From: Pocillopora damicornis
Taxonomy: Eukaryota
DNA length: 64,000 nucleotides
Reading direction: 5' to 3'
Assembly: GCF_003704095.1 (NCBI RefSeq)
Contig: NW_020845389.1
Span: 1-64,000 of the forward strand
Of this stretch, positions 1 to 64,000 are shown piece by piece; positions within the stretch are counted from its first letter, which is position 1, and the number at the start of each line of letters is the position of its first letter. The translations under genes and the position numbers were made by a program. The notes under the pieces are model-generated. The model did not search any database, was not told the DNA's origin, and worked only from the letters and a program-made list of their open reading frames with translations.

Positions 1-11100: not shown

Positions 11101-14100
11101 ATTAGAAAAAAAGTAATCACCCCATGCTAAGATGGCTCTTACCCAGGGATGAGCCCACTCGGACCAATTGAGGTTGAAAACATCAAATTGAATTCCACAG
11201 GATCAGTCAGATCATTCCCTGTTACTGGAGACTTGGTGTTGTACTTTTTCAAAAGCTCCCCAAGTTCTTTCATCCCATAGTTATCTACCTAAGTAGAAAA
11301 AAAGACAACCTCACTCAATATGACTTTACCCCCTTGGTGCTTGCCTCTGCTCAAAAACATCTCACACCTTCTGTAGGCTCTGTATCACATTAATAACACC
11401 TTGATGAATTCCCTACTTACTTATCTTTAAAAAAAATCACATTACCTGGCCAATAACACTTTCATACTCTTGTCTCTTCTCTTCCTCCAGTTTTTTATCT
11501 GCTAACAGTTTTTCAAGGTGTCCTTCAATAAATAAACAAACAAGAAGCCGAAATCAATCAAACTAAAAATATGCGAGAAAGAGCTTCTCCCCCTTACGAG
11601 TGATGGACATCTATACACCACATTAAAAGAAATACATTTACATTTCAAAAGTCAGCACTTAAGTCATGTAGCCCCACAGTGCCAAAGGCTATCTCAGTTT
11701 CTGCAGCATGAGGTGCCAAGGAAAGATGAGATACAAAATAAGTGTGAAGGAAGGAAGGAAGGATATGTTGCAAAATATTTGAGAAAAGAGCTTCACACAA
11801 GAAGTTTGTTTATAAAAGTCAACACCTACAGTGTAGAGGCCTGTCCCAGTTTCTGAAGCATGAAGTGTCAAGGAAGGATGAGATGCAAAATATGAGGGAA
11901 GGAAGGAAGAATATGTGAGACAGAAGGAAGTATATGATACAAAATATGCAAGAAAAAGTGTTTTTTCCCCTTACAAGTGATGGATATCTATGCACCACAT
12001 TAAAAGAAAATTGTTTACATAAGTCAGCACTGGAGCCATGTGGTCCCACAGTGCCGAAATCTAACCCAGTTTATAACCATTTACACTCCTGAGTGGAGAG
12101 TGGCATTGTGAAAGGGAAGTGTCTTGCCCAAGAATACATCACAATGACCCACACGGATCTCAAACCTTGCCATCTTGACCTACAATCCTGCATGCTGACA
12201 GTTAATACATTTTATCTCCCCATTTGTTAGCTATATTTAAGATGTAAATCTATGTAATTGCTCCCCCCTCTAAGCAGACCTTCCAATAGATGATCGGCTC
12301 TGTAACAATCCCCAGTCTTGATGTCCTTCACCATGAAATCAGCAAACCTGTCAACATGCCCTGATGTTCTAAAACAAAAAAAATAGAAAAAAAAATCAAA
12401 ACTACATCATTACTTTAAGTTGATAAGGAAATTGTGTGGGTGAAATCAGTTCCAAAGTAAATTTATTTAGAATCGTAACTTCATGAAACCTGTAAGAGAC
12501 ACTCAGCCCTTTGACCCCTCAAAGTGATTAGCATCCAATTTCTCCTAACAATATCACCCCTGAATCAAACATTAAAGCCACCAGAATAAAGGAAATGATC
12601 ACCAACTAAAGAAGCTTTTGACTGTTAAACAAATTCTCCTTGTCAGCACCTTAGGAAATGAAAAGAGAGCAGTATAGAGAATGCGCATGTTGGTGTTAAG
12701 GTGTAATATAAATAAAGAAGTTGTGTAGGTGAAATAAAGGTTCATAATAAATTTTTCTAGGGTCACAACTTCAAGAAACCTGTAAGAGACACTTGAAAAA
12801 ATTATAATGCATATTGAGAAACCCCAACTCATCTCAGACTTTGTTAACTGTCGTCAACAGTTTACTCACTTAAGAACTGAATGAGGTGTCAGAAGAGAAG
12901 CTCTTATTTCCAACATTTGCTCTTCCAAAACAAAATGTGATTTCCAAATGTTTATCATGTTGGCTTCCATAGCACAACCAGAGGGTCCATAATCATACAA
13001 CCCTGCCACACCTGCCATGCAAAGAAAGAAAGATAATTTTGAAATAGCCAAACTGACCTTTTCTCTTCACCATGATCAAAAAAAAAAAGGTTCTCAGCAC
13101 TGTTGTATATTCTTTACCATTTTTTCATTCTGAGAATTTTGTATTGAATCAAGCAATATCCCCAGCTTGGGATCTATATTTCCCTAATTTTCTTTTTTTC
13201 TTGAAAGTGTATTAAAATTTTTAGAAGATATTCCTTCCTAGTCACTCCTGAAAGTTTAACTTTTCATCCCCTAGACCTCAATAGTGTTTCTGCTTACTGC
13301 CATCACATGATACTTGTAGTATTATCAGTTTGGAGACTTTGATGTTGGATCAACTAATAATCACCTAATTGACGTTTTCCTTTATTCTTATCACTTGTCT
13401 GTTTGATATTGCAGTAATATTACAAGGAGAAATTCTGTTTTGATCACTCATGTGAGTCAAAGGATAAAGTGCTAACTCAGACTGTTCATGTCCTTTATTG
13501 GCACCTCTGTGCCTATTAAGGATAAATGAAAAAATGGAGTAAAACACATCAGAGGAGTTTAACTCAAGATCACTGTCAAACAAGATCAACTCAGAGGAAG
13601 AGTACATGATTTGGACAAAAGAGCTTCACAAATCAGCACCCATACATACTTGACCATAGTGTCTTTGTGTACAAAGGTAATATAAATGACTTTTTATGGG
13701 CTTCATCTGATTTCTTGAGAGCAAGATCAACACTGCTATTAATCAATAGTTGTACTAAAAGTTCATTCCATCTTCAAGGTGTAAGTTAGAGTTCATAGTA
13801 TTCACAACATTATTCAAGAATATATGGAAATTCTGTGTTATCTTATCTCCAGATATATTAAACACTGCCATCAGTCAAATTGTCAACTTACCTCCATAGA
13901 TTTCAAATGAAGGGACAAAAAAGAATCGCCTCTTTAGCAAGTCCTCCAATTTTGATCTCTCAAATTTTTCTTGCTTGGGTGCCATTTCTTTTTCCTGAAA
14001 GAAAGAGATTTCATTTTTATTTTTCAGGCATAAAGAGAATAAGAAAGTGATCACAGTTTAAATAATAATTAAAACAACATTCACAACTAAAACAAAATAT

Positions 14101-16184
14101 ATTGAAATATGATGGGAGAAATTGAAGTTATGAAGAAAATATCCATGTTCATCTCAAGAGTAGCTAATGGAAAATAGGAAAGGGAGAAAACAATTTTTAT
14201 GCCCTAACATCAGCATGCATATTCTCCATACTGTTCTCTATACATTTCCTAAGGTGCTGACAAGGAGAATTTCATTCACAATCAATAATATCTTTAGTTA
14301 GAGATCACTTCCTTTATTCTCATCACCTTAATATATGATTCAGGGTGATACTATGAGGAGAAATAAGATGCTGGTCACTCTTAGACAAGGTAAGCAATGA
14401 ATACGTCAATGATACATCAGAAAAAAACTCAAAAATAAATTCTCAAGTTGTACTCATACCTTGGTCTCAAAGGCCTTTTTCCTAACTTTAAGCTCCTTGA
14501 TGGCAACTTCAAGGTCTGGTGCTGGAGCATTTTCAGCTTTTAGTTTTCTTACCAAGTCACCCTAGAGCAAATAAATAAACCATGAGACCAATTGCAAAAA
14601 TGTATAATGCATCCACAGCCATGTGATAAATTTTAACCCAGGCATAATTATACCAGTAATTTCTTTCCAACCTCATTTGGTGCTAATACACATTATGTAG
14701 CACAGATGGGGAGGGGGGTGGTACAATATCAGCTGATATACCCCTACAGCGTAAAACACCCCTCTAATTGGAGTTTGGCAATGGATAAATATCCTTTAAA
14801 TGGCAAGAAATTGAAATAAATTTGTAGTTCAAGGTAATCTGACAGGGAAATCGACCTAGCTGTGGAAAAATACATCACATTCACCTCCCTTGTCTCCTAC
14901 TCTATTGTTTGTAATCAAGTTTTCTGTTTGTCTTGAGGGAAAAATAAATAAATTAATGACAGGCTGTAAACTAAATCAACCTTTATCTGGCTTCATGCTA
15001 TATATGAAGATAATTCCCTTGCTAAAAGATAACCTGTTTGGTGACATATTTCTAACCATCTACTTGTTAACCCTTTAAATCCCAGAAGTGATTAACAAGT
15101 AACTTCTCCCTATAATAACTGAACATTATCAAGCAAACAGGTCATGAGAATATTCAAAGTTATCAGGTCAAAGTTATCTCCATCTGACACCAAATTCTCG
15201 TAACTTATTTAAAAGGAAATATATAGCAGCTAAAGGGGAGAATTAACAGTCAGATCTTAGGAGTTAAAGGGTTAGAGAATTTAGTAGCATTCTATGGGGG
15301 GAGATGAACACTCCAAGAAATTGAAAGTCAGCTAGTAGGAATAAAAACAAACATCTTCTTCTGACTGAGGGGATAAAAGTAAGGGCCAGCAACTGAACAA
15401 AGACTTACACTACAATTTACAAAACAGTATCTCACACAGCCAGAGTTGACTGGCATAAAAAATGGCTTGAAATGATATGGTTCCTCCACAAATTTGTTTA
15501 CAAATCAACTGGTAAGTATGCCTTCATAGAATCACACTTCCTTACAAACGACAAGAAGAGAGATGTGTGGGCTATCAGTGAGAAGTAGCTGTCGGATCAA
15601 GAGAAGGAAAATTTTTTGGGGGGATAATGCAATAAGCAAGACTTGTAACATATCACTGAACTGAGTGCTTATCAGAATTTGATGCTCAGATCCACAAAAT
15701 CAGTTCATCACGCTTCAAAAAAATTGGAAAGAACCCAAACTGAGAATTAAATATTCAAATCAAATACCTATAAACATCTTTCAGTGTTTCCAAGGATCTA
15801 CTTCCGTTCAAATTTCCGAATATGGTCAAATATGGAAATAGAACAACATTACGTTACTAAAGATGTGTACCCAACCAGAACAACTGTACTGTGATTCAAA
15901 ATTTTCCTTCTAAACATTGACTAGCTCTCACTACAAACCTGCTCCTTCAAGGATTTTCGTAGATTCTCCAGAATGGTTGAATTTTCGGCGTTGTCGGCAG
16001 ACATTGTTTTTATTCCCACAAAAATTATTGACTTTGAGAAGTGTTCTAAACCCCACTCAAGCGATCTAAGAGGCTGAAAGATATTTCTGCGACTATCTAG
16101 CCCGAAGATATATCCTTGGCTTGGATTTCTTGCAAAAAATTGCGTCTTCGAAAATAACCTTCGGAAGACAAACAACGTATTCAT
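5103..16184 (-). CDS. GARS1: Glycyl-tRNA synthetase (eukaryotic alpha2 type, with WHEP domain); mitochondrial and cytosolic starts
   Basis: Exons (-): 16184/16004-15939, 14561-14460, 13994-13892, 13011-12870, 12368-12280, 11522-11446, 11288-11143, 10538-10389, 9396-9234, 8977-8813, 8138-8031, 7403-7258, [missing exon(s), gap 6577-6676], 6456-6363, 5665-5475, 5213-5103. Motifs: [81 protein letters not shown], ...FEGQETGAK*. Splice phases are consistent on each side of the gap. Confidence 0.96.
7404..8030 (-). other. U12-type (minor spliceosome) GT-AG intron in GARS
   Basis: 5' splice site GTATCCTTAAC; branch-like CCTTGAC at 7423-7417, 13 nt from the intron 3' end; no polypyrimidine tract. Confidence 0.88.
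7470..8735. mobile_element. Second MITE-like family (ccaatca-rich, ending ...caattgaaaattgctc); copies near 7470-7830 and 8455-8735
   Basis: Recurring ccaatcaaatgc / aaaaccaaa / ccaatgagaact / gcgggaaaacgcg segments. Degenerate relatives near 4730-4810, 10570-10680 and 51900-52040. Confidence 0.6.
10120..10290 (+). mobile_element. Penelope-like terminal fragment with a minimal hammerhead motif, nested in a TTAA MITE (10005-10350)
   Basis: CCC-CTGATGA-A-GGCACT(agacagg)AGTGTT-GAAACGTT-GGG at 10179-10219. It interrupts a MITE whose halves (ttaacccttt... and ...aaagggttaa) flank it. Confidence 0.6.
11585..12200 (-). repeat. Local ~250-380 bp tandem duplication of SINE-derived sequence in a GARS intron
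   Basis: ccccttac(g/a)agtgatgga...cacattaaaagaaa...aagtcagcact...cccacagtgcc occurs at ~11589 and ~11967. cagtttctg(c/a)agcatga occurs twice. The segment matches the SINE-like copy at 41820-42062. Confidence 0.6.
15067..15273. mobile_element. Representative of an abundant ~200-bp piggyBac-like MITE family (TTAACCCTTT...AAAGGGTTAA)
   Basis: Terminal inverted repeats begin TTAA-CCC. About 28 full or partial copies, e.g. ~958-1177, 12505-12705, 14200-14385, 19404-19614, 20080-20280, 29725-29935, 30789-30990, 32180-32361, 32630-33020, 35425-35620, 37213-37400, 38423-38634, 39999-40208, 41221-41447, 42095-42307, 42742-42953, 50367-50584, 50978-51182, 52825-53030, 59280-59475. Confidence 0.8.
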
Positions 16185-16447
16185 TCAATCAATCAGCGAT
16201 TCATCGTTCCGTGGCCACGAGGAAATTGTAATGCCAGTGTGCCATGCGCTGAACAAAACGGACTTCAAATATATCTCATGAAGTGTCAAGAGTAATTGCG
16301 TGACTGATACACCGACTATCGTGACTTTTTCGAAAGGGTGGTATAAGTAATGAAATGCACAAAAGTATCTGTTTTGTGAGATACGAGCTTCGTAAGGTAA
16401 TTGACTTGTGTTTATTTGCAACTTTTCATAGACATAACTTCACTGCA

Positions 16448-17212
16448 ATGAGTAAAAGAAGAGCTTCATCTAAAACCGGATCGTTGAAAAAGCGAGGGAA
16501 AGTTGAAGATGTCGACCAAACAGCGGGAAACGAGGTGAAAACCTTGGTAGAGAAAGTAGCTCGCGAACTGCACAAGAATGCAGATCACAAGAAAAGTCAA
16601 CCCATGAAGAAATACCTGAGGGATAAGTTCGAGTTTTTAGGTCTTAGCAGCCCTGTAAGGAGGAGCGTTTGTAAGGAATTATTGAAAGAAAAATTGAACT
16701 CAGGCGACACGAGAGACTTCGTGCGGCTTTTATGGACAAAACCGGAGCGAGAATTCCAGTACTTTGCCATCGATTACCTCGAGAAGCACTTAGAATCTTC
16801 CAAAGACTTTGAAGAGAACATCCAGTGCATGAAAGATTTGATCACGAACAAATCTTGGTGGGACACTGTTGATGCGCTAGCGTCTAAGATGGTTGGGCAA
16901 CTCGTGAAACAACATCGAGATTTAGGAAAAGTTATCATGGAAGAATGGATCAATCATGAAAACATGTGGCTCAGAAGAACCGCCATACTTCATCAGCTTT
17001 CTTACAAAGAGGAAACTGACGAGGAGATGCTGTTCCGCTTCTGCAATCTAAGGGCAGCCGAGGAAGAATTTTTCATCCGAAAGGCAATTGGATGGGCCCT
17101 AAGACAGTACGCTCGGACTTCTGGTTCCAAGGTCAAGAAGTATCTACTGAAGCACAAGGGGGAATTAAGTGGCTTGAGCTTTAAGGAGGCTTCCAAACAT
17201 TTGCACTTGTGA
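16448..17212 (+). CDS. AlkD-like HEAT-repeat DNA alkylation repair glycosylase (intronless, 254 aa from MSKRR)
   Basis: AlkD-family motifs MKKYLRDKFEFLGL...RR, LW.KPEREFQYFAIDYL, SWWDTVD, WLRRTAILHQL and EFFIRKAIGWALRQY. Basic N-terminus KRRASSKTGSLKKRGK is NLS-like. An upstream in-frame ATG at 16355 is less likely to be used. Confidence 0.92.
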   Translation: MSKRRASSKTGSLKKRGKVEDVDQTAGNEVKTLVEKVARELHKNADHKKSQPMKKYLRDKFEFLGLSSPVRRSVCKELLKEKLNSGDTRDFVRLLWTKPEREFQYFAIDYLEKHLESSKDFEENIQCMKDLITNKSWWDTVDALASKMVGQLVKQHRDLGKVIMEEWINHENMWLRRTAILHQLSYKEETDEEMLFRFCNLRAAEEEFFIRKAIGWALRQYARTSGSKVKKYLLKHKGELSGLSFKEASKHLHL

Positions 17213-18796
17213 AGATATACCCACACTGCCTCTTGTCTCCTCTAACTTTGACGAGAGGTGTACCCTGCCAATTGGGACTTTTTCTCCCAGGTTGTATAAA
17301 TAGATGAAGTTTTCAGTTATGGTTCAAAATTTTTTCCTGGTTTGCAGTTTTCTTTAAACTGGTTTGTTTTTATCACTATACAAAAATATTTATCAGAGTG
17401 GCTGAAAATTTTCTTTAAGGAAAAAGCTTCTCCATAACATGTCTTTTGTGTTTACATAAGCCCAGGATTTCTCCGATATATTACTATACAAAGAAAAATA
17501 TTTATCACAGTGACTGAAAATTTACCAGTACACGGGGGAATTCCTATTGTTTTCATATCCATACATGGAGTTGTGTTGCAGTTCGTTAATGTTTCTTACC
17601 TTTGTGTACTGGTACATGAGGACACAACCGAAAATTTTCTTTAAGGAAAAAGCTTCTTCATAACATGTCCATTGTGTTTATATAAGCCTGTGATTTCTCT
17701 GATGGAAAGTTGAAATTTTAGAGCCTTTGCATCCAACCCACAAACCTTCATATCTTTTTAACTAAAGGCATGCATTTCAACCCGTATTTTAGACATACAC
17801 ACAAAATATATGTACATGTAAATCAGAATTTTGAATCAATTAAAACTCAGGTTAACCAATCTTTCTTTTAGATCCTTGTTTCTATTTTTTTCTTCCTCTT
17901 TTTGTCTTTCATTGTCTGAATTTCTTCTCAATCAAAATGTTTCCAAGGAAAAGTTGCAAGGATGCAAGGAGCTACCCATGTTTCAAGACAGAGCCATTGG
18001 GAGGATATGGGGTTAATTTTTCTTCCCATGATTAATACAACAGAAGGTTCGGGTAACTGGTGTAGATAGGCTACTACCAGTTGAAGCTAAAAGGGACTTT
18101 CCCATACCGTGGCACAGTTTTGCAAATAAAATTATTTCTTGGATTTTTCTAAAGGTTGTTGTTTATGATGGTTAAGCTTAATCATAATTTGCCTTGTTGC
18201 TTTCATATACACCAACCCACAAAGTCAATCTGTCAGTAATAGATCACAAAATTAATAATGCCAAAATGTGGTGAGAACAAAAACGAGGCACTTAAGGCAA
18301 AGCCAAGTGTGTCAATGATGTTTTTAACACATTTTGACATCTTCTGCAATCTCTTATTGTACAGACCCACATCAACATGGAATCTATTGGTTAAAAAAGC
18401 AAAATGTTGTTAATGGTGATGGCATCTATGCATTTTTCCTACAATCGATCATAGGCATAAGCCAATCAAAATGTTTTTATAGGATTCAGCTTATTGTAAA
18501 CCCAGCTTGTCATTTAATTCCTGTCACATAACCCACATGTGTTTTTCTGTCTGTTCTTTTTTTGAGGACTTCACTCCTGAAAACAATTTTGGACTGTTTC
18601 ATGGGTTACCATGATCCTACAGAATTTTCTGTGTACTCATTAAAGAAAGAAGCCATTTTATTGAAAGCATAACCATGCAACAACACAAACAATATAGTAA
18701 TGTTTATCAAGTATCCACATTTATGAGTAAGATAGGCAAGCTGCAAATCATCAGCAGTGGTACTAGTGCTGTCAGTCAATTGATACCACTTATCCT

Positions 18797-20987
18797 TCAA
18801 TCAATGTTTGGTCTCTTATTTTCCAGCGTGCTGTAGTCAGTATGGGTGTAAAACTACAAAAATAAAAATCATACAAGGTAAGGTTATCAGATTATTTTTG
18901 CCTTGAATATAATTGGGGTTTATTTGTGCTTTGTAAAAAAATATCTCTAAGAGGATAAAAATACACCACAAAAAAAAACAAACAAACAAACCTTCAAGCA
19001 TTGGTCATGCTTTATCTTTTGCCATGGATATGGATTGTTCTTCCTGTCCCAGCTACCATGTAAACCACACAATAAGTTCAAAATATAATAATACTAAAAT
19101 GTGAAAAAGGTCAACACTAACAGACTCACAGAAAGACTTTCTAAACTAGGTTAAGGTAGGAATTCAGGTCCAAAGTATTGAGAAATTTATCTTGCTTTGA
19201 GATATTGTGAAATGCCTTTGGTCACATTCAACTTAAAGACAATTCTGTTAACAGACAACTTTTGAAAAATCTGCCTATTAACACAGAAATTTTTCGGTTA
19301 GGAGACTTCTCACTAAACACATTCGACACTTTTAGAAGCTGAAAAGGTCATATCATGAGTTGCGAAAAGAAAATTTGGAACTTGTTTTAGTTATGTTTCT
19401 AACTTAACTATTTACACCCTAACATCAGTATCCATTCTCTCCATACTCTTCTCTATACATTTTCTTGGGTGCTTTCGAGGAGAATTTGTTTAACAATCAA
19501 AGCTTCTCAGGTTAGCAATCATTTCCTTTATCCTTGTGATCTTAATGATTGATTCAGCAGAATTATTGTTATTAGAGATTAGATGCTGGTCACTCTAAGA
19601 GTTTAAAGGGTTAAAGAATTCTCTGCTGGTAAAGTAATACATGAAAATAACAGAGCTTTGAACTTGGATACAAAAGTTTATAAAGTAGTGATGGTCTAGA
19701 CAAGGGGATAAAGCTAATCTTTTTTTTTACAGCAAATATAGACTCATCAGACAGGTGTCTTGGGCAAGAATTCAAGTTATCTTATCAATCATATATTAAC
19801 TTAAAGCCTCAAGGATCACATTTGTAGGGGAAGATTACCTTCAGTGCAAAGGTATTACCTAAATCACTTGTTTAAGTCTATTAATCTTTCATGTACATAC
19901 GTTGCATCTGGGTTTTTAAGAGCCAGTCGCATTAAGTAATAACCAGCTCCAACACAACCAGCGCCAACCACAACAAAGAGTGGAACCAACTGAAAAAAAA
20001 TTAAAAGATAAAGTGATAAATGACAGAGACACTGCAATGGCGAATTTTCGACCCAAGACAAAAGGGACTCTAGCCCAGGGACATAACTGATCTGATTGTT
20101 AAATCTCCCCTCAAGCTGCTATACATTTCCTTTTATATAAGTGAAAAGAATTTGCTGTAAAAGCAATTTAACAACTTCTACTTGCTAGTATGAGTATTCT
20201 CATCATCTGTTTGCTGGATAATGTAGGGATATTACAGGGAAAAGGTAAATATTAATCTCTTCTGGGAGTTAAGGCGTTAAAGATCCTCAATTTTCATTTG
20301 GTACCCTTTGAAAAATGAAATCTGCAGGGATAAAATTTTTTACAGCAATTTTTTAAGTGTCCTTTAGTTCCTGATTGTTTTTAGCTGTTTCAGACGATAT
20401 CCCTAACCCCAAAAGAGAAAGCTTACCATCCACAGAGCTCAAGGTAAAGATAAAATAAGAAACTTTTACCACTCCATCACATTTTTTAAACCATTCCATT
20501 TCCTTACCATAAAACATTTCTTAATTTGAAAAAAAAAAAAAAAATATATATATATCTCATTTTTGAATTCTCAATCTACCTCCGTTTTTCAGAGGTACAA
20601 TTCTGCATTTGTTTCAGTAGTTTTACCCGTGATCTTTGTCAAGTAAATAAGCACAATACATAATACGTCACTGTCAATATTAATTACAATACAATAATCT
20701 TAGCATTGCTTTTATATCTTTTTTATGACGACCTGAAAGGTTTCTTTAACAAAAAACGGTAGTTCATTATTTGAAAGATCAAAGTGACGAAGGAATCGCA
20801 CAAATACAGAGGTAAGCTCAACTACGTATCGATACGCACATTCTAAAATTAACTCAACTCTAGAAGCTACATGAACCTTACACTAACCCCAATCAAACAA
20901 ACACCCAGCCAATACTTTAGGATAACTTAGTCCAGCTTAAAACCATAATCATACCTCGGGGTGTTTTCTCAGATAAGTAAAAACCAT
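18797..20987 (-). CDS. NDUFA4: NDUFA4/COXFA4 family paralogue A (79 aa)
   Basis: Exons 20987-20955, 19989-19901, 19052-18992, 18853-18797. Protein: MVFTYLRKHPELVPLFVVVGAGCVGAGYYLMRLALKNPDATWDRKNNPYPWQKIKHDQCLKFYTHTDYSTLENKRPNID*. Shows the family signature KHP.L.PLF - TM helix - R.AL.NPD..WD..NP.PW. Confidence 0.93.
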
Positions 20988-22453
20988 TTTAGCCGTTACT
21001 TGGTCGAAACAGTAGAAAAACGATGTTAAGCTAGATTCGCTTAGGCTCTTCCAAGATGGCGTTCTCACGAAACCGGACCCTTAAAGGCTTGGTGGCTAAG
21101 CAAAATATTGCGTCACAGTTACGGAGTACAATACGGCGAAATTCTTAGGGCAACAGTCTTTAGCTACATTAACAAATAAAGAGACTGAGAAAATCTAGAC
21201 TATCAATGCTGCAATCAAGGAAAATATACATAACGTATTTTTATTTAGCTTTATTTTCTTTTTAAAATTCTGAAGTGCAATCACGACATGTTTTCAGAAA
21301 AGGCATGGACTATTTTACCTTAAATATATATATATATATATATATAGAGAAATCAACTTGGCCAGTCTGCACAGGCAACAGAACTATGGCATAGAATGAT
21401 GAAGCGAGCTTAAATCTAAGTAGCAGTACTGTAGCCATGCACGTGCCTGCGTAGTTAGCGGTTTTCTGTGCACTTAAAAGCGATAATCGAGCGCCAGTGA
21501 AGCTGTGCCAGGCTTAGAACGAAAAAATTGGCAATTTGAAAAAAGCGTCGCAGCAACTCCGCCCTTTTTTTCAGATGTAAAGCGCCCCAAAAGGCCACTA
21601 AATACGGAGGCGTATTGCACACGGAGCACGTTGTTCAAAATGGCTTATAACGTAACAGATCTCATTGTCGAGTTCTACCATAATGTGCAAACTGACTTAT
21701 AACTACAATAGTATGAAGTGTTCACGTATGTTTCTGGTTCATGATTACTGCATACCACTCGTGTGCAGAGCGTCAGTTGAAAGGAACTCCTTAGGGAGGG
21801 ACTCAGTAATTATAATGGCAAGACTCGTCCAATGAATTATCAGTCAAAAAATTCAAACACAGAAGACTTTCCCTTTTTTCCTGTCACCTCAAATGTGAGA
21901 GCACTCCCCAAAGGTGGAGACCTTTACGTTTCTAGTCTTTTACTTTTACCTAAAAGTTTTTGTTAAGCATATTTAATGAAACAAGTACAGTACTGATACC
22001 AATTTAGGAACTTAAAAAAGGATTTAACGAGTTTTCTTGTGGAGGTAAAATTGAATATGTTGTGTTTGTCTAAACATTAATGGGAACACACATTTTTTTA
22101 ATGGAAATTAACAGAACTATGTTTCGTCAAAATGAAAAATTTATTTTCAAAGTTCAGCCAAGAGCAAGGGCTTACACAGATTAAATACTTTCAAACTATG
22201 TTTGTCATGTCAATATTTGAATCTCATTTGAAATGTTAATGCTTTTGTAGATTGGTTAGAACAGTTCAAAGAAAAATAACATCTTAAGATTTATAATGAA
22301 AAGTACATCTCTTGAAGCTACCATGTGTTTGCTAGGTGTTAAGTATCTTATATCATGTGATAATTTACTATTAATAAGAGTTCTTATCAAATGCAAACCC
22401 AGTGGGCCTTATTCTGACTCCCTGGTAATCTTTTCCATACACTCCAAGGCTCA

Positions 22454-25355
22454 TTACACTTCCGCATCTGGTCGGGCTTTTTGAAGCTTTGAGTAATCTG
22501 TATGACTGTAAAGCTGTTGGAAAAATTAAAATGTTTGTTTCAGCTGCAGAATTGAAAAAAAAATTTTTAATTGATGATATGGTTCTGTAAACTTTTGTGA
22601 TTCCCCATTTAGGGCATTTACTAAGAATTGAGAAACACTTTGTCGAGATGGGAAATTGTAAAACTACTGTAAATGCTCACCTTGAGTTGTTCATCATGCT
22701 TGACATTGAGCCAAGGATGAGGGTTATTCTTCTTGTCCCAGCTGTAAAGAAAAGACACCGAGCTAGTTCAGAGAGAAGATCAGAAAGGCAAGGTAATACA
22801 CACATATTCAAACATGCATTTCTTTTTCGGTGTGACTGCAAAACGCAGCGGCGAGAACGCCGACAAATTAGACGCTGCTGGTTACGGAGAAAAACACCCA
22901 ATCGCAGGTTATCCTGCAAGAATAACTTAAAACACATTTGGTTACCCGAGTTGCGCATTCAGGTCTGAGGTGTTTGTTACATAAAGTGAGGTAATTTTGC
23001 TTACAAATTGCATCAATATAAACCGTCCCTTACAAGGCCAATCTTTCCTATACCCGCTCTCATGTCTTACTCCCCTTTTATTTCGACAATAAAATGTCTC
23101 CCTCCTTCCAGCGAATTCACCATTTGCGCCTAGCTCCTGCAAAGTAACGCTCCCGTTTGAAAGCTAAAGATCATTTTGGAACTTATCGTGTAGACTGACA
23201 TGAGAAAAATATCGAAAATTTCCACAGAAGTAGCGTGATGGGCAATTAACAGGTTCTGCACCCCTCACGAGAGAAAACTTGCTCTCTTTTGTTATATAAT
23301 ATTCGAAAGAAATGAAAGAATCTAGGAAAAAAAACTATCTTCCCAATTCCTCAGTAATATTTCATTAGACACTTATTACAGACAAAGCTTTATGTAAATA
23401 TGTGGCGATGTGGCATTTTTTCGATTGACAAAAAATACTCGTTTTTGCTTTTGCAAAATCATAAGGAAGTTTAGTGAAAAAAAATTTTGTTTAGAATCTT
23501 AGGAAGAAAAGAAAAATTACATCATCCGTAAATCACAAGTTGATCAGCGATCAAGAAGTCAAGTGAGAAGGTGTACAATGACTGTCAAAACAAAACGCCG
23601 TGTGACATGCCACAGATGAAAGAGTAATCAATCTGCACTCATGTACGACGAAGTTTGATCTCTGAGATCGATCAGGACAAAAAGAGGGGTAAACTGTAGA
23701 CTTCAAGCGAATTTCGCTTTCAAGATCCCTTTGGACTCTTCAATCTCTTCAGTATTAAAGTCAAGGCAAGTCCGTGACAACTGGAGTGACGATTAAGTCA
23801 TATTGAGTCACAATTAACTGTCATAGAGATAATCTTTGCTTTTGAGTTAGCATGATAATGGAGTCAGTCAAATTAAGAAGCAGACCATTGGAGAAAACAG
23901 AATTGTTCAGTTGATGTTCAGACTTAAATTGATCAATACGGTCGTGAGTTGGACGAAGAAGACATTAAGTACGTGAGCTGAAGGAGGAAAATTATTTATG
24001 ACTAAGAGAATTGTATTTTTTTCTTCCTGTTCAGATATTTGATCAGGAGTCCCAAATTACATGCGTCACCTCATGCAAGGAGACAAAATAAGCATCAAAT
24101 TACATTGCTCTGCGACAATTACAAATTATTGCATTAATTGACGTTAAATATGTTACCCCGTCAGAGAAAAGTGAACCAAGAGCACAACATATTAGAATCA
24201 ACTCGTTTTCGAAAGAGGTTTTAATCCGTAGAACACTTCTGCTTAGATACAAGGTTGCCTTTGAAATGGGTTTTCTCGTACTTTTTTAATGGACCTTTTT
24301 CATTTCATGCCCCAATAATCAATCGACTTTTCTCATTTAATTTTCTAAGTTAAAACATACCTTGCCTCAGGGTTTTTCGTTGCCTGTCTGATCGTAAAAG
24401 CCACAGCTCCAGCACAGCCAGCGCCAATAATCACGAATAGAGGTGTCAGCTGCGAACAGGAAGTTAGGAATAAGGAATAAACTAAACAAATTTTTGCCAC
24501 TTGGCAACAGAGAATCTTTCGTAAGTTAAATTGACACGAATTCCATTTTTTGTTGCTTTTCGGCTATCGACCTAGTACGTCTTACGTAAAGTATAATCTT
24601 ACATCAGAACTGCTATGTTCTACATAGCAGTTCTGATGTAAATCGCAGGTCCTGACCCCTTTCCGTGCAACGAAGCTTTACTGAATTTCTGCTCATCAGA
24701 ATTGTTTACAGCAAAAGAATTGGTGAATGGTTTGCTGTGTCGTAAAACTGTCATTTATTGCTTTTTGCGTTTTCACATAATTTAGCAGTGTTGTTTTAAA
24801 ATTCAAATGAAATGTCAAAGCCCAGCCGTCTGGCTAGCTTTAAGAAGATAATCTACATAAAGTTGTTCCTTTAATTATCTTTAGCAAGGTTTTCAACGTT
24901 TAAAAAATATTTTCCTCTTTAAATCAGTAACTTTCTTAATAACATTGGAATATGATGAGACTGCGGAAAAACTCAGATCTGTTTGATGTAAAGCTTTGCG
25001 AATGAAACGTTTTGCGCGACATTCATTTTGTCAGTGGAATGAAATTTTCGTATTAATGAATTCACACCCGTAGTGCAAACTACGAAATTTTCAGTGGCAA
25101 CGAAAAAATCTGCTGCTGTTGTGGCTGTTTCTTCCACCAGTTTCACAAAAAAATGCAAGACCAATTCCTTTAGCGTCGAGAAGATCCCTGAGCCCATCTT
25201 TTTCTCTTATCGATAAGCCCATTTGAAAGACCTCTTGTACGTGTAGAATTGCACGGAACGACATTTCCTGATAATCGCAAATGTGTATGGTTTGAAAATT
25301 GATAAAAACTGGCCAGTCTTACCTCTGGTGATTTTCTGAGCAAAGCAAGGACCAT
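22454..25355 (-). CDS. NDUFA4/COXFA4 family paralogue B (80 aa)
   Basis: Exons 25355-25323, 24449-24361, 22741-22681, 22513-22454 (33/89/61/60 nt, same phases as paralogue A). Protein: MVLALLRKSPELTPLFVIIGAGCAGAVAFTIRQATKNPEASWDKKNNPHPWLNVKHDEQLKLYSHTDYSKLQKARPDAEV*. Confidence 0.92.
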
Positions 25356-25470
25356 TTTAGATCTTCAAAGGGAACAATTAAAACGCTTTTGCAAGCTTAG
25401 TGAGGCGATAATTTGCAGGGAACGCTGCCAAAGTGGTCCGAAACACTTCACCTGTATTCTGAACTGAAAG

Positions 25471-25521
25471 GGGTTATAAATAACCAAAATAAACTGAAAA
25501 TGACATGTGTGACGTCACGCG
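25471..25521 (-). promoter_or_regulatory. TATA-like box and CRE upstream of NDUFA4 paralogue B
   Basis: The - strand reads GGTTATTTATAACCC at 25485-25471; TGACGTCA at 25509-25516, abutting CACGCG. Confidence 0.5.
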
Positions 25522-26450
25522 TCCTACCCGGAATTATACTCATTCTACGCAGCTGGGTAGTTTGCGTGAATATCAGCCATATTTGCCTCTGGAAACAAAG
25601 GAAATGATTCACCGCTCACATAATGGATTTCAAAAACCAATATCGACATTTTGTATTTTTCAGTTTCACCACCAGAGCCATGCTAAACATCACGTAAAGA
25701 AAAAAACATCCAACATCCTTTCATTAGAATTACAAAGGTGTGATCCGAGTAAATAGAAGCTATGTTTGGATATCCAATGAGATGTCGGGCATCGAAAAAA
25801 AAAACATTGGCGTGAACCTAACATCGTTGTAATTCTAACCGAGTGTTAAGTCTTTTTTTTTCTTCTAATTTTTCATCAAGCTCAAGGCGTGCTTATTCGA
25901 TGGGGCAAATGTATATATTTTTTTTGATGACCAGATGATATTTGTAGATCGCCATAGGTTCGTTTAGACCTACCGAAAAGTTTCGTCCAATAACTTCCTT
26001 TCCTATACTATATATCGATATCCCTAGTGAATTCCAAGGTCTCGAGGAATTACGATTAGTGACCTCTCAATTCTCGTTCTGGTTCGCGTTAATTCCTCTT
26101 TGTACATTCTTGGACAATGCGTCTGGAAAGGGTGTCGTGTACTCGCATGAACTTTAACGAGCCCCTTCTTTCATGCAGGTTAACTGAATCGAATGAAAAA
26201 TATGCTTCTCAGTTGTTTTGATCTGTCATTCAAATCTAAATACTTCGCAGTAAAAGAATTGAAAATTACACAAGATAGAATGCAAATAATTATTTAATAA
26301 AACTTTAGTCGCCTTAGGTCTGATATATTTACATACGCGTACACGCCCAATACTGGACACATCATTCATTTAAGTTTTTAACGATCTCGAAATAGTGTTT
26401 CCAGTAGGAATCGACAGGATACAGTTTTTTTTTCTCTGAAAGTGACCGTA

Positions 26451-26667
26451 CATGAGGGTCTCAATGGAGTGACGGCTTTTACGGCCAACAATTAAAATTT
26501 TGGCCAATTCACGGCTAACGGTTAGTATCTTTCCATTGTTGTCACTCAAAATTCTTTTTTCACGGTGAACTTTCTTCTCTAGACTAATGGTTGAAGTTTG
26601 TCAATATTTACACCTTACGGCTAAATTTTTTAGCCGTTTTACAGCTGACCCAATCGAGACCCTCGTG
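26451..26667. mobile_element. Small foldback/MITE with terminal inverted repeats
   Basis: catgagggtctc... and ...gagaccctcgtg ends, with internal repeated acggc(t/c)a units. Confidence 0.6.
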
Positions 26668-26856
26668 CATCTTCATGCTGCATTCGCATATTTTTGGACG
26701 TTCCTACCATTAAATAACATTTATGGTCCTGATATAAATTATCATCATGATTTAAATATATAATACATTTGGACGGTTGAATTTTTCTTGCAACATTAAA
26801 CTTATAGTAGTTTTCCGCGGACCTTTGTATTGTTTTCTCCATCACAATCCACGTTC

Positions 26857-28360
26857 TCAGCGTTTTCCATCAGCGGCTGAGGGATGTGAAGGTTTGTAAA
26901 GCTGTCGGTTGAATAGTGAAAAAAATACACGAATTAATAAATATATTGAAATATAGCGAGAGAAAATAATGGACTTTCTCTTGACTGTAAGTATAAGACC
27001 AGCGCTGTAAAGCAAAAGAACGCGACTCCATTTTCTCCCGATGAAAATCATCAAGGACAATTTTAATTTCTTAATTTGGCTCTCTGATATCACTCACCAA
27101 GGATTTGATGTTTCATCTTTATCATGACATTAATTTAAAGCAAGTAAATTTTATGATAATACTTTTTCCCGACGTTTCCACTGAAATAAAAATAGACTGC
27201 AAGAATTCTGCTTGTTCACCTTCACTTGTTCATCTGGTTTGATATTAAGCCATGGATGGGGGTTGTTTTTCTTGTCCCAGCTGTCAAAAAGAAAAAAAAC
27301 AGTTATGATTGAAAAATAAAGCTGTAGCAATCCATACATCACGTCAAGCGTCAGACGAAACCTTGGGAAGTGCTCTATTGATCAGTTTCGGATAAAAAAA
27401 ATGAGAGTCGCATACCATGCCTCAGGGTTTTTCGTGGCTTGTCTTATCAGAAAAGCCGTAGCTCCAGTAGTCGCAGTTCCCATAATCACCAAGAGAGGGA
27501 TTACCTGAAAAGAAAATGACGAAAATGAAATGATAAATGAAACCATCAATCCACAGAGCTACATAAAATACATATAAAACACGACATAATTCCGTGTCTG
27601 CAAAAAGTAGCCAAAGTGCTATCGGAGACTACACAGGAATATTGCTATGACAGCTACGTAAAGACCCAATTTTTTGTAGAAGTTATTTTTTCAGTTGATG
27701 CCAATATTAACAAGGAAGTTGGGATCCTCTCTGTAAAATGTCTCAGTTTCCAGGAATCTGATACAAGAAACGTGCGGAATGTCACGTCAATTTCGCAATC
27801 TTCTCTCATCTGAAATAATCAGACATGCCATTGGATGTTTTTAAAAGTGTTTAAAATTAGACTGCTTGCTTATTCAAAACTCTTGGCTTTACCACCCGCT
27901 TTGAAATGGAAACCGGCCTAAATCCGAGGCCGTTTCTCGGGGAGGAATGGATCGTTCGCCTATGTTCTCAATTTTATGTTTGGAAAGTCTTACTGATATG
28001 TTTCTCGTAAACTGACAATATTCATTATTTCAGGTTTCGTCGAAGATTTCATTTTCCCTCAGTTCTTTTTCCTGTGACAAATTATATCTTTGCGAAAAAG
28101 CAGTTTTTCACATCGATTTCCTGTTTTCGTCAATTTTTAGTTTTTTTTTTTATGAAATGGAAACAAAATTGAAATAAATAATGAAAAACATTCTACCCCA
28201 GAAACTTCGCAAAAACTTTCCTTAAACGATATTTATCGCTAAAATGCTTTCAAAGTGATAGGCTCGTGCAAAATTGCACGTTCAGGGAGGAGCAACTCCC
28301 GGCTACATAATCAATACCTGCACTCACCTCTGGGGCTTTTCTTATCGCAGAGAGAACCAT
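26857..28360 (-). CDS. NDUFA4/COXFA4 family paralogue C (75 aa, divergent C-terminus)
   Basis: Exons 28360-28328, 27504-27416, 27280-27220, 26901-26857. Protein: MVLSAIRKAPEVIPLLVIMGTATTGATAFLIRQATKNPEACWDKKNNPHPWLNIKPDEQVKLYKPSHPSAADGKR*. Confidence 0.9.
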
Positions 28361-28643
28361 TTTCCTAGCAAATTGGAATGTTTTCGTCGCAAATCTCGGA
28401 GCAACGTTGACTGGTAAGAATTTATCACAAGGGTTATTTAAAACAGCCGTAACACTTCGCTTCTGTTAGAACTGATCGTTCAAATCTCCGGTGACGGATA
28501 TTTATCTTAATAATGTAGCTAAATTTATCCCATATGGGACGTCATCTGTGACTTTCCGTTTCAGCCTTGACGTGCAGGAGACGCCTGGGACGAGCCAAAT
28601 GGCACGTTCAGAGTTGTAAAGGCCTGGTGGCGGAGCAACCAAC

Positions 28644-31600
28644 ATGGCGGCTACAAGGATTCTCGCCTGTTCCAGAGTTAAGGTTTGTTGATCGTAAGTT
28701 TGATCAGCTTTCTCGAATCGTGGTATTAGTCGCTTAGTTCTATAAAATATAAAAGCGTGATTATTTTTCAGTGAAGCGGGCCCACTTGGAAAAATAACCA
28801 TGATTGTGCTCCTTTTTGAAGAATAATCTAACAATCTAACTCAGTTTTCCTATTAATATTTTTCAAGTAACTGATTTTCTTTGTTGTCAATATTGAGGAT
28901 TTGGATGATGTAATTTCCCCGCCACATTTTTGGTCTATACTGACAGTTCAGAGGTCACATCGCCCCATTGCCTCGTCACTATCGCCCCCGAGTCACGTCA
29001 ACCCCAATTTGTTTGAGCTCGCCCCACGTCACGTATCTCCCTAACAAAAACATCGCAAGGAACAGTGGGAATCCAGAAGTTTCAATGAGGAGTCAGCAAA
29101 ATTATACATTAAAGGGCCACTTATTTATATCTTTTTTAATTATTAGATCGAGTTGATATTGTGTTATTCTTTATTCTGCGAAGACTGCTGGCAAAGTGGA
29201 TATTGGCGGCTCTGTATTCTATAGTTACAACTCAAGTTTCTCTTACCACACCATCCCTGGCTTCTACTCTCAATTAGTAATTTTTTTTTACTGATGGAAA
29301 TAACTTATATTATCTGAACAAATTTTGTATTAATGAGGATAAATGAAGTTAAGCTTTTTATTATTTATGGCAAGAAAAGTTGGCCCGTTTCTTTTGCCTA
29401 AAAGCTTTCCTAATGGATTGTAATGGTTCTTTTCACAGTCATGCAGTCTTGCACCAATCTTCAAAGTACATGAATCAATGTTAACCTCAGCTCTGGTCAT
29501 ACAAGCAAGAACAAAGGTCAGCAAAAAATCACCATTTCATGATGGAAAGGGCCATAAGGAAAAGATGCAGGAAGCAAACAGCAGCAGACAGAAATATATT
29601 GACAAAATGACTGTCAATAGACCTTTGAATAGACCCTATCTTATTGAAAGCCCAGGTGACATAATTATAGTTATTTTGATTATGACTACCATTTTTACGT
29701 TATTTAACCTTGTGGCCCTCTGTCAAACCTTTTAACTTGCAAGATCTCATGAGTAGTTCTCCTTACTGTCTGCCATACAGTTCTTTTAATGTTAGCTTCG
29801 AGAATTTGGTATTGGATCAATCAATAATCCCCCAATTACTATTTTTCTTTATTCTCATTACTTGTCTGGTTGATATAGTACTGACAATGCAAGGAGAAAT
29901 TTTGTCTTGGTCACTCATGGGAGTTAAAGTGTTAAATGAATGAAAAGTTTAAAGCTCCAAAATTGTTAAGTGTGCTTCAGTAGAAATAAGGAAAAAAATG
30001 AAGTTAAAAATTACTGAACTACCTTTTATTTATTTGCAGGAGTGATATTCAGTGACTACCTTCCAATAAGAAGATATTACTTTTTCACACCACGGGTAAG
30101 AAGAACATAAAGGAAAAGTCATAGTTTTATGTTATTATTAACACTTTATAGTGTTCAGCCAACACAATCAGTGATATGCCCTCAGAGACAGTCTGGACTT
30201 GTGATTCTAAATGTCTGGGTATGAGCCAAGGACAATTCAAAGTGTTGAGTTCTTGGGCGTGGTTATTTCCTCTCATGTTGCCTCCATCCCCCACATTGCA
30301 TTCATGCAATGTGGGGGATGGATCCCAAAATGATCCTGACCACTGAAGTCATCCCCAATCCTGGGACAACACCCAAACAGACCTTGAAATGATCCAAATT
30401 TTTTTTTAGGGTTTTGAACCCAAAAAGATCCCAATGAATTAAAAAATATATTATAATTATAGTAATCAATGGGATAATGGATTGCTCTGTTGTAAAGGAA
30501 ACTATTAAGTCATCATATTTTGGTCCTTGTAAAAAACTTATTTGTGGCTTTAGTGGGAAAAGTGGGGATCATTTTGCAGGCAGAATTATTCCATGATTGA
30601 TTTGCAAAACATTTTTGTACCATTTGTATAATGAAAGAGGTCTATTAACTGGATTTCTTTTTTTTGCTGAAGGGAATAAAAGAAAGATGGAATGCATTCA
30701 AGAATGGTTTTTGGACCATATACAGGTGATAGATAGTTTGCCAATTATGATATTGCTGATAGGGAGATACATGGCTTAGGCACCGTCATTAACCCTTTAC
30801 ACCCTAACATCAATGTGCATATTCTCTTTACTGTCCTCTGTACATTTCCTAAGGTGCTGATAAGGAGAATTTGTTCAATAATCAAGAGCCTTTTTAATTG
30901 GTGATTATTTCCTTCATCCATGTTACCTAAATGTGTGATTCAGGGGTGATATCATAGAGAGAAATTATATGCTGGTCACTCCTAGGGGGCCAAAGAATAA
31001 ATAGTTATTTGTATGGAAGAGCAAATTATAAGGCATAGCATGTACAAGAAAGCCATGGCGCACTTTGAAAATTGCATAACTATTAGGTTTTAAGAGAACA
31101 AGTTAGTTTTCATAGTTTCTGCGCTGTTGTCAAAAACACTCTATAGTGGGCTTCTTTGAGTAAGCATGGACATGTTTTGTTATGAAATAATAAAATGAGC
31201 ACTTTTTAATGGTAACAAATTTTTCTTTTGATAGTCTTGTCTACATTAGAAGACATATAAAACCCTTCAAATTAACAGACTTTGGCCCAAGCGCTCAGGA
31301 AATCTACATTGCAGCAAATGAAGCACTTGCTAGGTGAGTGTTCAGCAAAGGAAATGCAAAATCTGTCTTAAATTTCACATTCAAACTAATAATTGTAAGG
31401 TTTAGACTAGTATTCAGGGGTAATAAGGGGATTATTAGTTACTCTAAAACTAAATTATTTGCACTAACATTATAAGAATTGTATGGCATATAGTAAGGAA
31501 ATATTTTCAACTACTAGACAAGTTCAGTAGTGTTCTCAGCTACAAGGATCTCTCCATTTCATTTCTTCACTGCAATGCAAATATATGAATTTCATATATC

Positions 31601-33402
31601 TAAAATCATCATTCATCACTTGGATGGGTTATTTGGACCAAACACATTGACCAGCTCCCAGTTGGCTTATTAGCTCAGTTGGTAGAGTGCTGTACTGGTA
31701 TCACAAAGGTCAAGGGTTCAAATCCCGTATGGGCCTGAATTTTTTTTAGGTCCTATTTTCAACTACCAGTTCAGTAGTGTTCTTAGCTGGGATCTCTTAA
31801 TTTCATTTCTTCACTGCAGTGCAGATATATGAATTTCATATATCTAAAATCATTACTCAAAAGGTCTTAGGCGTGAGAGGGTTAACCTACAACAAGTGCA
31901 AAAGTTGCCTCCCCTTATTACTGCTTCAATCCACTGAGTACGTTTCTGTTTCTTGTATATCTTCTGGCAGAAAAAGCAAAAAAGATCTTCAGGAGGTGGT
32001 GACCAACTCAGTATACCGGGTAAGGATGTTATAAAAAACCAACTATTTTAAAGGTGGATGAAAAAATAAGGGAAATATTTGGTAGACTCTGAGGAGAAAT
32101 TTCATTGAAATCTTAAGCGCAAACAGGTGAAAAGCAGGGAGCAATATTGCACAGATAGCTCATACATAGGCATCCATATAATCCATACTGTTCTCCATAC
32201 ATTTCCTATGATGCTGACATGGAGAATTTGCTCACCTATAAAGAGCTACTCCTACTAGTTAGTGATCATTTTCCCTTATTCTCATTACCTTAATGTTTGA
32301 TTTAGCAGTGATACTGTAGGGAGAAATTAGATACCAATCACTCATAGGGGTCAAAGGGTTAAGTGGAATGTTAACTCTTGGTACACCTATTTTAATTTGT
32401 TGCATAAATTTACAGATTTGCAGCGATCTTGACTTTGTTTCAGGCACTTAGCAATGAGTTCTTTCCTCCAAACAAGAATCTTCACTGGCGTTTCGTTTCA
32501 GCTGTAACAAGGCCTCAGGTTGTACATGTAAGAGTTGGCCAGGTTCAGACCAAAGATAACTTGTTTGCACAAATTACTGTGAAAATTCATTCAAAACAGG
32601 TAAGATATTGCTGTTCAACCTTTTACAACTTAACATCAGTATGCACATTCCTCATACCTTTCTCTATACATTTTCTAAGGTGCTGACAAAGAGAATTTGT
32701 TGAACAATTAAAGGCTTCTTTAGTTTCTGATCATTTCCTTTATTCTCATGACCTTAAAGTGTGCTTCAGGGGTAACATTTTAGGGAGAAATTAGATGGTT
32801 GTCACTCTTAGGGGTTAAAGGGTTACCTTTTCAACCCCCATGAGTAACCAAGGGCTAGGTTCTCCCTGCAATTCCAATATTATCTGGCAAATAAGTTGTG
32901 AGAACAGAAAAGCTTATCTGCAAAGGGGTGTTCTTTGATATAAGAACAAATCCTTCTGTCTTAGTAAAGAGAAAGGAGATACTGAATTACTTAATGAGCC
33001 TTGGGGGTTGAAATGGTTAAAACCCGAAAAAGTGCCTTGGGTTGTGATAGACTGTCATCTTACCCAGGAGGGGATGTAGACACACTCCTGGTCACTCCCC
33101 ATTGCAGAAATGCTCTTACAAGGAATTATGAGTGATGATAGATCGTTATCCTGGCTACATAATGGCAACCAGTGAAATTTTGCCTTTTTTTTCTCCTTTA
33201 GGTCATGGCAGTAAAAGATAGGTATGGAAGGCACATATCTGGGAGTGACAAGCTTCCTAAACAAGTCATAGACTATGTTGTGTTTGAACGTCCCTTGACT
33301 AGTACCAAGTATGGAACATGGAAAGTATGTGGAAAGCTGCACGCCTTCCCAGCTGAGGTAGATACAGGAAAGCACCTCGTCAAGAATGTTCCTGCAGTTT
33401 AG
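28644..33402 (+). CDS. MRPL45: Mitochondrial ribosomal protein L45 (Tim44-like domain)
   Basis: Exons 28644-28682, 29439-29655, 30040-30095, 30673-30725, 31235-31333, 31971-32019, 32444-32599, 33202-33402. Presequence-like N-terminus. Motifs AQEIYIAANEALA, LHWRFVSAVTRPQVVHVR, FAQITVKIHSKQVMAVKDRYGR and VIDYVVFERPL...GTWKVCGKL. Confidence 0.88.
31500..31855 (+). repeat. tRNA-containing tandem repeat unit (about 1.5 copies) with a degenerate tRNA-Thr(GGT)-like core at 31664-31736
   Basis: ggcttattagctcagttggtagag...ggttcaaatccc (A/B boxes) with a broken anticodon stem, flanked by a ~105-bp direct repeat (tattttcaactac...catatatctaaaatcat) at ~31502 and ~31754. Confidence 0.7.
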
Positions 33403-33867
33403 AGGGGAACCTTAATTTTGATTGTGTAATTTTTATGAATGGATAGAGTTCAAGTTTTCTTACATACAGTGTACAGGTGCATAGGAATTGTACTATTCTT
33501 CAATTATCTGTTGAATACAAAAGAGTCTGTTTCAGATAATATCATAACCCCACGAAGGGGAATTCAATGATGTTATGTTTGATCTGAAAATTTGTGTTGG
33601 ATGAAATAAATATCTAATTTACAAACTGGCTTAATTTTTTGTTACAATATTGTGACATTCCAGAGATATTTCTCAAAAGTCTTGACAGTTTTCTGATCAA
33701 AATATATCTTCTCACCATGATCTCAGAAACAAGGCCATTATTAAAATGAAACATGGACCATGATAGAACTTTTGCAAGAGTATAATATTTATTTCAATTT
33801 AATACACACTACAATGCATTTATCATTTAACTCAGTTTGAGTAGTTTACACATTAGCACTCAAAGCT

Positions 33868-36800
33868 TTAGGCTCCATCCTCTTCCTCTTCTTCAGACTC
33901 TGTTTCTAAAAACAGAAAAAAGTTAACTCAGTTAGGTGCACTGTCTTCTAATTAAGCCTTTTACCCTCAAGATCTAAAGACCAATTCTCTGTAAGATCTG
34001 CCAAACATTTCTTAAAATGTTAGTTCTAAGAATTTGCTATTACATGAAACAATTTCCCATCGATTATTGTTTTTTCTTTCTTTCCTCAAATCACCTTTCT
34101 GATTTAAACTGTATCAAGACTGTGGGGAGAAATGTTTTTGATCACTAATTTTGTACAGAAAGCCAAAAATAAATAGGTTGACCAAATATGAAAACAATTT
34201 TTTTGATTCCAATGTTAAGGGAGGTGGGGGACATTGTTAAGTGGTGTTCTTTATTTGAAATTATGCTGAAAATCTGTTTTTAGAGCAACTCACTTTGCTC
34301 TATTTATTAAACTCTTAACTACTGAAAGGGTTATCAGAAGATGCCCCTGTCATGGAATGTAAGTAGGCTATCATTATAAGTACAGCAGGATGGGTGTTTC
34401 TCTTCCCAAGAGAAGATTCAAAATGAATCAGGAAGAAGTTTGTTTGTAGTCTGGCCCCCCTTCAATCAGTGCTTGACCCACTATTGCAGACCTCTTGCCA
34501 GCACACATTTCTCAAGGTGTTATACTTCCAAGAAGGGAGGGGGGGGGGAGGTAAAGGGAGGGAGAAAGACATGATCAGGCTGAAACACTATGCCCACATG
34601 CAACTGCCAAATACCTTCTTCTGCACTCTGAAGCCATTCCACCATTTTCTTCATCTGCTCAAGGAAAACAGTTTTTCCTTTCTGGGAGTATCCTCCTTTG
34701 TACCACTTGATGATGGTATCTTCACTTAGGACATCAGCTAAAAATCAGGGAGGAAAAGATTTCTTGAAATGCCAAATATAGGAATCTGGGCAGTAAATGG
34801 AGAATTAACCTTATATGACATTTTGGATTTGGGATTCTCTCATTTGGTCCTTAAATTATGCTCCAAATTAGCCAGCCTTTTAAGTTCTGGGGTTTTTTTT
34901 TTCTAATTAAAAGTTCTATGTTCCCAGAAGGTATGCTCAAAACAATCTCTGTTTAATGATATTGACTGCATTTTGTTGCTCTGCATTAATAAAATGAAGA
35001 AGTTTCTTTTTGGTTTGTGTGCTACACTATAAAACCCCGTGAATGGTTAGCTAAGTTTAACAATTGATATCCAGTTTTTTTTTAGTATTCCATGACTGAA
35101 CAAGTGTTAGGCTCAAACTTAACAAGCTAATAACCTGTGTGAACCACATAATTATAGACTTTTTTCATTCCCACTCACTTTTGTACAACAGCAGCACCAT
35201 TTTTTGAAACACTTTTGTGAAATTCATGTTATCATAGCAGTATTCCTGAAATGACAAAAGAAGGTTTTTTTTTAACCAGAAAGAGCAAATAATTAAAACT
35301 GGCCTAAGTATGAACCAATAGTAAGAAACATCTGGCACTACTTTGTTTGCCACGTGAAAACATTTGCTCTTAAATTAAAGCAAATCTTAACTGAATTGAC
35401 TTTCATTGTGTGCAATTTGCAAATTTTGACCCCTAAGGGAGATACTTTTTCCCAACAGTATTACCCTTGAATCAACCATTAGGGTCATGAATATAAAGAG
35501 AATGATTGAGAACTCAAGAAGCTCTTGATTGCTAGACAAATTCTCTTAGTGAGTACCACAGGAAATATATGGAGACTAGTATGGAGAACTTGCATACTGA
35601 TGTCAAGGTGTAATGGGTTAATACCTGAACCTTGACCAAAAGATTGATCTCAGACTTGGCTTGTGAGGTAAAAGATGCAAGCAACGGAGCATAAACCTGG
35701 AAAGCAACATCACAGTGCTTCAGTGATATACATCACTAATATGTTTCAATACTGAATGTTCCAGTAACATACAAATAGTGGAGTTTGAGATACACTATGC
35801 AAAATTTCTGTTATCAGCCATAGAAGAAACAAGTGCTTTATCCTAAAGGGTGCTATATATTTCTGAGTTTTGGTTGCTCCTTTTAGGAAACTTTTATAAT
35901 CACAATTGACAGCAGTACAAAATGTAATCATAAGGTACATTGACAGCAGCTCAAAATATACCAGTACATGGTCTTAAGCTGGCATGTGCAACAATGTTTA
36001 ATACAAGAAATACTGGTTTCAGCTTCGTACTGTATCAATTAACTCTTTAATCCCTGGGTGTGACTACAACCAAATGCAAAATGTAGAGACCTTGAGCGAA
36101 AAAAATGCACTTACCGACATCATCAGGCCAAGAAAAAGTTAAGTGCAATAAACAAAAGCTGCCCTCCTTCCCCTATGCAATGTTATTCATTGAAGTTTTG
36201 TTCATGATACTGCTTAGCTACCAACATTGCAAAGGGTTGCTTGAGTTTCTGTACCAATCATAGAGTGCTAACCTTCAGGTGACGCAGAGCTTGATCTGCA
36301 ACAAGTTCTTCTTTCTTGTTCCATTCCACAGCACGCATTAAACATTTCCAAACCTAGATTTTATGTGCAAAAAGTTTGTCATTTCTTTTAGTTCTATGCT
36401 TGAGTTAAATTGAGATTAAAACTGGTCAGTGCAATAGAGAGGTGCAAAGTGCCAAGTACAGTATTGTTGGCAAATAAAAGTATTCCAAGGAAGGAAAAGA
36501 AATATAAGTATGGTTTAGTTTGAACTCAGTCATCCAACTAAGAAAATGGTTATACATCTTATCTGAAAGAGTGACAAAGCCTAGTATTCTAGTTCAAAAC
36601 CTGCCTTGGCAAGCTGACCATACTTTAAAGGAAAAAAGTTTGAAAACTCTAGAATGACTGTTTCTTTGCCTCTAAAAGAGTTTTGCCCAGTATCAATAGT
36701 AATTTAAATTTCAGAAACATAACTACAAAATTGCCTTACCAGGAACACAACATCATCTTCAGTGAGTTCATATTTCTTCATTTCTTCTTTACAAGTGGAT

Positions 36801-39800
36801 ATCATCTGTTAAGAAAATAATCAATTGTTAAATATGATGCAACTGATGAGAAGATTTAAAGTAATTACCAGTCTAGCTTAATTATTTGAAATTCTTGGGT
36901 TTCTTTTCAACCAATGTTCAATAGAGAAGTTGTTTCAATCTTGGTTCATGATGGTGGCATTGAATGAAAAAAATCCCCAGTGGTGAGGAAGTAAATTAAG
37001 TTAGACATTTCTAATAATTTTGCCAAATTTTAGCTTTAAAAAGTTTTTGTTAAATCGTGCAGCACTTCCTGATGATGTTTTTCTTTCCTGTACTAATTTT
37101 TCAGATTAAAACAACATGTAGGTAGAATAAATTTCTCATTGGTTGGTTGTTAAGTGAAATGGTCGATACAGATTGATCTATGTCCAGCAGCTCAAAGTTT
37201 GTTTAAACTTAAGCATCAGAATGAATATTCTCCATACTGTTCTCTATACATTTCCCTAGGTGCTGACAAGGAGAATTTGTTTAACAATCAAGAGCTTCTT
37301 TAGTTGGTGATCGTTTCCTTTATTCTCATGACCTTAACATTTGATTCAGGGGGGATACTGTTAGGAGAAATGAGATGCTTATCATGCTCAGGGGTTAAGG
37401 GATGAAGGGAGGAACACATATTCCAAACCCAATTATAAATTCCAACTACCGACAGTGTATCTTACCTCCTTGACTGGTGTTTCATTGTCCAGCATCTCTT
37501 TAAGCTGCTGCTGAAAATTTCTGCGAGTACCCAGGGTCTGCTGTGCTTTCTAAGGACAATAAATAAAGAAATATATATTAAAATTTTTTTGTGTGAAATT
37601 CTGAGGCATACATAGATAACACCACAAAATAATGATTGTCAAATGAGGTAGCCTCTTCTAATTCCCACTAACTAACTGGTAACTACATCATGTACATGGG
37701 CTGATCGAAGTAAATAATTTTTCATACAACATTGTTATGTTAAGGGGGCTAACAACTCAGTGAGGGTTGTTAGTTTTGGGGTATACAAACAATGGCCAGT
37801 GAATTTTTTTTAAGTACTTTGGGAGGGTGCCTCTTTTGACCTATCATCACTGTTAAGAGATTTTGCAACCATGATGCTGTACACAGCTTTGTTTGCAATG
37901 AACTAACAATAGTTACAATTAACAAATTAAAACCCTTGAGACAGAAAGGAGAACATTTCCAAAAGGGAAAAATATCTCCAGGATTACATGTAGCAATGGA
38001 AGATTAAGTACACAGTTTTAGGTTATTCAACAAACATGACCAAAGTAATAGCATTCATCTTGTAAAATTTCATACCTGAAATGCCACAAGCTTATCTAAT
38101 CCATTTGCATTGAAATGCTTGTCAAACATTTCCTGAGTTTGTTTGTTGGGAGGGAAGAAATCCTGCAAAATATAGACCCAAAAAGATTAAAATCAATACA
38201 ATTAAGAAACTGAATTGAAAAAAATAAAATGACATTAAGAGAAATTAGAATTTGCGGCTTCCCTTTAGAATCAGATTGACATGTGCTTTGGTCAATGAGC
38301 AAGCAAGAAAGAAATCTGCTGGCTTAAGCTTATAAGAGTCCAGTGTTCATATTCTCCATAATGTTATATAAATGTTTCCTTAGGAACTAAGAAACAGAGT
38401 TTGTCTAATAATCTAGAGCCTCTTAACCCTTTAACTCCTGTAAGTGACCGAGACAAAATTTTGCCCTATTATATCTATACAATATCATGCAAAAAAGTGA
38501 CAAGAATAAAGAAAAATATCAGTTATGGGATTACTAATTTATCCAACACCAAATTCTCCAAACTGCCAAAGTGAACATCATTTGGCAGACAGTTAGGAGA
38601 ATTACTAATGCCATCTTGGGAGTTAAAGGGTTAAGTTGGCTACTACTCCAGAACCTCCATTCTCAAGACCTTGATGCTTAATTCAGCAGTCACACTGTAT
38701 GAAGAAATTTGATGCAAACCACTCTTGTGGGTTAAGGCAATTGAAAAAGATTTCTTTCAAGTCTAGTAAGACTGATACTCAGGCTACATTTACACATAGC
38801 TGTGTGATAATTCCCATTTACCCATACACTGAAATCTAACTGGGTTTGAATACTCCATTTGTTTAATGGCTGATTTCACAGTGCAGACAATTGCCTCTAA
38901 GCAAGTTGTGAAAGCTTTGGAGAGTTACAGCTATAAACATCTCAGTCTTAAAATAAATGTATGCCACTCCATCAATCTTGTCAATAATGCGAGGTACCTT
39001 CCAGCCAACTTAACAACAGGGAAATTTTTTTATAAAATGAAAGTTGATTTCAGTTTAAGTCTCACTCACCAGTAGTTTGTTCTCCAACTCTGCTTTTCTC
39101 AGAGCTGAGCTCAGACTAGTGAAATCCTTCTCCTTCACCCATACCTGGAACACTTTGGTCAAAAATGGCAAAGCAAGTCCTAAATAAAAGAATTCAGTCA
39201 GTTATAATAATAATAACCCTTTCAGCCTAGCTTTAGTATTACTGTTCTCTTTACATTTCCTATGGTACTGACAATCAGGAGCTCCTTAATATTGGTGATC
39301 ATGTCTGTTATTCTCATGACCTTTACATGTGATTTAAGGGTGATACTGTGAGGAGAAATGAGAAGGCAGTCAACCTTAATGGTCTAGCAGTTGTCTGGCA
39401 GTTGTAACACTGAGATCTAAAATTGAAAGACTCTGAACCAAGAGACACATGATTTAATATATCCATCAACCATCATAACCCCAATGAACAACAACCAATT
39501 AAATTTTTGTGGGCAAAAAATGTTTCTGATCAATAAATTGTAATACTTCATGGGGCCACCTAGTGGAATGTACTAAGCGTATATACCTTCTTTAACAAGG
39601 TTTTCATTGAGTAGGCTTGAGAGTGCTGTAGGTGAAGCCATGCCTGGAAGAGTATAAACCAACTTTAACATTATTTTTTAAAAGTAGCCACTGTTTTGCT
39701 AAATGTGAATTTATACATGAACCTTGCCGTGTTTTGGCTAAGCAAGAGTATCACCCCTCAGATGTATTTTGATCAGATTAGAGATGGTCCACTGTGTATT

Positions 39801-42800
39801 GTTAACTGGGCATTTTCTCATGACTTCAAATGAACATTCATAATAGTGGAAAGAGCATGAAAGAAAAGTTTGGAGAATTTACCATTTGCTAGAATGATAC
39901 CCGCAGCAATAGCAAGCTTGTTCCTCTGATCTTCACTGAAACCCTTGAGGAAGAGCAAGATCTGGAAAGAAAGGGGAAAGTCAGGATAAGGCAACAGGGT
40001 AAACCTTTGATCCCTAGGAATAACTAGCATCTAATTACTCCTTAAAATATTACCCCTAAATTACACATAAAGGTAATGAGAGTAAAGGAAATGATCACTT
40101 AAACTAAAGAAGCTCTTGATTGCTATACAAATTCTCCTTTTCAGCTCCTTAGGAAATGTATAGAGAACAGTATGGAGAATGTGCAAACTGATGTCAGGTT
40201 ATAAAGGGTATATTCATTAGTAACCCATAGCTGTCAGATACATCTAATAACTGAAGTTTTTAATCCTTTTTACAACTTGCTTAGATCTGATATACAAAGG
40301 AAAGCCTCCATTTGGCATGAAATACATTTAAATATTTGTTTGCCAATATAACGGCATTGTAAAGTGAGCAGTTGTGGAGTGAAACTTGAGGAAACCTTTA
40401 AGCTCCAAGGAAAAGATCAGGAAAACTATACAAACATCTTTTCAAATCAAACAGTGGCTATTGTGTTTATTATTCATCAAATATTACACTTAAACTAGGA
40501 CTTGCTGACCTTTTTGATCTCATCTTCAAAGGCTTTTTGCAGGTACCTGTACCTTGCTATAACCTTGTTGATCACCTAAATGAACACAAAAAGAACATAA
40601 AAATAAGAATTTCAACTATGTTACAGTAAATTGGTTTGTTTAGTATAGTGCCACCCCTTAAGCTTAACAAATAAGACACAGTTACATGGAGTGAAATAGC
40701 TTATAATTTTTTTTACTATTTGTAAAAGTACATAAAGTTCGAGTATCATATAAAAACTTTAATTTAAAGCACACTATACCTGCACATATGTCTTGACATC
40801 ATCATCATTGGCATCAAAAATGCATACAGATGTTTTCCACGTGGCTTTTTCACCTTCTTCAAGGATACTTCCACCAGGAGCTATAAAAAGATAAATAATT
40901 CATCTATCCTTGGTTGAATTCTCAAATGAACAAATGTTAATATCTTGAAACACAAAATAAATGCTTTCACAGCTTTAACCACTGAAATGCTTTTTCCTCT
41001 CAAGACAGTTTAAAACATACAGAATGGTAGTAATGCCAATCCTACAGTATAGCAGGATAAGCATAGTAATGCATGTAATGCTAGTGACGCATGTATATTG
41101 GACAGATAAAATGAATTGTTTTTGCAGAGAAAAATCTACCTACTAAAATCTATGGGTTCAAAGTACCTAGAGTAAAAATTTTTGCACAGCTTAGTTCCCT
41201 CAGATGCAGAAAAATTTCTTTTACCCTTTAACTCCCAGAAGTCATTGACATGTACATGTAGCTTCTCCTTACAACTTAAGATACAATATCCAGCAAACAG
41301 GTAATGAGAAGACTCAAACTCATCTGGTATATATTGTAGAAGTTGTTATCTTGATGTAACACCAAATTCTCTTCACTAATTTACAAGGAAATGTCTAGAA
41401 GTTAGAGGAAAGAATTGAAAAATAGGTCTTAGGAGCTAAAGGGTTAACTCATCATACCTAAAACACCTCCAGCAAATAGTATGTCAAAGAGACACTCTCC
41501 ATACAATCGGTAGTTGAGCTTACTCCCCGACGAGTCCAAAAACTTATACACCTTTGATAAAGAACAAAAAAATATCATGTGATTACTTCTGATGGAGAAT
41601 ACAACTCAGGTCAAACACTTGAATTTCACTCTCCTTCAATCAATAAATAACTAGCAAACTATAGCAAGCCTAGTGGCCTGTTGATACCAGAGCTTATATT
41701 TGTTTCTTGAGCATGAAAAGACAAAAATACTGTTTCCCTTCTGAAAAGGAAAGCAGTCCAAAAAAAATAAACTTCCAGCAATTGAGGCAGGTGAGGTCAC
41801 CTAAGAGTTACCATTTGGTTAGCTAGAGCTGTGAGATTTAGACCTAGCTGAGCCATTGCGTTTTTTGTTTCCAAGCATGGCATGCAACTCTTACAGCACC
41901 TCTTTCCAATCAGGAGTGCAAATGGGTATCAGTAAAAACCTGATGAAATGCTAAGGAAGGGTAATTTGTAAAGGACCAGCCTCCTATTCAGGGGAGTAGT
42001 AGTACTGTTAGTCACTTCATGCTACAGAAACTGAAATTCCAGTTGGATGAGCCACTTGGCTCTGATATACATATAACAGTTTTATCAGTACCCATTAACC
42101 CTTTAACCCCTAAGAATGACAAGCATCTAATTTCTCCTTACAATATCACTCCTGAATCATGCAGTAAGGTTATGAGAATATTATCAGCAACTAGAGAAGC
42201 TAAAGAAGCTGTTGATTGTTACACAAATTCTCCTTGTCAGCACCTCAGGGAATGTATGGGGCCAGTATGGAGAATACCTTTACTGATATTAGTGTGTAAA
42301 GGGTTAATACTCAGGTGAAGAGTAACACTTTTAGAGTTTAGTGTCTTACTCAAGAACACAACAAAATGGCCTGGACAGGACTCGCACACTGAGGATGAAG
42401 ACTCAAAAACTGATGGACAGGACTCACACTATGACTCCATAATCCCAAATCAGTACACCAAACACAAAGCTAAATTTAACTTTTCACCATGACTGAGCAT
42501 AGCAGTACTACAGTGTTTCATTATTACCTCCAACTGAAAGTGTACGATTGCACCTTTCAACACATAGGATCTCAAGGATACAGCTTCTATTGATTCTGAA
42601 ATTGGTTTCTTTCAAGCTTACTGATTTTGCAGTGATAATTGCTACCTTATTTGAATATCACAATGCCAACTGAGGATTTTGGCCTTCTGTCACATTAGTG
42701 CAAGATCTTGTTTAAATTGTTGTGGTTTTGGTGTTACCAACTTAACCCTTAAACTCCCATGATCTGATTTTCAATTCTTCCCTCTAGCTGCTACACATGT

Positions 42801-44092
42801 CCTTGTAGATTAGCTACGAGAATTTGGTGTTCAATCAGCGTAATATCTTGTACTTGATGAGTTTGAGTATTCTCATTACCTGTTTGCTGAATAATGTACG
42901 GATAGTATAGGGAGAAGTTACATGTTTATCAGTTCTGGGTGTTAAAGGGTTAAAGGAGGATTTGCAGTAAGACCACAAAAATTTGATGTAGTGTAACATA
43001 CCAATAATTCTGAGCAGTAAAGCACAAAGAAAGCTGATGGTATAACTAACCTGTTCTAGATCATTGTTACCAATATCCTGAAGCCCTTGTATTATAGCAT
43101 CTCGAAATGCAAGAGGGTCTTGCTTTTCTTTTTCGTCTGTTGAGCAATTAAATGACATTAAAATCTGGTTCTTCTAACTTACATTTTTTAAATACCTCTT
43201 ATATCGAAAACTGTTTCTCTCATTCATTGCTCCATAAAATATTTTCAAGTTTTTTACAAATATGCAAAATAGATCAACAATTCAAAGAATTCACAAGTTC
43301 AAGTGAATCCATCAGGAAACTAAACAACTACTCATACTTTCTTTTGGCATAAGACCTAGAAAAAAAATAGGCAAGCTGAAATCTGGTAAAAGATTGTAGG
43401 TATGGTGCACACAATTCCATCAGCAATTACAACTTCTGCAAAATTCACCTCAAGAGCATTTGCTTTAAGTTAAATCTTGATCAGAGAATTGCCCCTGAAA
43501 CAGATACACCTTTAATATGTTGAGTATTAACTACAGTATCCGGAAATCTACAGGCAAAAACGAGTCAAATTCAGGATTTATGTTTATCAGGCTACGCTAG
43601 ATGCATATGTCTGGATAAAAAAAAACTTAGTGAGTCATGATGTAAAAAAACGTTTCCTCTTGACAACATACATCATTTAATGTACATTTCTGATTAACTA
43701 CATGTCCTGCAGCTACTACATAAATGGAAAACTGAAAACATTTCTTAACAGAACATACAACAAAACAGATTTAGCTTAAAAGCGAAATTGAAAATATTTG
43801 AATTTTATCCGTTTCCTCACAAATTCGTGTTTTTCAACAGAAAGTGAAAGCAACACTGCTTTTGCTTCGCATTCAGTGGAAAAGTGCTCTGAACGAAATG
43901 ATGAGCATTACCCCAAAGTAAGGTTCGCAAAGTCGAGGTAAATTAGCTGACACTTAAATTCTGCGTGCACCACTTGTTAATTATAAGGAAATTAAATGAC
44001 TGAAATGGTACATTAGTTACAAAACATATACCTCTTTTGCGGGTTCTGATCCGCTGGCCACTGAGTGTAGGTTTGGGTTGCTTTTGACTCAT
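33868..44092 (-). CDS. BZW2: eIF5-mimic protein (basic leucine zipper and W2 domain protein, BZW1/2 co-orthologue)
   Basis: Exons 44092-44032, 43136-43051, 41551-41458, 40880-40780, 40575-40510, 39961-39883, 39643-39587, 39179-39070, 38162-38076, 37549-37466, 36805-36740, 36353-36273, 35696-35625, 35245-35179, 34737-34615, 33905-33868. Motifs [77 protein letters not shown] and [30 protein letters not shown] 5' UTR exon ends at the donor at 44880. Confidence 0.95.
41820..42062 (+). mobile_element. SINE-like element
   Basis: Body and tail ...caggagtgcaaatgggtatcagt...cacttcatgctacagaaactg...gatgagccacttggctc. Reverse-complement fragments at 11690-11870, 12065-12200 and 42310-42390. Confidence 0.5.
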
Positions 44093-45542
44093 AAAACAAC
44101 TGGCTGAAAATACGATATACGAGAAGGCACAAGTGAATAGCTGTTTCATGAATCTTGAGAAAAATAACTGTACAAAATAGTGTGAAGGTCTTAAGTGTTC
44201 CTTAAGCAGATCGTATTTTCGCATCAAATTAAGCTTTCAGGCAGGCCTACTGAGATGAATGCTGTTTTGATCAACATAAATGTAACTGAAAAATTATTAA
44301 AGTTAAGGTGAGGCTAATAGGGTTGGGATACTGATCGAACGCTCGATTTCAAGAATGCGTTCAAACGGTAGTCGTTTCAAAAGCCGAAAAATAAAGAACG
44401 TCCAGCGATTGATCTATCCTTGGAAATTTTCACAGCACTGTCTTCGAACTAGAGGCCGAAAATAGGATTAATGTGAAAACATTTACACACCTAAGAAAAC
44501 AGCACACAAAGCCCGAACAAACGCACGTAAAGATCAGAAAACATAATCATTTGCAAAGACCGTAGAGAAGAACTTAGTCACGTAAAATACAACGTTTCTG
44601 TTTCATACTACAACTCAGTTAAAGATTATTCGAAGCTATGATCACCCATAAACTGAAATCGCAACAGGGCCGGATTAAAGACATATATTAAGACTGAATA
44701 ACGAAACTCCGTCTCAAGAGTGTTAATTTCAACGTGCGCAGAATAAAGAATTATGAAAGCTTCATGCTTTGAAACAATAAAGGAGCCCGATTGTTTGGTG
44801 AAATTTTCTGTGGACCAGTTTGTTGGCTTGCAGAATTGATGAGTATACATCCTGCATCGAGAGATGATCAATGATCTTACCTGGAAACCGTTTAAAATAT
44901 GGGAAAATGAAAGAAGTTGGGAATGTCGTCGAGATACTCTCTTCACATCCGCTGTAATGTATGATTCAGTCGGAGCACGAGGGTGGCAAGCGTGCATTGT
45001 AGGGGACTGGTACCGAATCTGCAAAACCACCTTATATGGACAGTAGAGGAATGGGGGATGTTAGGAGTTTGGGATGGGGCGCGGTCGGGGGCATGTCCAC
45101 AACAGCGTACATGTTAATGTGTTCCCGTCAACTTTTCGACAATAGTCACACTCTAGGGAAGGAAAAATATCTTCGAGCTTAAAAGAAATTTGAACCTATG
45201 CTCTCGCCACCTTGTCGCTTTTCGGATTTGTTCGCACTTACCTCTTGATGATAGTTCAATCAGGAGCCCATTGATAGATCCTTCTTCCGTAGAGAACCAA
45301 CTGGTGTGCTCCCTGGAAAGGGAGATTTAGGAAATACGGATAATTCTAAGCTCGATAGTGGAATAAAGAAAATGTTCTTTGTCTTTCATCGAGCGTGGGA
45401 CAAAGAAACAATCTGTTTTCAGTTAAACAGGAGTTTCCGGATTGCGAGGCACGGTTGGGATGGACTCAGGGACTTAAATCTTTTATTTGCTGCAGTGGAA
45501 GAAGCTGCAGAAGAAGAAGCTTGCTCTACTCTAATGAATGAA

Positions 45543-45800
45543 GGGGGTAAGTTTCTAAAGAAACTGTGCTGTTGCGTCTGTGAGAGAGTATAACGGGGTA
45601 ATTTAGTATTTTCAACCGAGTCATAACGCAAATTGGCCACCGTAAAGAGTTTGAAAGCTGACGTTTCGAGCGTTAGCCCTTCGTCAAAGCGACGATGAAA
45701 GGCTAACGCTCTTTCAAACTCTTTACAGTGGTGATGGTGGCCAGTTTACGCTATGAACTCAATTGATAATACTAAATTACCCTGTTATACACTACCCTCA
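45543..45800. mobile_element. Foldback copy of the Penelope-like hammerhead repeat
   Basis: Left arm matches 4180-4326; the right arm (45695-45800) is its degenerate inverted copy. The hammerhead core on the - strand at 45656-45690 carries C3>U (UUGACGA). Confidence 0.7.
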
Positions 45801-46175
45801 GACAGGTGACATAATTAGGAATGAGCTATACGAGTTACATGTTACCAAAGCAAGCTCAACCCTCAAGTAAGATCTAAAGTAAACCGATTGTTAAAAAAAA
45901 AAATTTTTAAAAAATAACTCAAGTTTGTCTCATGCTCTATCATTTCAAATGTTCGGAAATTTACCCTTCCTTTCCAAACAACTTCTTCTAAGTCATTGGC
46001 CCTTTGTCGTCCATTCACTTTTTTCTTACATTAACAGAAGGAAAATTAAAATTACCAGCTTGTAAGAAATTTAATTTGTCTCGCCTGAAGAAACCATTTC
46101 ATGAATTTCTTCCGTAACCAAACATGAAGTCACTTGTCGTACATCACGTGACCCTTTCTCGCTCTGACCTTAAAC

Positions 46176-49100
46176 ATGGCGGACTGTAACGAAGAGAGAT
46201 TCGACGCTGCAGTAAATGTAGTGAGATCAATGCCAAAAAAAGGTATCAGTGACCTTCTAGAGAAATTTTCCGAAAAAGCATGAATCATTCACTACATTAA
46301 GCGTGTTTTTTCTCCATAACGACGATATTCTGATTTATATTACAGGTTCTTACAAGCCATCTTACGAAACGATGTTGAAGGTACAATATACAATGTTGAA
46401 GTGGGACTAAAGTCCATTTACGAATTCTCTTTGGCGCATTGATCTAACAAAGCTATATGATGATAACATAATGGTAGCCTTTCGATGCTGAAATTCGTTG
46501 TCATGAAGCAACTGATCGTTAAAAAATATGTTTTTGGTAATTTTATTAGCAAATACTTCGAGTTGTTTGTTCCAAACACACGTCTGAAGTCTTCGAAAGA
46601 TTTTGTTATTTATTTAAATTTTGCTATAGCGTTGAGTTGGTGATGACTTTGAATGGTGAAAATATTGGGTACTTTTTTAATTTTACAACTTAATGGACGA
46701 TCTCATTTCAAAAATTTTCAGCAAAATTCCAGGAATTGTAGTAATTACGGAAAATACGTGTGAAGTAGAATGAATTCGGCAGTTCTAGAAGTAAACGCAC
46801 ACCTGTTCGAGCTGATCTTTTATGTATGTTGGTAGATCCTGTCATTCAATGTCCACTTTAAAGCTACAAGGTGTTTTCTCGTCGACAGTATTGATTTCCA
46901 TAAGCTTGCACATGATAGATAATTTTGACTACTGATTTTGTTTACTTTTTTTTTTTTTTATCTTATTTTTTTTCACTTTTAGTTTTATGCATTTTACAAG
47001 CAAGCTAAGGAGGGAGAATGTTGTGAATCAAAGCCTGGATTTTGGGATGTTGTGAAAAAAGCAAAATGGTAATTTCACTTGTAAAGCAGTCATTTTTGAA
47101 TGGAATGCAAGGCCAGAGGAAACAAAAATTCTGAAATCCAGCACAGATGCATGTAACATGGCTAGGACAGGGCTTTACCCATGGATCAAGAATTGAGCAA
47201 GAAAAATTACTTGCTTGGCAGGAATATCTCTGTGTTCTGGATGACTTTACTTTTTTCCTATCTCCTACCTTAGAAATATTTTTGTGGGGCATAGACAAAT
47301 CAATGTTAGGGTTTTCAAAACAGTTTGTGTGCATTGTTTTTGTTTTTCTAATGCTGGTGTTTGTGTGACTTGATGTATGATAAAACTGTTGATTATAAAA
47401 ACCCTGATACAACAAAAATTTTTGTTGTATAGTAAAACTTTGCTAACTTGAGCTACCTTGGGAAACAAAAAGAGATTCAAGTGAGCAGGGCTTAAGTTAG
47501 CTGATAGAAAAAGACCAAAAAAATGGAGTAAAAGGATATTGGATCTTGTTGGAGTTACTGGAGATTTGTCAGTTAACAGAGCTCAAGTCAGTAGGGTTCT
47601 AATTTAATTCTCCTTACAGTTAAAATAATTTTTGTCAAGATAAATACTAAGTATGTACTTGTAGTAATAACTCTACAGGTAGATTTGATCAGATTTTTAT
47701 GCAGGGTAAATTTAGTTATCTTGACATGCTTTCATGTTAACACACCTATCAGCCAATGAGGGTGTGCCAACAATACAATTTGATGTACAATTTCAAGTTA
47801 GTGATAAAGGAGTTAAACCAATTAATGTACAGTGATCATGTAATCTTGTCACCACTCCACTGCACATCAAATAACAAAAGGTGCTTTTGACTAAAATCAG
47901 AATGACAGTTATGCACAAGAATTTTACATTTGTTTCTAAGATTTGAAAGATTTTATTCTTTGGCTGAATACTGATAAGAATGATCAATTCTCCAAATATA
48001 TTTTTACTTTATTTTCTTTTACAGGGAGGCATGGCATGGCTTGGGTAAGATGACAAAGCAAGAAGCTATGGAATCTTATGTCCATGAACTAAAACAGGTA
48101 TTAATAGTCTTCAAACAGGTTCTTCACACCTTACAAGGGGGCAGTTCCACCTGCCACTTGGCTTTTAGTCAAACCCTTAAGTCACTAGAGAACTGTCTCC
48201 AACTGTCTTTTACATTAGTGAATGTTTAAAAACAGTGGTACAAAATATTGATCACTTGATCAGGGACTATGGCTGACAAGAGTCCATCTCACAACCAGCC
48301 TTGTCTGTGAGAGTACTGTACAGAACTTACCTATTTGGGGGGCTTATTACCTTTTGCTAATGATATATTGCTAAATATGTAATACAATACTTAACACATG
48401 TCGTTAGGTAATGGAAAACTTACCAGAAGGTGAAGAAGCAGCAGATTTTAGTGAAGTGCTGAAGACTTTTTACCAAGTAGTGTATGAAGGCCAAAAGGAG
48501 AAACCTCCAGCAGTTCTTAAAATCTTTGAGAAAGAAAGTGTTCCAGAAAAGATCAAAGCAACAGGAAAATTACAATCAAACTCACATCATACGCCCCAGG
48601 ATAAAAATGTGGTGAATGGTTATGGTAATGTACACAAGGTAAATGGAACATGTGAAGAGTTTTCTCATGGGGTGAATGGATTCCCTCACAAAGATAGCAT
48701 GGATATGCATGCGCAATTTCCACACAGGGATAGTTTAGAACTCAGCAAGAAAGCAGGCATGGATTTAAAGCGACTGCGATTTTCAAAAACAGTTAATCCA
48801 GTGCTTATAATATCTTCGGATGAATTAAAAGAATGTGATGAGGAAGATGAGAATGATGATGATAATGACAGTGGAATTCAAAATGGAATGTGTGAAGGTA
48901 TGTATATGTGATTGTAGTGATGCAGTAGTTAAGTTTAAATTTCACTCCAAAAAATTTTTCTTTCTGCAATTAATCTTTCTACACTACTGAAGTGGGAATT
49001 AAACTACAATGGAAATTTCATTCAGAAATCCAGAATAATTGTCTCTTTCCCCTGGACAGAGGTGTCCCTTCAATTGAGGTAATGGATAGAAAGATCATAT

Positions 49101-52100
49101 GAACATTTTTTTGGGACAGAAGTCTGTGTCCCCTGAATGGATGTGTCTGCTGATTAGAGTTGTTCCAAACAAGAGGTGCCATTGTAGTTTGAAATTATTC
49201 TGACCTGAACTGTGTTGTAAACTACAACATACACATGAAAGAAGTGACATCCAGATACCTGGTTATTATGTGGTGGTCCTCTTTTTTCAACTTCTTGATA
49301 TCAACTTTATGATTTTAATTGCAGTTCCACCTTTGAGACCAAGTGATGCTGAGTCAGCAAGACCTAAAGAAAAGAGTGGAATTATTCTGACAAGTGATGA
49401 AAGTGAAGAGGATGAATTTTGTGACTCCCTAGATCCTGAGTGTCTGCGAGAATTACAAAATGGAAATCATGTGGACAGAGAATTGCCAGATCTTGATGCT
49501 GCATTGAAAAGGGTTGATTTGACGAAGAGAAATAGTCCCAGCAGCTCCCCTGAACATGTCACAAGTTCAACAATGTCAGAATCTGAACATTCAGATTTAG
49601 AGAGTGATTTGAAAAGCTTGGAGCTTTTAACAAGTACACCATATGCTAAACATGTAACTTTTGCTGTTGATGATACTGCAAATAGTACAACTACTGTAGT
49701 TAATTTGGACTTGTCCAAGGTTGAGCCTTCAGTCACTGAGGAATGCTTTTCTGAGGTCACTCCTCTTCTGGAGAATGGACATAATCACAAAACTAATGTA
49801 GATGTGACAGAGTATGAATCATATCTACCTTTGGATCAAGCACCTAAGAAACCATCAGGGATCCTTAAGTCACATTATTCTGTGAGAGAACATGGGGGAG
49901 GTGATGCTTCTCAACAGCCATCTGGTCGTGGTCATGGAGGTCGAACAAGACAGTCACAAGGAACTAGAACCAAAGAAGGTATTTATCATATAGTGATTTA
50001 AAAAATTGTGTCAAGGTTGTAGTAATATTTGGTGACATGTCCTTCCATCGTGTGTCTTACTAAGTATTTAATTTAAACTTGCTGTTTCTTGTTCTTAAAT
50101 AAAGTTTGAGTTATTAGGATGGCAAATTTTCAACAAAAATGACATATGAAAACAAAAAAAATTGTCTGGTTTTTAGTTGATTTTGTGAAAGAACTATTAA
50201 GACTACCATGCTACCATTAAATTACTGGTAGTGATGCCTTTTTTTCTTTTTTTCAGTAGCCTACCATAAAACAAACAAACAAACAAACAAAAAACAATAA
50301 TACTGCACATAGGGTTTGAGTCATCAGGAGTTAACTGTGCCTTTAACAATATTTTCACTTTCATTTTAACCCTTTAAAACCCAGAAGTTATGAACTTGTA
50401 ACTTTTCCCAATAATATACTTACATTATCCAACAGGTAATGAGGATACTCAAACTTATCAGGTAGAAGTTGTTGCCTTGATCCAACACCAATTTCTCCTA
50501 ACTAATTTGCAAGGAAATGTGTTGCAGCTAGAGGGGAGAATAAATGGTCAAATTCTGTGATCAGATCATGGGAGTTAAAGGGTTTATTAACCTCATTCAA
50601 TAATTTATAAAGCAAACCTATATTAATCCACCAGGGACCAGCTCTATGAGTGGAGTAAGTCGTCCATCAAGAGGGCACAGACGAAGGAGTGACAGTGACA
50701 GTGAAGATGAACTGACAAGTGATCATACAAGTGGCCCAGATTATGACTCAGCAGGTGACAGGGATGAAATCAATGAAAGGATCTTACAAGCTCTTGAAAG
50801 GCTTCATCAGGACATGAAAGGTGTGCTGCGGAGACTTAACACTATGGAGGAAGCACTCTTATCTAGACAGGTAGGTTGTCACATTTTGATAAAATTGGTT
50901 TTATGGGTTATTGCAGGTAAAGAGGACTTTATTTATTTTCTTTGTCTCAAATAATACTTGTATGTCCTAGGGTATCTTACCCTTTAACCCATAAGAGTGA
51001 TGAGTATCTAATTTCTCCCAACAAATTCACCCCTGAATTAAATAAGGTCACAAGAATAGAGGAAACAATCACCAACCAAAGCAGCTCTGTATTGTTAAAG
51101 AAATTCTCCTGGTCAGTAACTTAGGAAATGTATAGAGAAAAGTATGGAGACTGGTATACTGATGTAATAGGAAGTAAAGGATAAGACTTGACTTGAGCCA
51201 TGTTCCTTGAAATTTTGTTGGATCCCTCACAAGTTTTGAGGGAATTTCAAATTACCTTTGATATACTTAAACTAAACAAGGAAATCAAATAATTGTGTGA
51301 TGATTTTAGCCCAAAATTTATTTTCAATGGCCTTATTTTTAAGTTTTAAAGATCTCAGCAATGATTGATAGAGCTCAGAATGTTATTACCAATTGATTAT
51401 TTCCCATACATCAATAAATTGTCAAGATTAGTTTCACTTGAAAAAAAAAGTGCAGAAACAATGAGAAGTAATTTTTGTTTCTTAACATTGTGACTCTAAT
51501 ATTAATAATAATAAATGTCTTTATTGCTCATTGGATAAAAATACATATGTAATGTTACAGGATAAAAAGATTCAGGGTTCAGCCAAAAATTACAATAGAA
51601 TAAAATTACAATAGATTAGCATAGACTCTAGCATTGTCAATCTAGTAATACTAGAGGTCTTTTGTATTGTTTAACTTTCCTTCACATAAATAGTAAATAA
51701 TTAATCTGTGTTTATTTCTCTATCAGGATGTAGATCCTAGATCTGAGCAGGCATGGTGGAAATCTTACATTCCATCAAAGCCTTTGATGTTCCTCGTCTT
51801 GTGGCCTTTCATTGTGAACATTGTCTTTTATTACTTCAGACGAAGGAAGGTGAGACAAATATTGACAAGCATATTTACGAACAAACAGCAGGGGAAAAAA
51901 AACACTGTCTTAAACAATCACTGAATTCAATCAGAACAAAGGAAATGAACACTTGGAGCCAATGAGAACTCAAAGTGAAAACATGCAAACTGCCCAAGAA
52001 TAGGAGACAATGGGTGACCAAGATGGGGCTGGTATTTAGGTTTGGTATATGAGAGGTTAAGTGGGTTGTTTGACTCACAGCTTAGGCATGGATAAGGGAC

Positions 52101-52207
52101 AGTTTGTTTAAAATTTCTTACTATGCAAGTTTTTGGTAATAAATTTAAATTGGACTTAACAGGTTTAATTTCTTCTTTATATCTGGCAGAGTTCACAGCA
52201 AAGATGA
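46176..52207 (+). CDS. ACBD5: Acyl-CoA-binding domain protein 4/5 (peroxisomal tail-anchored VAP tether)
   Basis: Exons 46176-46242, 46346-46380, 46983-47068, 48025-48097, 48408-48897, 49325-49978, 50635-50870, 51727-51849, 52190-52207. ACBP domain (RFDAAVNVVRSMPKKG...LKFYAFYKQAKEG.C...KPGFWDVVKKAKWEAWHGLGKMTKQEAMESYV), FFAT motif (LTSDESEEDEFCDSLD), coiled coil (INERILQALERLHQDMKGVLRRLNTME), TM segment (LMFLVLWPFIVNIVFYYF) and basic tail RRRK. The last exon is the least certain. Confidence 0.92.
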
Positions 52208-53908
52208 TAATCACAAGCCTTATCACTCCAGGTTGTGATAATTTATGGCAATGCCATGATGTGCAAGGTTATTGCTCATTGACTTCTTTTATTTAGTGGG
52301 TGAGGACTACTCAACAACAAGCACCATCAAAGGTCAACATTAGAAATATGAAATTCTGTTGTACTATCAAGAACTGGGGAATCACAAAAATGTTAGAGTG
52401 CGAATCTGGTCTCCAAAGAATTTCTTCTCCACTTCTGAATATTAACAAATACAGCAACAACAACAAAAACAACAAACAGGCTTTGTTTTTGGTACCATCA
52501 TATTTATTGACTCAGTCAGACAAATACAGGTAGCATGATGGTGAACCAGCACATTATGAACAATACATTATTTATAAGTATTTTTTATAATTATTTGTGA
52601 AGTAAATTTCACTAATACTCTCAATGTAACAAAAACACATCAATTGAACAATATTAAGGTCATTCATTCACAATTCAGTCACCCATAAGTTCCTTCTTGA
52701 TCAACGACATTCATATTGCTTGTCCAGAATTCTGTCACATAGTATGATGTAGGTAGACAGACAAAAGTAATTTAGTATTAATTAATTTAATGTGTATTGA
52801 CCATATACTTTGCATCATTTGTTTAACTCTTGTTCCCCCAAAGAGTGACTAGCAACACTTCTTACATACAGTATCACTTCTGAATCAAACATTAAGGTCA
52901 TGAGGATGAGGAAATTATCTCCAACTGAAAAAGCTTGATTGTAAAACAAATTCACCATGTCAGTACCACTGGAAATGTCTAGAAAACAGTGTAGAGAATA
53001 TGCATACTGATGTTAGGGTGTACAGGGTCAAGAGTTTGCTCAAGTGAAGGAGATGCAATTGGATATGTTGTGAACAGATAAAGTCAAAAAGAAGCAAGGA
53101 TAAAATTGAAATACAGCTCTCTCACACAAACACTCCTTTCTTAACTCTTTCTTGCTCCCAGGTGTTACCACTAAGTGAATTTTCCCTACGACATATTTAC
53201 ATTGTCAAGTAGTGAGGTAATGAGAAAAATTAAATGCATGAGTTAAAAGGTGTTGCTCAATTAAACGTGGAATACTCCCAGTAGAAATTGTAACAAATGT
53301 ATAGCAGACAGCAAGAAGAAATATTAATAACCTCTGGAATGAAAAGGTTCAGTCGTTAACAGTGCATTTGCCAGGCTATTGTGGTGATGAAACCATAGCT
53401 GACCTTTCATATTGTTGTATTGGGGTTTCTAGTTGATATCATTTTGTAATATGATTTGAGCAGACACTTAGCACACAGTCACAGTTCACAGTTAGGCATT
53501 ATGTACTGGCACCAGAATTAATGTTATTGGTTGTGTACTTGTGATACACTAGCAAAATCAGTTTCCAACTTTAGAACTGAATGGAGCTAAAGAATAATTC
53601 AGTTCACATAACACTCTTGTCAAATCCTACATGTACTCCCCATACTCACACTTTCAGCATTAACAGTGTTTGGTTTAAAGGAAATTTTTATTTTTGGTTG
53701 ATATATTGCGTTTTCAATGGGAACTGTACTGGTTTATTTACTGAGGTGTTTAATATCAATTTTTAATCTGACTGTGATATCACTGACTTCATAGGAAAGT
53801 CATTATTTAACAAACAAAGTGTTTTTAAAAATAGTTTTACATGGAAGTGGTTTGAATGGGTTTTCACCCAAATTTAGATTATGCAATAAAGACTCCAAGT
53901 CAGTAAAG

Positions 53909-56632
53909 TTAAATCTGTATGCAGTCTTTTTCAAAGAAGTTGATGATTTTCTGAGCAGTGTGTTGGTCCAAACTACAGTCTAACAACTCTTCCTTGGTAG
54001 CCTGTGACACCCTGGTTACATTCTTGCAACCATCCTGCAGCACCAAGCATTCTTAAGATGTGTAGTTAAGGAAACTTCAAGGAAAAACAAGACCTAATAA
54101 CTCACTCTGTTTATCACCATTGCTTATTCAAAGTTCTTCTTGATTTAACAGTATAGAGGGAGACAAAGAATGAGGAAAAAGTTCCATTGTAAGGAGACAA
54201 GCTTTTAACCAAAGGATACCATGATTACTTAGACCTATAGTAGCTAGGGCACCAAGAACAATGTTGTCATTGATTGTGGACTCTTGGAGCCTCTTCATTC
54301 TTTCTTGGATCACTCCTACCATGGGCTTACTAGTAACCTAGATACAAAAAAACAGTTCTTAGTTATAGACAAAGTTTTTATAAACAATCACCTCTACAAT
54401 TCAAAACATTGTTGGTTCAACTGCACTCAGGCTTTAGCAGGTGCCTGTTCAGTGGCCAAATGGTCAGCTTTAGGTTTGATTAACCAGACTCTGTTTCTGA
54501 AATAAAGCCTCGCACACCCTCTGCTTCAGAGGATCAAGGTCTAGGCTCTGATAGAAACAGCAGAGGAAGAACCTTGGTCAGCTAAAGCAATGTCTGTCTA
54601 TGATGGATTTACACTCTATCAGTACAAGTGAAAAAACAAGATCAGGTCCAATATCAACTTTGTTCCTGGGGTCTCATTTCCTCAAAGAAGGGAGAGACCT
54701 GGGAACAGGGTCAATGTAATATAGGTAGCCTTGTTAACATATAGGTTGATAGTAGACCAGATGTTGCTCAATAGTTGACAGACATTTCACTATTGCTGTC
54801 AATTTTCAACCTCTACCCTATTGGCATGATGTACTGAGTACACCATGCAATTTGTAGTTTGTGTGCCTACATGACATACTCGGTTTGTTCAAGGTTAGAG
54901 AGTAACAACATAATCTGCAGCTCTGGATAAGCAAATTAACCTGGTTCTCAGTCTCAAAACAAGTTAGAATTCTTAAATATTATAAATCAATGTATGTTGG
55001 CACAGGACTTCCCTGTGGGGTTGGCAGCAAGAGGTTAACTGACAGCTGTCTTCCATGTAATTTCCAACTGACTCATCAATTAATAGTGAAAGTAAAGAGG
55101 TGATGGTCTCTGACTGATGATGATGGCCCTATATGACCAAGAGCACAGAGAGAAACCAAGGCTAAATGTAGTGCAAGTTTACCTCATGCCAGGTAGACAT
55201 CATTTGAGTCATCTATTTAACAAAGAAATATTTTATCTTCTGAAGCTTATCTTACTCACCTTAGAAATAGTCATCATGCATTCAAAGCATTCTTTGGCAC
55301 TGTGGGCAGGAATAAACCTTGAACTTGTTCCTAAGAATCTAGTAATATTATAGTTACTATAGATTGTATGAGGTTCCCACATGGTCTTGACAAAATTTCT
55401 GCCATGCCTGAAAATTATTCTTGAAGTTGGGTTGTGCATACCCACAACTCACCAATATGGATTTACACCATTGTGAGGTGGGTGCACAGTGCCTTAAATT
55501 TGACTTTTGAAATCAGAAATCAAAATTAATATTTGCTAGTATATACTTAAAAAAGTGGGGAGCAATGAAGGCAGGCTCTGATTGGCTGCTCAAACTCCTA
55601 ATGTCCTTGCTATTAACCCCCATGAAATGTGTGTAGGATTTGCGCCTAAAAATATTGTAATCACTGCAGGCATAAATGAGTGAAAATCATCTTTTTGTGT
55701 CATGTTATCTCACTGTTTAAGTATTCACCTCAGTGTCAGTGGCTAGCAGTGGAGATTTCCCTTGCCACTTCATGACTTGGTAGATATCCACCACAAGCAA
55801 CCTCCATTTTGGAAAATAGTTGTTAACTATGTAAAGTTTTCTTCGGGGTCTAGCCCTGAGTGAAACAAGCTTGGAGTAGAAAAACGAAACTTAACGTCAC
55901 GAATTTTTTTTCCCATTTACAGGTATTTAGTTTATGGGGAAAACACCTTTCGAAGTGTCTTGATGCATTTTTTGGTGTCGTATGTTATAATTTTGGCTGA
56001 ACATAGTGTTATTCAACGTAATTATTTTTTGGTGACCAGAATTGTGTCTATACTTCGTAAACTTTCACCTGCTTTGCAAGGCTGTCCAAGCTTTTATTTG
56101 TTCAGGCCCCATAAAAGCAGCCACAAGAATAACATAGGCTTTACGATGTAACTGGTTTAATTTGTGTATCCTAAGGAAAAAAAATGATTATAATTTAAGA
56201 CAGTAACTCGGAGAAAATAAAATTCTGAATTCAATAAGCTCGCGTTAAGATGTTGCAGTTTTTTTAGTTCAATTATTAAGGGTAAGGCAAAACTTCGGAA
56301 CGTTTGGTTATACCTCTCTATGGTATCTTCGTTAATTAAATGCTTTTCCTGGTTCTCCGTCAGTACCTGATCCAAAGGCATAATCATGAAGGCGACGGAA
56401 GAGAGTGGAAAAATTATCACTCCATGGCCCGTTGTGTCTGTAACTATAAGATTTTCGATATATAACTTACAGTGGGTGTCTATTTGGAATGTAAAATTTA
56501 AAAAACTTAAGTTCATTCTGATTTATGATTACCCCGAACTTTATGATATTGCATCAGAAGTCGGTGAATGTCGCTGTTTTCGAGTGATCTGTTCAGTATC
56601 ACTGGCCAACTTGTTAGAACGCTGTCCGCCAT
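53909..56632 (-). CDS. SPO16: SPO16/C1orf146 (SCRE) homologue, ERCC1-like meiotic crossover factor, 223 aa
   Basis: Exons 56632-56533, 56443-56314, 56170-56069, 55338-55260, 54337-54220, 54051-53909. Protein: MADSVLTSWPVILNRSLENSDIHRLLMQYHKVRVTDTTGHGVIIFPLSSVAFMIM...IHKLNQLHRKAYVILVAAFMGPEQ...LQSRFLGTSSRFIPAHSAKECFECMMTISKVTSKP. This matches human C1orf146 motifs as recalled (HKVR, IIFSLSGVAFLL, AALHGPEE, QRFLG, TIAKTTSKP). It is not present as a single ORF in the supplied track. Confidence 0.85.
54052..54219 (-). other. U12-type GT-AG intron (168 nt) in the SPO16 homologue
   Basis: 5' splice site GTATCCTTT; perfect branch site TTCCTTAAC at 54073-54065, 13 nt from the intron 3' end. Splicing it gives an open frame to the stop at 53909. 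Confidence 0.9.
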
Positions 56633-56869
56633 ATTGGTTAAAAGGAACCGACTTAAATCTTCGTGCCCAAGAAATTTCCGATCGATGCCGACGAATTCCC
56701 GAAGTACTGAGGTCTTGTGTTGATGAAGGTCCTAAATTCGATTTCCCTACCCCTCGTTCGCATCTTTTTGCATTCACATAATTCTCTAAGAGTTCATATG
56801 TTAAGTCAACATATAAGCCTTAATACAATCGATGCTTGGGTCTAAGCGGTGGGTGTAATACGCAGCTCA

Positions 56870-56990
56870 CTGGTCACGAGTGGCGGATCGCGGGTCACGG
56901 ATAGCGAGTTCGGGTGGCGGGTCACTGACCATGGGTCACGGGTCGCTATTTCAAGAATTATTCAGCGGACGCCTGTGACCCGTAAATGCG
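56870..56990. repeat. Short gggtcacg-type tandem repeats upstream of SPO16
   Basis: ggtcacg / cgggtcacgg / cgggtcactg / tgggtcacgggtc, plus an inverted gtgacccg at ~56975. Confidence 0.55.
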
Positions 56991-58526
56991 TTTCGCGCAG
57001 CAGGCCTGATATTACTGTAAGTTCTCATGATAGCCTTTGATCTGGTGGGCCTTTAGGATGACTTTGGTTTAGTTTTTCGACACGTAATATTACGAACCGC
57101 TCTTAAGAGGCTGATTCTCTGTATCCCTAAATATGACTGACAAAATTGTGATTTGGCTCATCGCCCTTGACAATGCACGTTAATCATTACTTTGGGTAGA
57201 TAAACAGCACTGTAGTCATTATATTGAAACATCGCCACTTTAATTCTTCACACGACCATAAATATCGAATTTCAATACATACTCCTGTATGGTGGAGATT
57301 GAGCATTAACTTAATGTTAGTATCTCCTCACAGAAGGTATTAAAATGGCAATGGTATGAAGAGAGAATGTAGAAGGTAACTTCGCTATTAAGAGTTAAGT
57401 AACAAGTACTTTATTACTTGGTAATTATTTATATACTCTGTACAAAATGAGTTGTTAAGTCTTAAATTTTCATGTCTTTAGCAGCGAGAGGATGATCTTG
57501 TTATATTAAACAGGAAGAAAACGTTCCTTTAATGAAGACGACCAGAAATGGATCAAATACAAACATAACATACACAAAAGGGATTTTCATTAGGTTGTCA
57601 TTTCTCATTATTAATGAAAGACTCTCCCCTTTCTTCACAACGAAAGACTGATATNNNNNNNNNNNNNNNNNNNNNNNNNNNNNNNNNNNNNNNNNNNNNN
57701 NNNNNNNNNNNNNNNNNNNNNNNNNNNNNNNNNNNNNNNNNNNNNNNNNNNNNNNNNNNNNNNNNNNNNNNNNNNNNNNNNNNNNNNNNNNNNNNNNNNN
57801 NNNNNNNNNNNNNNNNNNNNNNNNNNNNNNNNNNNNNNNNNTAAACCCTTTTCAAGATGGCGTTCTCACCACCGGAATTGCCTTTGCAAACTTTAATCAC
57901 GCCATTTTCCACTAAAAAAATGTCGACAGTCTTCGATTTGACTGGGTTGCCGTAATTCGACAGACATTTTGAAGCAATCTTATTTCTATGCTAAAAAAAG
58001 GACGGGTAACAGAATAGTGATAAGGTTCAATATATATATTAAATTTCCAACAAAAGAAAAGATAAGCATATCTAAACAGTAATTTGTGTAAAAGCTTTAG
58101 TAGTTATTGCGTCGGAGTGTTGTAAAGTACCAAATAAAATCCAAAAATCGTACTCGAGAGTGGTTCTTCTGGTGGTTGCTTTTCTAGATGTAAACTTTAG
58201 CTATGTGGTTTAACAACTGTGGTCTGGTTGCTGGCGATTGTAGGCGTAAAATGGGATTTTTCCGCAACTAGATAAAGGCACAATTTTCCTCCGGCGAATT
58301 AGTGTGTATTTTTAACGGAGGTTTCTCTTCACTTAAATGAATGAGAGACTTTCTAAGAGCACAAACACTCTCACACTCTCCTATAATCCATCTCTTGGTT
58401 GTGTATTTTTCGTTGCTCGATAAAATAAATACCCGGGTCGAGAGCTCCTTTGTACACTGAACGTCTATCCGCCGTTTACAAGAGATAATTTACATTTTTA
58501 CAAGCACCGCACCAGAGCAGTCCTTT

Positions 58527-61500
58527 TCATCTGGATGTTAATGATACACTGGAGAGCATTTTCTGTACTTTTTCGTCATTTCTCAAGATATTACACTTTA
58601 CTGTGCTTATCCTATCGACCTGGGATAGAAAACGAAAAAAAAAGAATCAATATATACTTGGCACGAGATTGTAGGGTCTCAAATATCTATAATCTCAAAC
58701 TTACTCGACTCGTACACAAAATCGATAGCTTACCATTTCTGTTATTTCAGTGTCAAGTTCATCTAGCTGTGATTTTAAGGGTGCAATCTCATTTTGTGTT
58801 ATGCTGTGAAAAGAAAGCATGAAAAAAGATTGAAAGATGCCAAATTTGAGCGAAGAGAGACCATAAATTCAGTCATTCACGAAGGTGGAAGAAGGCTATG
58901 GCGATTCTCTTCAGAACACAACAGACAACAATGTGACGAAAGACTAGGAAAAAACCTCAGGAGTAAAGAGATTTATGTTACCTTTCCTCTCTTCTTAACG
59001 CTATTTCATGCTCCTTATTTTCCCGTCTCCACAGATCCAACTCCTTTTGCATACTATCCATATCTTCCTGTTATCAAAAATAATACAAAAAAAATTTGAA
59101 AAAAGCCAGCTTTTCCACAACGGCCACCTTTGGAAAATAGAACCTCCCAGCTGGTCAAAAAGAAAACAGTGACCCTTGTAAGGAAAAAAGACGTTGGCAG
59201 AGGTTCGACTAAATACCATTCCAGGCATTAAAACTACAGCAGATTTATGTACAGTTCCTTTCTTTTTTTCCTTCCATGATTAACCCTTTCACTCCCAGAA
59301 GTGAACAAAAACGAATTTCTCCCTACAATGTCAAATATATTTTAACAGAAAGGCGACGACAAGAAAAGAACAATACCAGTATCAACCAACCAAATTCTCA
59401 ACTAAAAATTATATGAAATGCGATGGTGAAGAGGATTGGGGAGAATTGATAATTAGATTTTTGGAGTGATAGGGACTAACATAGTTGCAGTTCCAGAAAT
59501 CGGCAGTGTATTGCAGTGAATCACAGTGTATCGCCGTCTTTAGCAAGCCCCCAAACCCCCCTTGGAGGGAACAGCCACTTATTGAAACCTTTGCTTAGTT
59601 GATGCTGCAAAAGTACCCCTTACCTGAATATAGTCCATAATTTTTCCTAATGGATTTGCGCTTCTCGTCAATGTCTGAATACTAGTTCTGAGTTTTTCTA
59701 TCTGTTAAAAGAAATATGCAATTTAAATCGAACACAGAAAGAAAAATATCGCGAATGGAGATACTTGATATCTTGGTTACGTTGCTCTTACCTCCTTTTG
59801 CGCAAGTTCCCTTTCTTTTTTCCTTGCAGCGTCTGATATAATAGGAGCTTGTCTTTCCTACCAAACAGAAAATGAAATCAAACTGAGTTTTGGACAGTTA
59901 CTGATTTTCAGGTGGTCCAATACACAAAGGAATGCAGTGTTCTCCTTTTCAGGCGGTAACTGATAATTTTTGCCATTTGAAATATTTCTTGTCACCGCCT
60001 AAAATCGCTCGTAAATCTTGGAAATTCAACAGGTAAAATAATTCCTCTACTAGGTTGCAAACGTATTGTACTTGTCACACTCAAAATAAGGCAAGACTCA
60101 GCGAATGAACTGTAAGTTTTGACGGCATCGTAAGAAGGCCCTATTCACATTTTCTTTCCTCGTGAATTGAGGGAAAAAGATTCATTTCTACCAACTTTTA
60201 GATATAAATGACTCTTACACAAGGACACGTTCATAACAAACAGTCCCTCACCTGTTTTGGTCTTGTTTCTTGGTTTCGACCTCCTTCAAGCTCTTTCTTT
60301 GTTTCAAGAATTTTTCTAACAAGGCCCCCTGAAAGGAAAGGAAACTCTCTCGTCACTCTTAGACAATGGTTTTTTTAGTGCCATGATAGACACGGATAAA
60401 ACTCCAAACGATCCGCCCTTTCACTTCTAAGTTCTCATTAGTAATTCTCCTTGATCTTGCATTGATATTGCAAGTAGAAATTATATCTTGGTCACTCATG
60501 GGAGCTTCTGTTAGATAACCGATCCCTGGACCCAAGCGAGCTTGTTTTTTCTTAATATTAATCGAGGGAATAGTCATAACCCTCATTTGAACTTTCATTT
60601 TATTCTATTTTAGTGTCATGATGGAAGATAAAAAGGAAAGATGATGAGTACAAGAGGAAAAATTTCATCTCCAAAAATAACAACAATAACCATAGATAAA
60701 TAATCAGTACATATGAAAATAATTACCGTGTTCACCATCATCTTCAGCTACTTCTCCTGTAGGAGCCTGAGAAAATAAGACAATACCATAATTTATTGAA
60801 GTAAGAGCCTGGTGACTGAAAAAAAAAGGCCACTTCCATATACAACCACATCTTTGCTTCAATGAGTTTAAGAAATGCATGCAAAAATGCCCTTACAAAA
60901 GCCTCCCTTGCAATTTATTATTATGCAATATAAGGTGTGACATGTTTGATTGTGTACATGAAGATACAGTAGAACTGCACTAACTGGAATTCCCAAGAAA
61001 AACAAAAGATGGTTTGAGTTAGCAGTGGTTATGGTAAGCTGATAGTAAATGACTGAAAAAATGGGTTAAGGGAAAATGGATCGGGGGGGGGGGGGTTTCA
61101 AGTTAACCGGTTAGGGGGGGTTCCACTGTACAAAGATGTCTGATAGCTAGAGAAGAGAATTACTCGTCAAATCATGAAAGTTAAACAATCACCACATCTA
61201 CATCATTTTGGACTGCATGTGCATCTTCAACTACAAAGGTATCATCCTCATCATCATGTTCTTTGCCATCATCCACAATAACACTGGCAACTTGTTTCCC
61301 AGACCCAATTCTACAACAAAGAAAAGTTTGCCACTGGTTAACTTTACAAGCTCAAAAACAAATGAATCCTATTAAAACAGTGATACAGTTTGAGGTTGAA
61401 TTATAGATGTTGTAACAGCAAAGACATGCCCAGACATAGATGCTTCCTTCTTGTGAGCAGGTTCCCTTCTTTTCTTTTTATGAATTCTGGTACTTTTTGA

Positions 61501-63436
61501 AAGAAAACTAGGACCCTAAAACACACTGACAAAAGCCCTGCATACAGATATTTTTTAAACTTTTTCAAAAAACCTGTTCTGAGGACCTTTATTCTGCTAG
61601 CTTGAAATTGGTTTACCACGAAAAAACTCATGTTCTCTTTGCAAATTGTCCTCTTGTTGAAAGGTTACAATCATAGCAACACAAAATGCTTTTGTTTTGC
61701 AGCACAACAAAGTCAACAAGCCAGTGCCTTCTTTTTTAAATTTGTGGTTCTTGAAATAATTAATTACTGATATCAATAAAAGCAGACCATTATACCTGGC
61801 TATTTGCTCTTCAAGGTCCTCTTGTTGCTTTTTTATCTTAGGTGGGGCAGGCCTTGCACTGCTTGGTCTTGCCATACTACGACTGTTCATTAGAAAGAAA
61901 TTTGATGTTAAGCAATCTCAGTAGTATAGCATTGTAGAACAAACAAGCTCAAAAAGAATCATTTAAAGGTAACTCTGACCACAAAGGGGCAGAACATAGA
62001 GCTCTAGCCCTCACCAAAAAGTTTGAAGGGGACATGACTCTCTCATTTCAGTGTGGAATTGATCTTAATCAAAGCATCAAATTGGTTCGGTAAATAATTC
62101 TAACTTCTGTTTTTTGTAATCAAAACAATCCATAAAGGTCACATTTAGCCTGAGTAACAAAACCATTCTCCTAACTAAACAGATGCAGGTAGGTAAGGGT
62201 ACCGGTAAACCTCCTTTCTTTCATACCTTTTTATAACTTGAGGAGGGAGGTCTTCATCATGTAATACCCCATTCATTTGCTCAGTTGGTCTGGGTTGTTC
62301 ATCTGTATTTGCACCTAAAGGAAACAAAGAAAATTGGTTATGAACCAAAAACTATGTTTAGTTGATCTTGGTGCTATCAGTATATACAACTTCTTCATAT
62401 AAAGTATAGAGATGAAAGTTCCTGAGGTACTCTTCTTGACTCAGCATTTTGGGATTCCTTCTGAAGAAGTTTGCTGATAGAATACTGATAAAAAAAACCC
62501 ACCATTTCAATTTTTGAAATCAGTTTTCTCCAAGAGGTAGGAATATAAAACCCACATTGTCAAAATCATGGCTATTTTGTCAGCCATCCCACAATAAACA
62601 TAAGAACTACCAGCAGTTTCAGTGGTATATCAACAACAAAAAATTATTGTTAAAGAGCAAACTCTAGATAAATACTGTATAAAAAATGCCACTCTCAAAG
62701 CAGTCCACCCAGAAAATGGAAAACTTTCTGTTTCTGGTAATCAAAGATAACAATTTAATACACATCATTGCACATCTCTGCCACTACCTACCATCACTTT
62801 CACTATCTTGAAGATCTGAAACACAAATTATAAATATTAATGATTGGGCACAAAAAAGTAGTCACTGACAGCAACTTAAACTGTTACTTCACGGCTAATA
62901 CAAAAGACCAATAAATATTATACACCATGGGACCACATTTTCGTGTCACGACTATTTTGATTTTTTCCAAAAGCAGAGGAATATAACTGATTAAGAAAAA
63001 CTCTAGGCATATCCTTAAATGGGCTCCTTTGGAATGCAGTTTCTGCCTTCAGCAACATGTTCTACCCTAACAAAGCCAAGTGCACTACACTACTAAAGGA
63101 AAATGTGATCCCCAGCCACTTTATATCCATTTTTCTCTGTTTCATCAGTTAAGTTCATTCTGACGTTTGACTTTTCTAACTATTGTACCACCAATGTCCA
63201 AGTAAGACTTGGGGTGCAAAATCAACAAAGTCCATTACAATAAGGTGTATTTCCAACTCAGAAGTACATTTTTCAAATAACCCTTAAATCTAATGGCACT
63301 GTGAACACTTCGTCTGATATGATAAATATTGTTTTCTTTCACACACAAGCATACCCTCTCCCTCCCCTGATGGTCGGCGTCTCTGACCTTTAGCAGAGGA
63401 TGGTCTTGGAATGCGATTTGCTGGCGCCTCTCCATT
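58527..63436 (-). CDS. TRAF3IP1: TRAF3-interacting protein 1 / IFT54 (3' part; 5' exons lie beyond the window)
   Basis: Exons 63436-63355, ~62815-62792, 62314-62227, 61882-61796, 61310-61193, 60766-60727, 60328-60252, 59857-59792, 59701-59624, 59067-58982, 58803-58734, 58619-58527. Motifs [68 protein letters not shown] and [21 protein letters not shown]. Confidence 0.93.
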
Positions 63437-64000
63437 CTACAAGAAGAGAGATAAAAATAAATCAACAGATCCTCTTCCAAAAAGACTGCTCAAGATCACC
63501 AAATATTAATTTTAAAAACAAGAAATTCACGAAATTAACATTCAAGTTAACACCCTCTGTTTGGTAATCTTAAATTAATTTAACTAGTTGCTGACTGGCT
63601 AGTAAATTTTTTCCAAGAATTAAAAGAATAACTTCATTTATATGTTTATGGGTTGAGCAATGTTAGGTCAATCCTACCAATCAAAAACCTTATTTTTCCA
63701 TGGCAATTTAATTCCCCTGTTTTTCTCATAGCTAAGATTGTCCCGAGTCACTGTAACTTTGCCATTAAAAAAGAAAAATTTGCATCAGAAAAGTAAGGGT
63801 TGCTGATCTGAAAAGATATAATTTGCCATGGAAAAGTAAGTTTTGCCCGATAAAGAAGTTTTGTCCATGGCAGATGGGACACTGGATATACTGTTGTATG
63901 TGGTATACCCAGTCAAACAAATACCCACAGGTAACTACTATTTTGCTATGAGGTCTGATTTTTCTTATGGTAAATTTTTAATCTCTATCACCACTTTGGA

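What the first reader, a model, noticed from the sequence alone, without database searches (positions are those of the whole stretch)
18797..28360. Tandem triplet of diverged NDUFA4/COXFA4 genes: a candidate complex IV subunit-switch system
Seen: three intact 4-exon genes in the same orientation with identical first three coding-exon sizes (33/89/61 nt) and phases, but clearly diverged proteins. A keeps the canonical YL.RLAL.NPD. B and C share a derived AF.IRQATKNPEA.WDKKNNPHPWLN. C has a TM helix rich in Thr and a new C-terminus. Known: NDUFA4 is a cytochrome c oxidase subunit, and vertebrates replace it with hypoxia-induced NDUFA4L2 or inflammation-induced C15orf48/NMES1. Inference: a local, lineage-specific expansion that independently produced swappable isoforms, plausibly for the day-hyperoxia/night-hypoxia cycle of a symbiotic cnidarian.
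Basis: partly seen in the sequence, partly recalled or inferred. Interest (0 to 1): 0.82.

Follow-up and report, generated by a model that had tools for sequence, protein, structure and literature searches.

The report
Three tandem coral NDUFA4 genes
A stony coral carries three neighbouring, expressed and conserved copies of the gene for a small cytochrome c oxidase subunit, made by old duplications within stony corals; they are probably alternative versions of that subunit, but nothing ties them to symbiosis or to daily oxygen swings.

Summary
Three intact four-exon NDUFA4/COXFA4 (Pfam B12D) genes lie head to tail on the minus strand at 18797-28360. They are the only copies found in this 234-Mb genome, most likely a Pocillopora.

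- **Expression:** every predicted intron is spliced in public RNA assemblies. All three genes show pN well below pS between coral genera, so B and C are not dead copies.
- **Origin:** the genes sit in a conserved slot: BZW, then MRPL45 head to head with NDUFA4, then AlkD. The slot holds one NDUFA4 gene in a jellyfish and two sea anemones, two in Porites, and three in Oculina, Desmophyllum and this window. This points to stepwise tandem duplication inside stony corals.
- **Against the symbiosis/oxygen idea:** the symbiotic anemone Exaiptasia has one copy, and the non-symbiotic deep-sea coral Desmophyllum has three.
- **Limits:** protein trees of about 80 residues cannot resolve the deep relations. 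B is as close to outgroup NDUFA4 as A is. Only part of the shared B/C motif is derived.
- **Regulation:** B and C keep an ancestral CRE-type promoter block; A has a different conserved one.

A subunit-isoform role is plausible but untested. The scan's note s1-785091 covers the same stretch (promoters).

The parts
18797..20987 (-). Gene A (79 aa): exons 20955-20987, 19901-19989, 18992-19052, 18797-18853. It is the last gene of the array, next to the AlkD-like gene.
   Evidence: Model and splice sites. Pfam PF06522 on exons 2 and 3. The protein is identical to database protein P0023. RNA contigs L022-L025 carry the spliced ORF. It matches NDUFA4 chains of solved complex IV at E 3e-23.
22454..25355 (-). 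Gene B (80 aa): exons 25323-25355, 24361-24449, 22681-22741, 22454-22513.
   Evidence: All three introns are spliced in RNA contigs of 4 runs from 4 studies. P0017 differs from B by one residue and matches NDUFA4 in solved structures at E 2e-19. Orthologues exist in Stylophora, Oculina and Desmophyllum.
26857..28360 (-). Gene C (75 aa): exons 28328-28360, 27416-27504, 27220-27280, 26857-26901. It is the first gene of the array, head to head with the MRPL45-like gene.
   Evidence: Its introns are spliced in 3-4 RNA runs. The C-like protein P0024 matches human NDUFA4 at E 6e-19 over residues 3-66 only. Between two pocilloporid-type C genes the core is constrained and the tail is not.
25441..25524 (-). 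B promoter. It holds a conserved block with an exact CRE palindrome (TGACGTCA, 25510-25517) flanked by CGTG, a TATA-like TTATTTATAAC (25473-25483) and a conserved TACAGGTGAAG (25446-25456). RNA contig 5' ends fall at 25441-25464.
   Evidence: Three-genus alignment. The exact palindrome occurs only twice in the window. Contig starts.
28361..28643 (.). Shared 283-bp spacer between C's ATG (28360, minus strand) and the MRPL45-like ATG (28644, plus strand). It holds a CRE-like GACGTCAT (28539-28546) and TGACGTGC (28569-28576).
   Evidence: Alignment with Oculina, Desmophyllum, Porites and Nematostella. The head-to-head arrangement is conserved. tblastx of the window against the Oculina and Porites flanks.
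21051..21101 (-). A promoter blocks conserved in four coral genera. On the plus strand they read CCAAGATGGCGT (21051-21062, YY1-like) and GGCTTGGTGGCTAAGC (21086-21101). There is no full CRE.
20988..22453 (-). B-A spacer, present in full in RNA contigs that also carry spliced B and spliced A. AATAAA lies at 22145, and one contig starts at 22122.
   Evidence: Contigs cannot prove a single molecule.
25356..26856 (-). C 3'UTR and C-B spacer. RNA contigs run without a break from B exon 1 up to 26413-26490 in two of the four runs (to 25776 in a third), and from 26523 into C exon 4. Only a dispersed repeat interrupts them.
   Evidence: tables 2 and 8.
28620..33300 (+). MRPL45-like gene (Tim44/MBA1 domains in its orthologues), divergent from C.
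   Evidence: tblastx to the Oculina and Porites genes. Pfam labels of the orthologues.
16448..17212 (+). Intronless AlkD-like DNA glycosylase gene, the conserved downstream neighbour of the array.
   Evidence: Pfam PF08713, E 3e-63. It is the same neighbour in Desmophyllum, Porites and Nematostella.

Best explanation
The three genes encode paralogous versions of NDUFA4/COXFA4, the small single-pass subunit of cytochrome c oxidase.

They arose by two rounds of tandem duplication inside the ancestral cnidarian NDUFA4 slot. In that slot NDUFA4 lies head to head with MRPL45 and upstream of AlkD. One duplication (A versus B/C type) predates the split of complex and robust stony corals. The other (B versus C) is at least as old as the robust corals.

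All three genes are transcribed, spliced and kept by purifying selection, and each has its own conserved promoter. B and C retain the ancestral CRE-type promoter. A has a different one.

**Inferred, not shown:** complex IV has one NDUFA4 position, so the three proteins are most likely alternative occupants of it, that is, isoforms deployed by cell type, stage or stress. In pocilloporids, C has also lost constraint on the C-terminal tail. Which signal controls which copy is unknown.
For: **Family membership**
- Pfam PF06522 on single exons.
- Full-length A, B-like and C-like proteins match only NDUFA4 chains of solved complex IV structures, at E 3e-23, 2e-19 and 6e-19.

**Copy number**
- These are the only copies in the genome.

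**Expression**
- All six B and C introns are spliced exactly as modelled in RNA contigs of 3-4 runs from four studies.
- Spliced A sits on RNA contigs of four runs.

**Selection**
- pN is below pS in 1000 of 1000 bootstraps for every orthologue pair.
- pN/pS is 0.16-0.27 for A, 0.10-0.26 for B and 0.28-0.40 for C.
- C's 61-codon core gives 0.063/0.486 and its 14-codon tail 0.467/0.509.

**Synteny series**
- One copy in Nematostella, Exaiptasia and Rhopilema.
- Two in two Porites species.
- Three in Oculina, Desmophyllum and the window.
- All share the 89-nt and 61-nt exons.

**Promoters**
- Footprints are conserved across genera while introns are not.

**Precedent**
- Isoform exchange at this subunit is known in vertebrates (PMC8654286, PMC8035321, PMC5448071).
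Against: - There is no protein-level evidence that B or C enters complex IV.
- No condition-specific expression could be measured. Only assembled contigs were available, and they do not give expression levels.
- The protein tree does not place B/C next to A, and the coral-only clade is merely not rejected (p-AU 0.139).
- RNA contigs run across both spacers. The three genes may therefore be partly co-transcribed rather than independently switched.
Confidence: 0.6

Rival explanations
1. One reading: B and C are hypoxia or hyperoxia isoforms evolved for the day/night oxygen cycle of a photosymbiotic host.
For: - B's promoter block has CGTG directly beside the CRE in three genera (GAC[G/A]CGTGACGTCAC). 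Oculina even has ACGTG.
- Vertebrate NDUFA4L2 is HIF-induced (PMC5448071).
- The ratio of the depths of B's and C's spliced contigs differs about ten-fold among four runs. The tool warns that such depths are a poor measure.
Against: - The symbiotic anemone Exaiptasia has a single gene in the slot.
- The azooxanthellate cold-water coral Desmophyllum pertusum has the C, B and A loci.
- The CRE block is also upstream of the single Nematostella gene, so it is ancestral rather than a new inducible element.
- A five-base CGTG core is weak evidence.
Confidence: 0.1
2. B/C-type genes are ancient paralogues, orthologous to bilaterian C15orf48/MISTRAV or another old lineage. They would have been lost from sea anemones and jellyfish rather than made in stony corals.
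For: - In the 44-row tree, B/C does not group with A. It sits near demosponge and fungal sequences.
- A B/C plus C15orf48 clade is not rejected (p-AU 0.20).
- MISTRAV-like genes are reported in protostomes (PMC7793259).
- An octocoral also has a tandem pair.
Against: - The copies lie in tandem in a slot that holds one gene in three non-coral cnidarians.
- B keeps the NDUFA4-type tail (HTDYSKL..RPD) and is 53% identical to bat NDUFA4 but 36% to tuatara C15orf48.
- C15orf48 sits on a branch of length 4.2, so its placement means little.
- The octocoral pair is in a different neighbourhood.
Confidence: 0.1
3. B and/or C have left complex IV and serve another membrane complex or another role (neofunctionalisation).
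For: - The IRQAT change replaces the widely conserved RLAL next to the helix.
- C's tail has lost the conserved DYSKL..RPD motif and evolves almost neutrally in pocilloporids.
- Early vertebrate work tied NDUFA4L2 to complex I effects (PMC5448071).
Against: - The helix and the WDKKNNP.PW core are strongly constrained (C core pN/pS about 0.13).
- They align over nearly the full length to NDUFA4 in solved complex IV structures.
Confidence: 0.15
4. The copies are redundant and kept only for dosage.
For: All three are expressed, and RNA contigs run across the spacers.
Against: - Each paralogue has its own residues conserved across genera, with seven diagnostic A versus B/C columns.
- Each has its own conserved promoter.
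- The copies are saturated at synonymous sites, and their introns share no similarity. Dosage duplicates are not expected to keep distinct identities for that long.
Confidence: 0.05

Closest known systems
Vertebrate NDUFA4 / NDUFA4L2 / C15orf48 (COXFA4 family; the 'MISTR' proteins)
   Same: - Same Pfam family (PF06522), about 80 aa, one helix and the WD.KNNP.PW core.
- Several paralogues of one complex IV subunit in one genome.
- In vertebrates the paralogues replace NDUFA4 under hypoxia or inflammation (PMC8654286, PMC8035321, PMC5448071, PMC7793259).
   Different: - The coral copies are a tandem array in the ancestral slot, most likely made within stony corals.
- B keeps the NDUFA4-type tail, unlike C15orf48.
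- No inducing signal, no embedded miRNA and no exchange in the enzyme has been shown.
- Orthology to the vertebrate paralogues could not be settled.
Single-copy cnidarian NDUFA4 (Nematostella, Exaiptasia, Rhopilema)
   Same: - Same exon plan (89-nt and 61-nt exons).
- Same neighbours: MRPL45 head to head in all three, and AlkD downstream in Nematostella by Pfam and probably in Exaiptasia (unlabelled 264-aa gene); Rhopilema has a different downstream neighbour.
- A similar CRE block upstream in Nematostella.
   Different: There is one gene instead of three, and the anemone proteins have neither the A-type nor the B/C-type signature in full.
Mammalian oxygen- or tissue-specific COX isoform pairs (COX4i1/COX4i2, COX6A, COX7A)
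   Same: These are paralogous nuclear subunits that occupy one position of complex IV and are deployed by condition or tissue (PMC5448071, PMC7072730).
   Different: They are different subunits. Their exchange and kinetic effects are shown experimentally, whereas here they are only inferred.
Octocoral (Dendronephthya gigantea) tandem NDUFA4 pair
   Same: Two head-to-tail B12D genes with the same exon plan.
   Different: The pair lies in another genomic neighbourhood. The second copy is much more diverged, and its relation to the stony-coral copies is unresolved.

Membership tests
NDUFA4/COXFA4 family (Pfam B12D, PF06522) | Match to the family profile above the curated cut-off | tested here: met
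   Exon 2 of A, B and C scores 36.6-37.4 bits against a cut-off of 21.5. Exon 3 scores 21.8-23.3 bits. Database twins P0023, P0017 and P0019 carry PF06522.
NDUFA4/COXFA4 family (Pfam B12D, PF06522) | Protein of about 80 residues with one N-terminal hydrophobic helix followed by the W-D-[KR]-x-N-N-P-x-P-W core | tested here: met
   Translations and the alignment. There are full-length matches to NDUFA4 chains of solved structures 5z62, 8ugh, 9i7u and 9w2z. C-type matches stop at residue 66.
NDUFA4/COXFA4 family (Pfam B12D, PF06522) | Gene structure and genomic position shared with undisputed cnidarian NDUFA4 | tested here: met
   The 89-nt and 61-nt exons occur in every cnidarian locus examined. 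The window shares the MRPL45 and AlkD neighbours.
NDUFA4/COXFA4 family (Pfam B12D, PF06522) | Physical presence in cytochrome c oxidase | not testable with these tools
   This needs purified coral complex IV and mass spectrometry.
Condition-specific NDUFA4 isoforms (NDUFA4L2/C15orf48-like switch) | Extra paralogue kept by selection beside the main copy | tested here: met
   pN is below pS in all 1000 bootstraps for B, C and Complexa B/C-type orthologue pairs. Orthologues occur in at least five coral genera.
Condition-specific NDUFA4 isoforms (NDUFA4L2/C15orf48-like switch) | Expression induced by a defined signal (hypoxia, inflammation) while the main copy falls | not testable with these tools
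   Only assembled RNA contigs were on hand, and they cannot give levels. Conserved but different promoters are compatible with such control and do not prove it.
Condition-specific NDUFA4 isoforms (NDUFA4L2/C15orf48-like switch) | Mutually exclusive occupancy of the NDUFA4 site | not testable with these tools
   No coral complex IV data are available.
Condition-specific NDUFA4 isoforms (NDUFA4L2/C15orf48-like switch) | Orthology to vertebrate NDUFA4L2 or C15orf48 | tested here: inconclusive
   AU tests reject neither B/C plus C15orf48 (p 0.20) nor A plus B/C (p 0.139). Synteny favours a stony-coral origin. No vertebrate NDUFA4L2 sequence was obtained.

The most novel reading that the evidence does not exclude
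Stony corals evolved their own three-member NDUFA4 isoform system, independently of vertebrates and several hundred million years ago. The array itself would be part of the control. C and B carry the ancestral CRE-type promoter, A a different one, and transcription runs on from C into B and from B into A. Firing of an upstream copy could then damp the next one, giving condition-dependent remodelling of complex IV in a non-bilaterian animal.
Probability: 0.12. Interest if true: 0.7.

Novelty: new member of a known kind. Interest (0 to 1): 0.42.

Why it matters
NDUFA4 is the one complex IV subunit known to be exchanged under stress in vertebrates.

A separately evolved, long-conserved set of three versions in reef-building corals would show that remodelling this position is a recurrent solution. 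It would also give coral physiologists three easily told-apart transcripts to follow in bleaching, deoxygenation and developmental data.

The present evidence shows the genes are real, old, expressed and constrained. It also removes the tempting but unsupported link to photosymbiosis. None of the papers in the library searched here links NDUFA4 to corals; the few that mention both NDUFA4 and Cnidaria do so only in passing. The genes themselves are already in public annotations as 'NDUFA4-like', some wrongly fused.

Tried and rejected
1. **Whole-protein searches with the window's own spliced models were not done.** A 29-aa exon cannot reach 80-aa proteins in the word search. The large representative search was therefore used once with B's exon 2. 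It gave 13 hits, several of them low-complexity false positives, but also one full-length B orthologue (P0008) that seeded the later searches.
2. **Deep phylogeny.** The 44-row and 21-row trees leave the deep forks open. Three AU tests reject nothing. I draw no conclusion from tree position beyond the A group, the B/C group, and C grouping with Complexa B/C (85/91).
3. **Jukes-Cantor corrected dN/dS** failed or inflated through synonymous saturation, and its bootstrap counts are invalid. I replaced it with uncorrected pN/pS.
4. **Ranking B against C by contig depth.** The tool warns against this, so I mention it only as a weak hint.
5. **Pseudogene reading of B and C.** Rejected on splicing, intact frames and pN below pS.
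6. **Recent or assembly-artefact duplication.** Rejected, because there is no intron or spacer similarity between the copies.
7. **Inverted-repeat search at 26380-26720.** It found nothing, so I do not call the repeat there a MITE.
8. **Weak PF06522 hits** on contigs C2847 and C4168 (E about 3) were treated as noise and not followed.
9. **Gene A could not be laid with reads.** There was one call of at most 6000 letters. Its expression rests on the Logan contigs.


Full report
**1. What is in the sequence**

Reading 18500-28700 and rebuilding the models from coordinates gives three complete genes on the minus strand. Each has four coding exons, and the first three are 33, 89 and 61 nt in all three genes. 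All introns are GT..AG and the frames are open.

- A is 79 aa, B is 80 aa and C is 75 aa.
- The finding's ends are A's stop codon and C's start codon.
- Over the colinear 61 residues the identities are A/B 37, A/C 31 and B/C 43.
- At the DNA level only exons still resemble each other; introns and spacers do not. None of the duplications is therefore recent.

**How the spliced models were handled.** Searches used single exons by reference, database proteins, or alignments of these (A1, A2). Joined translations were made only inside local scripts from window coordinates, for translation, alignment, trees and substitution counts.

**2. Family**

Exon 2 of each gene matches Pfam PF06522 (B12D, the NDUFA4/MLRQ family) at E about 2e-9. 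Exon 3 matches at E about 1e-4 to 4e-5.

A six-frame scan of the window's own 234-Mb, 4393-contig genome finds these three loci and nothing else above noise.

Database proteins identical or nearly identical to the models match only 'cytochrome c oxidase subunit NDUFA4' chains among all solved structures:

- P0023 is identical to A: E 3e-23.
- P0017 is B with one substitution: E 2e-19.
- P0024 is a C-type protein from a related coral: E 6e-19.

P0023 is named NDUFA4-like of Pocillopora damicornis by NCBI. The window is therefore from that species or a very close relative.

C's 'Thr-rich' helix (GTATTGAT) is in fact close to the human NDUFA4 helix (GTGATGAT).

**3. Expression**

One read-laying run of 6000 letters was allowed. 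I spent it on B and C (22400-28399) with four RNA runs from four studies. All runs are stored as assembled contigs.

- All six introns appear as joints at exactly the predicted bases, with CT..AC ends (GT..AG on the minus strand).
- B's three introns are seen in four runs. C's are seen in three or four.
- Contigs covering introns also exist, at much lower word depth. Unspliced RNA or some DNA is therefore present, but spliced mRNA of both genes clearly exists.

Instead, Logan contigs from four runs carry A's fully spliced ORF. The refutation 'B and C are unexpressed' therefore fails.

Contigs cannot give expression levels. The ratio of B to C junction depth differs roughly ten-fold between runs, but the tool itself warns against using such figures.

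**4. Selection**

I rebuilt orthologous coding sequences from fetched loci and RNA contigs. Synonymous sites are near saturation, so corrected dN/dS was unstable. I used uncorrected proportions with 1000 codon bootstraps. In every orthologue pair, pN was below pS in all 1000 resamples.

| Paralogue | pN/pS between orthologues |
|---|---|
| A | 0.16-0.27 |
| B | 0.10-0.26 |
| C | 0.28-0.40 |
| Porites versus Montipora B/C-type | 0.28 |

B evolves no faster than A. Between Pocillopora and Desmophyllum, pN is 0.137 for A and 0.128 for B.

C is the fast copy, and its change is concentrated in the tail. Between the window's C and P0024, the 61-codon core has pN 0.063 against pS 0.486. The 14-codon tail has 0.467 against 0.509. 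Oculina's C still has the usual tail (LYSHTDYSKL...), so the 'new C-terminus' is confined to the pocilloporid-type sequences and looks like loss of constraint rather than a designed novelty.

**5. Origin**

The slot is conserved. The window has the same neighbours:

- an MRPL45-like gene at 28620-33300 on the plus strand, with its ATG 283 bp from C's ATG;
- a BZW-like gene beyond it;
- an intronless AlkD-like gene at 16448-17212;
- an aminoacyl-tRNA synthetase gene further on.

An exon-pattern scan of each locus confirms the copy counts:

| Species | Neighbours seen in the slot | NDUFA4 genes |
|---|---|---|
| Rhopilema (jellyfish) | BZW, MRPL45 | 1 |
| Nematostella (two assemblies) | MRPL45, AlkD | 1 |
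| Exaiptasia | BZW; the two adjacent genes carry no Pfam label | 1 |
| Porites (two species) | BZW, MRPL45, AlkD | 2 (a B/C-type next to MRPL45, then an A-type) |
| Oculina | MRPL45 (locus cut inside A) | 3 (C, B, A) |
| Desmophyllum | MRPL45, AlkD | 3 (C, B, A) |
| This window | BZW, MRPL45, AlkD | 3 (C, B, A) |

The simplest history is one gene in the cnidarian ancestor, then a tandem duplication before the complex/robust split of stony corals, then a second one giving B and C.

Inside the B/C group, the Complexa gene and the robust-coral C genes group together (85/91) and share the MRPL45-adjacent position. B therefore either arose in robust corals or is older and was lost in Porites.

**6. 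What the trees cannot say**

With about 85 usable columns, the 44-row tree recovers the A group (94/91), the B/C group (89/99), the anemones and the bilaterians. It leaves their relations open. AU tests do not reject any of these clades:

- A plus B/C: p 0.139;
- A plus B/C plus anemones: p 0.106;
- B/C plus tuatara C15orf48: p 0.20.

C15orf48 sits on a branch of 4.2 changes per site. Independent origin therefore rests on synteny and on B's retention of the NDUFA4-type tail, not on the tree. No vertebrate NDUFA4L2 sequence was obtained.

**7. 'Canonical' versus 'derived'**

B is 53% identical to bat NDUFA4, 51% to Nematostella and 56% to Exaiptasia. A is 49%, 43% and 45%. C is 40-43%.

Seven columns separate all A from nearly all B/C sequences: Y29F, L33Q, Y49H, Q52L, K53N, C59Q and F62L. 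Outgroups side with A at some columns (L33) and with B/C at others (Q59; H49 and L52 in jellyfish and sponges). Both lineages are mosaics.

**8. Promoters**

Upstream alignments across genera show conserved blocks even though introns have no similarity left.

- **B:** an exact CRE palindrome at 25510-25517 with an adjoining CGTG, a TATA-like element and a conserved TACAGGTGAAG. RNA contigs begin here, at 25441-25464.
- **C and the Porites B/C gene:** a very similar block, ..GATGACGTCACA.ATGT.A.. Nematostella's single gene has TGACGTCACAC. This promoter type is therefore ancestral and was copied with the gene.
- **A:** two conserved blocks of its own instead, one YY1-like.

This agrees in outline with the scan's note s1-785091. 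It shows that the two kinds of promoter have been kept apart for a long time. It does not show what they respond to.

**9. Symbiosis and oxygen**

Copy number follows phylogeny. The symbiotic anemone Exaiptasia has one gene. The azooxanthellate deep-water coral Desmophyllum pertusum has all three loci. Oculina, which is facultatively symbiotic, has three. These lifestyles come from general knowledge, not from a tool.

Desmophyllum's C exon 2 is 88 nt instead of 89, one base short in an A-run. This may be an assembly error or a real break. If read with X at the break, the sequence groups with the C genes. The diel-oxygen idea is therefore not supported by distribution, though only expression data can kill it.

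**10. Verdict**

These are real, old, expressed and constrained tandem paralogues of a complex IV subunit. They are most likely alternative isoforms with separate regulation (confidence 0.6 for that reading). The existence and conservation of the genes is far more certain than that.

It is a new member of a known kind. Subunit isoforms of cytochrome c oxidase, and of NDUFA4 in particular, are well known in vertebrates (PMC5448071, PMC8654286, PMC8035321, PMC7793259). None of the papers in the library links NDUFA4 to corals; the few that mention both NDUFA4 and Cnidaria do so only in passing.

Noticed in passing
window 20955-25464 (RNA contigs L022, L023, L024, L025): Three assembled RNA contigs from separate runs carry spliced B, the whole 1.46-kb B-A spacer and spliced A in one piece. 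A fourth contig starts at 22122, just after an AATAAA at 22145. This means either read-through from B into A or overlapping transcripts. Contigs cannot tell which.
   Followed up: partly
window 25323-26901: RNA contigs run without a break from B exon 1 upstream to 26413-26490 in two of the four runs (to 25776 in a third), at a depth between that of introns and exons. Another runs from 26523 into C exon 4. C's transcripts seem to run on toward or into B. The only canonical poly(A) signal found between C's stop and B's ATG is ATTAAA at 26298.
   Followed up: partly
window 26445-26670: A dispersed repeat of about 200 bp lies in C's 3' region. The genome has at least 386 candidate copies, and the 40 scored are 75-82% identical. 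It explains the many loose contig ends there. No terminal inverted repeat was detected.
   Followed up: yes
L010:1497-1584 (Desmophyllum pertusum): The C-type gene's exon 2 is 88 nt instead of 89, one A short in an A-run, which shifts the frame. The public annotation fuses C and B into one 175-aa product (P0134). This is either an assembly error or a true break in a non-symbiotic coral.
   Followed up: partly
P0021 (Porites evermanni), P0016 (Stylophora pistillata), P0134 (Desmophyllum): Public gene models join exons of neighbouring paralogues into two-domain 'NDUFA4' proteins. This is possible because all copies share exon phases. No such cross-gene joint appeared among the joints listed for C and B in four RNA runs.
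   Followed up: partly
L017:10001-15144 (Dendronephthya gigantea): An octocoral has its own tandem pair of B12D genes with the same exon plan, in a different neighbourhood. The second copy is strongly diverged (WANKRSQLPW in place of WDKKNNP.PW).
   Followed up: partly
window 28361-28646 and loci L009, L013-L016, L020: NDUFA4 and an MRPL45-like mitochondrial ribosomal protein gene are head to head, a few hundred bases or less apart, from jellyfish to stony corals. This is a long-lived bidirectional pair of two mitochondrial genes.
   Followed up: partly
window 16448-17212: An intronless AlkD-like DNA glycosylase gene (PF08713, E 3e-63) is the conserved downstream neighbour in Nematostella, Porites, Desmophyllum and here. 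It is therefore an old resident of hexacoral genomes rather than a recent arrival (scan note s1-785116).
   Followed up: partly
window, B versus C coding exons: The synonymous difference between B and C within this genome (pS 0.42) is lower than between orthologues of either gene in Oculina (0.62-0.73). This could be chance on about 55 synonymous sites, or some gene conversion between B and C.
   Followed up: no
window 21051-21101 versus 28620-28650: A's promoter and the C/MRPL45 spacer both contain a GGCYTGGTGGCKRAGC-like motif and a CAAnATGGCG motif, in opposite order. This may be a remnant of the duplicated bidirectional promoter.
   Followed up: no
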